Of a stretch of DNA of 64,000 nucleotides, positions 1 to 64,000 are shown one piece after another. The notes under the pieces were generated by a model. That model saw only the letters and a program-made list of their open reading frames with translations. It had not been told where the DNA came from and ran no database searches. Source of the stretch: Promethearchaeota archaeon (GTDB taxonomy: Archaea; Asgardarchaeota; Lokiarchaeia; Sigyniarchaeales; SOKP01); NCBI GenBank assembly GCA_048937405.1, contig JBHLNF010000008.1, forward strand, positions 32,001-96,000, written 5' to 3'. Made by a program: the position numbers and the translations under genes. Positions within the stretch are counted from its first letter, which is position 1; each line of letters begins with the position of its first letter.

Positions 1-302
1 TCCTCATCATTAATATCAGGGGACCATACATTTAACACAAGACAGTCTTCATTAACAGGCACTTCCAATCTCTTATTGGAAATTGGATCTCTAGGTAATA
101 GGCTTGAATTTCCCTGGGGACAACTTGGTCCATAGTTCGTTGTCTTAAGCACATCAGTCCACGGCCTTGCCGGTATTGGTGGTCGAAACCGTCTAATACC
201 GCTTGTATCAGCGCCATAAGGAATCCCTAGAAATATGTGAATACCCGTCGTTCCTTGATATCCCTCAACCACACCAAGAGTCGTTGTTACTTTCTCAGTC
301 AT
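1..302 (-). CDS. Carboxylesterase type B (PnbA-like), N-terminal part; runs off the window edge (not in ORF track)
   Basis: Manual translation from ATG at 302: MTEKVTTTLGVVEGYQG...FLGIPYGADTSGIRRFRPP...W...YGPSCPQ...NEDCLVLNVWSP. GIPY, RF.PP and EDCL.LNVW are type-B carboxylesterase hallmarks. Confidence 0.9.
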   Translation of the reverse strand, partial: MTEKVTTTLGVVEGYQGTTGIHIFLGIPYGADTSGIRRFRPPIPARPWTDVLKTTNYGPSCPQGNSSLLPRDPISNKRLEVPVNEDCLVLNVWSPDINDE

Positions 303-317
303 ATAAATTATCTCTGG

Positions 318-1052
318 TTATTTTTTTTTACCTTTTTGTCCGAATTCACCTGGCCAATTCCCTACCCAATAATGAGTGGGATCGACTATTTCTGGAGGCA
401 TTTCGCCAGTCACCGGATTGGGAAAATGAAAGGGCATAACTCCAGTTTCGGGAAACGGATGATACCAAGTAGTAGGTTCATCGGCTGGATTGTTCGGATC
501 AGACCATCTGGAATATTGGGGATTCACTTTCAGGTCTTCAAAATGAACCATAAAGATATGAATATATTTAAATTTGCTGATCTTCCATATCCCATCTTCC
601 TTGACAAATCCTTGTTCATATACGCCTGCGTTCAAAAGAACCCTTTGGTTATCCGGATAACCCATTATGACAGGTGTTAATACGGAAAAACGACCTTTTG
701 CAGTCTGACGATTATCAGCCACGGTAATCACTCCCATTCCACCCAATTGAAAAAGGGTATTTCCGAAATTCCAACCAACATCCCTGACATCTGAATCTAT
801 TGGTTTACCGGGACTGATAAAATTCTTACGAAATCCCTCTTTTCCCTTATAAACTCCACGACCTCCAATCTCTATAGATTCAGCGTTTTCTGAGACCAGC
901 TCGATTAACTGTTTGGCCATTCGGTTGTAATTGTAATACATGTAAATATAATGGAGCCGTCGGATCTCTTCAATATCTTTTTGTATCCCCAAATCATGTT
1001 CAAGGATTTTTAATTTTGCCTCAATGGCTTCAAGACGTGATTCTTCACTCAT
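318..1052 (-). CDS. SnoaL-like / NTF2-fold protein (SnoaL_4-type, possible lyase/dehydratase)
   Basis: LE..L..LE...DIEEIRRLHY.Y N-terminus, 'TAKGRF', 'YEQGFVKEDGIWKISKF', C-terminal PFHFPNPVTG; 15 nt upstream of the esterase (probable operon). Confidence 0.75.
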   Translation of the reverse strand: MSEESRLEAIEAKLKILEHDLGIQKDIEEIRRLHYIYMYYNYNRMAKQLIELVSENAESIEIGGRGVYKGKEGFRKNFISPGKPIDSDVRDVGWNFGNTLFQLGGMGVITVADNRQTAKGRFSVLTPVIMGYPDNQRVLLNAGVYEQGFVKEDGIWKISKFKYIHIFMVHFEDLKVNPQYSRWSDPNNPADEPTTWYHPFPETGVMPFHFPNPVTGEMPPEIVDPTHYWVGNWPGEFGQKGKKK

Positions 1053-1100
1053 TTTTAATTCTCCATTATTTATTGGAAAGATTTAAAACTATATTCTCGT

Positions 1101-1131
1101 TCCTGATCAGGAGCATTGGATTTACTCCAAT
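1101..1131. promoter_or_regulatory. Two adjacent palindromes upstream of the SnoaL/esterase operon (candidate operator)
   Basis: Perfect 12-bp palindrome TCCTGATCAGGA (1101-1112), then ATTGGA-N5-TCCAAT (1115-1131). Confidence 0.35.
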
Positions 1132-1285
1132 TTATATCCATGATAAAAGAATATAAAATAATATAATAAAAAAATTTTTATTTTTTTAATATTAGAAATT
1201 GTTAAATTGGATATTAGGGTGAAGAAGATTTGGATGATTTAAGAGTTTAAATAATTAGAAAGATAATCACACATTATACAAATTA

Positions 1286-1690
1286 GTGATTTCAATGAAT
1301 AATCTTTTAGAAGTTAAATTTATTTCAACAAATAAAGGAAGGGGAGTATTCGCTAAAAAAAATATATCCAAAGGAGAAATAATAGACATTGCTCATATCC
1401 TCCTTATTTCTAAAAGGGATTGGAATTTTATTGAGGATACTATCTTATCTCGCTATTCTTTTGAATGGGATGACCCTAAATATATAGAAGAATATGAATC
1501 AGCTATCTCTTTAAGTATTAGCCAACTTATAAACCATTCATATGAACCAAATGTTAAATATAATTACGATTACAATAATAAATGTATCGAATATATAACT
1601 CTTCGAGATATTTCTAAAGGCGAGGAAATTACTGTAAATTATAATGGAGACCCCCTTGATATGTCACCAGTAGGATTTGATGTGGAATAA
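1286..1690 (+). CDS. SET-domain protein-lysine methyltransferase
   Basis: KGRGVFAKKNI.KGE, INHSYEPN and GEEITVNY SET motifs. Confidence 0.9.
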   Translation: MISMNNLLEVKFISTNKGRGVFAKKNISKGEIIDIAHILLISKRDWNFIEDTILSRYSFEWDDPKYIEEYESAISLSISQLINHSYEPNVKYNYDYNNKCIEYITLRDISKGEEITVNYNGDPLDMSPVGFDVE

Positions 1691-1691
1691 A

Positions 1692-2564
1692 TCAATCTTT
1701 TTTTCTTAATGATTTAAGAATTTCTAAATTCATTATATCTTCTTTCATATCTTTCCCTTTTGGAGTTTCCAATATTCCTGGCATATCCTTAAATCTTTCA
1801 TCATTTAAAAAAAAGCCAAAAGGGTCTTTTCCAATTTTTCCTTTTCCAATATGAGTATGTCTGTCAACTCTGGAGCCACATTCTTTATCAGTATCGTTTA
1901 AATGAAATGCATAAAGATACTTTAATCCAATAACCTCATCGAATTCATTCCACACCTCTTCATATCCTTTTTTTGTTCGAAAATCATATCCCGCAACAAA
2001 GGAATGAGCAGTATCAAAACAGACTCCTATTCTATTTTTGATCTTTATTTTGTCTATTAATGTTTTAAAATGATGGAACTTATTCCCTAAACCTTTACCT
2101 TGTCCCGCAGTAGTTTCGAGTAATATTATTACTTTTGATGATTTATTTGCTTCAATCAATTTGTTTAACTGATCAGCAATTTGAGTTAATGCTTCTAATT
2201 TTGTAATTTCTTTTTTATCACTTATTGGAATTACTCCTGGATGCATATTTTCATATTCTATAGTCAATTGATCAACCTTAGTAAGCTCATCAAGCATAGC
2301 GTTATATGATTTCTCCAGTTTCTCTTTGTCCAAACTTGCTAGATTTACCAAATAGCTATTATGGGAAATAACAGGCCAAATTTCATCTTTCAATTCTTCC
2401 TTCTTATTTATAAAATTATCAATCTCCTTTTGTTTTAAAGGTGCAGAGGTCCAACCGCGTACATTCCTGACGAAAACTTGAATAGCTTCACACCCTAATT
2501 TTTTTCCACTTTCAAAAGCCATATATTTACCGCCAGAAACACTCATGTGTGCGCCAATTCTCAA
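1692..2564 (-). CDS. nfo: Endonuclease IV (AP endonuclease)
   Basis: IGAHMS, H.SYLVNLAS, HPG, LETTAGQG, CFDTAH, HLND, DRH.HIGKG, ILETP. Confidence 0.95.
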   Translation of the reverse strand: MRIGAHMSVSGGKYMAFESGKKLGCEAIQVFVRNVRGWTSAPLKQKEIDNFINKKEELKDEIWPVISHNSYLVNLASLDKEKLEKSYNAMLDELTKVDQLTIEYENMHPGVIPISDKKEITKLEALTQIADQLNKLIEANKSSKVIILLETTAGQGKGLGNKFHHFKTLIDKIKIKNRIGVCFDTAHSFVAGYDFRTKKGYEEVWNEFDEVIGLKYLYAFHLNDTDKECGSRVDRHTHIGKGKIGKDPFGFFLNDERFKDMPGILETPKGKDMKEDIMNLEILKSLRKKD

Positions 2565-2692
2565 TTAAATCACCTAATTAATTACTGCTTTTGGTCTAAT
2601 ATATTTTATATATTTTATTTTCTTTTTTATTGATTGATCGTTATTCAATTAATTCAATTTTATTTAAATTAGAATAAAAATATACTTTTCTC

Positions 2693-3340
2693 TTGATTAT
2701 GAGTGAATTATATCAAATTAAACAATTGAATGAAGATCAAATTGAAGATGCTAGCAAAGTCCTCGCTCGCGCATTTCAAGATGATCCTTTATTTATATAT
2801 TGTATTCCAGATCCTATTGAAAGAGAGACTAAAATTGCTACTCACTGCGAATGGCTTATTTTACTTGGAATTTTATCCGGTGAGGTATATATAACATCAA
2901 ATGATATTGAAGGCGTGATTATATGGCATCCTCACGGAATAAAAGAATACATAATTAATAAACCATCGAAGGAGATTAAACAAAGAATGCGAAAAGTTAG
3001 AAGAGAGCTATTTTCAGATGCTTTATATACAGAAAGAATGAGTATCTTTGAAGAAATTGCTAATTCATTTCAAATTAAATATGTAAATTTTCCTCATTGG
3101 TATTTAGCTTTTATTGGTGTTAATCCTATACATCAAGGTATGGGTTATGGTAGTGAGTTAATAAAGATTAAACTTGCTTATATTGATGAACAAAACTTAC
3201 CTTGTTATTTGCATACTGAAAATGAAAAAAATGTTAAATTTTATGAGCATTTCGGATTTGAACTCTTTGGTAAAAACAAGATTCCCAATTTTGATTTTTA
3301 CCATCATGCAATGCTTCGAAATAAGAAAAAGAAAGTTTAA
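2693..3340 (+). CDS. GNAT-family N-acetyltransferase
   Basis: LARAFQDDP, HWYLAFIGVNP.HQGMGYGS, YLHT..EKNVKFYEHFGF. Confidence 0.9.
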   Translation: MIMSELYQIKQLNEDQIEDASKVLARAFQDDPLFIYCIPDPIERETKIATHCEWLILLGILSGEVYITSNDIEGVIIWHPHGIKEYIINKPSKEIKQRMRKVRRELFSDALYTERMSIFEEIANSFQIKYVNFPHWYLAFIGVNPIHQGMGYGSELIKIKLAYIDEQNLPCYLHTENEKNVKFYEHFGFELFGKNKIPNFDFYHHAMLRNKKKKV

Positions 3341-3343
3341 TAA

Positions 3344-5074
3344 TTAAAACTCATGTTTATCTAATCTATTCCAAAAATATTTCAAATCCTCTTTATCAAA
3401 AGTAAATTTTAAATTTGTTGGTTGAGAACATTCTTCTCTAAAAAATTCTGGCATATCATTCATATCTAAAGTAAATCCTGCTTTTTCATTAAATTCAAGT
3501 TCAGTTTTTAAAATATCAATCCCAATATTAATAAGATCGTCTCTTGTTAAATTCAAACTATACATAGCATTAATAACATTTACTAATATCTCCATGATTT
3601 CATATGTTGGTCCGATAAAATAGCAGCAACCCATTGAATCTACTATTGCGGTATATACTTGTAATTCGAATGATAATTCAAATTTTCCCTTATCATCAGT
3701 CAAATCACCATAATCTTTATGTTGACTTGCAACTCTTCCAGCAATGGCTGCTCCTGCTGTATGATCTGCACCCATTGGCGAAGTTGTATATGTAACTCCC
3801 ATTGCCTTAAAAACTCTTCCATCATAAGCGGAAATTCCTTGTCCTTTTACTTGAGGAATTCGTTTCGCATTAAGTTTATCCCCTATATGCTTAACACCAT
3901 TTCCATATAATTTTCCTACTTCAGTATTATTTCTTATTTCATTATCTAAAATTTCGAATACTTTAGAATCATTTCCCCATTCTACTTTTCCACAATCCAT
4001 CGCTACTCCAACTGTTACACCAAATTCCATTGTATCTATTCCTAAATCATCGCATAAATGATCGATTTTTGCTAAACTGTCCAAATTATCAATCATTAAG
4101 TTAGTACCATTCAAAGCCATAGTTTCATATTCTAAACTAGATGTAACATGGTTTCCTTGTTCGTCAACAAATAGATTTGAACATTTAATTACGCACGTTG
4201 GAGAGCATGCTAATCTCTTTTGACCTCCTCGAGCTAAAATTAACTCGTGAAGAGTTTCTCCTGAAATATTTTCTATTTTATCATAAGATCCAAATTGAAA
4301 ATTCTTTGTTGGTATTCCTCCTAATCCACTCATAGCTTTCATCATTATAGGTGTACCAAAAATTGAAAATGCTTTCCTTGTTTGAGCGAGGTTTGTTGCA
4401 AAGGGCTTTGAGATTTCTCTGAACTTTTTTAAATTGTGAATCTCAACTTTTGATTTTTTTGATGGTTTAATTATTATTGCCTTAATTTTTTTTGATCCCA
4501 TTACAGCACCTAAACCTCCCCGAGCAGCATGTCTACTTGGATAACCTTCTAAATCATTTGCACCTATAGTTGCTGATTTCATCAAATATTGACCAGTAGG
4601 TCCAATTGAATAAATACCGATCTTTTGACCAAATTTTTCCATTAATCTATTATGTAATTTGTAATTACCCAAACCATCATATTCTTCTGCTGGAATCAAC
4701 TTAATTCCATTATCATCTATTAAAATCAGCTTTAAGGAAGATGAGATATTTTCTAGAATTAGGGCTCTTATACCATGTCTAGCAAGCATCATTGCTGGTC
4801 TACCTCCTACATTAGCCTCTTTTATTCCATTTGTCAATGGACTTTTTGCTCCTATCGATGTACGACCAGAACAAGGAAAAGCACTTCCGGCTAATAATCC
4901 ATTAGAGATAATTAATTTATTTTCCCTACTTAGAGGATCACATAAAGGAGGGACTTCATTATAAATAATCTGAGAACTTAATCCTCTCGCACCAAGTAAA
5001 AAATATTTTGAATCTGGATTGATTTCTTCAAATTGTATATCTTCATTTTGAACATTAATTCTTATGATTTTCAT
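3344..5074 (-). CDS. aor: Tungsten-dependent aldehyde:ferredoxin oxidoreductase family protein
   Basis: KSPLT.GIKEAN.GG, AARGGLGAVMGSK, C..TC.I.C, LEYET, CDDLGIDT, GADHT. Confidence 0.9.
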   Translation of the reverse strand: MKIIRINVQNEDIQFEEINPDSKYFLLGARGLSSQIIYNEVPPLCDPLSRENKLIISNGLLAGSAFPCSGRTSIGAKSPLTNGIKEANVGGRPAMMLARHGIRALILENISSSLKLILIDDNGIKLIPAEEYDGLGNYKLHNRLMEKFGQKIGIYSIGPTGQYLMKSATIGANDLEGYPSRHAARGGLGAVMGSKKIKAIIIKPSKKSKVEIHNLKKFREISKPFATNLAQTRKAFSIFGTPIMMKAMSGLGGIPTKNFQFGSYDKIENISGETLHELILARGGQKRLACSPTCVIKCSNLFVDEQGNHVTSSLEYETMALNGTNLMIDNLDSLAKIDHLCDDLGIDTMEFGVTVGVAMDCGKVEWGNDSKVFEILDNEIRNNTEVGKLYGNGVKHIGDKLNAKRIPQVKGQGISAYDGRVFKAMGVTYTTSPMGADHTAGAAIAGRVASQHKDYGDLTDDKGKFELSFELQVYTAIVDSMGCCYFIGPTYEIMEILVNVINAMYSLNLTRDDLINIGIDILKTELEFNEKAGFTLDMNDMPEFFREECSQPTNLKFTFDKEDLKYFWNRLDKHEF

Positions 5075-5221
5075 ATTTTTACAATAATAGCTTAAATTAT
5101 TTTATTTTTGTTTATTTTTTTTAAAATTTCAGATATATAGTATAGTAAAGATTTAAATTCAAAATTAAATAAAACAAATTTACTATACATTCTTATAAAT
5201 TAGGAATTTAGTGATATCAAA

Positions 5222-6046
5222 ATGGGTACTGAAAATTCAAAATATGTAAATTATTTCTTAAATCAAGAATTTTTAAAAAAATCAAAAGAAATGTGGGAAG
5301 AGAGGTTTGGAAGTCAAGCAAAAGATATAGACTATACTTTTATAAGCCATGTTTTACCTGATAAAGCAAAAAAAGACATTGATAGAGAATTCTATGTAGA
5401 ATTCAAATTATCTCATGGAAAATTGGAGTATAATATTGTTTATGATACCACGCCTCAAAAAATGAAATTGGCTTGGATTTGGTCAGGAGAACCAAAAAAG
5501 TGGAAAAAAGCATTTCAAACTGGACAATTAAAACCTTTGAAGAGAACTGTAAAGCTTTCAGATGTAAAAAAATTTGGAGTAGAAGCAATCGTTAGATTAA
5601 ATTCACTTTTCTTTGGTCATACATTCGCTATAGCTAGAGATTTTGGATTCCTTGAAGGAGAATCAACACCAGCTATTCAAGAATCTCAATTAATAGAAAA
5701 AAAGGATAGTGTACAAATAAAACAAGATATATCTAATTTGAGTTTAGAAATCGAGAACAGTGGATGGACTCCAGATTTAGGACACAAATTAGGTTGGAAT
5801 TATTTTAATATTGGAGATATAGAAAAAGCTGAAGCAGAGTTTAATAAATATATCACAGCCACAAAAAAACAAGATGTTCCTGCATTTATTTTAATGAAAT
5901 GGTTAGTAGAGAATGCAGAGAATGTTAGCTTAATGACCAATCAATCAGATGGTCTCGATCAGGTTATTGGAAGTTTTACTAAAGAAGAAATGATGGAAAT
6001 GTATGAAGAAGGCAAGAACAATTATTTAAAACAATTTCAAAAATAA
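5222..6046 (+). CDS. Hypothetical protein, possible SCP2-like N-domain plus TPR-like helix pair
   Basis: 274 aa ORF; LGWNYFNIGDIEKAEAEFNKY is TPR-like; N-half weakly resembles a sterol-carrier fold. Confidence 0.45.
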   Translation: MGTENSKYVNYFLNQEFLKKSKEMWEERFGSQAKDIDYTFISHVLPDKAKKDIDREFYVEFKLSHGKLEYNIVYDTTPQKMKLAWIWSGEPKKWKKAFQTGQLKPLKRTVKLSDVKKFGVEAIVRLNSLFFGHTFAIARDFGFLEGESTPAIQESQLIEKKDSVQIKQDISNLSLEIENSGWTPDLGHKLGWNYFNIGDIEKAEAEFNKYITATKKQDVPAFILMKWLVENAENVSLMTNQSDGLDQVIGSFTKEEMMEMYEEGKNNYLKQFQK

Positions 6047-6118
6047 TAGTTGAAAAATTTCTTCTATTTTTTAAAACTATTTCTGTTGTCTTATAAATAG
6101 TAAATTAAGACTTTTTTT

Positions 6119-6970
6119 TCATTTTTTTTTTGGAATACCATTCGAGCAAGCAACCCCAACTTGGCATAATCCACACCCGTAAATATCAATTCCATAATTT
6201 TTTTTAATAAAAGGAACTGTACTCCCTACGTGTTGAGAACAAACAATCTTATTATGTCGATATTCGAATGATATTGCATTTACAGGACACCTAGAGATAC
6301 ATTCACCACAATTAGTACAAAATTCATATGGATCTGAGGGTCGGTTTAAAACGTCTGTTGGAAGTTTTAAATCAATTATAATACTTCCACATCTCATAGC
6401 TTTTCCTCTCGAATTGATAAATCCGTCTGATAACCCAAATGAGCCTAAACCTGCTGCAAAACAATTATGTCTATGAGACCAGTTAGATGCCCAAATTTCT
6501 CGGTTAATATTAAATAAATCTTCATCAAGAGCAGGAGCGAATGCATTGACTCGCAGTTTTTTTAATTCATCTACTAAATATTTTTGAATATTTTTATTAG
6601 CTTGCTCTCCAAAAAGTCTTGTGTTAGCCCATCGTTCAGATGGCATTGATTTAGAATAATTAAAGTTCTCAATCTTAGTATCTTGATTAATAGGCAAGAT
6701 ATATGCAACCACACTTAGATTTTTATTGTTGAATTCAATATTATTCTTCCTGCAATACCACTCGTATGCTTCACTAGGGGTTAAATGAAACTCACCTATA
6801 ATCTTTTTATATTTAGTATAAATAGGATCATTTCCATCAGCGATACCTACAAGAATGTCAGGTTTGAATATATATGAGTCATCAATCATGCTCATTTTAT
6901 TTATTTCATCGTTTTCAAGAAAATCATTTATCTTTTGAATAAACCAATCTTTACTTACACTTTTACTCAT
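6119..6970 (-). CDS. QueG/reductive-dehalogenase-like 4Fe-4S protein
   Basis: ASNWSHRH..FAAGLGSFGLS, CTNCGECISRCP, C..H, GCGLCQVGVAC. Confidence 0.75.
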   Translation of the reverse strand: MSKSVSKDWFIQKINDFLENDEINKMSMIDDSYIFKPDILVGIADGNDPIYTKYKKIIGEFHLTPSEAYEWYCRKNNIEFNNKNLSVVAYILPINQDTKIENFNYSKSMPSERWANTRLFGEQANKNIQKYLVDELKKLRVNAFAPALDEDLFNINREIWASNWSHRHNCFAAGLGSFGLSDGFINSRGKAMRCGSIIIDLKLPTDVLNRPSDPYEFCTNCGECISRCPVNAISFEYRHNKIVCSQHVGSTVPFIKKNYGIDIYGCGLCQVGVACSNGIPKKK

Positions 6971-7224
6971 AATTTAATTAACGATATTTTCATTTCTAAT
7001 TTATTTCTCAAATTGATAATATCTATTTATTTTTTTTCTTGAAATTCAGAATCTTAACGTAAGAATTGAAGAGATATAATTTTAAATAAAATCTCAATTA
7101 TAAGGGTAATGATTGAAAATAGTTTATTATTATACTAATTTTATAAGTGTTTTTTGAAAAAACATTCTCTACTCAATAAAATTGATGAAAAAATTATTAA
7201 ATTTATCACTAAAAATATTATCAT

Positions 7225-7243
7225 CGAAACAAAGATTTATAAA
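7225..7243 (+). promoter_or_regulatory. Candidate archaeal BRE/TATA promoter of tfb
   Basis: cgaaacaaaga-TTTATAAA about 110 nt upstream of the tfb ATG; AT-rich background limits certainty. Confidence 0.3.
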
Positions 7244-7351
7244 TTCAACTTTCGTATATAAGCATATCACGTATATTAAATTATTATCAAATGTTTAATA
7301 CCTGTGATAGCTTTTACGCTTTTTAAATAATTTATTACATTGTGACTAATT

Positions 7352-8278
7352 ATGAATGAGCAGTATCGAGAACGATTTATTAGCAATAAAATCAATGAAG
7401 AAAAATTACCTCAAAATATTTGTTGTGATAATCCTTTTATTGAATCTCGAGATGGGAATAAAGTTTGTTTAAATTGTGGAATTATATTTGAACGTACATT
7501 CGTAGGAAATGAGAGACGAGCTTACACTATAGAAGAAATACAAAATAGACGTAGAACAGAACCACGATGGAGAGATTTTGGGCCCCGGACTATGCTACCA
7601 AATACCAAAACGGATAGTAAAGGTAAATCAATAGGTGCTAAAGAACAAGCACTTTTTTCTCGACTTTCAAAAATTCAGAATTCATTAATTTCAAGTATAG
7701 AAAGGAATTTTTGGGAAGCGAAACCAAAATTAAAAATGTTAACTTCTAAATTAAATATACCAGAATATATTGCAGAGACGGCTTGGAAAATTTATAGTAT
7801 CGTTGCAAAAAAGAAATTAACTATGGGTAGATCAATTAATGGTTTTATTTCTGGATCTTTATATGCTGCTATTCGCGTCCATGATTTTCCACGATTATTA
7901 GATGAGATATGTGAAGCCTCATTAACACCACGACGAACTGTCCATAGAAGTTTAGCAATGATTATTCGTGAAGTGCTTCCTGAATTAAATTTAAGATATC
8001 AGCCTATAACTGCTGAATCACTAGTATTCCGTTTTGGAAATGAGCTAGATTTACCTATTAAAATACAAAAAAATGCTATTAATATGTTAAGAGATGCTTC
8101 AAAAAACGGATTGAAGCGAACTGGTAAAGATCCAAAGGGTTTAGCAGCAGCATGTATATATATTGCGGCAAAAAATGGGTGTATTCGGAAAACACAGTCT
8201 AAAGTAGCTGATGTAGCCAAAATTACAGAGGTTACCCTTAGATCTCGAGCAAAACAAATAAAAAGTAAATTATCCTAA
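7352..8278 (+). CDS. tfb: Transcription initiation factor IIB (TFB)
   Basis: Zn ribbon (CC...VCLNCG), ERNF..A, GRS, GKDPKGLAAACIYIA, TQ..VA.VA.ITEVTLRSR cyclin repeats. Confidence 0.93.
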   Translation: MNEQYRERFISNKINEEKLPQNICCDNPFIESRDGNKVCLNCGIIFERTFVGNERRAYTIEEIQNRRRTEPRWRDFGPRTMLPNTKTDSKGKSIGAKEQALFSRLSKIQNSLISSIERNFWEAKPKLKMLTSKLNIPEYIAETAWKIYSIVAKKKLTMGRSINGFISGSLYAAIRVHDFPRLLDEICEASLTPRRTVHRSLAMIIREVLPELNLRYQPITAESLVFRFGNELDLPIKIQKNAINMLRDASKNGLKRTGKDPKGLAAACIYIAAKNGCIRKTQSKVADVAKITEVTLRSRAKQIKSKLS

Positions 8279-8296
8279 TTTTATTTTTTAAAAATT

Positions 8297-8860
8297 TTAT
8301 CTATTAATTTTTAACTCTTCTTCTTGTAAAAGAGTCCACTTTATACCAATTCCAGTTACACACAAACCAATGATTAAAGTATAACAGTTTATTGAAATGA
8401 AAATTATCCATAAAATGGCAGGAAAAATTGGAGTAATGTTTGAGTCATATAGGGCAGTTTGAAAACGAATTGAATCAGAAATCATTTTAATTCTGATTTT
8501 TCCTAAAAGGACTAAAAAATCCATTTTAACAAAACCACCTAATAAAATAACCATCCCTATAATAATCATATACTTTGCCAGTGCCCAACTTTCAAAACTT
8601 TTTGATATAATTATTTTATACATAAAAATTCCCAGAATTAAGTAACTAACCATTGCAATAATTAAAAAAACCCATAGTAGAGTTCCAGACAGGGAAATCA
8701 TATCAGAGATATATATAAATTCGGATAATAAAAGTGAATCACCATCAAGATTGAATGGTGCGAAATGTATCACAATGAAAAATACAATTTCAGCTAAAGA
8801 GATGATTATAAATGTCAAACCAACGATTTGAAGAAATTTAAGAATTTTATCATGTTTCAT
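8297..8860 (-). CDS. Integral membrane protein (about 4 TM), unknown function
   Basis: Four hydrophobic stretches in 187 aa. Confidence 0.65.
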   Translation of the reverse strand: MKHDKILKFLQIVGLTFIIISLAEIVFFIVIHFAPFNLDGDSLLLSEFIYISDMISLSGTLLWVFLIIAMVSYLILGIFMYKIIISKSFESWALAKYMIIIGMVILLGGFVKMDFLVLLGKIRIKMISDSIRFQTALYDSNITPIFPAILWIIFISINCYTLIIGLCVTGIGIKWTLLQEEELKINR

Positions 8861-9015
8861 TTTTATATCACTTAAACACTATGAAAAAGCAATAAAATTT
8901 TTTATTTTATTACTTTTATACTTATTATTGTTTTTGAAATTAATATAAATTTTTAATATTATTGTTTTTTACCAAATTCAGTTTTGAAAAATAATTAGAT
9001 TAGATTGGTTTATAA

Positions 9016-9987
9016 TTGAAAAAAAAGGCAAACTTAGATTCGGAAATTTCAGTGTGTTCTCATCAAAATGTTAAAAAGGATAGTGGATTTTATGTATGTC
9101 AGGATTGCGGTTTAATCATGGAAGATAATTTGGCATTTGAAGAAACTGTACCTTTCAGTGAATACTTTACAGATTCACAGAGAGAGTATGAACGACGAAT
9201 CCGAATTGGTGATTCAAAAGCTCTCCAAGATCCAATAATAAAAGAAAAATATGATCGAATTAAAACTCTTGAGAAATGGTTTAGAGATTATAAATCTGAT
9301 TTTACGGAACAAAAGAAAACAATTGAGTTATTAAAAGGGCATGGTATTGGATTAAATATCGATCAAGTAAAATATGCAGGGATTAAAGATAGATATTTGA
9401 AGTATAATAAATATCACCGACATAATTATCAAAACACGGTGATAATCTTTCTTGCAATTGTGTGGATGGAGATAAAAGATACGACAAATATCCGAATCGA
9501 AGCATATATTGATGTATCCAAAAAATTGGGGCATAAGATAAATAAAAAAATGCTAAATAACGCAATGTTAAAAGTAAAACGGACTGAAAATATGTTAAAA
9601 AGTAAAAAAACTATTTTAGATATAGAGAAAGAAATTAAAAACCGAATAAAAATTGTATTCCAAAAAGATTTAAACAATATACCTCATAACAAAATCCAAG
9701 AAAATATACCTGATAAAGAAGAATACGAAAAAATTAAAATGGAAATGCTGTTGTTAGTTGATATAATTCTTAATAAAATCTCATATAAACATATTCAAAA
9801 CCGAAATTATAAGGCATTTACGGCGGGATTGATGTATTATATTGGTCAGACTCTCGATAATAGAAAAATTTTTACCCAAAGTTTGATTGAAGAAGCAACA
9901 AAATTTTCAAGTACTACTATTAGAAAAAAATTTCATGTTTTAAAAGATCTAATAGGAGATCCTGAGATGCTTAGAGTAAAAATATGA
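9016..9987 (+). CDS. Divergent TFIIB-like protein (Zn ribbon + two degenerate cyclin-like repeats)
   Basis: CSH...VCQDCGLIM ribbon; C-terminal KAFTAGLMYYIG...TQSLIEEATKFSSTTIRKKF parallels TFB repeat 2. Confidence 0.7.
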   Translation: MKKKANLDSEISVCSHQNVKKDSGFYVCQDCGLIMEDNLAFEETVPFSEYFTDSQREYERRIRIGDSKALQDPIIKEKYDRIKTLEKWFRDYKSDFTEQKKTIELLKGHGIGLNIDQVKYAGIKDRYLKYNKYHRHNYQNTVIIFLAIVWMEIKDTTNIRIEAYIDVSKKLGHKINKKMLNNAMLKVKRTENMLKSKKTILDIEKEIKNRIKIVFQKDLNNIPHNKIQENIPDKEEYEKIKMEMLLLVDIILNKISYKHIQNRNYKAFTAGLMYYIGQTLDNRKIFTQSLIEEATKFSSTTIRKKFHVLKDLIGDPEMLRVKI

Positions 9988-10075
9988 GAATTTTTCTCAT
10001 CAGTCTAAATCATTAATAAGTATTGAAATAATAATATATAATATTTAAATTAGAATCATAGTTAAAATTATTAAG

Positions 10076-12955
10076 ATGTCATCATTAGAGAAAAAAGAGA
10101 ACTCTTACTATTATAATCAACCAATTGAAAAGTTAATTAAAACTTTCAATACTGATATTAATCATGGTATAAATTCTTCTGAATTATATGAGAGACATCT
10201 AAAATATGGATATAATGAAATATCGAGAATTAAAAAATCTATATGGAAGATTTATCTAGCACCAATTTTTAATTTTTTAATCGTAATTTTATTAGTAACT
10301 GCAATTATAGTAGCTATTTTAGGCTCGATTGGGGATACTGTTATAACTTTTAGTGTAATTGTTATCAATTCTGCTACAGCTATAATCCAACAATTTAGGG
10401 CTCAAAAAGCTTTAGAATCTCTTAGAGAAATTTCAGGTTTAAAAGCAAATATTCTACGGGATGGTAATCAATATGAAATTGTTACGAGAGAATTAATTCC
10501 CGGGGATATTGTTATACTTGAACAAGGAGATAAAATACCAGCTGATGGGAGAATAATAGAAGAAATGAATTTAACTATTGATGAAGCTCCATTAACAGGT
10601 GAAAGTGAACCCGTAGAAAAAAATAATAAACTTATAGAAGAAATGGAAATAACAATTCAAAAGCAATCAAACATGGTATTTATGGGTACATATGTTCAAA
10701 CTGGTCGAGCAAAAGAATTGGTAACTGGAATTGGAATGAATACAGAAATTGGAAAAATCTCTCAAACCTTAAATGAAATGGGTAGTATTGAAGATATTCC
10801 ACTAACTAGAAAGTTAAATAGACTCGGGTACATCTTAGGGACCTTAGTAATAATAAATTTAATTATTTTAATAATTTATAAATTTTCATGGCTTTTAATT
10901 CAAAAAAATTTCATTGAAAGCCAAATTATTGATGCATTAGTGGATTCTATATTAAGAGCGATGAATATTGTTCCTATTAATTTACCATTATTATCTACTT
11001 TAGTCCTAATCACTGGAGTTTTGACAATGGCACAAACAGGAGTTATAGTCAAAAATTTATCCGCAATAGAATCTCTTGGACGAGTATCTGTTATATGTTC
11101 AGATAAAACTGGTACTATAACAAAAAATGAGATGACTGTTGAAAAATTTTGGGTAAATGAAAAAGAATATGATGTTACTGGTTCTGGGTATGATGCAGAA
11201 GGAGAAATTTTAAAAAGTGGTAATCCAATTGGACTAGATAATAATTCTACATTTCAAATGTTTATTGATTCTATCGTTGTGAATAATAATGCGAGTCTTA
11301 TATTTGAGGATGTAAGGGTAAAATTAAGAGATCTAAAAGAAAAAGCAATAAGGAAAGCATTAGGATCACCTACAGAAGCTGCATTATTGGTATTAGCTGA
11401 AAAAGCTGGTTACTTTACATATGATATCAAAAAAAAATATGAAATATCTGCTGAATATTCTTTTAGTTCTGAATTCAAAAGGATGACGTCAATTTGTAAG
11501 CTGGTTTCGGATAATTCAACTATTTATGCCTTTTCTAAAGGAGCACCTGAAAGAATTTTGAAAATTTCCTCTCAAATTGAAATAAATGGTACTCTCAAAT
11601 CTTTTGATGTTGAGTATAAAACCCAAATTTCTGATAAAATAGACGAACAAGCCAAAAAAGGATTTAGGACATTAGCAATAGCATATAAAAGATTAAATTC
11701 AAGTATTAATGAAAAAAGAGAAGAAGTTGAGAGAGATTTAATCTTTTTAGGATTTGTCTCAATTATGGATCCACCTCGAGAAAATGTTAAAGAATCAATA
11801 GAAATTTGCAAAAAAGGTGGTATAAAAGTAATAATGATTACTGGTGATCATCCTGCTACAGCTCAAACAGTAGCTTCTCAAATGGGTATCTTTTCTGAAG
11901 AAAACTTAGTCGCAACTGGAGATCAAATTAAAAATATGAATCTATCAGAGTTTAATAAAACCACGGTTTTCGCTCGTGTAGAGCCAACTGATAAAGAGAT
12001 TATTGTTAGAAACTATCAAAATCAAGATTATATATGCGCTATGACAGGGGATGGGATAAATGATGCACCTGCATTGAAATTAGCTAATGCGGGAATCGCA
12101 ATGGGAATAACAGGAACGGACCTTGCTAAAGAGGCTTCGGACATGGTAATTACAGATGATAATTTTGTATCTATTAAGCAAGGTGTTAAAATTGGAAGAG
12201 GAATATTCGCAAAAATAAGAACGATTATTTTTTTCTTTATTTGTACAAATATAATGGAAGGAATCATCTTTTTTGGTTTTGAAATGCTTCAACCATTTAC
12301 TGGATTTGAATTGTTCTCTTCAAATTGGCAACATATCTATATTTTTGGAATCTTGCATTCTTTTCCATCCTTAGCATTAGTTTTAGATATTCATCCAAAA
12401 GACATCATGAATAATCCCCCTAGAAATGAAGAAGAATTATTGAATAAGAATTTATGGCTATTCTTATTAGTTCAAGCTTTTCTTGGAGGTCTAGGTTTAA
12501 TTTTAGCATTACAATTGACTTTAAGTGGTTTAATTCCCTTGAATTCTTGGAATCTAAATGATTCATTAAGCTATTTGCCAACTGGAGCAACTGAAATAGA
12601 TATGCTACATATGAAAGCAAGAACTATGTTTATAACAACAATTTATATCTTTGAATCATTTTTCATTTGGACGTTTAGACGTCCAAACAAATCATTATAT
12701 AAGAGTTTGAAGGAAGAAATTAGTTATACCTTATTGCTTATTTGTATTTTTACATTAGGTTTACATATTCTTTTTATATGCTTTTCTTACACAGTTAATT
12801 ATTACGTAAATGATATACTTGCGTTAGACTTACAAATTAACTTCATTTTCCTTAGCGGAACAGATTGGATAATATGCTTTTTACTTACCATGCCTGGTAT
12901 ATTAGGAATTGAACTATTTAAATACTTAGCAAGAGATAGGCAAATTTATTTTTAA
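10076..12955 (+). CDS. P-type ATPase, P2A-like scaffold with non-canonical transport site
   Basis: LTGESEP, CSDKTGT (D343), KGAPE, DPPR, MITGDH, MTGDGINDAPAL; M4 reads PINLP. Confidence 0.92.
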   Translation: MSSLEKKENSYYYNQPIEKLIKTFNTDINHGINSSELYERHLKYGYNEISRIKKSIWKIYLAPIFNFLIVILLVTAIIVAILGSIGDTVITFSVIVINSATAIIQQFRAQKALESLREISGLKANILRDGNQYEIVTRELIPGDIVILEQGDKIPADGRIIEEMNLTIDEAPLTGESEPVEKNNKLIEEMEITIQKQSNMVFMGTYVQTGRAKELVTGIGMNTEIGKISQTLNEMGSIEDIPLTRKLNRLGYILGTLVIINLIILIIYKFSWLLIQKNFIESQIIDALVDSILRAMNIVPINLPLLSTLVLITGVLTMAQTGVIVKNLSAIESLGRVSVICSDKTGTITKNEMTVEKFWVNEKEYDVTGSGYDAEGEILKSGNPIGLDNNSTFQMFIDSIVVNNNASLIFEDVRVKLRDLKEKAIRKALGSPTEAALLVLAEKAGYFTYDIKKKYEISAEYSFSSEFKRMTSICKLVSDNSTIYAFSKGAPERILKISSQIEINGTLKSFDVEYKTQISDKIDEQAKKGFRTLAIAYKRLNSSINEKREEVERDLIFLGFVSIMDPPRENVKESIEICKKGGIKVIMITGDHPATAQTVASQMGIFSEENLVATGDQIKNMNLSEFNKTTVFARVEPTDKEIIVRNYQNQDYICAMTGDGINDAPALKLANAGIAMGITGTDLAKEASDMVITDDNFVSIKQGVKIGRGIFAKIRTIIFFFICTNIMEGIIFFGFEMLQPFTGFELFSSNWQHIYIFGILHSFPSLALVLDIHPKDIMNNPPRNEEELLNKNLWLFLLVQAFLGGLGLILALQLTLSGLIPLNSWNLNDSLSYLPTGATEIDMLHMKARTMFITTIYIFESFFIWTFRRPNKSLYKSLKEEISYTLLLICIFTLGLHILFICFSYTVNYYVNDILALDLQINFIFLSGTDWIICFLLTMPGILGIELFKYLARDRQIYF

Positions 12956-13096
12956 TGAGATATTATCTTTTTCTTATCCTTTAATAATCTTATGATATCT
13001 TTAAATTAAATGATTATTATAGGTTATTTATTAAATGAATTAGAAATTAGAATTCAATTATAACTAACTATTCTTAATAATTCTGGAAGACTTAAT

Positions 13097-15973
13097 ATGG
13101 AAACTACAGATGAAAAATATTATAATATTGAATTAGAGCAAATTTATCAAAAATTTCAAACTAATTCTAAAACAGGATTAACTCAAAAAGAAGTTATTAA
13201 AAGATTAGAAAAGTATGGATATAATGAGATTCCTAAAGTATCCAAAGGATTCATTAAAATCTATTTAGCACCTCTATTTAACTGGCTTATTGTCATTTAT
13301 TTAATTGGGGCATTAATTTTATTTTTAGCATGGTTATTTGGAGGTGAGGGTGATTTAATTTTCATTTCAATTACTCTAGGAATTGTATTTTTAAATTGTT
13401 TTGTTGCTATTGTCCAGCAATATAGAGCTACAAAAAAGCTTAAAGCCTTACGTGAACTTACTGCACCTACTTCGACTATAATTAGGGATGGACAAAAACA
13501 AGATATCCCAACTAAGGAAATTGTAGTTGGAGATTTATTAATATTAAATCAAGGAGATAAAGTCCCTGCAGATGCCAGAGTTATTGAATCTTATAATTTA
13601 GTAATTAATGAAGCTTCATTAACAGGAGAATCTGAACCTGTAAGAAAATCTGAATCAGGAAGAGCATTACAAAGAAAAGATATTTCAATAGGAGAACGTA
13701 ATAATATGGTATTTTATGGAACCTACATAACTACTGGAAATGGTAAGTCTATTGTCGTCAAAACGGGAGGAAATACTGAAATTGGTAAAATTTCTCATGG
13801 TTTAGAAGAAGCAGGTACCAGTGAAATACCGATTAGAAAAAAGATGAATAATTTTGGAAAGTGGTTAGGGTTAATAACTTTTGCTTTTTGGTTTATAATA
13901 TTAATTATTCTTTGGGCCGTGAGGGGAGAAGTTAGTATTGTTGAGAGTATGAATTCTGCGCTTGATTTAATGCCAATCAATTTACCATTGCTCTCTACTA
14001 TTGTTTTGATTACAGGTGTAGTAGCTATGGCCCATCGTGGTGTTATTATAAGAAATTTGGCTTCTGTTGATAGTTTAGGTAGAGTAAGTGTTGTATGTTC
14101 AGATAAAACAGGGACACTAACGAAAAATCAAATGTCAATTCAACATGTATGGACAAATGGATCGATATTTAGAGTAACTGGTAGTGGTTATAATCCCGAA
14201 GGAGACATTATTTTAATGGATAATCCAAAAAACCCAACTTATGTGAAGCACATTAATGATTTTCCATATTTAAAGATGCTTTTAACTGCTGGATTTTTAA
14301 ATAATAACTCGGCACTAATAAAAAGCGAGATTGATATTTCAGGGAAGATAATTCCTAATTGGAATGTAGTAGGCTCACCTACTGAAGGTGCACTCATGGT
14401 TTTATTTCAAAAGGGTATGGGGGATTATCTACTTGATGACTATGAATCTATCACTGAATATCCTTTCGATTCATCATTAAAAAGAATGACTAAACTTTAT
14501 AAAAAGGATCATGCTTATTATTCTTTTACTAAGGGGGCAAGTGAAATTTTAATTCCCCAATGTACAAAAATCTTATATAACGATTCTGAAATCAATTTAA
14601 GTGAAGAAATAAAAAATAAAGTTATAGAAATTGTAAATCTATATGCTAATCAGGGATATCGAATTTTAAGTCTGTGTTATAAAATAATGGATACCATTCC
14701 ACCAGAAGGTGATAAAGGAAGAGAAATTAGTGAATCAGATATGATTTTTATAGGATTTGTAACAATACTGGATCCTCCTAGAGAAGGGGTAAAGGAATCT
14801 GTAGAACAATGCCATGAAGCAGGTGTGGATGTAGTAATGATTACTGGTGATTCCCCTTCAACAGCAAGAGCAATTGCCTCACAAATTGGGATTGTCACCA
14901 ATGAGAGTGATATGGCAATTGAGGGAAAGGATATAAAAAATTATGAATCCTATGATGAGTTTAAAAATATCAAAGTTTTTGCTCGTGTATCTCCAGAACA
15001 TAAAGAAGAAATTGTAGAAAAGTATCAAGAACAGAAAAAAGTAGTAGCGATGACCGGTGATGGTGTGAATGATGCGTTAGCATTAAATATGGCAGATGCA
15101 GGAATTGCCATGGGAATTACAGGAACTGATGTAGCTAAAGAAGCTTCTGACATGGTTATATCTGATGATTCTTTTAATTCAATAGTAATTGGTATTAACC
15201 ACGGTAGGGGGATATTCGCAAGAATCCGTGCTGTCGTATTTTTTTATATTTGTATTAATGTATTTGAAGGCCTTGTTCAATTTATACTAGCAATTATATT
15301 AGATTTACCCTATTTCTTAGATGAGAATTTCCAATTTCAATGGGTTTTTCTTTCAATAACTTTACATCTTTTTCCAGGATTGATTCTTACATTTGATACT
15401 ACTTCTGAAGATGTTATGAAAGAAAAGCCAAGAGATTCAGAAGAAATTCTCTCAAAAAATATCTTATATTTACTATTTGTATTTGGTATCTTACTTGCTA
15501 CAAGTATGGTAATAGTATATTACATTACAATTACGGGTATATATCCAGTTTCTTCTGAAAACTTAATAGAAGGTTATCTATATTATGATGAGAGCTTATT
15601 ACCAACGGATATCGATATAAATGAGATCCGAATCATTGGAAAAACCTTAACAATGATGATGTGCACTCTTTTTTTCTGTGAATCTATTCTTATATATCAG
15701 ATTAGAAGACCTAATAAATCTTTGATAAAAAGCCTTATTGAGGATCGAACTAAATTCATGTTCGCTTTAATTGGTGTTTTATATTTTATATTCCTTGCTC
15801 TGATATATATTCCTGGAGTACAAATTTTCCTAGCAGAATCATGGGGGGTCAATTTTATGTTTATGTTTTTAACGGGATTTGATTGGTTAGTATGTTTCTT
15901 GATTTCATTAATTTGCATCGTTTCTTTTGAAATCGTCAAATTTATTGCTCGAAAAAAAGGAATTACATTTTAA
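13097..15973 (+). CDS. P-type ATPase, tandem paralog, same non-canonical transport site
   Basis: LTGESEP, CSDKTGT (D336), KGASE, DPPR, MITGDS, MTGDGVNDALAL; M4 reads PINLP. Confidence 0.92.
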   Translation: METTDEKYYNIELEQIYQKFQTNSKTGLTQKEVIKRLEKYGYNEIPKVSKGFIKIYLAPLFNWLIVIYLIGALILFLAWLFGGEGDLIFISITLGIVFLNCFVAIVQQYRATKKLKALRELTAPTSTIIRDGQKQDIPTKEIVVGDLLILNQGDKVPADARVIESYNLVINEASLTGESEPVRKSESGRALQRKDISIGERNNMVFYGTYITTGNGKSIVVKTGGNTEIGKISHGLEEAGTSEIPIRKKMNNFGKWLGLITFAFWFIILIILWAVRGEVSIVESMNSALDLMPINLPLLSTIVLITGVVAMAHRGVIIRNLASVDSLGRVSVVCSDKTGTLTKNQMSIQHVWTNGSIFRVTGSGYNPEGDIILMDNPKNPTYVKHINDFPYLKMLLTAGFLNNNSALIKSEIDISGKIIPNWNVVGSPTEGALMVLFQKGMGDYLLDDYESITEYPFDSSLKRMTKLYKKDHAYYSFTKGASEILIPQCTKILYNDSEINLSEEIKNKVIEIVNLYANQGYRILSLCYKIMDTIPPEGDKGREISESDMIFIGFVTILDPPREGVKESVEQCHEAGVDVVMITGDSPSTARAIASQIGIVTNESDMAIEGKDIKNYESYDEFKNIKVFARVSPEHKEEIVEKYQEQKKVVAMTGDGVNDALALNMADAGIAMGITGTDVAKEASDMVISDDSFNSIVIGINHGRGIFARIRAVVFFYICINVFEGLVQFILAIILDLPYFLDENFQFQWVFLSITLHLFPGLILTFDTTSEDVMKEKPRDSEEILSKNILYLLFVFGILLATSMVIVYYITITGIYPVSSENLIEGYLYYDESLLPTDIDINEIRIIGKTLTMMMCTLFFCESILIYQIRRPNKSLIKSLIEDRTKFMFALIGVLYFIFLALIYIPGVQIFLAESWGVNFMFMFLTGFDWLVCFLISLICIVSFEIVKFIARKKGITF

Positions 15974-16039
15974 GATTTTCATTCTTTTCCTTATTTTTCT
16001 TTAGATAATTTTTTATTTTAAACTTGATTTCTTTACTCT

Positions 16040-16585
16040 ATGCTGGGAAGAATGCGGGTTAAATTAGGACCTATTAAAAGAGAATATATCGATTCATTTC
16101 TCAAATGGTTTAATGATCCAGAAATTACTCAATATCTAATAATGTACCGTCCAATGACTAGGATGGCTGAAGAAGATTGGATTGAGAACCTTAAAGAAAA
16201 TGATGATGATATCCATTTTTCTATTGTTGTTTTCCATGAAGATGATCCTGAAAAGTTAATTGGAAATTGTGGATTACACAAAATTAATTGGAAAGATAGG
16301 ATTGCTGAAGTTGGAATTGTTATTGGAGAAAAAGAATATCAAAATAAGGGATATGGAACTGAAGCGTTGGATATTTTATTAGAATACGGCTTTGACACGG
16401 TTAATTTAAATCGAATCGAATTATATGTTTATGAATATAATACTAGAGCCATAAAATCCTATAAAAAGGTAGGATTTGTTGAAGAAGGACGAAAAAGACA
16501 ATTTATTTGGCATAAAGGAAAATATTATGATACTATATTGATGAGTATCTTAGCAGAAGAGTGGTATGGAAAAAAAAAATCATAA
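16040..16585 (+). CDS. RimJ/RimL-type GNAT acetyltransferase
   Basis: AEVGIVIGEKEYQNKGYGTEA, LNRIELYV...N.RAIKSY.KVGF..EG. Confidence 0.9.
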   Translation: MLGRMRVKLGPIKREYIDSFLKWFNDPEITQYLIMYRPMTRMAEEDWIENLKENDDDIHFSIVVFHEDDPEKLIGNCGLHKINWKDRIAEVGIVIGEKEYQNKGYGTEALDILLEYGFDTVNLNRIELYVYEYNTRAIKSYKKVGFVEEGRKRQFIWHKGKYYDTILMSILAEEWYGKKKS

Positions 16586-16677
16586 TAAAATACACTAGTT
16601 AATTTTTAGAATAATCTAATATTTATAGTATTTAATATTCAAATTAATATAATAGAATCATAAGTTAGTGAAATTAG

Positions 16678-17991
16678 ATGAATAAACCAATTGTATCTAT
16701 TGTTAAGTATGAGAAACCATTAGAATCTGTTCGAAAAGTAATTGAGATGGCAAAATTATTCGAAAATTTGCCAAAAAATGCAAAAGTAATCATCAAACCT
16801 AATATAGTATATTGGAATCTTTACCCTCATCCAAAATGGGGTTGCATTACTACCTCTCGAGTAATGGAAGATGTTATATTCTTACTAAAAGAGCATGGAA
16901 TTACTGATATATCTATTGGTGAAGGATTTAGTGATGATGAACATGCTGAAGATGCTTTTAATAAGTTAGGTTATAATAATCTTAAGGAAAGATATGGTGT
17001 AAAATTAATTAATACAAGTTCTCGTCCCTTTAAGAAAATAGATATGGGGTGTGATTTTTTAGTTAATTTCAGTTCAGATGCTCTTGAAGCAGATTATATA
17101 ATTGATCTTCCTGTATTAAAAACTCATTCTCAAGCCGTTGTAAGTCTTGGAATCAAAAATTTAAAAGGTTATATAAGTATACCTTCGCGTAAGAAGTTTC
17201 ATGGTGCTGATCCTATTAAGAATTTGCATTTTAATGTCGCTAAATTAGCAAATAACATCCCTCCTTGTTTAACTGTCATTGATGGAATTTACACACTTGA
17301 AAGAGGTCCTACTCTTGATGGAAAAGCTCATAGAAGTAACATTTTAGTTGCTTCTACAGATATCCTTTCTGCTGATCTTGTTGGTACCAAATTATTAGAT
17401 ATAGAACCCTCGATAGTACCTCATTTAGTTCAAGCCGCCAAAGATAGAAATAGAACCACTTCTTTATCTGAAATTGAAATTGTAGGAGAAAAAATTGAAG
17501 ATCTTGCAACTCCTCATGAGTGGGATTATATATACAATGAAGCAGGTGATTTACCTTTACCATTTGAACGTAGAGGCTTTGAAGGAATAAAATATCGTAA
17601 ATATGATACGACAATGTGCACGTATTGTTCTGGTATCAACGGCATCTTACTCGTTCTACTAATGAATGCTTGGCAAGCTAATGAAGGTAAACCTTTTGAT
17701 AATCTTGAGTTTTTAACAGGTAAGGTTATGGAACCTTCACCAGGGGTTAATAAAACAATATTAGTGGGACAATGTCAATATAACTTAAATAAGGATAATC
17801 CAATAATTAATGAAATGATACCTATCAGGGGTTGTCCTCCTTCCTTGGATGACGTTAAAGAGGCTTTTGTAAATTGTGGTATAAAAATTAATCCTGAGGT
17901 AATTGACAACTCAAGGCAAGGAGCATCATTCTTTTATCAAAAGTATAAAGGCAAACCTGAATTTGAGGAATCTTTTTATCAAATTGAATAA
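16678..17991 (+). CDS. DUF362-domain Fe-S protein
   Basis: IKPN, PVLKTH, SLGIKNLKG, IDGI...E.GP; C-terminal CTYC...GQC...GCPP. Confidence 0.8.
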   Translation: MNKPIVSIVKYEKPLESVRKVIEMAKLFENLPKNAKVIIKPNIVYWNLYPHPKWGCITTSRVMEDVIFLLKEHGITDISIGEGFSDDEHAEDAFNKLGYNNLKERYGVKLINTSSRPFKKIDMGCDFLVNFSSDALEADYIIDLPVLKTHSQAVVSLGIKNLKGYISIPSRKKFHGADPIKNLHFNVAKLANNIPPCLTVIDGIYTLERGPTLDGKAHRSNILVASTDILSADLVGTKLLDIEPSIVPHLVQAAKDRNRTTSLSEIEIVGEKIEDLATPHEWDYIYNEAGDLPLPFERRGFEGIKYRKYDTTMCTYCSGINGILLVLLMNAWQANEGKPFDNLEFLTGKVMEPSPGVNKTILVGQCQYNLNKDNPIINEMIPIRGCPPSLDDVKEAFVNCGIKINPEVIDNSRQGASFFYQKYKGKPEFEESFYQIE

Positions 17992-18021
17992 TATCTATAT
18001 TATCTTAATTCTTTTTTCTAT

Positions 18022-20142
18022 TTACTTTGTTTTAAAATATTGAATTGGTTGATATATTGACATATTAATTTTACTATACAAATTAGAATCAGTAATTTCG
18101 GTTAACCATGAGTAGCTAGAATCAGGTTTTAAAGGTTTCCATCGAGTATTTACTAAAGCTGAACCTTTATTTAAACCATAAGATGGTATTAATATAGAAT
18201 CTAAATATATATTATCAAAATGAGTTAAATCATGTAAATTAATGAAATTGCTTTTTCCTTCGGATACATAAACTGCATAATAAGCATCGAACCCATTTAA
18301 TTCATTTAATGTTGTCCATTTAGTATTAACATAAATCCTTGGATCTCCCTTGTATTTAGGTTTTTCTTCATAAGAAAATTTAATCTTGTTTCTTACTTTT
18401 AAATAATTCTCTAAAAATTTATTATTAGATTGTAAAATACGGGACTTATGTCTGGTTTCGCCATTCGAATAATCTATTGTAAATTTATATTCACCATCTG
18501 CTAAAAAACCATTTCTGTCATAACCAAGGTACCATATCATTTGGTGATTGTAATTATCTATTATATATCCATTTCCATTTTTAATATCAAATAATTGATT
18601 TTTTAAATTAAATTCATAATCTTTTGGACCTTTAATTCTGATATTTTTTATTAAATTAGTACTTTTTTCTCCAAATAATCCAAAAAATCGAAGTTCAAAT
18701 TTTCCTTGCTTTTCTGGTAGATTATTTGAGTTTTTATTATTATCTAAGAAAAATTGACTTACGCTAATATCATTTATTGGAGGAACGGTTTCATCTACAG
18801 CCTTATCATTAAAAAATGATTCTTGAAATTCGTTGAAGCGATGTTTATATGCCAAACCAAAAAATCGAGGAATATTTTCAAGATTTTCAAAAAAATCAGG
18901 ATGAATTTTAATTCCAGCTTGATGAAATGCTTTTGTAATATTCTTTAATTTGATGGGACAGCCCTTAATGGGGATCATTTCATTTATATCTGGATTGTTT
19001 CTGTGCTTATTAACAATACATTGCCCAAGTAATATCGTTTTTTTCTTTCCTGGCGTGGGATCCATTCTTTTACCCATGATAACCTCAACATCATCCCAAG
19101 GTTCTCCTTGTGTATTATCCCATGCATATATAATAGATAGAGGAATTAAACCAGTTATAAGAGCACAATAAGTGCATGTTGTATTATCATATTGACGAAA
19201 TGAGATACCTTTTATACCTTGTTTGGCAAATGCAATTGGTTGTGAACCATCCTGAGTATATTCAAATTTGTATTCATGATACTTGCGAACGCTTTCAATA
19301 GTCTTCCCAACTATCTCAACATCTGAAAGATCTATAGGTCGATTATTTTCTTGAGCAAAATATGATAAGTATGGTACATCAGACGGATTATGTCCTAAAA
19401 CTGATGCACCAACTTTATCTGCTGAAAACATATCTGAAGAAGTAATTAAAATGTTACTTCTTCTCATTGTTCCATCAAAACCAGGACCTCGTTCGTTTGT
19501 AAAAATACCATCAATAATAGCAATAACAGGTGGTAATTTCTTAGGTAAATGGTATAAGTAAAAGTCCAAATCTTTAATAGGATCAGAATTATGGCATTCT
19601 TTTCTTGAGGGAACATCAATTAAGCCTTTTAAGTTTTTTAGGCTAAGGCTAACTTTTGCTTGACTATGTGTTTTAAGAACGGGTAATGAGATTATCAAGT
19701 CACTATTTAAAGCATCGGTATTAAATTTTAACTTAATATTATCACCTAAATCCAATTTTTCAAAAGGTCTTTCCATAATATTGATTACTTTAAGTCCATA
19801 TTTTTCTTTAAATCTATTATATCCTAAAGTTTCGAATGCATGTGGAGTTGTTTTAAAGTCTTTAGGATCCATATTAACAATTCCTTCTCCAATAGTTATA
19901 TCTTTAATTCCATGCTCTTTGAGTAAAATAATCGTATCTTCAACTATTCTTGATGTTGTTACAACACCATAAGGAGTATAATCGGGAATTGGAAACCAAT
20001 ATACTATATTTGGTTTTAAGAAAACTCTTTCATCTCCTTTAAGAGCATCAAATGCCCCAGATTGGGTTATAACTTTCCTTAAAGAATTAACTTTTTTTCT
20101 ATAACGCGTGATACCGACTCGATATGTTTCCATACCAATCAA
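18022..20142 (-). CDS. DUF362-domain Fe-S protein with about 260 aa C-terminal extension
   Basis: Clear paralog of 16678..17991 (LKPN, PVLKTH, KNLKG, CTYC, GQC, GCP) plus an extra beta-rich domain. Confidence 0.78.
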   Translation of the reverse strand: MIGMETYRVGITRYRKKVNSLRKVITQSGAFDALKGDERVFLKPNIVYWFPIPDYTPYGVVTTSRIVEDTIILLKEHGIKDITIGEGIVNMDPKDFKTTPHAFETLGYNRFKEKYGLKVINIMERPFEKLDLGDNIKLKFNTDALNSDLIISLPVLKTHSQAKVSLSLKNLKGLIDVPSRKECHNSDPIKDLDFYLYHLPKKLPPVIAIIDGIFTNERGPGFDGTMRRSNILITSSDMFSADKVGASVLGHNPSDVPYLSYFAQENNRPIDLSDVEIVGKTIESVRKYHEYKFEYTQDGSQPIAFAKQGIKGISFRQYDNTTCTYCALITGLIPLSIIYAWDNTQGEPWDDVEVIMGKRMDPTPGKKKTILLGQCIVNKHRNNPDINEMIPIKGCPIKLKNITKAFHQAGIKIHPDFFENLENIPRFFGLAYKHRFNEFQESFFNDKAVDETVPPINDISVSQFFLDNNKNSNNLPEKQGKFELRFFGLFGEKSTNLIKNIRIKGPKDYEFNLKNQLFDIKNGNGYIIDNYNHQMIWYLGYDRNGFLADGEYKFTIDYSNGETRHKSRILQSNNKFLENYLKVRNKIKFSYEEKPKYKGDPRIYVNTKWTTLNELNGFDAYYAVYVSEGKSNFINLHDLTHFDNIYLDSILIPSYGLNKGSALVNTRWKPLKPDSSYSWLTEITDSNLYSKINMSIYQPIQYFKTK

Positions 20143-20382
20143 TTTAATATTCCTAATTAAGACAATAAAAAGCTTTACTTCTAAATATATCTAAAATATC
20201 ATAAAAAATTAATGATTATATTGAAAGGCTTTATTTTTTCTTTGAGATAACAATTCCTTCTTTATTTGAATCATTAAAAAAATTTTTTTTACCTCTTGAT
20301 ATAAATCAATGCTATTTTTAACCCTCTTTAATAAACTATATCCTCTAAGCTTATTACGTACCTTTATATTATTGAAAATTTA

Positions 20383-21039
20383 TTATGGAGATAGTTCTTC
20401 ACACCAAATCCGAATAAAGTCTTTTTTCGTAATATATCTTAAATAATATAATGAAATTATTAGAAAAATAATCGATTCTAGAATTCACAAAAAACTAGAA
20501 ATGGTAAAATTAGCGTTGAAGTTAATAGGTCCAATTGTTATTATACCGTAATTTACAATTGAGTAAGTTAAAAATTTAAAATTTCGTCCACAAACCCATG
20601 GATATAGTATATATACATTATTGTGAGCAGGCCAATCTAACAAAATATGAAAAATTCCCCCAATCAAAGCAGAATAACAAATAATTATTAAAGAATTTTT
20701 ATTAAATTGCTTATATTTAAGAAATTTCCATTGATCAATACCAAAATATCTAAAAGGTTCAAAAATTTTGCTTTTGTTAGATAGTATTTTTGCTAGTAAT
20801 GGACCAAGATATCTTGAGAAAATAAAGGTTGCTAAAATGGTTAATAGAGCAGTCCATAAAAGCTGACCGATTAGACTATGTGTAAATGCATAGAAATTAA
20901 TTGGAAAGAAAAAATCAAAAATAAAATTCAAGTCAGGGATAAAAGTACCAAAACATAAAGCTGTTCCATCAAATCTCTTTGGAAATTTAGTTTTTAAAGC
21001 CAACGCTGGAGCTTGATGGGAAAGAATCGTGAGGGGCAT
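20383..21039 (-). pseudogene. DUF4184-family membrane protein interrupted by an in-frame TGA at 20485-20487
   Basis: MPLTILSHQAP, G..IPDL, THS..G, HILLDW.AH; the frame continues past TGA as ILESIIFLIISLYILRYITKKDFIRIWCEELSP to TAA at 20383-20385. Confidence 0.6.
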
Positions 21040-21214
21040 ATTGAGTATATTTAATTTATGGCTCTTCTAATTTTTTAGTTTTTTTATGTAAATCAAAATC
21101 TTAAAATCTGTAAATTTTCAACTATTTTCAACTATTTATTTTAGGGATTTCAAATCTATGAAAAGAGATTTAAATGTTTATATAACTTATTATAAATCAC
21201 CAATTATAAAGTAA

Positions 21215-21700
21215 ATGAAATGGATGAAAATTATGGGAAAAAAAGTTCAAAAAGAAGCAATGCAATTAGGGTTAACTAATCTCCCAAAATATACTTTTTA
21301 TACACAACCTAAAAAAGTTAAAGCGAAAGCTTCAAAGGTAAAACCAGATATTGCTTATTCAATAGAAAATTGGATGACTAGTATTGATCCTTCCATCAAA
21401 ATGAGTGAAACTGGTGGCAGAACTAGTGGATATTATTATCTATCACCTGGAGCAAATATTTACATTGAAGTAATGAGTAAAATGTTTGCTAAATCACGAT
21501 TTACTATGTACAACGCGGATAAACAAGTCACCAAATTCGATATCTATACTAATAATGAAGATTACGTAAGAACGATTGCCAAAGATATTAATTCTATATG
21601 GGATGATGGAATGATACCTCATCTTAACTATGAAAAACTTCAAAAAAAGTTTAAAGTTGGAAAAGAAGAAATCATGACCTCTTGGAATACTTATCTTTAA
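21215..21700 (+). CDS. Hypothetical protein
   Basis: 161 aa ORF with plausible composition, followed by a T-tract. Confidence 0.65.
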   Translation: MKWMKIMGKKVQKEAMQLGLTNLPKYTFYTQPKKVKAKASKVKPDIAYSIENWMTSIDPSIKMSETGGRTSGYYYLSPGANIYIEVMSKMFAKSRFTMYNADKQVTKFDIYTNNEDYVRTIAKDINSIWDDGMIPHLNYEKLQKKFKVGKEEIMTSWNTYL

Positions 21701-21705
21701 ATTAA

Positions 21706-21730
21706 TTCTTTTTTTTTTATATTTTCTTGT
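21706..21730 (+). terminator. Oligo-T archaeal terminator candidate
   Basis: ttcttttttttttatattttcttgt just after the 21700 stop. Confidence 0.4.
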
Positions 21731-21984
21731 TCATTTAAAAACGATTATTGACAACTCCTTAATGATTTTATTTAAGAATAGGCGAGATCGTTGCTCGTAT
21801 AACATCCCTTGTTATCGATATATTCTTGAACTTTATTCTTATATTCTGTTTAAATTATCGATTATTTATAATAGGGATTATTATATCTAAATCTTCTATT
21901 CACACAAATTCAAGTTGTAATATTGAAATTTATATATATAAGAATAAATAAAATAATGTAATTTATTTGAAAGCGTATAAATAA

Positions 21985-22890
21985 TTATTTATTTTCATAA
22001 TGTGGAGATCCTGCTTTCATAAATCGATCTAAATGACGCATTGATGCTATCAATTTTCCTGTCTCTTTTTCTTCTAATGTCGAATCAAGCCAAAAATATT
22101 CAGTTTTCTTGGAGACTCCAATACAAGTATATTTCCCTTTAGCAATATAAGGAACACCAATAAGTGCTGGACCGTTTATATACCTCAGTTCAGTCGCACC
22201 AAAGAATGGAACTGCATTAAAGTCCTCAGTACTTGTTTTCTCATAACCTAATGCCATTGCCTCAAATAATACAGTAGGATAAAAAATTGTATTTTCCCAT
22301 GGAGATTTTTCTTTATCTTTATAATAATCTAATTGATCCTTGATTCTTTTTAATCCAATATTAGCTTCTTCTTGTGTGAGTAATATCTCTCTAGAGGGAA
22401 GCTCATCTCCTACTCTAAGTCCAGCTAAAATACGGAATTCCTCAGGATTACTATTTTTCAATTCTAATCCTTGTAAATATGATGGTTCTTTAGGTGAACC
22501 TATTGATACAGTACCAGTCATTATTTGTTGCCCGGATTTCATTTCTGCCCATGCCTTAACTTGTATATCATTCATTGCTAATGGTAGCATATCTTCAGTT
22601 GTTCCTGGAGGTAATTCTATGATTGCTCTTACTTCCTCTTTATCGATTGTAGCAAACGTGTAATACATACTAACAGTACCTTGCTCAAACCAACGATTAC
22701 CAAATATTTTTAAGCCCAAGGGTGCGAACATACTTAAATGTATGGTTCCCTGTATCGTTCCACCACGCATACCGACACTTTGAGCTACATCATCATCATG
22801 TATTGATGTAGTAGCTTCTCTTATTAGATTTTCTGGTGCTCGCCAACCTCCAATAACCTTTCCATCCTTAATTTCAATATCATCAACCAT
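21985..22890 (-). CDS. Double hotdog-fold (MaoC-like) protein
   Basis: SIHDDDVA..VGMRGGTI.GT.H hydratase-like motif; second half FGATELRYINGP. Confidence 0.6.
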   Translation of the reverse strand: MVDDIEIKDGKVIGGWRAPENLIREATTSIHDDDVAQSVGMRGGTIQGTIHLSMFAPLGLKIFGNRWFEQGTVSMYYTFATIDKEEVRAIIELPPGTTEDMLPLAMNDIQVKAWAEMKSGQQIMTGTVSIGSPKEPSYLQGLELKNSNPEEFRILAGLRVGDELPSREILLTQEEANIGLKRIKDQLDYYKDKEKSPWENTIFYPTVLFEAMALGYEKTSTEDFNAVPFFGATELRYINGPALIGVPYIAKGKYTCIGVSKKTEYFWLDSTLEEKETGKLIASMRHLDRFMKAGSPHYENK

Positions 22891-23124
22891 AGTTCCTACC
22901 TAATTTTATAATGATTTATTTAGATTAATTTAATTTTTTCTAAAAATTAACATATCAATATTGTATATAAATCTTAAAAAAACTAATCAATTTGGTTTTA
23001 TCTTAATAAATTAGTATTTAAGTGAAATTATTTCTATCCATGATAGAATGAATATAAATTTTTTAGCAATACATTTTTTATATTTTCTCTCTTGGTTTAT
23101 AGTATTTCTATTAAGATCTGAAGA

Positions 23125-24384
23125 TCATTCGATTTCAGTTTGAAGACTTTCTGATTCAATTTTATCTTTTATCTCAAATTTTGGTTTGTTGAATGCTTTT
23201 CTCCAAAAAAGAAATATTAATATCAATATTATACTAGATGTTAATGGTAAAATACCAGAGGGGAGATATGTAATAATCAAACCTCCAAGAATTGGACAAA
23301 ATATTTGTCCTATGCTAGTTAGAGAATTATTCACTCCAAAGATGCTTCCTGTTTCTTCCCTTTTAACAGTTTTGGTTAATTTACTTGACAAAATAGGGCG
23401 ACCTACCCCAGTTCCATAAGACAAGAAGAATAATGGGATAAAAATGATAATAACATTTGATGTAAATGCTAAAATAATCATTGAAAAAATCAAACTAATA
23501 AACCCAGAAAATAAAAGAGCGTTTTCGCTAATTTTTTTTAATAAGGGGTCTATTAAAAGACTTTGAAATAATACTCGTGTAATTCCAATCCATGCCATAT
23601 AGATTCCTACCTCTTGTGCGGAGATAGCTAATCGCGCTTGAGCAAATAAACTAAACGTTGATATAAAGATAAAAAATCCGAAATTATAGATGAAAAATAT
23701 CAATAAAAGACTTCGAATGATTGAAGATTTGAAGAACCGTCTTGCTTCCTTTATTGGAATAACATCCTCAAATCTTAAACTAAATCTATCTTTTTTTTCA
23801 GTTAAAGATTCTGGTAAAAAGATAATAACTAAAATAATTGAAAGTAAACTGATACCAGCAGCTAGGAACATAGGCGTAGAATAACTTATAACTGAAAGTG
23901 TTCCACCAATAAATGGACCAAATGTTAAAGCTAATCCAAAAACAGCACTTGAATATCCAAATACTCTAGTCCTATTTTGAGGACTTGAAATATCGCTCAA
24001 ATAAGCTTGACTTACTGTCATATTACTTCCTAATAATCCATCAACTAATCGAGCAGCTATGAGTATCCAAACATTTGTAGCCATACCAAGAAGTAAAAAA
24101 CCTATAAGTGTACTAATTTGACTAAATATCAAAATTGGTTTCCTACCAAACCGATCGCTTAATTTACCTGTAATAGGACTGGCAAAAAGTTGACATAAGC
24201 TAAAAATAGCGGCAATTAATCCTATTTGGAATGGATTCAATCCAAGAGAAAGCCCTAAAAATGGAAGAAGAGGCATTAGAATACTGTAACCTAAAATTTC
24301 AGTAAACATTATTATGAAAATTATAAGGATTTTTTTTCTCAAATTATTCCTATTTGTATTTTCAGATATCATTAATCCTTCCAT
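23125..24384 (-). CDS. MFS drug:H+ antiporter (TetA/DHA1-like)
   Basis: GKLSDRFGRKP motif A, ARLVDG, GP.IGG, 12 TM. Confidence 0.9.
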   Translation of the reverse strand: MEGLMISENTNRNNLRKKILIIFIIMFTEILGYSILMPLLPFLGLSLGLNPFQIGLIAAIFSLCQLFASPITGKLSDRFGRKPILIFSQISTLIGFLLLGMATNVWILIAARLVDGLLGSNMTVSQAYLSDISSPQNRTRVFGYSSAVFGLALTFGPFIGGTLSVISYSTPMFLAAGISLLSIILVIIFLPESLTEKKDRFSLRFEDVIPIKEARRFFKSSIIRSLLLIFFIYNFGFFIFISTFSLFAQARLAISAQEVGIYMAWIGITRVLFQSLLIDPLLKKISENALLFSGFISLIFSMIILAFTSNVIIIFIPLFFLSYGTGVGRPILSSKLTKTVKREETGSIFGVNNSLTSIGQIFCPILGGLIITYLPSGILPLTSSIILILIFLFWRKAFNKPKFEIKDKIESESLQTEIE

Positions 24385-24507
24385 TAAATGCTTTATTTTT
24401 TGATCTTAAAGCATTAAAGACATAATAAGTTTTCAGATTATAGAATATTCAGAATTATAGGGGAAATTTTATTTTTATAAGACAAAATAATCTATTGGAA
24501 AGTATAA

Positions 24508-25278
24508 TTATTTAAATCCCTGACAAAAGCAATCTACATTTTTAGGTAATACACTATGATTATATCCTCCTTCAAGCAATGCATATCGTCTTCCCTTACA
24601 TAACTTTTCAGAATAATTTTTCATAAGATTGCCTAATTCATAATAATCTTCAGGGTATAATAAATTACCCCAATCATCAATTCCTTGATCGAATCCTGCG
24701 CTAGCAACAAAAATATCAATATCATGCAATTTATTCATATAGCTTTCTACTTCTTTAATATAATTAATATGACCACTTGAACTTGGATTAAGAATTTTGA
24801 CTTTAAAATCATCATCTCTATTTGTAAGGATATTGATATTTCCATCTCCTGTATGAAGATCAAAGTCTAAGATAAAGGCAGATTTTATCTTCGATTCAGA
24901 ATATAATTTTAAAAGGCTTATACTGATATTATTAAAAAAGCAGAATCCCCAACAAGAGTCTGCTGAAGCATGATGCCCTGGTGGTCGAATGACGGCAAAT
25001 GTTGGATTGTCATTGTATCCTTCTTGTGCAGCTAATATTGCTCCGCCTGCAGCTAGTGAAGCTAAATCAAATAATAATGGGTTTCTTTTAATGGAATTAA
25101 AGTGCCGTTCAGTGTGGGCTCTAAGGATATCATCTTTTAACGATGATTCTGGTGTTATAAATTCATATTCTGTGTTTTCTTTCAACAATTCTATTATTCC
25201 TTCAAGGCGTCCAGGTGACGCAGCGGGATCCATCGCATAATTCGAATTAAAATATTTTTCATGAAATACGATTTTCAT
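24508..25278 (-). CDS. Histone deacetylase / AcuC superfamily amidohydrolase
   Basis: RPPGHHA, GFCFFNN, DFDLHTGDG, SAGFD, LEGGY. Confidence 0.92.
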   Translation of the reverse strand: MKIVFHEKYFNSNYAMDPAASPGRLEGIIELLKENTEYEFITPESSLKDDILRAHTERHFNSIKRNPLLFDLASLAAGGAILAAQEGYNDNPTFAVIRPPGHHASADSCWGFCFFNNISISLLKLYSESKIKSAFILDFDLHTGDGNINILTNRDDDFKVKILNPSSSGHINYIKEVESYMNKLHDIDIFVASAGFDQGIDDWGNLLYPEDYYELGNLMKNYSEKLCKGRRYALLEGGYNHSVLPKNVDCFCQGFK

Positions 25279-25360
25279 TTTTAAACAACAATAATTTTTA
25301 AATATGTATATAATTCAACTATGTAGTTAATCTAAATATTTTTAATTAATTTTTTCAGAG

Positions 25361-27094
25361 GTGTATATTATAAAAGATTATTCAGATTGGGAACCTATAC
25401 TTGATTATGAAAATGAATCACCTTATATAGAGAGTCAAAAGAGACCATGGCTTAAAATTCGAACACCTACCTTACCAAAATCGGTAAAATTCGATTCTAT
25501 TCCTGTGCATGAGTTTGTAAAGGCAAGATGGCCCAAATATCTTAACAATGTCTGTGTTTTTCATAAAGCATCTAATAAAAAATATACCTATCGTGAGGTT
25601 ATGAAATATTCGGATCAGATCGCAAATGCTTTATATGAATTAGGTATTAGGAAAAAGGATGCTGTTGGTATAATGTCAGGAAACTGCCCTGAAGTTTTGT
25701 TTTGTATGTTAGGAATCTTAGAAACTGGTGCTACTATCGTACCGATCAATCCACTACTCAAAGAACCAGAGGTTACTCACATTGTAAGAGATGCAGGGCA
25801 TATCAAAACAATCTTTGTCCATAAAGCAAATTATCGCACCATTAAAAGAGTACGAAAACAAGTTGAAATTGAAAATGTGTTTTTACTAGGCGCTGAAGAG
25901 GCTAGAGATGATGTAATTACACTTGAAGAATTTTTACTAGATAAAAGGGCTAAAGCCCCAGAAATGGATATCGATCCTATGAGTGATATTGCAGCTCTAC
26001 TATTTACGGGAGGTACGACTGGCTTACCTAAAGGTGTGATGTTAACACATCATAATTTAGTTTCAAACATAGTACAAATAATTTATTCTACCTTAGGAGA
26101 TAGGACTCTTGAAGAATTCGAAGAGCAAATAGGAACATTCGTGAGTTTATCTGTCTTACCATTATGTCATAGTTTTGGATTTACCGGAGCACTTGTTTAT
26201 ATGACTGGTGCACATATGCTAGTTATGTTTCCTTCCTTTGATCCTATTGAGATTTTAAAAGCTATTGAATTTTATAGACCTCACCTGTTTGTAGGTGTAC
26301 CCGTAATGTTTCAAATGTTAATTAATTGTCCTGATTTTACTGAGCGAGATCTATCAAGTTTAGAAAGTGCAACCTCTGGTTCCGCACCACTAGCTCCTGA
26401 ACTAGCAAGAAAGTGGGAACAAGTTGTTGGTACAAAAGTTTATCAAGGGTATGGCCTTACTGAAACTTCACCAGGAACACATGGAGCAGGAAGATGGATG
26501 CAGGATATATTACCTGAAAGTATTGGAGTGCCTATTCTAGACACAGACGCTAAAATCATAAATCCTGACACATTAGAGGAGTTAGGTACTAATGAGATAG
26601 GTGAATTATTAATTAAAGGACCTCAGGTAATGAAAGGATATTGGAAAAAACCAAAAGCTACTGCTGCTGCTTTTTTAAATGATTGGTTAAGAACAGGTGA
26701 TTTAGCAAGAATGGATGAAAATGGGTATTTCTACATAGAGGGACGTACTAAAGATATGATAAAATACAAAGGTTATAAGGTAATGCCAAGGGAAGTAGAA
26801 GAAAAGTTAATGGAACATCCCGCTATTTTAGAGACAGGTGTTATTGGTGTACCGGACCCTAATATTGGGGAAACTATAAAAGCTTTTGTCGTTCTCAAAC
26901 AAGAATATAAAGATAAGGGAATTACTGAGCGAGATATCATTGAGTGGGGAAAAGAAAAGATAGCAGCGTATAAATACCCCCGACAAGTAGAATTCTTAAA
27001 AAATCTGCCGAGGACCGCAATAGGGAAAGTTTTTCGTAGAAAACTTAGGGAAATGGAATTAGAAAAACAAGAGAAACCTATAGCTCCCTTATAA
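25361..27094 (+). CDS. fadD: Long-chain fatty acid--CoA ligase (AMP-binding)
   Basis: FTGGTTGLPKG, QGYGLTETSP, WLRTGDL, LPRTAIGK. Confidence 0.88.
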   Translation: MYIIKDYSDWEPILDYENESPYIESQKRPWLKIRTPTLPKSVKFDSIPVHEFVKARWPKYLNNVCVFHKASNKKYTYREVMKYSDQIANALYELGIRKKDAVGIMSGNCPEVLFCMLGILETGATIVPINPLLKEPEVTHIVRDAGHIKTIFVHKANYRTIKRVRKQVEIENVFLLGAEEARDDVITLEEFLLDKRAKAPEMDIDPMSDIAALLFTGGTTGLPKGVMLTHHNLVSNIVQIIYSTLGDRTLEEFEEQIGTFVSLSVLPLCHSFGFTGALVYMTGAHMLVMFPSFDPIEILKAIEFYRPHLFVGVPVMFQMLINCPDFTERDLSSLESATSGSAPLAPELARKWEQVVGTKVYQGYGLTETSPGTHGAGRWMQDILPESIGVPILDTDAKIINPDTLEELGTNEIGELLIKGPQVMKGYWKKPKATAAAFLNDWLRTGDLARMDENGYFYIEGRTKDMIKYKGYKVMPREVEEKLMEHPAILETGVIGVPDPNIGETIKAFVVLKQEYKDKGITERDIIEWGKEKIAAYKYPRQVEFLKNLPRTAIGKVFRRKLREMELEKQEKPIAPL

Positions 27095-27133
27095 TGGAAA
27101 TTTAAGTAAATACTCAAAATTCTTTCTTGTTTT

Positions 27134-28084
27134 TTATTTTTTAAACCTTGGAGAAAGGATATGTATCATATCTTTTGTCATTGATGATAAATCATATTGA
27201 GGATCCCAATCCCATTCTTCCCGAGCAAGTAAATCATCAATCGACATTGGCCAAGAATCGGCAATATTTTGCCTAAAGTCAGGTTTATAATCTATTTGAA
27301 ATTCAGGAATATGATTCTTTATTTCTGTTGCGATTTCTCCAGCAGAAAAACTCATACCTGTAACATTATACACTCTACGTTTTAATTTAGAGTTATCTGC
27401 TTCTAATAGATCTGTCATACATTTAAGGCAGTCGGGCATATACATCATAGGTAGAACCGTTTCTTCTTTAAGAAAGCAAGTGTATTCCTTTTTTTTAATT
27501 GCTTCATAGAAGATCTCAACAGCATAATCTGTCGTACCTCCTCCAGGAAGTGTTTCACTACTTATTATTCCTGGAAGTCTTATCGAACGAATATCTAAAT
27601 CAAATTTTTTATAATAATATTCTACTAAAAGTTCACCTGAAACCTTTGTGATTCCATACATTGTAGTAGGTTGCAATATAGTAGTATTTGGTGTATTATC
27701 TCTAGGAGTAGTAGGTCCAAAAGCTGCAATCGAGCTTGGCCAAATTACATTCTTTATATTATATTTTCTACTCATTTCAAGAACATTAATTAATCCATTC
27801 ATATTTATGTTCCAAGCAGTTTGAGGCATCTTTTCTCCTGTTGCTGAGAGAATCGAAGCCAGATGATATACTGTATCAACTTTATATTCATTAAATATAT
27901 TTGAGATTACATTATTGTCTATAACATCCAAATAAACCACTGGACCGGACTTTTTAATCGAATCTTGAAGTGGTGTTTTTCTATAAGTAGCAATTACATT
28001 ATCATTACCATATTTATTTCTTAAGAATGGAACTAATTCACTCCCTATTTGCCCTGCAGCACCTATTACAAGGATTTTTCGCAT
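27134..28084 (-). CDS. tdh: L-threonine 3-dehydrogenase, extended-SDR (GalE-like) type
   Basis: GAAGQIG, HLASILSATGE, PSSIAAFG, MYGITK, PGGGTTDYAV, LPMMYMPDC, IADSWP; divergent from kbl. Confidence 0.88.
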   Translation of the reverse strand: MRKILVIGAAGQIGSELVPFLRNKYGNDNVIATYRKTPLQDSIKKSGPVVYLDVIDNNVISNIFNEYKVDTVYHLASILSATGEKMPQTAWNINMNGLINVLEMSRKYNIKNVIWPSSIAAFGPTTPRDNTPNTTILQPTTMYGITKVSGELLVEYYYKKFDLDIRSIRLPGIISSETLPGGGTTDYAVEIFYEAIKKKEYTCFLKEETVLPMMYMPDCLKCMTDLLEADNSKLKRRVYNVTGMSFSAGEIATEIKNHIPEFQIDYKPDFRQNIADSWPMSIDDLLAREEWDWDPQYDLSSMTKDMIHILSPRFKK

Positions 28085-28268
28085 TTTTATCAGACTTTAG
28101 ATTGAATAGTTAATAGTATAATTCATAATTTACTCAATAAAAAAAGGTTTATTTATAATAATCCCGCATTGTTCCCTCAAGATAATAGAAGTAAAACTCA
28201 AATACTTTTCAGAATTCACATAAATTAAGAATTTACTGACTTTTTGAAAAAAAAATAAAGGTGAAATT

Positions 28269-29456
28269 ATGAAAAGAGATCCTGTTGCTTTTCTTAAAGA
28301 AGAAATGACAGAATTAAAAAAAAATAATCTTGAATGGATTATTAGATATCTCGAACAAGGTTCTAAACCACATTCTGTAGTAGATGGTAAAAAAGTCTTA
28401 ATGCTTAATACTAATAATTATCTTGGCTTAGCAACTCATCAAAAAGTAATTCAAGCGGCAATTGATGCTACAAAAAAATATGGTGCTGGAGCAGGAGCAG
28501 TCCCTGTAATTGCGGGATCTTTTGATTTAACTAGGCAATTTGAACAAAAATTCGCTGAATTTAAGGAAGTTGAGGCATCTATTCTATGTCAAACTGGATT
28601 TGCTGTTAATTCAGGACTAATTCCCATGTTAGTTGGGAAACCAGATATTGTCGTATCAGATGAATTAAATCATGGTTCAATTATAGATGGAGTTAGATTA
28701 TCTGGAGCCAAAAGAATTATTTATAAACATTGTGATGTTGGAGATTTAGAAAGACAATTAAAAGAAGCTGAAAAAGAGGGAGCTAGAAGAATTTGTATCA
28801 TTACGGATGGAGTTTTTAGTATGGATGGAGATATAACGCCATTAGATAAAATTGCAAATATAGCGGAAGATTTTGGAGCGATGATCTTCGTTGATGACTG
28901 TCATGGTGAGGGTGTTCTTGGTAACGGTCGAGGAATTGTAGCTCACTTTAATCTCCAAGGAAAAGTTCATGTAGAAGGGGGGTCAATGAGTAAAGGATTT
29001 GGAGTATTTGGAGGAACTGTTGCAGGTTCAAAAGATTTAATTGAATTTTGTGCAAATAAGAGTCGAACCTATCTTCTTAGTACAGCTCACCCACCAGGAG
29101 TTGTTGCAGCCAATAAAGCCTCTATTGAAGTAGTTGAGAGTGAACCTGAGCATGTTAAAACTCTTTGGGAACTTACAAATTATTTTAAAAAAGAAGTTCA
29201 AAATATGGGTTATAATACTGGCAATTCAGCTACGCCTATTATACCTTTAATTATTGGTGATCCTGGAAAGGCTCAAGAATTAGCACGAGTACTTTTTGAG
29301 GAAGAAAATATTTATGGAACACCTATCGTATTTCCAATGGTAGCTAGGGAACTATCAAGAATTAGGGTCCAAATGAATGCCTTATTAACTAAAGAAGATT
29401 TAACAATGGCATTAAGTGCAATAGAAAAAGTAGGAAAAAAATTGGCTATAATATAA
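28269..29456 (+). CDS. kbl: Glycine C-acetyltransferase (2-amino-3-ketobutyrate CoA ligase)
   Basis: NNYLGLA, SDELNHGSIIDG, TDGVFSMDGD, DDCHGEG, SKGFG (PLP Lys), RIRVQM. Confidence 0.88.
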   Translation: MKRDPVAFLKEEMTELKKNNLEWIIRYLEQGSKPHSVVDGKKVLMLNTNNYLGLATHQKVIQAAIDATKKYGAGAGAVPVIAGSFDLTRQFEQKFAEFKEVEASILCQTGFAVNSGLIPMLVGKPDIVVSDELNHGSIIDGVRLSGAKRIIYKHCDVGDLERQLKEAEKEGARRICIITDGVFSMDGDITPLDKIANIAEDFGAMIFVDDCHGEGVLGNGRGIVAHFNLQGKVHVEGGSMSKGFGVFGGTVAGSKDLIEFCANKSRTYLLSTAHPPGVVAANKASIEVVESEPEHVKTLWELTNYFKKEVQNMGYNTGNSATPIIPLIIGDPGKAQELARVLFEEENIYGTPIVFPMVARELSRIRVQMNALLTKEDLTMALSAIEKVGKKLAII

Positions 29457-29663
29457 ATTTCCTTTTTATTTAATTTAACCTATTCATCATATTTTTCTTA
29501 TTAGATTTTTATTTTTTTAAAATTTTGATTATCTTTAATTTATTAAATATAGTAATCTGAGATAAATTATGTATATAATAAATTTTATAAAATGAATTAT
29601 CTTAATTTCATGTAAATCCAAGTAAAAAAATTTTTAATAATTTTATTAGAAGGGATAATTTCT

Positions 29664-30983
29664 TTGAAAAAACAAATAATACTAAGCCTGATATTAAGTA
29701 TTATTTTTTTTAATTTTTCTATTTTTACAATTGAGTGTTGGTCATTACCAGAAGGTACATTTGAAGAAGAATTAGGAACTTATGATTGGTATTCTATTTG
29801 GCCATATTCAGATATGCATAGATGCTATGATATGGTATTAGATTCTTATAATAACATCTATTTAACTGGTACTATTTTTCCATACACTTCTGGTTCTTCT
29901 TGTGATATGGTTTTAGTTAAATATCATAATGATCGTGCTTCTCAATCTTCTGTGGTTTGGGATTCTAAAGGTGATGATTTTTCTTACGCATTGGCTCTAG
30001 ATTCTTCAGAAAATATATATCTAGCAGGAATATCAGGATATTATAGTAAAAATAATTATACATTAGTAAAATTTGATAAAGATTTGGATTTTCAGTGGAA
30101 TAGAACTTGGGGATTATTTGAAGATAATGATTGTAAAGATATTGCAATAGATTCCAATGATAATATCTATCTTGCAGGAAATATAAAACAAAAAGATCGT
30201 CCTACTGATATTTGTGTAGTAAAATATAATAAATTAGGACAATTCCAATGGTTTAAAACTTGGGGGTTTTCTTTTAATGATTATTGTAATGCAATTGCAA
30301 TAGATTCGTCAGATAATATCTATCTCGCAGGAGCAATATATAAAAGTAATTATTATGATACAACGGATCTGTGTTTGTTAAAATATAATAGTTCTGGCGA
30401 TTTACAATGGTCTAAAGTGTGGGGTAATTCTATGGACTTTTTAAGTTTAGGAATAGAATTAGATTCAAAGGAAAATATATTTGTGATGGGTGAAGCTCAT
30501 GCTCATTCTACTGCTCGTACAGATGCATACATAGTAAAATTTAATAACACTGGTGATTTTCAATGGAATATAACTTTTTCTGGTATATATTCTACTTATT
30601 GTTCAGATATAGCTGTTGATACTTTCGATAATATCTATATAGCTGGTTTATATATGCGTCCTAAGAGTAGTGGTGAAAGTGCTTGTGTTATTAAGTATGA
30701 TAATAATGGCAATCTTCAGTGGTATGAAGTGTGGGGCGAACCTCATATTACATATTGTAGAGCAATATCATTAGATAATATGGAAAATATTTTAATTGCA
30801 GGAGATATTTCTGCATATGAATATGAAATAGAAGGCATGTTTGTTGTTCAAAATCCTAAAACCAAAGATAGAACAAAAAGTATTTCATCTTTTCCTATTA
30901 TTCAAATAATATTTTTTATATCAATAGGATCTCTGATTTTAATGCTAAATAAAATCAAAATTAAAAAAAAAGAGACAAACTAA
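29664..30983 (+). CDS. Secreted SBBP-repeat beta-propeller surface protein with C-terminal membrane anchor
   Basis: Signal peptide; about 7 repeats of (I/L)DS..NIYLAG...KYN..G..QW..TWG; C-terminal ISSF + TM + poly-K. Confidence 0.85.
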   Translation: MKKQIILSLILSIIFFNFSIFTIECWSLPEGTFEEELGTYDWYSIWPYSDMHRCYDMVLDSYNNIYLTGTIFPYTSGSSCDMVLVKYHNDRASQSSVVWDSKGDDFSYALALDSSENIYLAGISGYYSKNNYTLVKFDKDLDFQWNRTWGLFEDNDCKDIAIDSNDNIYLAGNIKQKDRPTDICVVKYNKLGQFQWFKTWGFSFNDYCNAIAIDSSDNIYLAGAIYKSNYYDTTDLCLLKYNSSGDLQWSKVWGNSMDFLSLGIELDSKENIFVMGEAHAHSTARTDAYIVKFNNTGDFQWNITFSGIYSTYCSDIAVDTFDNIYIAGLYMRPKSSGESACVIKYDNNGNLQWYEVWGEPHITYCRAISLDNMENILIAGDISAYEYEIEGMFVVQNPKTKDRTKSISSFPIIQIIFFISIGSLILMLNKIKIKKKETN

Positions 30984-30991
30984 TTTTTTAG

Positions 30992-31576
30992 TTATAATGG
31001 CTTACATAATATTGCTTTTACTCGCAAAGATTTAAATTCACTTGTAGGTGCGGGTTTTATTAAACATACAGTATCTGCTCCTCTCCCTGTTCCTCCTACA
31101 GCAATAATATCTCTATCTATATCAGGAATTAAACCTGCATCAACAACGGTACTTGAAATTTCTATACAAACTTTTACGCCTTGACTAAATTGCCATCCTA
31201 ACATCTTAGCTAGCATATCTACAAAAATCCATGCCTCTCTATTTATTCGCAAGCCTCTTTCAATACCACTCATAGCATGAGTACCAATATGAAATTTTAC
31301 CCCTTTATTTTTCAATTCTTTTATTTTTTCTTCTGAGAATTCTTGTCGAGTATTTCTATTGACGAAATAATAACAATGAGTAATAATTACAACATTATAC
31401 TCATTTGGATTAAAAATTTGAGATGCCTTTTCAGCTACTGTTCCAGTAGTGCTTGCTAAAACAATATCTTTAATATTGAATTGATCGGCATATTTCTTAG
31501 CAATCTCCAATGCCTTATCTGTATTATGGACCCCTGCTTTTTCAAAATAAGTGACTTCAAGATTTAAATCTGTCAT
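30992..31576 (-). CDS. Pyruvate kinase C-terminal-like (COG1751/MTH1675) protein
   Basis: YFEKAG..NT, LASTTG, THAMSG.ER, QGVKVCIEI...DAG, GGTGRGADT. Confidence 0.85.
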   Translation of the reverse strand: MTDLNLEVTYFEKAGVHNTDKALEIAKKYADQFNIKDIVLASTTGTVAEKASQIFNPNEYNVVIITHCYYFVNRNTRQEFSEEKIKELKNKGVKFHIGTHAMSGIERGLRINREAWIFVDMLAKMLGWQFSQGVKVCIEISSTVVDAGLIPDIDRDIIAVGGTGRGADTVCLIKPAPTSEFKSLRVKAILCKPL

Positions 31577-31851
31577 ATTACATCAGTCTTTAAATTTATT
31601 ATTTAAACTATTATTTTATTATTAGGATATATTATGAAACAAATTAAATGAATATTATTTAGCTTATACTGTTTCTGAAAAGAATCAATATTCAGATTTC
31701 TTCTTATTTAATAAAGAAGAAGTACGAATTTCTGTTATAGATTTTTTAAAGATTTTTAATTTCAAGATTTATTAAATATGAAACTAATAAGAGTTAATTT
31801 TTCTATCATAAATGCTAATATATAAAAAAAAAAACAAAAAAAAGAAAGTTA

Positions 31852-33372
31852 TTAATTTACTTTTGATTCTATGACTAATTTCTTCTCTTTTTTCATTTCA
31901 TCATTTAAAGAATCATCAATTCCCGCTATTCTTTTTACCATAGCCTTTCTAGATTCAATGTCATATTGAGTCGTAATTGCTATATTCTCCATAATTGGGC
32001 TGCCACCTCCATGATAGCTTCCAAAAAGATGAATCCCGCCTCTTGCTGAACAAAGTTGATCACCAACATATCTCCAAAATTGTGCCGCATTTTTTGGAGC
32101 AATATTAGGATTTCTAGTAATATATTTATAGAGTTGATCCTTCAATTCAGGATTTGCAAAATCTCTTTCATAAGGAAATGTCGCAGGAATACCACCTGAA
32201 AGATCAACAATAATTTCAGCTTCACGAAATACAGCCTCTCCCGACAGACATCTTCCCACATTACAATAAATTGAATTAGGAATATAGCTTCCTGGGCCAT
32301 ATGGTACAAAACCTACACCAGGCATATATACTTCAGGTTTTCCTAAATCAGAAGCTGTATATCCCGCCGCATAACCAAGTTCAGTTACCATGATTATTTC
32401 AGCTAATTTACTTCTAACATGGTTAGCTTTATGGATATTATTATATTCAGCAGCTAAAGCAGCAGTTCCACAAACTAAATCTCCAATAGCAGGTTTACAA
32501 CCAGAATAGCTATGTCTATGAAATAAAGCAAACAATAAAGCAAGAACACCCGCATGTTGATATTCACCACAGAGAAATACCCTCTCCCATGGAACAAAAA
32601 CATCCTCAAAAATTATATATGAATCAGTAGCTCCAGGTACAAATCCACGTTTGAAAATTTCTCTTTCTCTAAGGTTATGTACAGTTACTACTTGTTTTAC
32701 TCCCTCATAATCACCCGGTACTGCAAATGCCACAGCGTAATCTTTATCTTCTGGTCTTAATGCTCTTGTAGGAACAACAAGAATTTCATCGGATACAGAA
32801 GCTTCAGAAATATGAAGTTTGCATCCACGAACTATGATTCCATCTTGTTTTTTCTCTACAACATGAACATACATATCTGGATCTTCTTGATCTGCAGGAC
32901 GTTTTATTCGATTCCCTTTAACATCAGTTTGAGCACATGCAGCCACAAGATCTTCATTTTGAAATCGTTCCAACCACTTTTTATAGTTATCGTGGTACTT
33001 AGTTTCTCCATTATTTGATTTATCTGCTTCATAACTTACATTATAAATAGCGTTAGCAGCATCACATCCCATACAACGTTGAGTACAACCTCCAACTCTT
33101 TGACATAGCTTTCTTATCATATCTTGTTTTTTATGGAGATCTTCTGTACTATGTGCAATATGTGTAAAACGATTAATGGTGTTTCCTGTTAGATGAGATT
33201 TTGCAAGTATTAAATTCGCAAATTCTGGGTCTTCAGCAACATCGAATGTTGTCCCCATAACATCAAGAGTGGCCATCTGAACTGCATCTAAGCGATCAAT
33301 CTTCTCTCCATTATAGTAAATATTCCTTTTCATTTTACCAAGGTCTTCCATCCATTGTTCTTTTGTTCTCAT
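31852..33372 (-). CDS. abfD: 4-hydroxybutyryl-CoA dehydratase / vinylacetyl-CoA isomerase family
   Basis: INRFTH, CTQRC.G.D, TDVKG.R, HRHSYSGCK (Fe-S Cys/His ligands), HGGGSP. Confidence 0.85.
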   Translation of the reverse strand: MRTKEQWMEDLGKMKRNIYYNGEKIDRLDAVQMATLDVMGTTFDVAEDPEFANLILAKSHLTGNTINRFTHIAHSTEDLHKKQDMIRKLCQRVGGCTQRCMGCDAANAIYNVSYEADKSNNGETKYHDNYKKWLERFQNEDLVAACAQTDVKGNRIKRPADQEDPDMYVHVVEKKQDGIIVRGCKLHISEASVSDEILVVPTRALRPEDKDYAVAFAVPGDYEGVKQVVTVHNLREREIFKRGFVPGATDSYIIFEDVFVPWERVFLCGEYQHAGVLALLFALFHRHSYSGCKPAIGDLVCGTAALAAEYNNIHKANHVRSKLAEIIMVTELGYAAGYTASDLGKPEVYMPGVGFVPYGPGSYIPNSIYCNVGRCLSGEAVFREAEIIVDLSGGIPATFPYERDFANPELKDQLYKYITRNPNIAPKNAAQFWRYVGDQLCSARGGIHLFGSYHGGGSPIMENIAITTQYDIESRKAMVKRIAGIDDSLNDEMKKEKKLVIESKVN

Positions 33373-33693
33373 TTAAAATACCTCAAATTAAATTTAAAAT
33401 TATTTTATATTTTCAAATACTTCAAATTTATTAATTGTTTTAGTGAACTCTTCTTTTAGATGAGTTTACTTTTCTTTTAAATGAAATAAGATTTTATAAC
33501 TTATATTGCTTTTCCAAATGAAAAATAATAGAGATCCCTAATTACCATTAAATTCTCTAATTTTACTATTAAGAATGAATTTTAATTGGAGAAAAATTAA
33601 TTTATATAAATATTAAAATAGATTTAGATACATCAAAATTTAAAATATTAAATTAAATAAAGATACAGATTATTATAGAGATGTGGCACTTTT

Positions 33694-35145
33694 ATGAGTG
33701 AAAGAGAAATATCATTAAAAGAAAAAATATTATTTGGTCTCAGTGCTTTCCCAGATCAGCTCACTTATCAAGCATTTACGATTTATGTGTTTACTTTTTA
33801 TTTTGCAGTTATAGGTCTTTCAATGTTGGAAATGTGGATAGGATTTGTCCTCTGGGGTATCTGGAATATGCTTAATGACCCTCTTTTGGGTGCATTAAGT
33901 GAGAAGACGAAACAGAAAGGTAAGTTAGGAAAACGTAAATTTTATTTGATAATTTCTTTTATCCCACTCGCATTAATAATGACTTTTCTTTTTACAATAA
34001 GCGCAAGGAATCCATTAAGCACTTCAAAATTTACATTTCACTTCTGGTATTTTATGTTCATAATTTTTACTTTTGAATTCTTTTATACAATGTTTTCAGT
34101 AAATACTAATGCTGTTTTTCCAGAAATGTTTCCCACAGAAAATCAGAGAGGTGCTGTAAACCAATTTATAAAAGCATTTACTATGTTTGCAGTAATACTC
34201 GCTTCTTTAATTCCAACTATAATTGTAAGTCCTTCTTTAATTCCAACAATTGATCCATCAATTGATCCAGTAGGCTATAATTTAGAAGTTGCTAGTATTA
34301 AGGAAACTTATATTATTTCCGGTTTAATATATACTTTAATAGTATTAATCGCAGCAATATTATTCATTTTTTTAGCTGTAAAAGAAAAAGAAGAACAAAA
34401 AACTGATTATGAAAAAAGACCAGGATTTATTGATTCATTGAAAATCACATTTTCAAATCGAACATTTATTAAATTCACACTTGGAAATATGCTAATCTGG
34501 TATTGTTTTTATTTATTATTAACAATTTTTCCCCTCTACGCAGTTTATATATTAGGTAGAACTAAAGGTCATATTTTAATTGGAGTTACATTAATGCTAG
34601 CATTATTATCAGCTGCAGCTCTTATGCCTGTTCAAGCAAGGATTAGAAAAAAATATGGTACTCGTAAAGGATTAATGATTGGCTTAGGAATATGGATAAT
34701 TACGCTATTTCCTTTATTTCTTTTATCAAATAACGATATAAGCAGAATATTATCATTTCTTGTTTTTATTTCAATAGGATTTGGATTATCGTCTGCATTG
34801 TTTTTCATTGATATAATTCATGGTGATGTAATTGATCAAGATGCTCTTAAGTTTGGTGTAAGAAGAGCCTCGAGTTACTATGGTGTAAATGCTTTTATAC
34901 ATAGATTTTCAATGATACTTGGAATAACAACTATTTATTTCATATTCTCTGGAACAGGATGGAGTACATATGTACCCGTTGTTGATGATCCTGTTTTAAG
35001 AGATATTGGTATAAAATCATTAATGTTTATATTTCCTTCTTTAGCACTTATAGGTTCAATTCTCTTCTTTAAATTTTATGATTTACACGGTGAAAAACTC
35101 GAAAAAATGAGAAAGGAATTGCAAAAATATCCAGAATTAAAATAA
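33694..35145 (+). CDS. GPH-family (MelB-like) MFS sugar transporter
   Basis: NDPLLGALS...GKRK, DVID.D...G.RR...YYG, 12 TM. Confidence 0.88.
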   Translation: MSEREISLKEKILFGLSAFPDQLTYQAFTIYVFTFYFAVIGLSMLEMWIGFVLWGIWNMLNDPLLGALSEKTKQKGKLGKRKFYLIISFIPLALIMTFLFTISARNPLSTSKFTFHFWYFMFIIFTFEFFYTMFSVNTNAVFPEMFPTENQRGAVNQFIKAFTMFAVILASLIPTIIVSPSLIPTIDPSIDPVGYNLEVASIKETYIISGLIYTLIVLIAAILFIFLAVKEKEEQKTDYEKRPGFIDSLKITFSNRTFIKFTLGNMLIWYCFYLLLTIFPLYAVYILGRTKGHILIGVTLMLALLSAAALMPVQARIRKKYGTRKGLMIGLGIWIITLFPLFLLSNNDISRILSFLVFISIGFGLSSALFFIDIIHGDVIDQDALKFGVRRASSYYGVNAFIHRFSMILGITTIYFIFSGTGWSTYVPVVDDPVLRDIGIKSLMFIFPSLALIGSILFFKFYDLHGEKLEKMRKELQKYPELK

Positions 35146-35166
35146 TTATTAGAAATATTTAATTAT

Positions 35167-35934
35167 TTACTTAACAGGATTAGTATGAGAACAAGGAAGT
35201 CCACAAGCACATTTCCCACATATATCCGCTATACCTAAATGAGAATAAATTTGGCTATTTTCTAAACAAATATTATAACATTTTTTTCTATCAAATGATT
35301 TGAAATCTAAAATGTCATAAATGCAATTTTCAATACACTTTGTACATGATTTATTATGAAAATATAAGCAATATTCTTGTTTTGAGCGTTTTGTTGGCTC
35401 GATTTCTGCGGATGTGATTAGGCTACCTAATCTACCACAACATCCTTTTTCAGTTATTAACATTTTATGCAAACCAAATTTACCTAAACCAGCAATATAG
35501 GCTATATGTTTTTGGGACCAGGAAGAAATTAACTTTCTTTCATCGAAATTAAGTTCATCTGGAATTTTTACAGAATCAAAAGTTTTTTTCTTTAATTCGC
35601 TTCTTAGAAAAGTATTAATTTTTAGAATTAGTTTATTAGTTTCAACATAAGCAATTGCCCATTCTTGAGATGCAATTTTTCCTTTAGTATTGCTCAAAAT
35701 AATTTTTTCTTTAAATGGTATAAAATATGAAATAACAGTTTTGGCTGTACTTAATAATTCATTCGGCAATTTATGGCTTTTATCTATTTTTTTTTTTAAT
35801 TCAAAAAATATTGGATCTGTTGCATATGCAAAACCTATTATTGGATCATCCCACTCAGTTCTACAATTTGAGGAATTTTTATAATTCTTAATAAAATTTC
35901 TGATCAAGTTTTCTATATCCACTTGCAAACTCAT
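35167..35934 (-). CDS. QueG/reductive-dehalogenase-like 4Fe-4S protein (paralog family of 6119..6970)
   Basis: SSWSQKHIAYIAGLGKFG, GCCGRLGS, C....C.KC...C, CGKC.CG.PC. Confidence 0.75.
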   Translation of the reverse strand: MSLQVDIENLIRNFIKNYKNSSNCRTEWDDPIIGFAYATDPIFFELKKKIDKSHKLPNELLSTAKTVISYFIPFKEKIILSNTKGKIASQEWAIAYVETNKLILKINTFLRSELKKKTFDSVKIPDELNFDERKLISSWSQKHIAYIAGLGKFGLHKMLITEKGCCGRLGSLITSAEIEPTKRSKQEYCLYFHNKSCTKCIENCIYDILDFKSFDRKKCYNICLENSQIYSHLGIADICGKCACGLPCSHTNPVK

Positions 35935-36060
35935 AGTTCTAATTTTTAATATTTTAAAATGAATATCATTACATTAAATCTAAAATTAGTAATTGAAATG
36001 CTTTTTAAAATTTAAAATATAATATTTAATTAAAAAAATATGATGAGGTTTTAAAGAATA

Positions 36061-36294
36061 ATGGCGACATGTTTTGTTTTGATTAATATTCAAGCAGGAT
36101 TTGTAGAATCCGTAACTCACAATATTGATAAAATAGAAGAAGTAGTAGAATATTATACTGTTACAGGAGGTGTTGATATGATTGTCAAAGTAGAAGGTCC
36201 TGACGTAGAAACAATTGCAAAGACAATTTTAGCTAAAATTCATAGTATTGAAGGAATTTCACGAACTCAAACTCACATTGTTGTTCCTTTATAG
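36061..36294 (+). CDS. Stand-alone Lrp/AsnC ligand-binding (RAM) domain
   Basis: FVLINI..G, V.E.Y.VTG..D.IVKV, I.GI..T.T; no HTH. Confidence 0.85.
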   Translation: MATCFVLINIQAGFVESVTHNIDKIEEVVEYYTVTGGVDMIVKVEGPDVETIAKTILAKIHSIEGISRTQTHIVVPL

Positions 36295-36620
36295 TAAATA
36301 ATTAGATCCAATTTTTTTCTCATAATATTAAATATAATAATGATAAATATTAAGATTTAAATCAATTTTTTATAAATTTATATTTTATTTATTGGATTAA
36401 TAAATTGATTAACCTATTAAACTATAAGATTTTTTTTTCTATCTTTTTTAAATATAGATATTATTTTATACAATAATTTCTGTCTTTTAATTATCAAAAA
36501 TATTAAGGATTATCTATTGTATATATTTCAGAGAAAAAACTAATAAAAAGTAAAATTTTTTATTAAAATAATTGATCTTTAGAAATAAATAAAAATTCTT
36601 AAAAAAGTATAGATGAACTC

Positions 36621-37172
36621 ATGAGTGGAAAAGGAGATAAGTTCACATTTAAAGTTACAGTTATAGGAGATGGAGAAGTTGGGAAAACTTCTTTAATTAG
36701 GAAGTTTACAAAGGGTAATTTTCAAGACCAATATATTCAAACTATTGGTGCTCAATTCTCTAAACATATTGAAGAGATAAACGAGGATAGGTGTAAGTTG
36801 TTTTTCTGGGATATTGCAGGGCAAGATTCTTTCCATTTCTTAAGACCCGCATTTTATAAGGCAAGTGTAGCAGCAATAATTGTATTTTCTCTTGAAGAAA
36901 ATGATTTTGGAAAGGGGAGTTTTGAGCATGTAACTAATTGGCAAAAAGAAATAACAAAATTCTGTGGCGATATTCCAATTGTGTTATTTGGTAATAAGGT
37001 TGATTTAGTTGATGAAAAAAAATTAAATGACGACCACGTTTTGAAATTAACTGAAAAAAATAAAATGCTAGGATATTATCGAACTTCCGCAAAGACAGGG
37101 CAAGGTGTTCATGAAGCTTTCCATGCAATTATTAATGAGCTACATTCTCAATTTATAACTGAATCAAGTTAA
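36621..37172 (+). CDS. Rab-like small GTPase (no prenylation tail)
   Basis: G1 GDGEVGKT, G2 YIQTIG, G3 WDIAGQ, G4 GNKVD, G5 TSAK. Confidence 0.93.
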   Translation: MSGKGDKFTFKVTVIGDGEVGKTSLIRKFTKGNFQDQYIQTIGAQFSKHIEEINEDRCKLFFWDIAGQDSFHFLRPAFYKASVAAIIVFSLEENDFGKGSFEHVTNWQKEITKFCGDIPIVLFGNKVDLVDEKKLNDDHVLKLTEKNKMLGYYRTSAKTGQGVHEAFHAIINELHSQFITESS

Positions 37173-37252
37173 CTGTTCAAAAAATTTTAACACTTTAAAA
37201 GCTTGTAAAATTAGAGAAACCTTTTAAATTAGAAAAATAAAAAAATTTATTC

Positions 37253-37828
37253 TTAGAATATTTTGTATATTATTTCATCTAAAGATTTCTTAGGAACATG
37301 CATCCCTCCCATATTATCTTTCCAGTAGTCAAATGTTCCTTTATATGGTTCTATAACTGAGTTTTCGTCTGGATATCCCATACTTATTACATGAATGATT
37401 TCATAATTATCAGGAATTTTAAATAATTCTCTGATCTTTTCTCTATCGATTGATGCCATCCAACAACAACCTAAACCAAAGTTAACTGCCCCTAATAATA
37501 TATTTTCAACAGCTGCACCTACATCAAACTGAAAATAAGAAGGCTTTATTTTGGTATTGTTTAAAACAACAAAATAAACAGTAGGTTCTCTTCCTTTTTC
37601 TGGTGTCCTTTGATCTTCTGGTAGGGAAGATGCCCACTTTACTAATGGAAATAACTTTTCCCTGACATCAGGATTCTGGATAATTATAAATTCAAGTCCT
37701 TGAATATTTCTCGCCATAGGAGCAATACGAGCATAATCAATCAACTTTTTTAAGATATCTATGGATACTTGTTCTTGTTTAAATCTTCTAATAGTTCTCC
37801 TTTGGCGAATCACTTCTTCAAATTCCAT
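37253..37828 (-). CDS. Nitroreductase family protein
   Basis: RRTIRRF, AP.A.N.Q, DVGAAVENILLGA..GLG.CW, GYP. Confidence 0.9.
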   Translation of the reverse strand: MEFEEVIRQRRTIRRFKQEQVSIDILKKLIDYARIAPMARNIQGLEFIIIQNPDVREKLFPLVKWASSLPEDQRTPEKGREPTVYFVVLNNTKIKPSYFQFDVGAAVENILLGAVNFGLGCCWMASIDREKIRELFKIPDNYEIIHVISMGYPDENSVIEPYKGTFDYWKDNMGGMHVPKKSLDEIIYKIF

Positions 37829-37849
37829 TTAAAATACTTTTTAATATTC

Positions 37850-38896
37850 CTATTTTTTAGATACAAGTAAAGCTTTTGCTAATTTATTAAAACTTTCTTC
37901 CACATTTTTACCTGTTAAAGCAGATGTTTCTATATATTCTAAATTTAAATCCATTGCGGTCTTTTCCGCATTTTCCATTAAAATTTTTCTTTCATTAATC
38001 AGATCTTCTTTATTGCCTAATATAAATCCTATTATATCTTCTTTCTCTATCTTTATATTTTTAAGTATATCATTATACCAATTAGAAATGCTTTCAAATG
38101 ATTTTGTATTTGTTAAATCAAAGATTAGAATTACACCCTCTAAACCCTTATAAAAATGACGCCGCATGAGTTCAAATTTTGTCTGACCAGCAATATCCCA
38201 TAGAATTAAATTCACAAAATCATCATCTATTTTTATAATCTTTTCTGAAATTGAAACGCCAAGTGTAGGAATGTAGGTACGCATGAAAGCATGATCGGTA
38301 AATCTTAGAATTGTACTTGTCTTTCCTACACCAGGATCTCCACATACTACTATTTTAAAATGATATCCATATGCTCTTACTTTTGTTTTATCTTCTTCAG
38401 GAAATGCTTTAGCTTCAGAACTTAGCTTCTCTTTATTAGATAAATCATCTAGGATTTCTACTACTTTTTTTTTCAATTTACCAATTTCCGTAAAAATATC
38501 GTCTGATTTCGCATGTTTATTTTCTAATTCTATTATCTTTTGAGCACTTTCATCAAATGCAGATTTAAGATAATCGAGATATTTATAGAAGATTAGATCA
38601 TCTGATTCTTTAAAGAGTAATGTAAGTGATGTCAAAGCAACTCCCCCTCGTTTTGTTTCATCTGGTCGTTCAATATATTTAGTTATTCCTTTCAAATTTA
38701 ACATAGGGAAAGGGATAATCACTAAACTTTGAGGAACAGCACCACGGTCAGTTGAGAGCATGGTAACTGATTTAATTCCTACTGACATACGAATATCATC
38801 AGATAAATCAATTGGATCCCATAAGAATGGTTTTGGGCCAATATCCTCGTCTAATACTGTGTATACGATTGCATTAATAATTTCTTTTGACATCAT
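37850..38896 (-). CDS. uDENN/longin-like domain fused to Rab-like GTPase
   Basis: N-domain LDEDIGP...IPFP...DETKRGG; C-domain GDPGVGKT, YIPTLG, WDIAGQ, GNKED, ETSAL. Confidence 0.85.
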   Translation of the reverse strand: MMSKEIINAIVYTVLDEDIGPKPFLWDPIDLSDDIRMSVGIKSVTMLSTDRGAVPQSLVIIPFPMLNLKGITKYIERPDETKRGGVALTSLTLLFKESDDLIFYKYLDYLKSAFDESAQKIIELENKHAKSDDIFTEIGKLKKKVVEILDDLSNKEKLSSEAKAFPEEDKTKVRAYGYHFKIVVCGDPGVGKTSTILRFTDHAFMRTYIPTLGVSISEKIIKIDDDFVNLILWDIAGQTKFELMRRHFYKGLEGVILIFDLTNTKSFESISNWYNDILKNIKIEKEDIIGFILGNKEDLINERKILMENAEKTAMDLNLEYIETSALTGKNVEESFNKLAKALLVSKK

Positions 38897-39020
38897 TAAG
38901 CTCAGAAAATAAAATAAAAAACAAATCTATGTTTAGTGTATTCTCTCTTGATAGATTAAAAAACTTAAAATTAATAAAAATTTGTAAAAACAAAATAATT
39001 CATTACCATGATTTGAATAT

Positions 39021-39040
39021 CGTGAAACTTACCTTTCACG
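39021..39040. promoter_or_regulatory. Inverted repeat CGTGAAA-N6-TTTCACG, candidate operator
   Basis: Perfect 7-bp arms about 125 nt upstream of the 38896 start. Confidence 0.4.
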
Positions 39041-39333
39041 TTAAATTCTATATATCAGCATAATATTTTACTTTGATATCTTTAAATATTATAAACGTTT
39101 GCTAAACATTCTTACTTTTTATGAAGAAAGTCTTACTTTTTTTTTTTATTTATTGATAAAAACGCTTCTATCTCATCAATTAACAAATTTTATAGACGTT
39201 GATTTCAGAAGGCTTAATAACCTCTTCAAAAATTAGAGGATTAGTTGTAAACAATTAAAATTGAATATAAAAAAAAAATTTAATAATAAATCTAATTAAA
39301 AGTAATCAATTATAAATTGATTATTTCTACAAT

Positions 39334-40377
39334 TTAACTATATGATTTGTATAAATGATTTGCGATTGTTGAAAACGCATAATTAACATTTTCTCCCAAG
39401 AGTGCTGAAGTCTCAACAAATTTCAGACTTAATTGATCTGCTAATTGAGTCGCCATTTCGGAAGTTACTTTCCTCTGTTCCGTTAAATCTCTTTTATTAC
39501 CAATAATAAATCCTTTTAAATCAACGGCTCTATCTTTTAGCTGTTCCATTACATCAGAATACCACTTAGGTATATTAGTGAAGGATTCAATTCGGGTTAA
39601 ATCAAAAACGAAAAATACTGCATCAGAACCTTTGTAAAAATGCTGTCTCATAGTTTGAAATTTTTGCTGACCGCCAATATCCCATAATGTCAACTGTATG
39701 ATAGAATCATCGATTTTAAAAACTTTGTCTGAAACCATAACACCAAGCGTGGGTACGTAATTTCTCCGGAATGCATTATTTGTATATCTTAATATTAATG
39801 ATGTCTTTCCAACACTAGGATCACCAACAATTATTATTTTAAATTGATAATCTATTAAATTTCGATCTTTAATTTTTAGTGCTGGAAATTCTTCTTTATC
39901 TTGCTGTGAAATCTCTTGTAGTTTTAATTCTTCTAAAAGACTCGATATATTAAATTCTAAATTCTCTAATATTTTTATGAAATCCTCCCTAGAACTCTCA
40001 GATTTTTCTAAATTTATAATATTAGGGACATTATTATTAAAAGGAACAGACAGCTCTTTAATATATTTGTAAAAAATTACATCGTCTACTTCCTGAAATA
40101 GTAATATTATTGCCGATTGACCAATTTCTCCACGTCTAGAAGGATCATGCCATTTTATAAATTTGACTAATCCTTTTAAATTCAATGAAGGAAAGGGTAG
40201 TATTACTAACGACTCGGGAATTTGCCCTTCCTCACCTGTTAAAATAGTTAAAGTTTTGATACTTATATGAATGAGGTTAATTTGAGAAAATTTAGCACCA
40301 CACCAAGCTACGGGATTTGGTCCCAATTCATCATTCATCTCTACATAGATTATGCCTGATATTAATTGTTGCGTCAT
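39334..40377 (-). CDS. uDENN/longin-like domain fused to Rab-like GTPase (tandem paralog)
   Basis: N-domain MNDELGP...LPFP...DPSRRGE; C-domain GDPSVGKT, YVPTLG, WDIGGQ, GNKRD, ETSAL. Confidence 0.85.
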   Translation of the reverse strand: MTQQLISGIIYVEMNDELGPNPVAWCGAKFSQINLIHISIKTLTILTGEEGQIPESLVILPFPSLNLKGLVKFIKWHDPSRRGEIGQSAIILLFQEVDDVIFYKYIKELSVPFNNNVPNIINLEKSESSREDFIKILENLEFNISSLLEELKLQEISQQDKEEFPALKIKDRNLIDYQFKIIIVGDPSVGKTSLILRYTNNAFRRNYVPTLGVMVSDKVFKIDDSIIQLTLWDIGGQQKFQTMRQHFYKGSDAVFFVFDLTRIESFTNIPKWYSDVMEQLKDRAVDLKGFIIGNKRDLTEQRKVTSEMATQLADQLSLKFVETSALLGENVNYAFSTIANHLYKSYS

Positions 40378-40750
40378 AATTTTTATATATTGAAATTGAA
40401 AATGTGATTATTAAAAAATGGTCTGTGAATGATTCACTTCTAACTTATAATATAAATATTCCATTTTAATGATATCCATTTGAGAAAAATTTTATACAAT
40501 TTTACTTTGATTTAAAAAATTATGAATTCAGTAAAATCTTATTTCATTAAATTTTATCTTTAATTTTATCATTCCTTTATTTATTGTTAAAATTTATATT
40601 CAATAATTCTTCTAAAGATTTTAAATCTCATTTTATTTAATAAAATTTTTAATTTTGACTAATACATTATTATCGAGAAAGAGTTTTCAATTTCAAGTTG
40701 AAATTTATAAATTGTTTATCAAAATTTAAAATATATTCCCATAAATGAAA

Positions 40751-41026
40751 TTAATCTTTAACATTTTCTAAGATAGAGATGATTCTATAAACGGTAGTTC
40801 TTGCGTGAAATGGAATATTCGCATCTTGGGCAAGATCATCAACCATATACATAACATTACTAGCTCGAACACCAGGAGTGTCTTCTTCATTATTTAATTC
40901 ATTAATACTTCTTTGTGCAACCCTTTTAATATTTCGGGGTACACTACGGTCATTTATCATACCATTCAAAAGATATTCAACATTTTCAAAGGCTTTTTTT
41001 TCTTCTTCAGTTATTGCCCTTGGCAT
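40751..41026 (-). CDS. UPF0147 family archaeal protein
   Basis: IND.SVPRNIKR.A, VRA......D....D.NIPFHART. Confidence 0.88.
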   Translation of the reverse strand: MPRAITEEEKKAFENVEYLLNGMINDRSVPRNIKRVAQRSINELNNEEDTPGVRASNVMYMVDDLAQDANIPFHARTTVYRIISILENVKD

Positions 41027-41120
41027 TAAAGGATCACCAAAAAGAGTATATTCGATGGATAAATTGTTTAAAATGGAGAATTTTTTTTAAAATATAATTT
41101 TTTTGATTTTAAGAGAATAC

Positions 41121-44033
41121 TTAATATATACCAAATTCACGTATTTCTCGTTTAAGTTGGGGAATTTTTTCCTTGAAACCTTCTAATTTATTTTGATAAT
41201 TATTGAATAGAGTATCAAATTCTACAGCTTCTCCAATATCGATAGCTCGTACAAAATTATATGAAATTTGATGAATATCTTCAAATATTTGATCGAATTG
41301 TTCTGTGATTTCCAAGAGTCTTTTATTTTCAGTTTCACCTTGCTTTCTTACCATATTTCGAAGTTTACCACGTGGGATTCGTATTTTATCTATTAATTTG
41401 TCACATTCATTCAAAAATTCATATGCTTGCGTTTTATTTTTATCTATTAATTTAGCTTCAATTATTTCAGTTCGCCAAGTGTTTATTCTCCCTCTGGCAA
41501 ATGTATCGAAGTTCAATGAAAGTGAGTCTATTCCTTCTCTTACGAGAAATCGAAGAAAATCTGGATCATCACTAGGAGCTTGACCACAGATACCAACTTT
41601 TTTATTATATTGATGAGCTGTTTTTATTAAATGACTAACTGACCTCCTAATCGCTTCACTATTGGTATTATAATTATAAGTATTCATCAAGGGAATCATT
41701 TTTTCATTATCCCTTCCAACGCCATAGGTTAATTGAGTGAGATCATTTGAACCGATTGAGAAACCATCAAAATATTGACAAAAAATATCAGCACATAGTA
41801 TATTAGAAGGTATTTCTGCCATGACAAATACTTTTAATTCATTCTGACCACGAATTAATCCTTCACTTTCCATAATATCCATAATTTTTTTAGCTTCTTC
41901 AGGACTTCTGCAGAAGGGTAACATCGGAATTATATTTGTTAGACCCCAATCACGAGCTCTTTTAATAGCTCGTAATTCTAACATAAATGCATTTTGAAAT
42001 TCATCATGTACATATCTAGAACACCCTCTAAATCCTAGCATTGGATTATTTTCTTCTCCTTCGTAAATCCAACCACCTACGAGATTTGCATATTCATTCG
42101 TCTTAAAATCTGAAAGCCTTACCACACATTCTGCCATACTCTCATCTTCCAATTTTTTCCAAACACCAGCAGCAATGGTAGCAATTCCTTCTGCTAATTT
42201 ATGAACATAAAACTCTTCTTTATCATCGTATCCAATTGTTAATTCCCTAATTTTATCCAATGTCTGTTTTAATCTCAAAATTTCTTGGCTAAAAGGATCT
42301 TTATGATAAAGATCGCTTTTCTTTATATTTTCTATCCTTTTTCTTTGCTCTACTAGAATATCATACCTCATTATTAATGCTTCAAAATCTATTAATGCAT
42401 TTGGGTGAATTTGAATTTCATCATTTATAATAAATTCTAATCTTGCTAAGCCTGTACCATCAGGATACTTTCCAGAAGAGAGCGCTCCTTTGGGGATACC
42501 TAGATTAACCAATACTTTTGTTTTTGTATTTGGCAGTTTTGAGAATTCAACAGTATCCGAATCATATTCTACATCTTTTAACCAAATCCTCGATTCACCC
42601 TCGCTACAATCAATAGTAACATAATCTATCCCATTTCGTTGTTTCTCCTTAATAATTTGTGTGATATTGTCTGCACCAACGATAGAGGCTATATTTAATT
42701 CTCTTGAAACAATTGCAGCATGACAAGTAGGACCCCCTTTCTCAGTAATAACCCCACCAAGATTCTGCATATAAGATGTCCAATCTGGGTTTGTTTCCTC
42801 TGTAACAAGAATATCCCCTTGTTGTAATAAATAAGCATCGTTTATTGATTCTATTACTTTGACTTTCCCATATCCAATTCTTCGCCCAATAGCAATACCA
42901 GAATTTTCTACTAATAACTTTTGGTTAATTAAATCTTCAGGATCTTCAAGTAAATAATAAATTTCTTCTACATCACCTTTAATACTATGAACAGTTTCAG
43001 GTCGAGCTTGTACAATATATACTTTATTATCATTTCCAACGGCCCATTCAATATCCATTCTTTTTTTATAATGATCCCTAATTTTTTGAGCATATTTAGC
43101 TAAAGTCATAACTTCTTCTTCATTTAAGCAATACATCATTTGCTTTTCTTGAGGTACTGGTATTACTTCAGTTCCAATTTTACCGGATCCTTTAGAAAAT
43201 ACCATCATTTTCTCTTTTCTAACCAATTCTCTTCGAATAATTCTAAGATTTTGAGGACTATGCTTAAAAACAATAAATTCATCACCTTTTTCAACGCCTT
43301 GCACAATTAATTCACCTAAACCCCAAGTTCCTCTAATAACAACTACATTGGGATTACCACTATCAGGATCCTCTGTAAACATAACACCAGAAGCTTTTAC
43401 TCCTCCTAATCCCCCAGCCATTTGTTGAACTCCAACGCTCAATTTAACTGAAAAATGATCAAATCCCGCTCGTTCACGATACATTGTTGCCCTCGTGGTA
43501 AAAACTGATGCCATGTCCTTTAAAATGTATTCTAAAATTTCCTTTTCTCCAGTAATATTTAAATGGGTATCTTGTTGACCCGCGAATGAGGCATCAGGTA
43601 GATCTTCTGCTGTTGCTGAACTTCTCACAGCAAAGGTTGATTCACCACCAATTTTTTTTATTAAAGTATGATATGCATCAATAATTTCATCTGCTAGAGA
43701 GTCTGGTATTTTTGATTGTTCAATTACATATCGAATATTTGCACAAATTTTATCAACTTTTTCAACTGCTTTAATATCTTCTGATTTTAATTCATTAGAA
43801 ATCTTCTTAATATCTCTTTCAATTAATTCCCTTAAAGAAACTTCTTGTTCTTTAATTGTATAAAAATTAGTGTCTAAGACATAATCATAAGCTTTTGAAG
43901 TTGTAGCAAATCCCAGTGGGACAGAAATCCCAAAACTTAGCAGTTCTCCTAAAGAAGAATTTTTACCTCCTACTAGAGGAACATCATTTGCTCTAACATC
44001 TTCAAAAAATCTTATATAGTTATAATCAGACAT
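41121..44033 (-). CDS. ppsA: Phosphoenolpyruvate synthase (pyruvate,water dikinase) with C-terminal extension
   Basis: VGGKN.SLGE, AVRSSATAEDLPDASFAGQQDT, DIEWA, QARPETV, TCHAAIVSRE, ENNPMLGFRG, FSIGSNDLTQ, GICGQAPSD. Confidence 0.95.
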   Translation of the reverse strand: MSDYNYIRFFEDVRANDVPLVGGKNSSLGELLSFGISVPLGFATTSKAYDYVLDTNFYTIKEQEVSLRELIERDIKKISNELKSEDIKAVEKVDKICANIRYVIEQSKIPDSLADEIIDAYHTLIKKIGGESTFAVRSSATAEDLPDASFAGQQDTHLNITGEKEILEYILKDMASVFTTRATMYRERAGFDHFSVKLSVGVQQMAGGLGGVKASGVMFTEDPDSGNPNVVVIRGTWGLGELIVQGVEKGDEFIVFKHSPQNLRIIRRELVRKEKMMVFSKGSGKIGTEVIPVPQEKQMMYCLNEEEVMTLAKYAQKIRDHYKKRMDIEWAVGNDNKVYIVQARPETVHSIKGDVEEIYYLLEDPEDLINQKLLVENSGIAIGRRIGYGKVKVIESINDAYLLQQGDILVTEETNPDWTSYMQNLGGVITEKGGPTCHAAIVSRELNIASIVGADNITQIIKEKQRNGIDYVTIDCSEGESRIWLKDVEYDSDTVEFSKLPNTKTKVLVNLGIPKGALSSGKYPDGTGLARLEFIINDEIQIHPNALIDFEALIMRYDILVEQRKRIENIKKSDLYHKDPFSQEILRLKQTLDKIRELTIGYDDKEEFYVHKLAEGIATIAAGVWKKLEDESMAECVVRLSDFKTNEYANLVGGWIYEGEENNPMLGFRGCSRYVHDEFQNAFMLELRAIKRARDWGLTNIIPMLPFCRSPEEAKKIMDIMESEGLIRGQNELKVFVMAEIPSNILCADIFCQYFDGFSIGSNDLTQLTYGVGRDNEKMIPLMNTYNYNTNSEAIRRSVSHLIKTAHQYNKKVGICGQAPSDDPDFLRFLVREGIDSLSLNFDTFARGRINTWRTEIIEAKLIDKNKTQAYEFLNECDKLIDKIRIPRGKLRNMVRKQGETENKRLLEITEQFDQIFEDIHQISYNFVRAIDIGEAVEFDTLFNNYQNKLEGFKEKIPQLKREIREFGIY

Positions 44034-44144
44034 ATTAATGTATAGTCTCTTTGAATTGAAATGATGAAATTATCTTAAAATTATAATAATTCTCCTTCTG
44101 ATTATTAATTAAACTATCATAAAAAAAGTAACGCCAAAAATAGA

Positions 44145-44663
44145 TTATTTTAATTCGCTTTCAAATACGTTAAAATCAGAAATGTTATATAAGCAAAAGG
44201 CAACTTTTTCTATTTGAGTATCACCTTGTAAATATTCTTTAACTGTGTTTATCATAATTTTTGAACATCGCTCTATTGGAAAGCCGAATATACCGGTAGA
44301 TATCGCGGGAAATGCGATAGTTTTTAGCTTATGTTCATCCATTAATTTTAAACTATTTAAAGTGGCGTTTTTTAATTTCTCATCCTCGTTTCCCTCTCCC
44401 ATTCTTGGACCAACTGCATGGATTACATGTTTAGCTTTTAAATTGCCCCCATTGGTAATTACAGCACCACCTACAAAAGTCCCGCCAATTTTATTACATT
44501 CTTCTTGAATATTAGGTCCACCTTTTTTCCTGATTGCCCCAGCAACTCCTCCTCCTAATATAAGTTGGGCATTAGCAGCATTAACAATAGCATCTTTATC
44601 TAATTCAGTAATATCTCCTTGTACCAAACAAATTATAGATTCTTTTACTTTTATTTCTTTCAT
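44145..44663 (-). CDS. Macrodomain protein (O-acetyl-ADP-ribose deacetylase / ADP-ribosyl hydrolase type)
   Basis: GDIT, DAIVNAAN..L..GGGVAGAI, VIHAVGP, AFPAISTGIFGFP. Confidence 0.93.
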   Translation of the reverse strand: MKEIKVKESIICLVQGDITELDKDAIVNAANAQLILGGGVAGAIRKKGGPNIQEECNKIGGTFVGGAVITNGGNLKAKHVIHAVGPRMGEGNEDEKLKNATLNSLKLMDEHKLKTIAFPAISTGIFGFPIERCSKIMINTVKEYLQGDTQIEKVAFCLYNISDFNVFESELK

Positions 44664-44927
44664 TGTAAAAATTAATTATTTATTATTATTAAATTATTGA
44701 ACCTTTAAGAAATACAATTAAAATATCTTTTTTTTTGAATATGTTTTATTATTTCTTTTTTATTAAGGTTAAATTTATATTTTTAGAACTCACATTTCTT
44801 TATCTCTTTAATAAATCGATAATTTTTATTTTCTCTTAATAATTTAAATCATATATATAGTAATTAATTGGTTAATTAAGGAGATATTTAAGAAATAAGA
44901 AAAATTCTTAGTTTTCTAACAATAAAG

Positions 44928-45050
44928 ATGAAAAAAGAAGATATTTGTTATCTTTCTGCTTGCGAGATAGCAGAAAAAATAAAAACACAAGAGCTAACCT
45001 CAGAAGAAATTACCGAAACTATAATTGAGAGAATTGAAAAAATCAATTAA
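44928..45050 (+). pseudogene. N-terminal remnant of an amidase-signature (GatA-like) gene (not in ORF track)
   Basis: Manual translation MKKEDICYLSACEIAEKIKTQELTSEEITETIIERIEKIN* matches the typical amidase N-terminus; no room for the rest before 45176. Confidence 0.7.
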
Positions 45051-45175
45051 GCTCTTATAAAAAAGAAAATCGATGAATTAAATTATCTTTAATCCTAAAA
45101 GAATATACTTGAACTATAATAGAGAAATTTTTTTAAATAGTTATTTATAAAAAAATTAATTAAAAAGAATCATTT

Positions 45176-45880
45176 TCATGATTCATCTTTACTCTTTTTG
45201 AATATCTCATCTAGTTTAGCCCTATCCTCATCAGACATTTTACTCATTGCTTCCATATTTTGCCGCATTAAATCCATCATTACTTTTTGCGAGACAAGTT
45301 GGTTTAATACAGGTAATGCTATTCTCATACGAGTTAATTCATAATGCATGATTTTTGCTGTTTCCCGCATCTCTTTCAAGTCATCTTTAGTCATTCCTTC
45401 TTCACCTATACCTGGACAGTCAGCATCTACTACTATAAAGTTTTTTCCATCAAATTCTAATGGATATGTTCGACAACTCAATGGACGATTTTCGTAGACT
45501 AAACATTTTTTATCATCCTTGTTATATAAAGGGCATTTTACGTCCAATAATTCTTCGATAGGCACAATACCAAATGGATCCTTAAGCTTAGATTCTTCTT
45601 CTCCCTCTTTTGGAGGTGGTGCTAAAGGTTTTAATATTAAATCAATCCCACCATCAGGTTTTTGATATATATCTAAATAGGGCATAAAATTAGCTACAAC
45701 TCCATTTCTCGCCCACATTTCTAGATCCCAAAAAGTAATAGGGATAGGCCCTCTAGCATCACAGCAGTTATCACAACGAGTACATTTAAATGAAAATTTT
45801 GCTTTTGGTTTATCATCAACAGCTTCTTTTTCATTTTCTTTTATTTCGGAATTTTGAGATTCTTTTTCTTCTTCAGACAT
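45176..45880 (-). CDS. YkgJ-family CxxCxxCC cysteine-cluster protein
   Basis: FKCTRCDNCC, CPLY....KCLVYENRPLSCRTYP, CPGIG. Confidence 0.85.
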   Translation of the reverse strand: MSEEEKESQNSEIKENEKEAVDDKPKAKFSFKCTRCDNCCDARGPIPITFWDLEMWARNGVVANFMPYLDIYQKPDGGIDLILKPLAPPPKEGEEESKLKDPFGIVPIEELLDVKCPLYNKDDKKCLVYENRPLSCRTYPLEFDGKNFIVVDADCPGIGEEGMTKDDLKEMRETAKIMHYELTRMRIALPVLNQLVSQKVMMDLMRQNMEAMSKMSDEDRAKLDEIFKKSKDES

Positions 45881-46243
45881 AGAAATTTCACTTAATAATT
45901 TGATATGTTTAATTTATCATGACATAAATGAATTTAACCTAAAAAAAAAATTTTTAGCTTTAAGTTTAAAAAAATAAAACAATCATTTTAGTTCATTTAA
46001 ATTAAATAAATAATACATTTAAGTCTATTTTATTTAGCTAACTAATGAATAAAAAAATTACTATTACCTCAATACTTTAAAATAAGGAGATAGTTTTCTG
46101 ATAAAACTTAAAAACTCTGAATTTAAATAAATTAGTAGGAGATTTATTTCAAACCATAAATTTAATATAACTATCTATGTAAATTTCTATTAAATAAATT
46201 AAAAACAATATGATTTTCTATAAACACAAATTAAGGAAAAATT

Positions 46244-46837
46244 ATGTCTAAAGAATTGAGAAAAGAATTGCAAATAATGATTGAGGAAAAGTTAGGACAT
46301 CTATTTTTAGGTAATAAAAAGAAAGATGTTCGTTTATTAATGCTAAGACCAATTGATTTAATTGAATTTTCAGAATTTGCAGGAACTAATGCGGATGATA
46401 TAATAATTTGGGTTGGAAAATCTATTGGAAAGACATATGTTGAAAAATTTTTTCCTAATAAGGAATGGGTAAAAGAATCAATGGAAACAAAAATAGATGT
46501 GATCGTTGGTGTTCTTGAAGCACTGGAGTTAATGGGTTTTGGACATTTAGAACCTACATTTAAAAAAAAGGATGTTTCAATAGCAATAGAAGAACCTTTA
46601 GCCTTAGAAGAATATGATAACATCATGGCAAAAAACCTTTGTTTACTCAATCAAGGAGTTTTTACAGGAATATTTGATGCATTGCAAATTGATGTTGATG
46701 GAAAGGAAATTGAATGCGTTTTATTGGATGATGACAAATGTGTATTTAAATACGATTTACTTATTGATGAAATAGATGAAAGTCTCATAAAAAAAGAAGC
46801 AGAAAAAGTATATACTTTTTCACTACGCGACTTATAA
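46244..46837 (+). CDS. V4R-domain protein
   Basis: GK..G, LMGFG, C.L.QGVFTGIF, E.EC....D.KCVF. Confidence 0.8.
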   Translation: MSKELRKELQIMIEEKLGHLFLGNKKKDVRLLMLRPIDLIEFSEFAGTNADDIIIWVGKSIGKTYVEKFFPNKEWVKESMETKIDVIVGVLEALELMGFGHLEPTFKKKDVSIAIEEPLALEEYDNIMAKNLCLLNQGVFTGIFDALQIDVDGKEIECVLLDDDKCVFKYDLLIDEIDESLIKKEAEKVYTFSLRDL

Positions 46838-47114
46838 AAGTAATTTTTATAATTGGATTTGAATTAATTCTATTTATTTCGGATTTTTTTATTAATAGAT
46901 GTTATTATGAATAAAATCATCTCTTTTAGGTTTTTTTTATAATATTGAACTCATTTAAAAGAGAACTTATAAACTTAGTATGTTATAATCATTCTAAAAT
47001 CTATAGTGTTAGAAGTAAATCGATAAAGTTAAAATTAATTAAGATTTCACTTTTCTAAGAAAGGTTTTTATTTCGTATTAAATATAATTTTATAAAAAAC
47101 TGCAAAAAATTGTT

Positions 47115-47345
47115 ATGAAGCCATTAATTATAAAAATGATTGGTTGGTTAATGTTAACATGTAATCTATTATTCGCTTTTGTAATAGGGATTACCATTCC
47201 ATTATTAGAATCAGAATATAATTATAATCTTGGAATTGTTATGATTCCATTACTTATCATTCTTAATTATATTATTGTAGATAGAATACATTATTATATA
47301 AAGCATTCAAAAGATAGGGAAGTCGAAATAGATGCAAAAAATTAA
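47115..47345 (+). CDS. Small 2-TM membrane protein coupled to the archaeosortase gene
   Basis: Two hydrophobic helices; 14-nt overlap with the next start. Confidence 0.6.
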   Translation: MKPLIIKMIGWLMLTCNLLFAFVIGITIPLLESEYNYNLGIVMIPLLIILNYIIVDRIHYYIKHSKDREVEIDAKN

Positions 47346-48249
47346 ACAATTGAAAGGGAGGATTAATTCATTAAGAAAAATAAAAAAACCTACAATTGAA
47401 TTTAATAATAATAAGTACATTTTTTCTATATGGTCTATACTCTTATTAGCTATTAGCGCACCTTTTTCTGCGTGGTTTATATTTTTATTCTTCGATTTGA
47501 GAATTAATTATTGGCTTCATGAGATAGTAGTGAAGCAAACTGTGTATCTCATGAATCTTTTTTTTAATATGGGGGCTGAAGCGCAATTTGCACCAAATGG
47601 AAAATATAACTGGAGATTTTTAATTCCAGGTCGAAGTCCAATATACTTTGAAACATTTTGTACTGGAATCCAGGCCATATGTATTTTTGCTGGAATTATC
47701 ATATTCACACCCCACAGTCAAGATCGAAATACAAAAGAAGATATTATTTGGAGGAAAACAAAAGCTCTTATTGTCTCATCAGTAATTTTTTATGTTGTTA
47801 ATATTATTAGAATGCTAATTCAAATTGATTTATATTATATTGGATATGATTGGAATGATATACATTTCTCAATAAGTGCAGCAAGTTCTTTTATTGCAGT
47901 AATAATTGTATTGCTAATGCACCGATGGATTCCAGAGTTCATTATCTCTATAATATATACAGGAACATTGGTAAGTGAGCCATTAAAAAAAAAGAGGAAA
48001 AAGTTAGTAAAGGAAATGGTGGAAAAAACAAATAAAGTAGATTTAAATTCAATGCGAAAAATACTAAGAATGGATAGAAAAACTTATTTAAAAGAAATGT
48101 CTGATTGGTCAAAAGATTTTGGCTATAATATTGACGGAGATTATTTAATAATTCCTTCTGAGAAAACCTTAAACTTTATAGAATTATTAATGCAAGAAAA
48201 ACCATTTCAGAAAGAAATAAAAGACTCTAGATCATCAATTGATAAATAA
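47332..48249 (+). CDS. Archaeosortase/exosortase family protein with C-terminal PCI/winged-helix-like domain
   Basis: Catalytic triad motifs FCTGIQ (Cys), VNIIRM (Arg), NDIH (His) in a multi-TM core; soluble C-tail MRKILRMD...DWSKDFGYNIDGDYL. Confidence 0.8.
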   Translation: MQKIKQLKGRINSLRKIKKPTIEFNNNKYIFSIWSILLLAISAPFSAWFIFLFFDLRINYWLHEIVVKQTVYLMNLFFNMGAEAQFAPNGKYNWRFLIPGRSPIYFETFCTGIQAICIFAGIIIFTPHSQDRNTKEDIIWRKTKALIVSSVIFYVVNIIRMLIQIDLYYIGYDWNDIHFSISAASSFIAVIIVLLMHRWIPEFIISIIYTGTLVSEPLKKKRKKLVKEMVEKTNKVDLNSMRKILRMDRKTYLKEMSDWSKDFGYNIDGDYLIIPSEKTLNFIELLMQEKPFQKEIKDSRSSIDK

Positions 48250-48307
48250 AATATAAAAATTTTATATATTGCTTTTTTTGAGAATAATAATAAAATATAA
48301 TTTAAAA

Positions 48308-49072
48308 TTAGACATCTCTGACCTTAAATCTTAAATAGGCAATTAAAATACATGGGATAAGGTAAAGTAACGCGATTGAAATACCTAATAATGGATCAAT
48401 AATAATTTCTATACCATCAGTTTCAGTACCAAAAATCGCTTGTCCTGGTAATTCACAGTAAAGTATGAATGGGTATGGAAAATTAATAAAAGCTAATAAT
48501 ATTCCAAATGCTGCTGCTTCTACAATAAAAATTACAAAACCTATAGTCATCGCCTGACCTCCTGAACGAAAAATAGCACTACATAATAAATAAATTGCAG
48601 TATATGCTCCACCGACAATACTATAATAACCGAACCATATGAATAACTCAACTGGTATATGATTATATAATATTAAGCTAAAAATAGAAGTTTCAATGAG
48701 AGCAGGTCCAATCCAAATAATTACGCTGAAATAAGCTGCTAACGTTTTTCCAATAAAGAAATTATCCCTACTTGTTTTAGTAAAATTTGTTAATGCTGTC
48801 TTTTTATCAAATTCATCTGCTAAAATCCCTCCTGCAAAAAAGAGTGAAAGCAACATTATAAACGAGCCCAATTCTCCAACGGTAGTTGCTGCAAATAATC
48901 TTGGTTCAGAGGGAAGATAAAATATTGAAAATATTGAGATTAAACAGATAACAACTAGAGATAAAGTCATCATTAGGATATATCTCTTTTTATGAAGAAT
49001 TAATTCAAATTTAAAAACTTCAAATATTTTGCTTATCATAACTTTCTTTTGATTATCTAAATTTATTGTCAT
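48308..49072 (-). CDS. ABC-2 type transporter permease
   Basis: 6 TM; GILADEFDKKT...SR..FFIGK; overlaps the ATPase gene. Confidence 0.85.
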   Translation of the reverse strand: MTINLDNQKKVMISKIFEVFKFELILHKKRYILMMTLSLVVICLISIFSIFYLPSEPRLFAATTVGELGSFIMLLSLFFAGGILADEFDKKTALTNFTKTSRDNFFIGKTLAAYFSVIIWIGPALIETSIFSLILYNHIPVELFIWFGYYSIVGGAYTAIYLLCSAIFRSGGQAMTIGFVIFIVEAAAFGILLAFINFPYPFILYCELPGQAIFGTETDGIEIIIDPLLGISIALLYLIPCILIAYLRFKVRDV

Positions 49073-50118
49073 TTCTTTTTTTGCCTCCCTCTTTTGAATT
49101 TTAAAGACAATTCACTATTTTCTATATCAGTATTAATTAAATCTAGGTATAAATCTTCAAGACGAGAAGTCCGAACTTTATTGAACCCAATAATTGGCAG
49201 TTTCATCTCAAAGGTTAAAATATCATGAATTTCTTTCCTAGAAGTAGGTTTGCCATCATAATAAATATTAAAACCTGGAATATTATCATCATAAAATACA
49301 AATTCTTTTTCCGTATCACTATTATAAGGTCTTAATTTTTGGTTTAAATCATTTTGGATTCTATTAATCTGTGTTATCGATAAAGGTTCAAGCAATTCAC
49401 ATTGAAGTTCCTTTTTTGTCATCTTTTGTTCAAGATTAGCCAATGTATTCACAGCGACTAATTTTCCATTATTTATTATAGCTATTCTATCGCAAATTTC
49501 AGATATTTCATATAGCAAATGAGAAGAAAGGAAAATTGTCTTACCAATCTTGTTGATTTTTTTCATTATTTCTCTAACATGAACCCGAGCCGCGGGATCT
49601 AATCCAGTTTGAGGTTCATCTAATATCAATATTTCAGGATTATGAACAAGACTTTGAGCTAACCCTAAACGTTGAGTCATTCCCTTTGAAAATTCTTTTA
49701 TTTTTTTGGTTTTCCATTTTAATAAATCTACTATTTCAAGAGCCCAATCAATTTGAGATTGGATTTTTTCTTTTGGAACACCTAACAATCGACAATAATA
49801 AGTAAGTATTTGGTTAGGTGTTATTTTACCATAAAATGCAGGAAGATCAATTAAAAACCCAAATTTTTGGTAAACTTTGTTAGGATATTCTATTGTATTA
49901 ATGAAATGTCCTTTTCCATCAGAAATTTCAATTATTCCTGAAGTTGGTTTAACAAGACTTCCTAACATTTTCATTGTTGTTGTCTTACCAGCACCATTTG
50001 GCCCTACAAATCCTAAAATTTCACCTCTCTTTACTTCAAGGTTTAAATTTTGTACAGCAATTAAGTCATGATATTGCTTAGTTAAATTTTTAAAATTAAT
50101 TACTATTTGATTATCCAT
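49069..50118 (-). CDS. ABC-2 type transporter ATP-binding protein
   Basis: GPNGAGKTT, FSKGM, LILDEP, SSH. Confidence 0.93.
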   Translation of the reverse strand: MDNQIVINFKNLTKQYHDLIAVQNLNLEVKRGEILGFVGPNGAGKTTTMKMLGSLVKPTSGIIEISDGKGHFINTIEYPNKVYQKFGFLIDLPAFYGKITPNQILTYYCRLLGVPKEKIQSQIDWALEIVDLLKWKTKKIKEFSKGMTQRLGLAQSLVHNPEILILDEPQTGLDPAARVHVREIMKKINKIGKTIFLSSHLLYEISEICDRIAIINNGKLVAVNTLANLEQKMTKKELQCELLEPLSITQINRIQNDLNQKLRPYNSDTEKEFVFYDDNIPGFNIYYDGKPTSRKEIHDILTFEMKLPIIGFNKVRTSRLEDLYLDLINTDIENSELSLKFKRGRQKKK

Positions 50119-50362
50119 AAATTACCCTCTTTTAATGATCTATAAAGTGTGTTCAATATTAGTTAAGATATTAATGATTAAGGTAATATATATAGGAAAT
50201 ATAGTCCAATTTTTTAGCAAGAATAAGAATTCACAGATTTCTAGTAATTCGTTTTATACTAATCCTAATCTAATTTATCATATTCATAAGCTTAATTTAT
50301 TATATTGTTAAAGATTATGATTTTTAATACGTATTTAATTTTCTAACTGAAATGGTGATAAA

Positions 50363-51265
50363 TTGCTGAATTTTGATAATGAACAAAAAGTAGTTCAAAT
50401 TGGAAATATTAAAATAGGTGGTCAACCAGGAGAAAATCCAATTGTTATGATTGGTACTGTTTTTTATGCAAAACATAAGGCATTATTAGATGAAAAAACA
50501 GGTGAAATTGATAAGAAATTAGTTGAAGAAGAATTAAATAATTATATAGAAATCATCGAAGAAACACAATTACAAGGTGTTATAGATGTAATTGGGGCAT
50601 ACCCAGAAGCATTGATAAAAGAATGTGAATTTATCGCAGATAATGTAGAATATCCCTTTTTAGTTGATGGACTAAATGATTCCTCAAGGATCCCTGCAAT
50701 GGAAGGATTACAGGAAATAGGATTACTAGATCGAGCTATTTTAAATAGTATTGATGAAAATACCACTGATGAAAATTTAGAGAAATTAAAACAAATTCGA
50801 GTAAAAAATGCAGTATTATTGACATTTGGAAATAAATATATATTTCCTCAGCAAAAGTTAAAATTTTTAAGAGAGATCTTAATACCCAAAACCGAGAAAG
50901 CAAATATCAAAAATATTATAGTTGATACCGCAGTTTTAGATTTACCATCAATTTCTATTAATTTTGAAACAGCAGGACTAATTAAAAAAGAATTAGGTTT
51001 ACCAACTGGATTTGCTCCTTCCAATGCAATTTATGGATGGAGTTATATTAAAAAATTTGGTGAAAATGCACGATGCGGCGCAATTGCTTCTATAATGACC
51101 TATTGTGCCACTGCTCCGAGTGATTTTATTTTATTTGGACCAATAAAATTTGCAAAGTGTACTATACCCGCTGTTGCTTTAATTTCCGGTGTAAACTCAT
51201 ATTATCAAAAAAGAGTAAAAAGACAGAAAATATCTGAACGTACTCCCTTAAAAACAATTTTTTAA
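50363..51265 (+). CDS. mtrH: MtrH-family pterin:corrinoid methyltransferase (stand-alone)
   Basis: F..EQKV..IG..KIGGQPGENP, GTVFY..H, LVDG, NSI, VDTAV, GLPTG..PSNA, LFGPI. Confidence 0.85.
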   Translation: MLNFDNEQKVVQIGNIKIGGQPGENPIVMIGTVFYAKHKALLDEKTGEIDKKLVEEELNNYIEIIEETQLQGVIDVIGAYPEALIKECEFIADNVEYPFLVDGLNDSSRIPAMEGLQEIGLLDRAILNSIDENTTDENLEKLKQIRVKNAVLLTFGNKYIFPQQKLKFLREILIPKTEKANIKNIIVDTAVLDLPSISINFETAGLIKKELGLPTGFAPSNAIYGWSYIKKFGENARCGAIASIMTYCATAPSDFILFGPIKFAKCTIPAVALISGVNSYYQKRVKRQKISERTPLKTIF

Positions 51266-52767
51266 CCAATATATCTTAAAAGTAAATCTTTTGTCTGCTT
51301 TAAAAAATCTGTTAATTGTTTGTTTATAATTTTTTTCTTCTTTTCATTATCAACTAGAAATAAAATAAACATATTATTTTCTTCAATTTGTATTTTTTTA
51401 AAAAGAATAACTGAATTTGCTACTTTAAATATTGCTTCTTCTTTCTGTAGAGCTTTAAATTTAGAAAAAATTTTAAATAACATTGTAAATTGTGGTGCTG
51501 TTACTTCAAATACATTCATAACTTCAGTTTTCGGTATTTTAATTAAATCCATTGCATCTGTGCTATAGAAATCCGCTAAAACTAATCCATCAGCACTTAA
51601 TAATAAAGTTAAATAAGAATTTGTTGCTAACGAAAAATTTTTTAAATTATGGTTAATCAAATCTCTATTCGGACTTAGTTTTGATATACCAGAGGAAAAT
51701 GCTCTTAAAACTGTAAAAATTTGGAAGATACTAGTAATATATATTTCTATTGTGTCATTGTTGGAGATTTCAGATAGTTTTTTTTTTATATACTCAATAT
51801 TTTCTTTAATTTCTCTTGAATTAATTATATCAGAATCTCCCTTGGATAAAACATATATAATTGGAGTATTTTGATTAAATTTATTTAATACGTTTTTTAA
51901 ATCTTGAAGATATTCAATACTTTCTTCAAATCTTTTGTTATTTTTAATATCGATAAAATAAAAAAGTAAATCTGCTTCATACAAATAAATTTCTGCTTTA
52001 TTTATATATTTCTTTCTAAATGTATATTGCCCTCCTAAATCCCATAAAAAAATTGTTGCTCCCAAAGCTTCTATAGATTTGATACTTGCTCCTGCTGTGG
52101 GTTTTAAGCCAATTAATTTACTATATTTCCGATCCACTGATAATAAAAAACTTGTTTTTCCACTATCATCCAACCCAGCAAATAAAATTTTCATTTTTCG
52201 ATGAGTAGTAATTGGAGTTGAAGGATTTCGCTCAATTTCTATTAAATTTTGTAAAAGTTTATGAAAAAAAGGTAAAGCCTCTTCACGTGGTGGATAATAC
52301 TTTACCATTTTTTTATCAAAAGTTTGGAAAAATTCATATACTATAGGTTTAATTCTATTCATATTATTGTATAAAAAGCTCCGACTATTTTCTTCTACTA
52401 ATATAGAAAATGCTGTAGCTACAGGGTGGATTGAATTTAATCTAATAAAATGGAAGTAAGTAAGAGATGTAGTCTTAAAATCAGGATAAGGTAAAATTGC
52501 GAAATATTGTAATTTTCTAAGATCCTTTTCTTGAGAAATTATTTTATCACTAATAAATAAACTTAAATTTTTTATTGAAATTTGAGTTATATCTCGCATA
52601 CTCAGAACAAGTTCCGTTTCCATCTTTGAGGATTTATCAATTTCTTTTAATTCTTTTTCAGTATAATGCTCTGGAAAGCAATATATAGGTGATGGACCGA
52701 GTTCTCCATATACACTTAAAACAAAACCTTTTAGAATTGAAGATTTGAATAATTCTTCCATTATCAT
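51262..52767 (-). CDS. uDENN/longin-like + Rag/Arf-like GTPase + roadblock-like fusion (no Arg-finger loop)
   Basis: VYGELGP...ILPYP; GLDDSGKT, PTAG, WDLGGQ, SKGD, TSIF; C-terminal LSPN...L..F......LL.ADGLVLA. Confidence 0.82.
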   Translation of the reverse strand: MIMEELFKSSILKGFVLSVYGELGPSPIYCFPEHYTEKELKEIDKSSKMETELVLSMRDITQISIKNLSLFISDKIISQEKDLRKLQYFAILPYPDFKTTSLTYFHFIRLNSIHPVATAFSILVEENSRSFLYNNMNRIKPIVYEFFQTFDKKMVKYYPPREEALPFFHKLLQNLIEIERNPSTPITTHRKMKILFAGLDDSGKTSFLLSVDRKYSKLIGLKPTAGASIKSIEALGATIFLWDLGGQYTFRKKYINKAEIYLYEADLLFYFIDIKNNKRFEESIEYLQDLKNVLNKFNQNTPIIYVLSKGDSDIINSREIKENIEYIKKKLSEISNNDTIEIYITSIFQIFTVLRAFSSGISKLSPNRDLINHNLKNFSLATNSYLTLLLSADGLVLADFYSTDAMDLIKIPKTEVMNVFEVTAPQFTMLFKIFSKFKALQKEEAIFKVANSVILFKKIQIEENNMFILFLVDNEKKKKIINKQLTDFLKQTKDLLLRYIG

Positions 52768-52886
52768 AAATAACTATATTTGAATTATAAGATGTAAATT
52801 TCTTTATTTTATTTAAGCAAATTTAATTATTAATAACTGAGTAATTTTTCCCTTTTTAGTTTGTTTTATAAATGTTTTTTCTTTTT

Positions 52887-52923
52887 TTAAAACACCATTT
52901 TTAATTGTACAACGGTGTTTTAA
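52887..52923. promoter_or_regulatory. Inverted repeat TTAAAACACC-N17-GGTGTTTTAA in a divergent promoter region
   Basis: Perfect 10-bp arms between divergent starts 52767 and 53035. Confidence 0.45.
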
Positions 52924-53034
52924 TAGTTATATTTCTTGAGTAAGCCTTAAATAAAAATCTTTCTTCATTATAAATTAATTTTACGAAGTCAAGTTATATT
53001 AAAGATAAAAAAGGAAAAAGGAGAATAAAAAATT

Positions 53035-54390
53035 TTGAAAGCTAAAAGAATAAATTTCGTTTTATTTCTCTTCTTTATAAATATTGGATTTACTTATGAA
53101 TTTAGTCAAATATCTGAGATCTACCAGAAAAATGTTAACACCAATAGAAATTTGTTTATTTCATCTCTTAACAATTCGATTATTTTAGAGTGGAATTTTA
53201 CATGGGGTGGAAATGATAATGAAATTGCTACGGACATTGTACTAGATTCATTAGGAAATATTTATATTACAGGATATGCGAATTATTCGTTTATAGGAAA
53301 TTTTGATATAATTTTAGCAAAATTTGATAGTTCAGGTCAAATCCAATGGAATAGAACATTTGGAGGAGATGGATGGGATAGTGGTTATGATATCGCGCTT
53401 GACTCAAACAATAATATATATCTAGCAGGACGTATAGATCTGAGTGAGGAACCATGGGATAGTAATACAGATCTTATTTTAGTTAAATATAATTCTCTTG
53501 GTGAGTTTCAGTGGAATAAGACTTGTGGCGGAGAAGGAGAGGATACTTATTTAGGGATGACTCTAGATTCAGTTGATAATATATATATTACTGGATATGT
53601 TTCAAACATTAGTGACGGTGATTATCCTGATTTAGTAGTATTTAAATATAACCATTTAGGAAATCATTTATGGAACAGAACTTGGGGGGAACATGGTGAG
53701 GATTATGGATTAGATATTGTCTTAGATTCCTCAGGTAATATTTATCTCACTGGTCAGAGTTTTGACGAGTCTAGTGGGGCAAATATATGTTTATTGAAAT
53801 ATAACAATTTAGGTGAATTTCAGTGGAAAAAAACATGGAATAAGAGTATTAAACATGAATATGGAACGGGAATTGCGTTAGATTCTTCTGAAAATATTTA
53901 TATTACTGGAATTACTCTTGTTGACTCATATCCTAACTATGATATGGTTTTTCTAAAATATAATGCTAGCGGTGCATTGGTTTGGAATCGAACATGGGGT
54001 AAAAAATATTTTGATGCTTTATTAGATATTGCAATAGATTCAGAAGATAATATATATTTAGCTGGAATAGTAAATTATTCGACTGCAAAACTATATGATT
54101 TTTGCTTAATGCAATTCAATATTAATGGTGAACAGCAATTTAATCATACATGGGGGGGGATAAAAAACGATCAGTGCAGAGCATTAACTATAGATTCATC
54201 CAACAATATCTTTCTAGCAGGATACACAGAAAGTTTTGGCTCCGGTTATATTGATATTTATTTGGCAAAGTTTTCTAAGTCAGCTGATAAAAAAGAAAGT
54301 TCAGAAATACATAGTTATGATTTATCTCTTTTAATATTATGTACTATCTTAATTGTAGGGATAATCATTAAAAAGAAATTAAAGCATTGA
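53035..54390 (+). CDS. Secreted SBBP-repeat beta-propeller surface protein with C-terminal membrane anchor
   Basis: Signal peptide; about 7 LDS..NIYITG...WN.TWG repeats; C-terminal IHSYDL + TM + KKKLK. Confidence 0.85.
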   Translation: MKAKRINFVLFLFFINIGFTYEFSQISEIYQKNVNTNRNLFISSLNNSIILEWNFTWGGNDNEIATDIVLDSLGNIYITGYANYSFIGNFDIILAKFDSSGQIQWNRTFGGDGWDSGYDIALDSNNNIYLAGRIDLSEEPWDSNTDLILVKYNSLGEFQWNKTCGGEGEDTYLGMTLDSVDNIYITGYVSNISDGDYPDLVVFKYNHLGNHLWNRTWGEHGEDYGLDIVLDSSGNIYLTGQSFDESSGANICLLKYNNLGEFQWKKTWNKSIKHEYGTGIALDSSENIYITGITLVDSYPNYDMVFLKYNASGALVWNRTWGKKYFDALLDIAIDSEDNIYLAGIVNYSTAKLYDFCLMQFNINGEQQFNHTWGGIKNDQCRALTIDSSNNIFLAGYTESFGSGYIDIYLAKFSKSADKKESSEIHSYDLSLLILCTILIVGIIIKKKLKH

Positions 54391-54475
54391 AATAATTCTT
54401 ATTTTTTTATTTGCTTGAAGATTTAAACCCCATATTTTATACTTAAGTAAAAAATATCCTATCTTTAAATAAAAC

Positions 54476-54570
54476 GAGTATTTTAACGTACTTATTTATT
54501 AATTACTATATATTCTATAATTAAGTAAAGTGGGTATTTTTACTCACTTATTTATTAATAACTTTATATT
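54476..54570. repeat. Imperfect 39-bp direct repeat (two copies) upstream of 54581
   Basis: gagtattttaacgtacttatttattaattactatatatt (54476-54514) vs gggtatttttactcacttatttattaataactttatatt (54532-54570), 6 mismatches. Confidence 0.6.
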
Positions 54571-54580
54571 TAAATCATAA

Positions 54581-55543
54581 ATGTCTTTGAAAAAAATTGC
54601 TGAAAGCATAAGAAATAATCAATATATTATTGAGAAAATGGAAATAAGTCCCATTGTACAGTATATTGATAAAAATTCCTTTAAGAGTAATAAAATATTC
54701 AGTGATATTGGTGAAGATTCTGCTGCAATAAATTATAATGAGAAATTAATATTACTTACAACCGATCGAATTAGGACTTCATTTATTGAAAACTTTCCAT
54801 TTGGAGCTGGATTTAGTTCTGTTTTGGTAAGTGTAGATGACATATATGCATGTGGGGGTTCTCCATTAGCAGCAAGTATTATAATATCGGTTAAAGAATC
54901 TAATATCTGCAATAAACTATTGGAAGGAATTTGTGAAGGTTCACAGAAATTCCAAGTCCCAATCATAAGAGGTCATACAAATGTCAATAGTAAGTATTAT
55001 GAATTAAGTTCTACAATGATAGGTGAAATAAATAAAAGTGATTATATTTCTGCGGGAAATGCTCAGAAAGATGATAAAATTATTTTAGCCGTTGATTTTG
55101 ATGGTAAAATTGGGAAAGCTAGTAAATTTTATTATGATACAACAACATTTAAAGATTCTGAGACTGTATTAAAGAAAAGAAGATCTATGAATGTTTTAGC
55201 TAAAAAACAATTAGTTAATGCTTCTAAAGATGTTTCAAACGGAGGAATTTTTGGAACTTTATTACAATTAATAAAATATTCAAATGTAGGAGCAAATGTG
55301 AATATTAACAGAATTCTAATTCCACCAATATTAATCGAAAATGAATATGATTTAGAAACATATCTTCAGATGTATCTCACAACATCATTTGTTTTAACTG
55401 CTCCAAAAAATAACTGTAAAGAAGTAATTAAAATATTCAATGAATTTGGATTAGAAGCTCAAATCATAGGAGATATTATTAAAGAAAAGAATCTTTTGAA
55501 AATAAATGATGGAATAAATTCAATAGATGTAATACGATTTTAA
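54581..55543 (+). CDS. AIR-synthase/PurM-like superfamily protein (methanogenesis-marker-2/sll0787-like)
   Basis: GEDSAAI, AGFSSVLVSVDDIYACGGSP, VPIIRGHT, SKDVSNGGIFGT. Confidence 0.78.
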   Translation: MSLKKIAESIRNNQYIIEKMEISPIVQYIDKNSFKSNKIFSDIGEDSAAINYNEKLILLTTDRIRTSFIENFPFGAGFSSVLVSVDDIYACGGSPLAASIIISVKESNICNKLLEGICEGSQKFQVPIIRGHTNVNSKYYELSSTMIGEINKSDYISAGNAQKDDKIILAVDFDGKIGKASKFYYDTTTFKDSETVLKKRRSMNVLAKKQLVNASKDVSNGGIFGTLLQLIKYSNVGANVNINRILIPPILIENEYDLETYLQMYLTTSFVLTAPKNNCKEVIKIFNEFGLEAQIIGDIIKEKNLLKINDGINSIDVIRF

Positions 55544-55707
55544 GTATTTTATTCAAAAAGCGATCTTAGATAATAAAAAAAAATCTTTTATATTTTTATT
55601 ATTATTATTTGTTCTAATTTTCCCTATATTATACGTTAATGATTTAAGAGAAACTTTATAAATAATTTCTTTAATATTTTTTAATTAAGTTTTAGTAGTT
55701 GATTTTG

Positions 55708-56022
55708 TTAATTTAGAATTAAATGACAAGTACTACAATATTTACGAGTAGAATCATTAACAGCACCACACATTTGAAAGATAATTTTTTTTGATTTCTT
55801 TACTGTTATTTCCACTTCTTTTTCTGCCTTAAATTTAGCTAATTTTTCTTCTACTTCTCTTGCTTCTTTTTTAATTTTTGAAGTAAATTTATCTAAACGC
55901 TCTTTACCACCGCCTATTTTATCTTTAAGTTTAGATTTAAAGGAACTTTCAGAAGTTTGTTCTTTGTCTGCTGAACTAACCGATGTTTCGTTTAATTCTT
56001 CTTCATTATTGGATTCATTCAT
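55708..56022 (-). CDS. Small charged protein with degenerate C-terminal Zn ribbon
   Basis: IIFQMCGAVN....YCSTC: first Cys of the ribbon absent. Confidence 0.5.
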   Translation of the reverse strand: MNESNNEEELNETSVSSADKEQTSESSFKSKLKDKIGGGKERLDKFTSKIKKEAREVEEKLAKFKAEKEVEITVKKSKKIIFQMCGAVNDSTRKYCSTCHLILN

Positions 56023-56150
56023 TAAGTTTTATCATTTTATTTAGTTTTAATACATAAGATTAATAACAATTAGATTAATATTTATTTTTATCATAATGAT
56101 TAGCCATTAACAAGTTAAACAATAATGGCTATATTTAATGAAGTATAAAA

Positions 56151-56693
56151 ATGCGTAGGAAAATGATTTTTGATTTCAAAAAGGAATATAATGGTGTAAT
56201 ATCTGTTATTGGAGCAAGTGAAATTGATAAAGATACAAAAAAAAAAGCTGTTGAAATTGGTAAATTACTTGCTCAAAATAGATATATTGTTGCTTGTGGT
56301 GGATTATCCGGTGTAATGAAAGCTGTTTGCAAGGGAGCAAAAATTGAAAATGGATTAACAATTGGAATTATTCCCTACATTGAAAAATCAGCAGCAAATA
56401 AATACGTTGACATTGTTATTCCTTGCCCATTTTCTCAAGCAAGGAATATTGTTGTAGTTCTTAGCGGTGATGCATGTTTAGCAATTAGTGGTAAAGCAGG
56501 GACTTTATCAGAAATCTGTTTTGCATGGATTTATCAAAAGCCAATAGTAGCATTATCTGGTGTAAAGGGATGGTCATCAAAAATAGCCAATCAAAAATTA
56601 GATGATCGAAGATTTGATATAATCTATGGTGTTGAAACTCCTCAAGAAGCAATTTCTAAATTAATTGAATTATTAAATACTCCAAAAATTTAG
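56151..56693 (+). CDS. TIGR00725 / LOG-like (SLOG) Rossmann nucleotide-binding protein
   Basis: VIGA, CGGLSGVM.AVCKGA, TIGIIP, ARN.VVV, GTLSE. Confidence 0.88.
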   Translation: MRRKMIFDFKKEYNGVISVIGASEIDKDTKKKAVEIGKLLAQNRYIVACGGLSGVMKAVCKGAKIENGLTIGIIPYIEKSAANKYVDIVIPCPFSQARNIVVVLSGDACLAISGKAGTLSEICFAWIYQKPIVALSGVKGWSSKIANQKLDDRRFDIIYGVETPQEAISKLIELLNTPKI

Positions 56694-56851
56694 ATTATAA
56701 GCTCAAAAAAAAATATTCATTGAGAAAATCAATTATATCTGAATATCAATAAGAAATGCAAAAAATAAAATAGTATGAAATAATTTTGTAAATTACAAAA
56801 AGAATATATTTATATTTAAATTACTTTTATAAAAATAGGTGAAATTAGACT

Positions 56852-57823
56852 TTGGAAAAAAATCTTAAACAATCAATATTATACTTAAAGAAAGAGGAAC
56901 CAGAGTTACCTATATCAGTAAATAAGGTTTTATTCACTGGTCTTGATGATGCGGGTAAAACAAGTATTATTTTATCACTTCAAAGAGAGTTTTCTAAAAT
57001 AGCAATATTATCCCCCACACGAGGAGCACAAAGGAGAATATTTAATTTTTTGGGTAAGGAGATATCAGAATGGGATTTAGGAGGCCAATTAGCATATCGT
57101 ATTGCCTATTTAAAAAATCCAGGAAAATATTTTGAAGGTACTGAAATTGCTATATATGTAATTGATATACAAAATAAAGAAAGATTTTCTGAGGCTATTA
57201 GTTATTTTAAAGATGTCATAGATCAATTTCAAAAATTAGAAATAGAACCTCCAATATATGTATTCCTCCACAAATTCGACCCTGCTCTAAGAAGAAATGC
57301 CCAAAATGAGATGGAAACATTAGTTCTTGATTTAAAAGATAAACTAAAAGCAACTGAATATAAAAAAATATTTTACTATGAAACGTCCATTTATAATTTT
57401 GGCTCAATAATAGCAGCTATGTCAGAAATTCTTTTAGATTTGTATCCAAAATCTGAATTAATTGAAAAAACAATTCAAGAATTTGCTAAGAAAGTTGAAT
57501 CTGATGGAGTGGTTATTATCGATGATAATTCCCTCATAATTGGATCATATTATAAAGATGATGAAATTAGGCATCTCCTAAACGCCAGCTGTCCATTTTT
57601 TTTAACTCTTCATGATTCATTCCAATACACGAATCCTGCAGAAGATAAGTTTGGTGATCGGATGTTAATTCAGCGTTTTGGCAGAAACTTCATATTTAAA
57701 CAATTCGAATTAAAGAAAGACATGCCACCATATTATTTACTACTTGTGAAGGAAGAGCCTGTTTTTAATAAGGAAGATCTTGAATCTTTTATTAATTTAT
57801 TAGGGGAAATATTGTACAAATAA
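56852..57823 (+). CDS. Rag/Gtr-like GTPase with C-terminal roadblock-like domain
   Basis: GLDDAGKT, PTRG, WDLGGQ, Rag-type HKFD and TSIY; C-terminal IQEFA......VVIID.NSLIIG. Confidence 0.82.
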   Translation: MEKNLKQSILYLKKEEPELPISVNKVLFTGLDDAGKTSIILSLQREFSKIAILSPTRGAQRRIFNFLGKEISEWDLGGQLAYRIAYLKNPGKYFEGTEIAIYVIDIQNKERFSEAISYFKDVIDQFQKLEIEPPIYVFLHKFDPALRRNAQNEMETLVLDLKDKLKATEYKKIFYYETSIYNFGSIIAAMSEILLDLYPKSELIEKTIQEFAKKVESDGVVIIDDNSLIIGSYYKDDEIRHLLNASCPFFLTLHDSFQYTNPAEDKFGDRMLIQRFGRNFIFKQFELKKDMPPYYLLLVKEEPVFNKEDLESFINLLGEILYK

Positions 57824-58114
57824 TTCTATTATTTTATAGTAATTGATTAGATAAAATAAAAAGAAGATTCATTAGTTTATAGGTTTTTAAAAAAAAGCAG
57901 ATCAATTCAATTTTAAGGATTTTACATAGGTTCGCTTACAATCTAAAAATATTAATCTTAGCCTTGCTTTTTTAGTAGTAGAGAATTATTACTAATATTA
58001 ATAAAATTTTATTTTTATTTGTTATTTATAAGTTAAAAAATTAAATGTATTGAATTACAAAAGTCTAAATAAACTGTGAAAAAGCTTTAAAAACCAAAAA
58101 GTGGGAAAAATCTA

Positions 58115-59200
58115 TTGATTATATGCCAGAATTGCGGGACTACTAATAATGAGCTTAATACTCGTATTTGCAGGAATTGTGGTTCATTATTACCAATACC
58201 TTCTAAATCTAGTAGGGAAAGAGGAAAAAAAATAATTCTAGAAAAGAAAAAAAAGAAAAAGGAATCAAAAAAAGTTATAAAAGAAACTATAAATTCAGCA
58301 GAAAAATCAAAGGAAGATTTAATACTAGAAGAAATACCAAAAGAAATTGATAGTAATGAAAATCTAGGTGAAATGCATGAGATTCCTACAACATCGAAAG
58401 AAAAATTTATAGTACCAACTCATAAAGAAAAAGAACCTTCAGTTTTACAAGAAATTCCCGCACAGCCTTTTAAAGGTTCAATAATCAATTCCCAAGGTGG
58501 TATAACTAAACCTAAACCTATACCTAAACCTTTACCTATCCCCCCTTCTCGTTCTGAGGATGCAATCACAGATGCTTTCACAGAACTTAAAAGTTCTATT
58601 TTAGAAGAGCAAAATAAAGAACAAGAAATTTCTTTGTCTCCAATTCCTTCAGAGAATACTAAAATTGAAGAATCAATATTAAAACAAAAACAATTAGAAA
58701 AAGATATGACTGACGTTTTAAGTTTTCTTTCCAAAAAAATATCAGTTAAGAAATTAGATATTCCTAAAGCTAAGAAAGAAGAAAAAGAGGAATTAAAGGA
58801 GGAAATTCCACCATCTAGTATGAATGAAATTTTGAATAGATTATTAACTTTAGATTTAAACATTGAAGCATCGGCTATTATAAAATCGGATGGAACAATA
58901 TTAGCCTCAGCAACATCAAATAGAATCTCTGATTCTTTATTTGCAACAATAGGAGTGAACTTATCAATGATAGGAGCAGATATTACAGAAGGATTAAGTG
59001 CAGGTACTTTAAAAGCAATATCCTTAAAAGCAACTGAGGGTGTGTTAGATCTTGCACCCATTGATAAGTCAAATCCAAGTGTTAAGGATATGATTTTAAT
59101 TTTGTTTTCTCATTCTAAAGTAAAAAGTGGAATAATTTCATTTGCCATAAGCATTGTTAAAAAACAGATAAAAGAATATTTAGGTTTAAAAAAAGCATAA
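58115..59200 (+). CDS. Zn-ribbon + long disordered linker + roadblock/LC7 domain protein
   Basis: CQNCG...CRNCG; K/E/P-rich linker; IEASAIIKSDGTILAS...L.AG.L...G. Confidence 0.82.
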   Translation: MIICQNCGTTNNELNTRICRNCGSLLPIPSKSSRERGKKIILEKKKKKKESKKVIKETINSAEKSKEDLILEEIPKEIDSNENLGEMHEIPTTSKEKFIVPTHKEKEPSVLQEIPAQPFKGSIINSQGGITKPKPIPKPLPIPPSRSEDAITDAFTELKSSILEEQNKEQEISLSPIPSENTKIEESILKQKQLEKDMTDVLSFLSKKISVKKLDIPKAKKEEKEELKEEIPPSSMNEILNRLLTLDLNIEASAIIKSDGTILASATSNRISDSLFATIGVNLSMIGADITEGLSAGTLKAISLKATEGVLDLAPIDKSNPSVKDMILILFSHSKVKSGIISFAISIVKKQIKEYLGLKKA

Positions 59201-59235
59201 AATAAAAGTCAACCACAACTTAACTAAAATATAAT

Positions 59236-60030
59236 TCAAATCAGCCTTTTTTGTATATTAATTTTATTAATTTTAATTGTATAAAAATAAGATATATTAT
59301 TTTGTAATTCTTGCAAAAATGAATTCATTTCATAAATTGAAACGAGAGGAATTTGGTTTTCATTAATTCTGAAACTATTATTTTCTAGAGTTAACATTAA
59401 TGGAATTAAAATAAATGGCAATTGTCTTCTCAAATTGATTCTATTCCCTAGCAATGCTTGAACTAACTTTGAGAAGATTTCAGGATTTTTTTTTAGTGCT
59501 ATGACTCGGCGTAGTTGTAAATTAGCAGCTTTGTTTATCAAACTAAATGAATCCTTACGTTTCCATTGTTTAGCATCGATTAATAAAACAAATTTTGAAT
59601 AGATACCAATAACATCAATTTCATAACGCTTTTGGGAAGTTTTCAATTTAAAATTTGATTTATCAGAAAATCTAAAATTCTTTTTAGTAATATAACTATT
59701 TCTTGAAAGAATTTGTTCCACTAAGATTTCAAATCCATTATAATTTAATATTTCAGTAATTTGTTTTATATCAAATTCTAAAATTTTGATGCTCTCAATA
59801 ATAAATAAGATTTTATTGACAACGATGTATTCTTGATAATTTCCTTTCTGAATAGATATGAAATCAAAATTCCCTATAAACGCTGTTAACTCATAATAAT
59901 TGAAATGATTAAAGAAAGGAATTTCTGATTGTGTACACCAGATATCAATAACATTTATATCAGTATTTTGCAAAATATGAAATATTTCTATATAGAATTG
60001 CTTTAATGATAAAAGAGAAAAACATTTCAT
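59236..60030 (-). CDS. PD-(D/E)xK nuclease-fold protein (NERD/Mrr-like)
   Basis: FE.LV..IL....Y, YEIDVIG....VLLIDAKQW. Confidence 0.7.
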   Translation of the reverse strand: MKCFSLLSLKQFYIEIFHILQNTDINVIDIWCTQSEIPFFNHFNYYELTAFIGNFDFISIQKGNYQEYIVVNKILFIIESIKILEFDIKQITEILNYNGFEILVEQILSRNSYITKKNFRFSDKSNFKLKTSQKRYEIDVIGIYSKFVLLIDAKQWKRKDSFSLINKAANLQLRRVIALKKNPEIFSKLVQALLGNRINLRRQLPFILIPLMLTLENNSFRINENQIPLVSIYEMNSFLQELQNNISYFYTIKINKINIQKRLI

Positions 60031-60322
60031 TATTTTAATTATAATATTATCATAAAATAAAAGAAAGAGGGTGATGTAATTCTGAAAAAACTTTTAAATT
60101 AGATATTTATCTAAAATAATTTTGAAAATGTACCATACTTTACTTTTAGAAACATCAATATTTTAAAAGATTCTTTTTTTTAGTTATGTGTTTAATATCT
60201 TTTTTTTAGGATAATTAGAGTTTCAATTTAATGACAGAATAATAATGTTATTTATTATCTCGGGGAATTTATTAATAAAAGTATTATTAATTGTATTAAA
60301 AATATTTTAACTGACTATAAAT

Positions 60323-62131
60323 ATGGATTTATTACCCAAAGTATTTAGAACTGAAGGAAATATAGCTGAATTTGATCCAAACAAAATTTTTGAAAGTATT
60401 ATAAAAGAGACTAACATAAATGATGCAGATGCAAAAAATATAACAGAATCAGTAGTAAGGAGAATAATTAGTTCGGGCATTAAATTTCTTTCCGGACCGC
60501 ATATAAGAGAAATAGTTTGTTCAATCCTTTCAGAACAACATTTTGAAGAAGAACGTAAATTGTACACTAGGATAGGAATGCCTTTAATGGATTATGAAGC
60601 ATTACTTGAGAAAAAATCAGGAATAAGACTAAATAAGTGGATTAATCCAGAAAAAATTAATCATTGGTCTGCAAACCAAATAGCTGAAGAGTATACTCAC
60701 TTAAGAATTCTTAGTAATGAAGAATCTAAAGCTCATTTGTATGGTGATATTCATATTAATGGACTAAGTTATTTTGATCTTAGACCATTCACTCAAATAT
60801 GGGATCCTCGATTAATTTTATATGGTGGATTTCCTCCCATTGACAATCTTAATGGCTTTATTAAACAAGAACCACCAAAAAAACTCAGTTCAATCCTTTC
60901 TCAACTATTCAAATGGCTTGAAACTGTTATGAATGAATTTTATGGAAATCAAGATCTCAATCTAATTTCTCTTTTTTTAGCTCCATATGTAACTAGCATA
61001 TCTGAAGAAAAAATAAAGAAAGAAATTCGAAAATTTATCTATGGGATAAATTTATTGCCAATTATTAAAGGACGTGAAATTTTATCAACAAGAATTACTT
61101 CCAGTGCTTCGATCCCTGAAAGCTTTTCAAAACTTATTGCTCTAAATCCCAATGAAAGCATAAATCGTAATTATTCAGATTACAATAGCGATTGTTTAAA
61201 TATTCTTAAGGCATTTATTTTTGTTTTTAAGGAAATTAGTAAAAATCGTATTAATTTTCCATCTCTTAACTTTCAAATCTTACTAGATGATAACTCTATT
61301 GATAATCTAGAACGAAATTATAGTGAATTCTGGGATGATATTAAAACGTATAAAGGTAGCACTTCAATCGATTTTTGTTTTAATTCGTCTATTAATAGAG
61401 ATATTAAAAAATTAGCTCAGAATGATATATATAACGTTGGTATACTTCAGAATATAAGTCTAAATCTACCTAGATATGCCTATATTAGTCAAGATGAAAC
61501 AAAATTTTTTGAATTATTACGTGAGAAAGTAATGCTAAGTTCTGAGGTTTTATTAAAAAAATTTCATATGATTGAAAAAAGATTAAAATTAAAACATTTA
61601 CCTTGTTGTTGTGGCATTATTGATAAAAAGCCATTGTTTAGGTTGGAAAATCAAGACCTTTCATTTAGTTTAGTTGGGTTGAACGAGTCTATCAAAATCT
61701 TAACAAATTATGAACTTCATGAACATATAGATGCAATTAACTTTGGTTTAAGGATATTAAATGAATTGAATAATCTATGTATAGAACTAACTGAAGCAGT
61801 TGGAAAAAATTATGCAATAAGTGAGAATAGTTCATTAAAAGCTATAAATAGATTTACTAGATTAGATCGAAAACATTTTTCAAGTTTATTAAAATATTTA
61901 ACGGAAGATTTAACTTATCAATATTCAAATTCAATTCACTTTCGGAAAGACATTGAGGTTGAATTATTCAAACGTGTGGAGGTTCAAGGCAATTTCCATC
62001 GTTTCATTAAAAATGGAGCAATTGAAAATATTTCATTGTATGATCTTGAATTAAATGCTTTATCTATTCATGAATTCATCAATATAATTAGTAAAAAATC
62101 AAGAATTTCAAGCATAAATTTTTCTTCTTAA
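60323..62131 (+). CDS. ATP-cone + class III ribonucleotide reductase (NrdD)-like protein, predicted inactive
   Basis: ATP cone (V.RTEG...FDP.KI...IREIV), YTRIGMP, AHL.GDIHI, G.LQ.ISLNLPR.A, LVGLNE, YSNS.H; lacks catalytic Cys, Zn ribbon and RxxGY. Confidence 0.8.
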   Translation: MDLLPKVFRTEGNIAEFDPNKIFESIIKETNINDADAKNITESVVRRIISSGIKFLSGPHIREIVCSILSEQHFEEERKLYTRIGMPLMDYEALLEKKSGIRLNKWINPEKINHWSANQIAEEYTHLRILSNEESKAHLYGDIHINGLSYFDLRPFTQIWDPRLILYGGFPPIDNLNGFIKQEPPKKLSSILSQLFKWLETVMNEFYGNQDLNLISLFLAPYVTSISEEKIKKEIRKFIYGINLLPIIKGREILSTRITSSASIPESFSKLIALNPNESINRNYSDYNSDCLNILKAFIFVFKEISKNRINFPSLNFQILLDDNSIDNLERNYSEFWDDIKTYKGSTSIDFCFNSSINRDIKKLAQNDIYNVGILQNISLNLPRYAYISQDETKFFELLREKVMLSSEVLLKKFHMIEKRLKLKHLPCCCGIIDKKPLFRLENQDLSFSLVGLNESIKILTNYELHEHIDAINFGLRILNELNNLCIELTEAVGKNYAISENSSLKAINRFTRLDRKHFSSLLKYLTEDLTYQYSNSIHFRKDIEVELFKRVEVQGNFHRFIKNGAIENISLYDLELNALSIHEFINIISKKSRISSINFSS

Positions 62132-62291
62132 AAGGATCGGATATTTCTGATTTTTGGTAAAAAAAGTATTTAATAAGAATAATTATTTTGATTATATTGA
62201 AGTATTATTATGATATTAATATATATTAAAATAAATGATAATTTATACTTTGGATAGTTTAAGATCTTTCTGATAAATTAATGGGGATTGT

Positions 62292-63755
62292 TTGACAAAA
62301 TCAAAAGATAAACAAAATCAAGAAAAATTGCCTGAGGAAAAAACCACAGGGCCTAAATCAGATATTATTAAGGTTATTGTTTTAAGTATTTTTGATGAGA
62401 ATGGTCCTACTCCAAGAATATATTGGCCTCAGGATTTAGAAGATCAAGCAGGACTATTGATTGCTATGAAAACCATTAGTTTATTAATGGGTGATGCTAC
62501 ATATCAAGATGGGACGGATGTTGAAGGAATCAATTATTTTGGAATATTACCTTTTCCAGATTTAAAATTAAATGGTTTAACTTATTTTTTCTTAATTCCC
62601 GATGATACTGCTCGCGGAAAAGCCTTAGCGGCAACAATAACTATTTTAATTAATGAAGAAAATAAAGTGTTTTTCTATGAAAACATGAAATATCTTAGAA
62701 TTATAATGGATAAAGCTGCTACTCAAATTCAGAACAATCAGCAATTTAGTGAAAGAGAAATCATTATGGAAAAATTCCGAGAGGAAATCTTTGAATTTGC
62801 CAGTGAAGTAAAAGATCCTTATTCTACTAAAAGACACATTAAAGTTCTTCTTGCAGGATTAGATAAAGCGGGTAAGACAAGTTTTATGTATGGGATTAGG
62901 AGGAAATATTCCGAAATTATTAAATCTATGCCAACAAAAGGCGTTGAAAGATCTGAAGAAAATATCTTTGAAGAACAGAATACTGCTATTACGATTTGGG
63001 ATTTAGGTGGACAAAAACAATATCGGGAAAGATATCTTGAACAAAGCAAAATGTATTTGTATAATATTGATCTTATGTTCTTCTTTATCGATATTCAAGA
63101 TGTGGAAAGAATAGATGAAGCATTAAACTTATTCAAAAAGATTTTAAAAACAATAATAGAATTAGATGAATTCCCTCCTATTGTTGTTTGCTTAAATAAA
63201 TTTGACCCAGACCTTAAGGGTTCAAAAGAAATTTTTAAAAATTTAGAAATAATTGCTGATGCAATTAAAGAAAATTCAGACAAATTCTTTATTAAAATTT
63301 TTCAGACTAGTATTTTTGATCACTGGAGTCTAATTTCAGCCTATTCTTTTGGATTGTCTCAATTAAGTCCCAATCGAGAATTATTCAGAAATCAATTGAA
63401 AAAATTTGCAAAAAAAACAAATTCAGATGCTATATTACTATTAAATGAAAATGGGATTATTTTATCAAATTATTCTAAATCGGAAATTTCTGGAAAAGTA
63501 TTCGAAGTGAGTGCCCCTCACTTTCAATCACTTTACAAGAATTTTAAAGAATTTAAATTGTTAGAACAAGATTTTATCGTTTCATCTGGGATTTCTGATA
63601 AGTCTAAAAAAGTAATCTTTAAAAGAATAACCGTTGAAAAATATAATTTGTATTTACTTTTATTCTTAGAAAAATCACTTGAAATTGATAAAATAGAAAA
63701 AAATTTACCTGATTTTTCAAAAAACTTGATTGATTTAATCCATACTTATATTTAG
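62292..63755 (+). CDS. uDENN/longin-like (FLCN/SMCR8-type Arg loop) + Rag/Arf-like GTPase + roadblock-like fusion
   Basis: IFDENGP...ILPFP...FFLIPDDTARGK; GLDKAGKT, PTKG, WDLGGQ, NKFD, TSIFDH..L..A.S.....LSPN. Confidence 0.85.
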   Translation: MTKSKDKQNQEKLPEEKTTGPKSDIIKVIVLSIFDENGPTPRIYWPQDLEDQAGLLIAMKTISLLMGDATYQDGTDVEGINYFGILPFPDLKLNGLTYFFLIPDDTARGKALAATITILINEENKVFFYENMKYLRIIMDKAATQIQNNQQFSEREIIMEKFREEIFEFASEVKDPYSTKRHIKVLLAGLDKAGKTSFMYGIRRKYSEIIKSMPTKGVERSEENIFEEQNTAITIWDLGGQKQYRERYLEQSKMYLYNIDLMFFFIDIQDVERIDEALNLFKKILKTIIELDEFPPIVVCLNKFDPDLKGSKEIFKNLEIIADAIKENSDKFFIKIFQTSIFDHWSLISAYSFGLSQLSPNRELFRNQLKKFAKKTNSDAILLLNENGIILSNYSKSEISGKVFEVSAPHFQSLYKNFKEFKLLEQDFIVSSGISDKSKKVIFKRITVEKYNLYLLLFLEKSLEIDKIEKNLPDFSKNLIDLIHTYI

Positions 63756-63778
63756 ATTAAAAAAAAATATAAAATAGG

Positions 63779-64000
63779 TTAATAAGAAAAAATCTTTTTT
63801 TTACTTCCCTTTCTTAATGACAAGATAATTGCTAGCAAAATTACACTTGATCCTATAACTATAAAAATTACTACAAATATAGGAATTGGAGGGGAACTTG
63901 TAAGATCTGTTTCTAAGACCGTTATTTCAATAGAATATTGCCAGTCATAAGCATGGTGATCTGCGCATATGGGGGAAGGATTAATTGGAAACTCAGAAGT
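63779..64000 (-). CDS. C-terminal part of a membrane-anchored (surface) protein; begins beyond the window (not in ORF track)
   Basis: Manual translation ...YSIEITVLETDLTSSPPIPIFVVIFIVIGSSVILLAIILSLRKGSKKKIFSY*: linker, TM helix, basic tail. Confidence 0.7.
   Translation of the reverse strand, partial: TSEFPINPSPICADHHAYDWQYSIEITVLETDLTSSPPIPIFVVIFIVIGSSVILLAIILSLRKGSKKKIFSY

Follow-up and report, generated by a model that had tools for sequence, protein, structure and literature searches.

A tandem pair of P-type ATPase genes

The window, by which we mean the whole 64,000-nucleotide stretch of Lokiarchaeial (Asgard) DNA analysed here, carries two P-type ATPase genes in tandem on the forward (+) strand. 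Gene 1 (P0001; 10076-12955) encodes a protein of 959 amino acids and gene 2 (P0002; 13097-15973) a paralogue of 958 amino acids, the two proteins being 42% identical over a full-length alignment. An AT-rich spacer of 141 nt (12956-13096; 24 G+C) separates them; in related genomes, this spacer measures either 63-212 nt or about 1 kb. Both proteins have the full P-type architecture of five Pfam domains (Cation_ATPase_N, E1-E2, Cation_ATPase, HAD and Cation_ATPase_C), and score 272 and 298 bits on the P-type superfamily model TIGR01494 (HAD-IC), whose cut-off is 62. The superfamily motifs DKTGT, TGES, GDGxND and TGD/DPPR are also present in both. TGES lies at 10595-10606 in gene 1 and 13622-13633 in gene 2, DKTGT with its phospho-Asp (D343 and D336) at 11102-11116 and 14102-14116, and GDGxND takes the form GDGIND at 12047-12064 and GDGVND at 15056-15073.

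The residues of the transport site have been rewritten. M4 reads PINLP in both genes (gene 1, P300-P304, 10973-10987; gene 2, P293-P297, 13973-13987), which places an isoleucine (I301, I294) at the position of SERCA E309 and an asparagine (N302, N295) at that of G310. The isoleucine lies 42 residues before the phospho-Asp in both proteins (I301-D343, I294-D336). M6 reads QHIYIFGILH in gene 1 (Q752-H761, 12329-12358) and QWVFLSITLH in gene 2 (Q748-H757, 15338-15367), with F757/S753, L760/L756 and H761/H757 at the positions of SERCA N796, T799 and D800. Neither protein thus has the Ca2+ ligands of P2A pumps, namely the Glu of the M4 PEGL and the Asn..Thr-Asp of M6. Other ligand positions are kept: the M5 pair N768/E771 (NIME, N725..E728, 12248-12259; NVFE, N721..E724, 15257-15268) and the M8 glutamate E908 (E860, 12653-12655; E862, 15680-15682).

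The motif coordinates of both genes were verified on the DNA. A HMMER alignment to Listeria LMCA1 sets PINL over PEAL and F/L/H over the M6 N/N/D, and in a 131-sequence alignment the rewritten residues fall on the PEGL and N..TD of canonical P2A pumps. Residue by residue, this confirms what the initial annotation had read from the DNA: the open reading frames, the catalytic motifs, the 42-residue spacing, PINLP, the M6 His, the M5 N..E and the M8 Glu.

A conserved clade in Asgard archaea

The pair falls within a monophyletic clade (SH-aLRT 100), and this monophyly survives the removal of 110 trait columns with the same support. HMM scores and PDB rankings stood in for P4, P5 and eukaryotic references, which the tree does not include. 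Gene 1 represents a deep sublineage ('P0001-type') of this clade, which is marked by P-hydrophobic-N-hydrophobic-P in M4 and His in M6, and gene 2 represents a widespread one ('P0002-type'). The clade is almost confined to Asgard archaea; we found it in approximately 90 of the 151 Asgard genomes sampled and in most of the lineages sampled. The cultured Ca. Lokiarchaeum ossiferum is among its carriers, and in many cases there are two old paralogues. The tandem arrangement itself is conserved throughout the family to which the window's genome belongs.

We compared 59 diverse clade members with 42 canonical sequences. The clade's M4 motif is P-[IVLFW]-N-[ILF]-P, with a hydrophobic residue (I/V/F/L/W) at the E309 position in 59/59 and Asn at the G310 position in 92%. 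His occupies the D800 position in 98%, and N796 and T799 are lost across the clade, while N768 (92%), E771 (100%) and E908 (93%) are kept. The entry path has also changed (M1 Q56 to P, M2 E109 to Q and E113 to Q/E/T, M3 D254 to N), with the acidic cytoplasmic entry residues of M1/M2/M3 neutralised, and the L7/8 loop is longer than in P2A pumps and carries a conserved Pro and Asn. Because the same changes recur in 59/59 diverse clade members, they go far beyond chance. The figures for the M4 hydrophobic residue, the M4 Asn, the M6 His and the M5 Glu bear out the earlier claim that the rewritten site reflects selection and not decay.

Clade members are named as Ca2+ pumps in the databases, as with the Lokiarchaeum member KKK40933.1, "Calcium-transporting ATPase 1". 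The literature that we searched on P-type ATPases and flippases of Asgard archaea, on the PINIP/PINLP motif, on new subfamilies and on a TM6 His does not mention the clade. This is apparently a large and undescribed Asgard family, and the initial annotation was right to expect an undescribed subfamily that automated pipelines would call Ca2+-ATPases.

Relationship to known P-type families

P2A pumps are the nearest characterised relatives by sequence and by predicted fold, a matter of kinship and not of membership. The best HMMs for the pair are the PMR1-type TIGR01522 (477 and 495 bits for genes 1 and 2, cut-off 798.3) and the SERCA-type TIGR01116 (467 and 442 bits, cut-off 703.4). Clade scores on these P2A models are 420-520 bits against cut-offs of 703-798 (0.55-0.65 of the equivalog cut-offs), while the neighbouring canonical PEGL proteins (P0156, P0167 and L023) pass them. 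The best 60 matches in a PDB sequence search are all P2 pumps, headed by LMCA1 (1e-129), SPCA1 and SERCA, with P2A matches ranging from 1e-129 to 1e-103. The predicted structure of gene 1 (pLDDT 89, pTM 0.85) is a 10-TM P2-type pump, in which M4 is unwound at 297-302 (the PIN) and the M6 helix is broken at H761. In a fold search with this model, the best 50 matches are again all P2 pumps, with SERCA, SPCA1, LMCA1 and the Na,K-ATPase at the top and TM scores of 0.7-0.8 for P2A pumps. The clade has in common with the P2A pumps (LMCA1, SPCA1/PMR1, SERCA) the 10 TM helices, TGES, DKTGT, GDGxND, the M5 N..E, the M8 Glu and an M4 unwinding centred on Pro. However, it branches apart from them in the tree, and differs in the hydrophobic residue at E309, the change of G310 to Asn, the loss of N796 and T799, the change of D800 to His, the neutral M1-M3 and the longer L7/8.

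The P3A pumps (AHA2, Pma1 and the archaeal MJ1226-type) share the Ile at the E309 position (PIAM/PVAL vs PINL) and, possibly, a single protonatable site. However, the clade has His in place of their proton-carrying M6 Asp, and on the P3A model TIGR01647 the pair scores 351 and 353 bits and the clade 311-365, below the cut-off of 615.5. With the P5 pumps (Spf1, ATP13A2), the clade shares TGES and an M4 motif in which the functional residue and a second Pro stand at +2 and +4, counted from the first Pro. It differs from them in having PINLP rather than PPxLP and no P5-type N-terminal extension, and on TIGR01657 the pair reaches 238 and 246 bits (range 223-285; cut-off 618).

The P6 family (Mycobacterium CtpE) is also a prokaryotic P2-like family with a replaced M6 Asp, and provides an example of how such rewiring can yield a working pump with changed direction (PMC10654040). 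By the description in the same review, CtpE keeps PEGL, has Ile in M6 and occurs in bacterial phyla, whereas the clade has PINLP, an M6 His and an Asgard distribution. The clade's combination of site residues matches none of the families compared, some of them by description only.

Genomic context

Within the window, the neighbours of the pair are TFB-like genes, a GNAT and DUF362 proteins. The genes that recur across 56 loci (ketopantoate hydroxymethyltransferase, subtilase, SCP2, glutamine synthetase and MFS) do so as lineage-specific synteny only, and no conserved neighbour gene at these 56 loci points to a substrate. The same genome also encodes a P2A-like pump whose site is canonical throughout (PEGL, N..E, N..TD, M8 E), as well as a true P3A pump (992 bits on TIGR01647). 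In many Asgard genomes a canonical pump and a clade member occur together, which argues for a separate job of the clade. The clade and the P3A pumps do not have complementary distributions; about 20 of the 27 P3A-bearing genomes also carry the clade. Among 221 clade sequences, we found no His- or Cys-rich metal-binding stretches, so that a transition-metal reading comes down to one His.

Possible substrates

The explanation that we tentatively favour, and which we place a little short of an even chance, is that these pumps handle a small cation other than Ca2+, or a proton, at a single remodelled site. Both genes belong to a clade centred on Asgard archaea, an offshoot of the P2A-type (SERCA/PMR1/LMCA1-like) pumps, and their products are predicted to be catalytically competent. 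With all catalytic motifs intact, they would most likely still run a normal phosphorylation cycle. The transport pathway appears to have been rebuilt. A bulky hydrophobic residue for the M4 Glu, a hydrophobic residue for the M6 Asn and His for the bridging M6 Asp would together abolish Ca2+ site II, on which alone the single-site pumps LMCA1, SPCA and PMCA rely for Ca2+. In SERCA mutagenesis, E309 and D800 proved indispensable for Ca2+ binding and occlusion. As the main calcium-binding residues have been lost, the database label 'calcium pump' is probably wrong for the clade.

What is left would be a site-I-like cluster under strict selection, made up of the M5 Asn and Glu, the M8 Glu and two new residues, the M6 His and the M4 Asn; by homology only, H761, E728, E860, N725 and N302 of gene 1 should lie close to one another. 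The M6 His could be a ligand, or a built-in counter-charge to the two Glu. Accepted built-in counter-charges are Lys586 of KdpB and the Arg of P3A pumps, and spontaneous phosphorylation is described in P4 pumps (PMC10654040). With such a charge, one half-cycle would be independent of ions, and this, together with the neutral funnel on the cytoplasmic side, would be in keeping with a pump of the uptake type. The tandem copies are old paralogues with a different M6 lining (F vs S at the N796 position), and they therefore probably differ in specificity or affinity.

There are two counterpoints to a cation as substrate. The neutralised acidic funnel also fits a non-cationic substrate. Among the families compared, partly as described in PMC10654040, only P4 flippases are known to combine a hydrophobic M4 residue with a non-acidic M6 position, and this speaks for a non-ionic cargo.

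Perhaps instead the clade is flippase-like, moving a lipid or amphipathic cargo (e.g. an archaeal phospholipid or a lipid-linked glycan) through an M1-M2-M4-M6 groove, although we consider this unlikely. M4 would then form a hydrophobic gate as in P4 pumps, and such a function would have arisen independently of the eukaryotic P4 pumps or be only distantly related to their origin. PINL resembles PISL, and such a role is in line with the bulky hydrophobic residue that replaces E309 in 59/59, with the loss of the M6 acid and with the replacement of the M1/M2/M3 acids by Pro, Gln and Asn. The near confinement of the clade to Asgard archaea fits as well. P4 pumps are described as restricted to eukaryotes and without a known origin (PMC10654040). 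The clade and the P4 pumps (ATP8A1/2, Drs2, Neo1) have in common an M4 Ile, then a small polar residue and Leu, and both lack an acid at D800. Of the P4-like M4 trait, the hydrophobic residue is present in the clade and Asn stands for Ser, PISL being taken from description. Gene 1 reads N-x-x-P-I-x-L, with an Asn that precedes the M4 Pro by three residues, but this Asn is not a conserved feature of the clade.

P4 pumps are not known to have an acid at this site, and their M5 carries a Lys. The clade, however, keeps two buried Glu and the M5 Asn, which with the His are near-invariant at the canonical ion site, and its genes are prokaryotic, with TGES in both genes of the pair as the A-domain motif, not DGET. 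The P4 model TIGR01652 (cut-off 431) gives the pair 127 and 99 bits and other clade members 89-106, compared with 91-110 for canonical P2A pumps. No flippase is among the 60 PDB matches listed, either for the whole protein or for the M4 segment alone (where MgtA, SPCA, Pma1 and SERCA are among the 60), nor in the best 50 fold matches, and the clade thus has no sequence or structural preference for P4. Searches run without a positive control gave no match to the P4 model across 151 Asgard genomes and none to CDC50 (PF03381) in the same genome; CDC50 is the beta subunit of P4A and P4C pumps, and P4B pumps need none. An intermediate between P2 and P4, as had been suggested for the pair, is not supported: on neither the P4 nor the P5 model does the clade score above ordinary P2A pumps, its A domain has TGES, and the best 60 PDB and best 50 fold matches are all P2. 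That the clade pumps a lipid or lipid-linked substrate as a prokaryotic, P2A-derived counterpart of P4, whether convergent or related to the origin of P4, seems to us slightly less probable again.

More doubtful still is the reading that the clade moves an organic cation or some larger polar substrate (polyamine-like, as P5B pumps do), or that it transports nothing and simply cycles as a sensor or scaffold. The P5 M4 motif is PPELP/PPALP, and the polar residue of P-x-N-x-P stands at the same +2 as its Glu/Ala; the kept buried Glu residues and the longer L7/8 loop with its conserved Pro and Asn would also suit such a substrate. However, on the P5 model the clade scores just as ordinary P2A pumps do, and the acidic residues that polyamine pumps typically have along their pathway are fewer in the clade, not more numerous. 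The strict conservation of all catalytic motifs speaks against a scaffold.

Least probable is that the annotation is right and the clade is an ordinary Ca2+ (or Ca2+/Mn2+) pump, in which Asn, His and Glu would serve as replacement ligands. In its favour, Ca2+ pumps are the closest relatives that have been characterised, the M5 N..E and M8 Glu are kept, and import of Ca2+ is reported for P6/CtpE, which lacks the M6 Asp (PMC10654040), such that the loss of D800 alone would leave Ca2+ possible. Against it, E309, N796, T799 and D800 are all replaced, consistently clade-wide and including the whole of site II, scores stay at 0.55-0.65 of the P2A equivalog cut-offs, and canonical-site pumps coexist in the same genomes.

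Significance

P-type ATPase families are defined by what the M4/M5/M6 site binds. Since 1998, one family has been added (P6), and reviewers expect more in prokaryotes (PMC10654040). A transportome survey took "putative Ca2+ ATPase" orthologues as a sign of Ca2+ signalling in Asgard archaea, with KKK45636 as the Lokiarchaeum entry under "Ca2+ ATPase 3.A.3.2.21" (PMC7997004). The surveyed orthologues need not belong to the present clade, whose identified member is KKK40933.1. Inferences about Ca2+ signalling from Asgard "Ca2+ ATPase" orthologues should check which type of pump is meant. If the cargo is an ion, His, two Glu and two Asn would together make up a new solution to ion selectivity. If it is instead a lipid, the clade would be relevant to how the membrane asymmetry of eukaryotes arose, as a counterpart of P4 in the closest archaeal relatives of eukaryotes.

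Tandem P-type ATPases with a rewritten transport site

The two ORFs at 10076-12955 (+; gene 1) and 13097-15973 (+; gene 2) translate into 959 and 958 residues without internal stops. They are 42% identical end to end, and Pfam recovers the complete P-type architecture in both. Every motif position named in the initial annotation matched the DNA in both genes, including the 42-residue spacing between the hydrophobic M4 residue and the phospho-aspartate (I301 to D343 in gene 1, I294 to D336 in gene 2). In HMMER alignments, PINL falls on PEAL of the Listeria Ca2+ pump LMCA1, and the M6 residues F, L and H fall on N, N and D; about 100 canonical pumps give the same register, with the site aligned on PEGLP and N..TD. 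The pair has kept N..E in M5 and the Glu in M8. Both the DNA and the alignments thus bear out the rewritten site described for the two genes.

We compared 59 diverse members of this clade with 42 canonical neighbours, using SERCA numbering. Within the clade, E309 is replaced by I (81%), V, F, L or W, G310 by N (92%) and D800 by H (98%), and N796 and T799 are both lost; N768 (92%), E771 (100%) and E908 (93%) are retained. The comparison indicates strong purifying selection at the altered positions, as first proposed. Further clade-specific changes occur in M1 (Q56 to P), M2 (E109 to Q; E113 to Q, E or T) and M3 (D254 to N, T247 to I), and these neutralise the cytoplasmic entry region. The clade also has a longer L7/8 loop containing a conserved Pro and Asn, a specific Lys before M8 (93%) and a specific Arg after it (86%). 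In one Asgard family, the M4 Asn is replaced by Thr (PITIP; loci L019 and L030) or Met (PIMIP; L032, protein P0133); the Met form has an Asp directly after the M6 His, possibly a compensating change within the site.

The clade forms one side of a branch with SH-like support of 99 (FastTree, 104 rows) and SH-aLRT support of 100 (IQ-TREE, 54 rows), the latter still 100 after removal of 110 columns around every trait position. Gene 1 falls in a deep sublineage with few members and gene 2 in a large one spanning most Asgard families, so the pair appears to consist of ancient paralogues and not of recent duplicates, although a higher evolutionary rate in gene 1 could produce a similar tree. Another Asgard family has tandem gene-2-type copies that are sisters in the tree (L031, G025:C86:700-8000), a duplication independent of the pair studied here.

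Distribution and genomic context

The best 120 database homologues share 66-93% identity with gene 1, and all named sources among them are Asgard MAGs (Promethearchaeota/Lokiarchaeota, Thor-, Hermod-, Hod- and Odinarchaeota). An exhaustive HMMER search of 1.8 billion cluster representatives with gene 2 found the signature in at least 29 full-length clusters (50% identity level), followed in the ranking by ordinary PEGL/D800 pumps. Five proteins from this search (P0162, P0199, P0235, P0244 and P0262; 1400-1700 aa) are fused forms, in which the P-type ATPase lies in the C-terminal half, behind a long additional N-terminal part.

To score presence in 151 evenly sampled Asgard genomes, we used a bit threshold verified on 25 new-type and 17 PE[GA]L genes: all genes at or above 572 bits were of the new type, and all those at or below 546 bits were PE[GA]L, except one truncated gene. 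By this measure, the clade is present in about 90 of the 151 genomes and 12 of 27 families. Within the window's family, 20 genomes have both paralogues, and in 17 of these the two lie side by side in the same orientation, the gene-1 type being the upstream one. A degenerate DNA scan for [IMV]-PIN-x-PLL-[ST]-T, with one genome per GTDB species, gave at least 80 loci, and 56 of the matches listed were genuine, with DKTG at the right distance downstream. Among these, all informative labels were Asgard (including Ca. Lokiarchaeum ossiferum) bar four: two Nitrososphaeria MAGs, one Bathyarchaeia MAG and one "Aerophobetes" contig. The first three (L058, L080 and L128) branch within the Asgard part of the tree, which could reflect horizontal transfer into Thermoproteota or binning error. 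The fourth (NJBP01000013.1, 'Ca. Aerophobetes bacterium Ae_b3b') encodes a pump of the gene-2 type that hardly differs from the one in G147, an Asgard genome from the window's family, and hence is probably Asgard sequence mis-binned into a bacterial MAG.

The window's genome encodes six P-type ATPases: the pair, two CPC-type P1B pumps, one bona fide P3A pump (C27, L003:82-2556, -; TIGR01647 992 bits vs a cut-off of 615; M4 PVALP) and one P2A-like pump (C18, L013:507-3395, +). The last has the full canonical site (PEGL, N..E, N..TD, M8 E, M2 QE..AE), yet at 618 bits falls below the P2A cut-offs. Canonical and new-type pumps occur together in several Asgard families; P3A pumps, found in 26 of the 151 genomes, are not distributed in a complementary manner to the clade. 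A short way upstream of the pair and co-oriented with it lies a TFIIB/TFB homologue (7352-8278, +), followed by a 323-aa ORF (9016-9987, +) in which Pfam detects only a weak zinc ribbon of the TFIIB type and no cyclin repeats. Gene 2 is directly followed by a GNAT acetyltransferase (16040-16585) and, further downstream, a convergent pair of DUF362 proteins (16678-17991, +; 18022-20142, -), one of 706 aa. The genes neighbouring the pair and other clade loci gave no hint of substrate.

Relationship to known P-type ATPases

P2A models rank first among NCBIfam models for seven clade members, at 421-522 bits, far below the cut-offs of 703 and 798 that neighbouring PEGL proteins pass. The P4 model gives 89-127 bits for the clade vs 91-110 for ordinary P2A pumps, and the P5 model 223-285 vs 243-265. 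The best 60 PDB sequence matches consist entirely of P2 pumps, with LMCA1, SPCA1 and SERCA at the top. Searched alone, the M4 segment matches MgtA, SPCA1, Pma1 and SERCA, and its best 60 rows contain no flippase; the M5-M6 segment gives weak matches solely to SPCA and SERCA. A confident AlphaFold2 model from a 100-sequence alignment (pLDDT 89.3, pTM 0.85) predicts 10 TM helices, with M4 unwound exactly at 297-302 and M6 broken at H761, the M6 His of gene 1. Its top 50 fold matches are all P2 pumps (SERCA, SPCA1, LMCA1, Na,K- and H,K-ATPases), with the highest TM-scores against E2P-like states. Together, these scores and rankings indicate that the clade branched off from P2A-like pumps and diverged, and that its affinity to P4, P5 or P3A is not measurably raised. 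The suggestion of an undescribed subfamily is supported by a clade with its own site, and we found no mention of the clade or its motif in the open-access literature searched; the accompanying idea of a P2-P4 intermediate finds no support, as P4 scores are at background level and only P2 pumps appear among the best 60 whole-protein PDB matches and the top 50 fold matches.

Possible mechanism and cargo

By motifs and predicted fold, both proteins are fully equipped for the phosphorylation cycle, and their membrane domain is of the P2 type. In SERCA, site II is formed by E309, N796 and D800, with D800 also bridging to site I; site II is the sole site of single-Ca2+ pumps. Since all three residues are replaced, along with T799, established SERCA work implies that Ca2+ transport should be abolished. 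A site-I-like cluster is left, made up of the retained N768, E771 and E908 together with two acquired residues, the M6 His and the M4 Asn. Our favoured, though tentative, reading is that a small cation or proton is carried at this single site. The His may bind the substrate as a ligand or balance the two Glu as a built-in counter-charge, analogous to Lys586 in KdpB and the Arg in M5 of P3A pumps (PMC10654040). With its acidic residues lost, the cytoplasmic funnel would fit an uptake-type cycle, in which phosphorylation proceeds without a cytoplasmic ion and the substrate is taken from outside.

A lipid-like cargo is a serious rival, albeit an unlikely one. Among the families compared, a hydrophobic M4 residue with a non-acidic M6 position is otherwise found only in P4 flippases, but the clade differs from these in retaining two buried Glu and, in both genes, the A-domain TGES, and its similarity to P4 is no higher than background. 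In searches run without a positive control, the P4 model matched nothing in the 151 Asgard genomes, and the window's genome yielded no CDC50. Taken together, the present tests lend a lipid no added weight relative to an ion. A transition-metal cargo has the M6 His as its sole argument, and none of 221 clade members has a His- or Cys-rich stretch.

A 2023 superfamily review lists families P1-P6, calls P4 unique to eukaryotes and expects further prokaryotic families, with no mention of Asgard pumps (PMC10654040). An Asgard transportome paper reports orthologues of a "putative Ca2+ ATPase (3.A.3.2.21)" in all five proteomes and ties them to Ca2+ signalling (PMC7997004); these entries may or may not belong to the clade. 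Homologues of the pair are labelled "cation-translocating P-type ATPase", "Ca2+-transporting ATPase" or, in Lokiarchaeum GC14_75, "Calcium-transporting ATPase 1" (KKK40933.1), much as the initial annotation had expected of automated pipelines. For this clade the Ca2+ annotation is probably wrong, and the sequences place the pair in what appears to be a new subfamily within the P-type ATPases.

Follow-up and report, generated by a model that had tools for sequence, protein, structure and literature searches.

An arginine-finger-less twin of a longin-Rag-roadblock protein in a conserved gene cluster of Lokiarchaeia

Two paralogous proteins, each combining a longin, a Rag-like GTPase and a roadblock domain in one chain, are encoded in the window, the whole 64,000-nucleotide stretch of Lokiarchaeia DNA that was analysed. 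The protein of gene B (62292..63755, plus strand; 487 residues) carries an arginine finger loop in its longin domain and the protein of gene A (51262..52767, minus strand; an intact open reading frame of 501 residues) does not. The data support this asymmetry as ancient and stable. The architecture and the GP and arginine motifs are already published; what is new is the pair of arginine-bearing and arginine-less proteins. The two resemble an archaeal precursor of the unequal regulator pairs found in the nutrient signalling of eukaryotes, with their physical pairing weakly supported. Our tentative reading is that A binds GTP as a functional Rag-like protein and, as the member of an ancient pair that lacks the arginine, forms the non-catalytic half of an asymmetric complex with B. 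Of the interpretation offered in a first-pass annotation of this DNA, the arginine-less twin (homology over the full length, loop absent clade-wide), the ancient asymmetry and the linked distribution stood, the term "obligate" for the pairing was dropped, and the altered G4 motif is not taken to indicate a disabled site.

Domain architecture of A and the missing arginine loop

About 119 orthologues of A were found in the database, named as Promethearchaeota or Lokiarchaeia MAGs, with 59–86% identity and lengths of 499–501 residues. Since these proteins start with MEEL, the true start of A is probably Met3. The proposed order of longin, Rag G and roadblock domains was supported by an AlphaFold2 model of A (pLDDT 80.5, pTM 0.81) and by structure comparison. 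Residues 7–186 aligned with the Lokiarchaeal longin domain 8yqg_B (VIA-align; Z 16.8, rmsd 2.4, 145 residues aligned), and residues 191–496, comprising the G and roadblock domains, aligned with LokiRagO 8yl2_A (Z 22.3, 25% identity), RagC 6nzd_G (Z 20.0) and Gtr2 8fw5_E (Z 19.9). The Pfam family PF04670 (Gtr1_RagA; cut-off 22 bits) scored 73.4 bits on residues 193–407.

The longin core of A was placed at residues 10–135 (52363..52740, minus strand) from the 8yqg_B match and from an HHalign alignment to the N terminus of B, and DSSP assigned the longin a beta-beta-alpha-beta-beta-beta-alpha-alpha order. It is joined to the G domain by a helical linker of residues 136–188 (52204..52362, minus strand; DSSP helices 136–153 and 161–180 of the model). 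The Rag-like G domain, delimited by its motif positions, covers residues 189–365 (51673..52203, minus strand). The C-terminal roadblock domain covers residues 366–501 (51265..51672, minus strand), as placed by the structure alignment (G+CRD, Z 20–22) and by DSSP (alpha-beta-beta-alpha-beta-beta-beta-alpha), and includes the helix FEVTAPQF...FK.L. There is no DENN module in A, the longin being followed by the Rag-like G domain and the roadblock domain.

The N terminus of A is a longin homologous to that of B, which lies 9.5 kb away in the window. BLASTP aligned the two proteins across residues 8–500 with 32% identity (E 8e-84), and HHalign matched their N-terminal domains with a probability of 99.9% (E 2.5e-32). 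The motifs GP, ILPYPD, LTYF, LSPNR and FEVTAPQF, previously listed as common to the two, are shared; of the IK..SL motif listed with them only K..SL is common (IKNLSL in A, MKTISL in B). Structural neighbours of the B longin included Lst4/FNIP (Z 12.8) and C9orf72-SMCR8 (Z 12.5), and its profile gathered 173 clusters (50% identity) of several architectures. Sub-threshold matches to Pfam Folliculin were obtained with 25 of 25 B N-termini and 0 of 25 A N-termini. Profile searches of PDB sequences with the N-termini of both proteins gave nothing below E 0.1, so that the link to folliculin is not demonstrable by this route; for A, sequence similarity to the eukaryotic longin GAP proteins was thus undetectable in both the Pfam Folliculin and the PDB sequence comparisons. 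An ESM Atlas feature search with residues 1–188 of A returned scores of 0.85 or lower throughout, with one cluster in which 19% of members carried NPR2, a mere lead.

Both proteins keep the GP motif, which is defined between longin strands 1 and 2 in PMC12290439. It is G24-P25 in A (52693..52698, minus strand) and G38-P39 in B, and was present in 44 of 44 family genomes for each; the orthologues of A in family f3 also have it. In A the motif is followed by a clade-specific insert of about 21 residues (aa 33–57), with a mean pairwise identity within the family of 0.24, compared with 0.55 for the longin core. The finger loop of B, DDTARG (aa 104–109; Arg108 codon at 62613–62615), is invariant: each of the 44 family genomes has A-R-G, and so do all four families of the order. 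Arg108 of B would be the equivalent of FLCN Arg164, an assignment based on the sub-threshold Pfam Folliculin matches over the loop rather than on a superposition. Alignment with B placed the counterpart of the D..ARG loop in A at HFIRLNSIHPV (aa 106–116; 52420..52452, minus strand). The absence of DxxxRG reported earlier for A was confirmed, the loop reading YFHFIRLNSIHPVATAFSILV. The Arg-Gly loop was missing from the approximately 119 database orthologues and from 44 of 44 family genomes, and the f3 orthologues retain GP with no ARG; most orthologues of A clearly do not keep an RG loop, and its absence throughout makes this a trait of the whole orthologous group and not of a single copy. The A loop is variable (identity 0.39), with an arginine at position 109 in only 12 of 44 genomes.

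The G domain of A carries G1 (GLDDSGKT, 198–205), a switch I threonine (Thr224), G3 (DLGGQ, 243–247), G4 (SKGD, 308–311) and G5 (TSIF, 345–348), and G1–G5 are all at least 90% conserved among the orthologues. The G4 motif, earlier singled out as altered, is indeed SKGD in f1 and reads TK[VF]D in f3; it differs from the Rag-type HKxD and keeps the lysine and aspartate. B has NKFD in the f1 crown and HKxD outside it. SKGD is not a sign of a disabled site, as [S/T]KxD is fixed clade-wide, and an inactive or xanthine-type site was rejected because the lysine and aspartate are retained and the motif is fixed. Motifs of the [S/T]KxD type are known from working small GTPases, for example Rac1 (TKLD). 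In some f3 orthologues of A the catalytic glutamine of G3 is replaced by lysine (DIPGK). Mean identity within the family was 0.69 for the G domain of A and 0.70 for that of B; in the longin and roadblock domains it was 0.55 and 0.59 for A versus 0.76 and 0.74 for B, indicating that A is less constrained there. Judged from this conservation, A is under purifying selection and is apparently a well-conserved, working Rag-like GTP switch.

Age, distribution and gene neighbourhood of the pair

In a tree rooted on gene C, described below, the A clade (f1 and f3) received an SH-aLRT support of 96% and the B clade 97%. Because both clades are supported, the A/B duplication is older than the families, provided that the root on C is right. 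The arginine-less proteins also formed one clade in a wider tree.

Gene order around A and B was fixed in 54 of 54 f1 loci, with A to B distances of 5.6–15.6 kb. Next to A in every locus, and divergent from it, is an AIR-synthase-like gene of the PurM superfamily (54581..55543, plus strand), recognised by Pfam AIRS/AIRS_C and by synteny; its matches to the NCBIfam methanogenesis marker 2 and sll0787-like families were both under the cut-off. It is followed by a conserved SLOG/LOG-like gene of the TIGR00725 family (56151..56693, plus strand; Pfam LDcluster4 2.8e-40, TIGR00725 126.3 bits with a cut-off of 106.9). Gene C (56852..57823, plus strand) always lies between A and B and encodes a 323-residue Rag-like GTPase-roadblock protein lacking a longin, which matched LokiRagO 8yl2_A over residues 10–319 in phmmer (E 1.9e-85). 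The next cluster member in f1 encodes a Zn-ribbon protein (58115..59200, plus strand), identified by its Zn ribbon match, with a probable C-terminal roadblock/LC7 domain. Robl_LC7 (cut-off 23) scored 25.3 bits and 14.4 bits on its orthologues in genomes G149 and G260; the copy in the window had no Pfam Robl_LC7 match, and HHalign comparison of this protein with the roadblock or longin domains of A, B and C gave probabilities of 1% or less. A NERD-like gene (59236..60030, minus strand), with a weak Pfam NERD match and synteny in f1 and f3, precedes a gene resembling NrdD, a class III ribonucleotide reductase (60323..62131, plus strand; Pfam NRDD 7.3e-57, synteny), which in most f1 loci lies just upstream of B. 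Since the NrdD-like gene is of a housekeeping type, the synteny may in part be plain neighbourhood conservation.

Family f3 has the same core order in compact form, and the MK-D1-type genome is among those that show it. In these compact clusters the NrdD-like gene is missing and C stands beside B. In one f3 genome, G135, B was located 80 kb from the part of the cluster containing A, the AIRS-like gene and the SLOG gene.

Both A and B were detected in about 107 of 134 f1 genomes, and A in about 116 family genomes. No verified genome had A and lacked B: genomes that seemed to have A only were not accepted as a sign of independence, the contig ending before the B slot in 8 of 8 checked, and contig ends likewise accounted for 3 of the 4 "B only" genomes that were checked. 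B does occur on its own. Genome G167 (99% complete) has kept B and C, with A cleanly deleted between the AIRS-like gene and MtrH, and in two sister families only B was found, in 4 of 4 f4 genomes and in the single f2 genome (completeness 63–88%). It follows that the pairing cannot be called obligate for B, and the earlier wording was too strong; what remained of the expected co-occurrence is that the distribution of the two genes is not independent and that A and B are linked in two families.

Candidate partners of A

An A-B heterodimer is plausible. Prediction of the full-length A+B complex gave an ipSAE of 0.44 (runs 0.44, 0.48 and 0.43) with 0.00 for the best of three controls, a score which counts as weak support, is blind to hetero- versus homodimers and may echo memorised solved Rag dimers. 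Contact agreement was at least 78% and partner pLDDT at least 78. In the calibration of this approach the mark was reached by 58 of 80 solved complexes and 2 of 110 mismatched pairs, and only 7 of those 80, together with both passing mismatches, were at 0.60 or lower. The rates of A and B covaried at 0.45, rank 2 of 21 pairs, with a median of about 0.15 for the other pairs; A and C covaried as strongly (0.48), and B and C at about 0.2. This covariation was confined to terminal branches (0.11–0.27 on internal branches) and was set against a background of only five genes.

On this tentative reading A would be joined to B roadblock to roadblock, as RagA is to RagC, and probably also longin to longin, as in SMCR8-C9orf72. 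The assembly would hold two G domains and one arginine finger, Arg108 of B. We propose that with a single finger GTP hydrolysis would be stimulated in one site at a time, giving the opposite nucleotide states that characterise Rag dimers. It appears to be A that depends on B and not the reverse, and B alone would presumably form a homodimer. More doubtful is a wider version, an asymmetric Rag-like assembly of A and B that may also include C and the Zn-ribbon-roadblock protein, would have a one-finger longin GAP built in and would represent a two-chain archaeal state.

A could instead be an independent, subfunctionalised paralogue that assembles with itself, as a homodimer or homo-oligomer, and acts in the same pathway as B with no direct contact. 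Its G domain would then have the arginine-less longin of the same chain as a scaffold or GEF-like platform, the role that most dimers of longin or roadblock domains have. The Lokiarchaeal relatives with solved structures form homo-oligomers (LokiRagO 8yl2, a homotetramer; 8yqg, a longin homodimer), and the longin-GTPases of MK-D1 were modelled with AF2 solely as homodimers, with ordinary roadblock and longin interfaces (Tran et al. 2024, PMC10933270, supplement). The roadblock helix FEV.AP.F common to A and B fits a homo- or a heterodimer, so that homodimers are sterically plausible. The weak A+B score and the occurrence of B without A in G167, f4 and f2 also agree with an independent A. This is nevertheless somewhat unlikely, as every verified genome with A also has B, the linked cluster is fixed across two families, A-B rate covariation exceeds the background, and GP has been kept and the arginine cleanly lost, as in the non-catalytic partner C9orf72 (PMC12290439).

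Two further candidate partners of A, equally good as B, are C and the Zn-ribbon-roadblock protein, and the direct partner could be one or both of these, in place of B or alongside it. In that case the cluster's four proteins with a roadblock domain would assemble into a Rag-Ragulator-like hetero-oligomer in which the arginine of B may act on A or on C. Consistent with this, C lies between A and B in all 54 loci and next to B in the compact f3 clusters, and A-C covariation reached 0.48–0.62 across settings, the top or second pair in most of them, compared with the far lower B-C value. The tetrameric LokiRagO, a homologue of C, shows that higher-order assemblies exist in the family, and one Zn-ribbon orthologue passed the Robl_LC7 cut-off. 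Against it, the covariation was seen in terminal branches only and against the five-gene background, the Zn-ribbon protein of the window matched neither Robl_LC7 nor, in HHalign, the roadblocks of A, B and C, and in G135 B is far from the A-AIRS-SLOG part. We regard this arrangement as improbable.

That A is a decaying, functionless duplicate, a pseudo-GTPase or pseudo-longin, can be effectively dismissed on the conservation data: the variable longin loop and insert, the DIPGK form in some f3 orthologues, and the loss of A in G167 and its absence from the f4 and f2 genomes searched would fit decay, but the frame is intact at a fixed length of 499–501 residues in more than 119 clusters of the database and in about 116 family genomes, the G domain is as conserved as that of B, there is little or no variation in G1–G5, GP, LSPNR and the roadblock helix, and the A clade is as old as the order.

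Comparison with known Rag and longin systems

Eukaryotic nutrient signalling uses two kinds of lopsided paralogue pairs, Rag heterodimers and one-finger longin GAP heterodimers. We know of no Ragulator or TOR context for A. Each of the three eukaryotic longin GAPs, like the Rag GTPases, is a heterodimer of paralogues in which one side is catalytic. According to PMC12290439, C9orf72 has GP without the arginine and SMCR8 has both; A resembles C9orf72 (and, more loosely, FNIP of FLCN-FNIP and NPRL3 of NPRL2-NPRL3) in having GP and no arginine finger, with B in the place of SMCR8 as the partner that has both. Unlike the C9orf72-type proteins, A has its longin fused to its own Rag-like G and roadblock domains in place of a DENN module. 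With the catalytic subunits FLCN, SMCR8 and NPRL2 it shares the longin fold and GP, without the arginine finger after strand 4.

With Rag/Gtr proteins (RagA/B-RagC/D, Gtr1-Gtr2) A shares the Gtr1_RagA match and the G/roadblock fold (Z about 20). Like A and B, the Rags are two ancient paralogues kept together, the A-B heterodimer being a prediction here; A differs from them in its additional N-terminal longin and in its [S/T]KxD G4 motif. The best matches to the G and roadblock domains of A, the homotetrameric, RagA-like LokiRagO (8yl2) and the monomeric LokiRagM (8zla/9m28), both lack a longin, and a literature search for LokiRagO or LokiRagM returned no paper.

Asgard "FLCN/SMCR8-type" longins with GP and an arginine finger were described in Traffic 2025 (PMC12290439), where fusion to a GTPase is not mentioned and the question is raised of which GTPases these "GP + arginine" longins serve. 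The longin of B has both motifs and that of A has GP, and here they are fused to a Rag-like GTPase and occur as an arginine-bearing and arginine-less pair. If the A-B complex is real, this state would combine what eukaryotes later split into the Rag heterodimer and FLCN-FNIP, SMCR8-C9orf72 or NPRL2-NPRL3, and both the one-finger asymmetry and opposite Rag nucleotide loading would be older than eukaryogenesis. The cluster offers a small, soluble, prokaryotic system of four proteins, with a crystal structure available for a close homologue of C, in which the origin of GAP asymmetry, the action of the finger in cis versus in trans and the logic of Rag-type dimers can be addressed.

Longin-GTPase-roadblock (LGR) Rag-like GTPases, with this domain order in one chain and from the same families as A and B, have been reported from MK-D1 ("Ca. 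Prometheoarchaeum syntrophicum") by Tran et al. 2024 (PMC10933270), and longin-Rag GTPase fusions were also noted by Liu et al. (bioRxiv 10.1101/2020.10.19.343400). PMC10933270 makes no mention of an asymmetry in the arginine, of a pair or of the cluster. The MK-D1-type genome G143 contains orthologues of A and B whose switch regions match WP_147663364.1 and WP_147663355.1 of the supplement to that paper. There the orthologue of B is entered as LGR and that of A as XGR, with an N-terminal domain given as unknown; here the N terminus of A is a longin, a correction to the published catalogue which holds even if the pairing fails.

Domain architecture and the arginine finger

Gene A (52767 to 51262, minus strand) is an intact ORF of 501 aa encoding a longin, Rag-like GTPase and roadblock (LGR) protein without an arginine finger. 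Judged from the sequence, Met3 is likely its true start, since database orthologues are 499–501 aa long and start MEEL. The database search returned >119 clusters of A orthologues with 59%–86% identity and near-constant length, and a similar set for B, the paralogue with the finger loop DDTARG (62292–63755, plus strand; 487 aa). The two proteins align across their full length with 32% identity (E 8e-84), and both pass Pfam Gtr1_RagA. AlphaFold2 models from alignments of 149–150 rows were confident (A, pLDDT 80.5, pTM 0.81; B, pLDDT 74.1, pTM 0.73). Using Foldseek and VIA-align, the GTPase-roadblock part of A matched LokiRagO, a solved Lokiarchaeal structure (8yl2, Z 22.3), as well as human RagC (Z 20.0) and Gtr2 (Z 19.9). 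Residues 7–186 of A matched 8yqg_B, a Lokiarchaeal longin domain of known structure (Z 16.8, rmsd 2.4), as did the B N-terminus (Z 18.7). Lower-ranking matches of the B N-terminus were the longin of Lst4/FNIP (Z 12.8) and, at Z 12.5, the C9orf72-SMCR8 complex. Homology of the two N-terminal domains was given a probability of 99.9% by HHalign. A weak Pfam Folliculin match at B residues 96–156 spans the DDTARG loop, and sub-threshold matches to this family were observed in 25/25 B N-termini (best E 3e-05) and 0/25 A N-termini. The first-pass annotation had described A as a finger-less twin of B with shared motifs and three-part architecture. The alignment, Pfam, AlphaFold2 and structure matches bear this out, and the quoted motifs are present, except that of IK..SL only K..SL is common to both (IKNLSL vs MKTISL). 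The A loop sequence YFHFIRLNSIHPVATAFSILV and the G4 motif SKGD were present as quoted. The observation was confirmed and is robust.

In a joint alignment B reads FFLIPd.kARG.ALAaT, with A-R-G at a frequency of at least 90%, and the A loop is variable, with an insert of ~21 residues after the GP motif. Among 44 genomes of f1, the window's own family of the four (f1–f4) in the order Sigyniarchaeales, B carried Ala107-Arg108-Gly109 in 44/44 and A carried Arg-Gly in 0/44, with an Arg two residues upstream in 12/44 only; the GP motif was found in all 44 copies of each. B-type proteins in all four families retain D..ARG.A.A, which f3 A-type proteins lack while having the insert in common with f1 A. 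Retention of the RG loop by most A orthologues had been named beforehand as one of the findings that would refute the first-pass annotation; the opposite was found, as no A orthologue has Arg-Gly. The missing finger is group-wide, and the asymmetry is a property of the lineages and not of the window copy.

Decay of A was ruled out by conservation of its G1 (GLDDSGKT), switch-I Thr, G3 (DLGGQ), G4 (SKGD) and G5 (TSIF) motifs and by a G domain as constrained as that of B (identity 0.69 vs 0.70), although A is looser in the longin (0.55 vs 0.76) and roadblock (0.59 vs 0.74) domains. G4 is clade-specific, [S/T]KxD in A and NKFD or Rag-type HKxD in B, with Lys and Asp always retained. Some f3 A orthologues, including MK-D1-type G143 (L001:13755-15281) and G135 (L006:2422-3939), have G3 DIPGK in which the catalytic Gln is replaced by Lys, while their close relatives G141, G142 and G133 retain DIPGQ; intrinsic hydrolysis may have been lost from the A G domain in some lineages. 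Two f4 B-type proteins, G279 (L012:2398-3852; G4 HKSE, Asp to Glu) and G278 (L013:2539-3993), have an insert after GP at the same site as that of A; no A was found in their family. Possibly the insert is ancestral and disappeared from the other B lineages.

Phylogeny and distribution

With C, a Rag-like GTPase-roadblock protein without the longin (56852–57823, plus strand), as the root, the tree contained a single A clade (f1 and f3, 96% SH-aLRT) and a single B clade (f1–f4, 97%). The Arg-less LGR proteins also grouped in one clade (98%) when the tree was widened to 50%-identity representatives, but B was paraphyletic there and the root is therefore uncertain. Whole-genome searches gave no full-length A or B match outside the order.

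Both genes were found in about 107 of the 134 f1 genomes, A only in 10, B only in 8 and neither in 9. Twelve singleton loci were inspected. In all eight with A only the contig stopped short of the B slot; of four with B only, two were contig ends, one had an A fragment at the contig edge and one was genuine. In this last genome (G167, 99% complete; L016:18417-19135) the slot from the AIRS-like gene to MtrH has lost A by a clean deletion that left no detectable remnant, and the cluster is otherwise retained, B and C included. A was not found in the four f4 genomes (63%–88% complete) or the single f2 genome, which have B only. Because of these genomes and the G167 deletion, B can exist without A, and A was never verified without B. 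Co-occurrence holds in most f1 genomes, and 'obligate' pairing fails for B. One MAG (G207, 6% contamination) has two complete A...B clusters (C13 and C63; 68% and 60% identity to window A), probably reflecting a mixed bin rather than duplication.

Gene neighborhood

The window is AT-rich (GC about 0.25–0.34) and lies on contig 26 of a 4.47 Mb genome in 29 contigs; its relatives carry the source names Promethearchaeota or Lokiarchaeia MAGs. In 54/54 f1 loci with A and B on one contig the order was fixed: A(-), AIR-synthase-like(+), SLOG/TIGR00725(+), C(+), Zn-ribbon protein(+), NERD-like(-), usually NrdD-like(+) and B(+), with an A–B spacing of 5.6–15.6 kb (median 8.0 kb). The f3 core is compact in G141–G143 (B, NERD-like, C, SLOG, AIRS-like, then A), is spread over 17 kb in unchanged order in G138, and in G135 has B relocated 80 kb away. 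On its 3' side A lies tail-to-tail with an MtrH-family methyltransferase subunit gene (50363–51265; 4-base overlap), with archaeosortase H (ArtH, 47332–48249; 318 bits) farther out. Both positions are conserved in f1, and an ArtH homologue adjoins A in f3 genomes G138, G142 and G143. A is divergent relative to the genes on its other side, where the AIR-synthase-like gene (PurM superfamily; 54581–55543, plus strand; methanogenesis-marker-2/sll0787-like, below cut-off) and the conserved SLOG/TIGR00725 gene (56151–56693, plus strand) are always its neighbors, even in G135 after the move of B. One possible role of their products is to supply the GTPase module with a nucleotide-derived ligand or to sense such a ligand for it.

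Roadblock domains are known or probable in four of the proteins encoded by the cluster. C is a close homologue of LokiRagO, a solved homotetramer (E 1.9e-85). The Zn-ribbon protein (58115–59200, plus strand) has a long low-complexity linker and, in orthologues, a C-terminal Roadblock/LC7 domain (25.3 bits in G149 vs a cut-off of 23), for which the window's own copy gave no match; it is possibly an MglB- or Ragulator-like fourth roadblock partner. The NrdD-like gene (60323–62131, plus strand; 602 aa, Pfam NRDD 7.3e-57, weak ATP-cone) immediately precedes B in most f1 loci, and MAG contigs often break here. Since it scores far under the NCBIfam equivalog cut-offs, its product, instead of being a true class III ribonucleotide reductase, may be some divergent glycyl-radical enzyme.

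Proposed pairing of A and relation to described longins

Full-length A and B were submitted with alignments to a single complex prediction with three controls. An ipSAE of 0.44 was obtained (runs 0.44, 0.48 and 0.43) vs 0.00 for the best control, with contact agreement of at least 78% and partner pLDDT of at least 78, graded by the tool as weak support; such a score does not discriminate heterodimers from homodimers. In calibration 58/80 solved complexes reached the mark, compared with 2/110 mismatches. At or below 0.60 there were just 7 of the 80 and the two mismatches that passed, so that a pass in this range, as here, is false more often than true unless the pairing was already likely. Rag heterodimers are already solved, and training on them may contribute to the score. 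Evolutionary rate covariation across 44 genomes (fixed topology, per-gene branch lengths, residuals vs other cluster genes) gave 0.48 for A–C, 0.45 for A–B, 0.45 for AIRS–SLOG and 0.21 for B–C, the remaining pairs having a median of ~0.15; the ranking was stable to filtering, with the signal confined to terminal branches and a background of five genes only. This ties A to both B and C, not B alone. Heterodimerization of A with B is weakly supported, at somewhat below an even chance, with C or the Zn-ribbon-roadblock protein as serious alternative candidates for its partner.

The best reading of A is as the C9orf72-like, non-catalytic member of an asymmetric pair of ancient origin, within a conserved Rag-like module. 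The original interpretation is partly supported, with a pairing that is not obligate for B, and it is directly testable. Liu et al. (bioRxiv 10.1101/2020.10.19.343400) reported longin-Rag GTPase fusions in Asgard archaea. Tran et al. (2024, PMC10933270) modeled longin-GTPases as homodimers and an operonic GTPase-roadblock pair as a heterodimer. In their supplement WP_147663355.1 is classed as LGR and WP_147663364.1 as XGR (unknown N-terminal domain); by their printed switch regions these match B and A of G143, respectively, so the longin of the A orthologue went unrecognized there. The GP motif, defined in a 2025 Traffic paper (PMC12290439), occurs in FLCN, NPRL2, SMCR8 and Arg-less C9orf72 and is absent from FNIP2 and NPRL3; A, like C9orf72, has GP without the finger. 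That paper found GP with an arginine finger in Asgard longins, leaving open the GTPases served, and did not mention fusions. No published description of an Arg+/Arg- pair was found in the literature searched. A profile of the B longin recovered at least 173 clusters of several architectures among 1.84 billion proteins; in the LGR size class, 11 carried GP/RG and 11 carried GP but no Arg. Members of ~340–355 aa and ~280–290 aa (longin at residues 110–250) among proteins P0244–P0393 mostly retain Arg-Gly, and from these sequences it appears that other input or output domains are linked to the B-type longin in these archaea.
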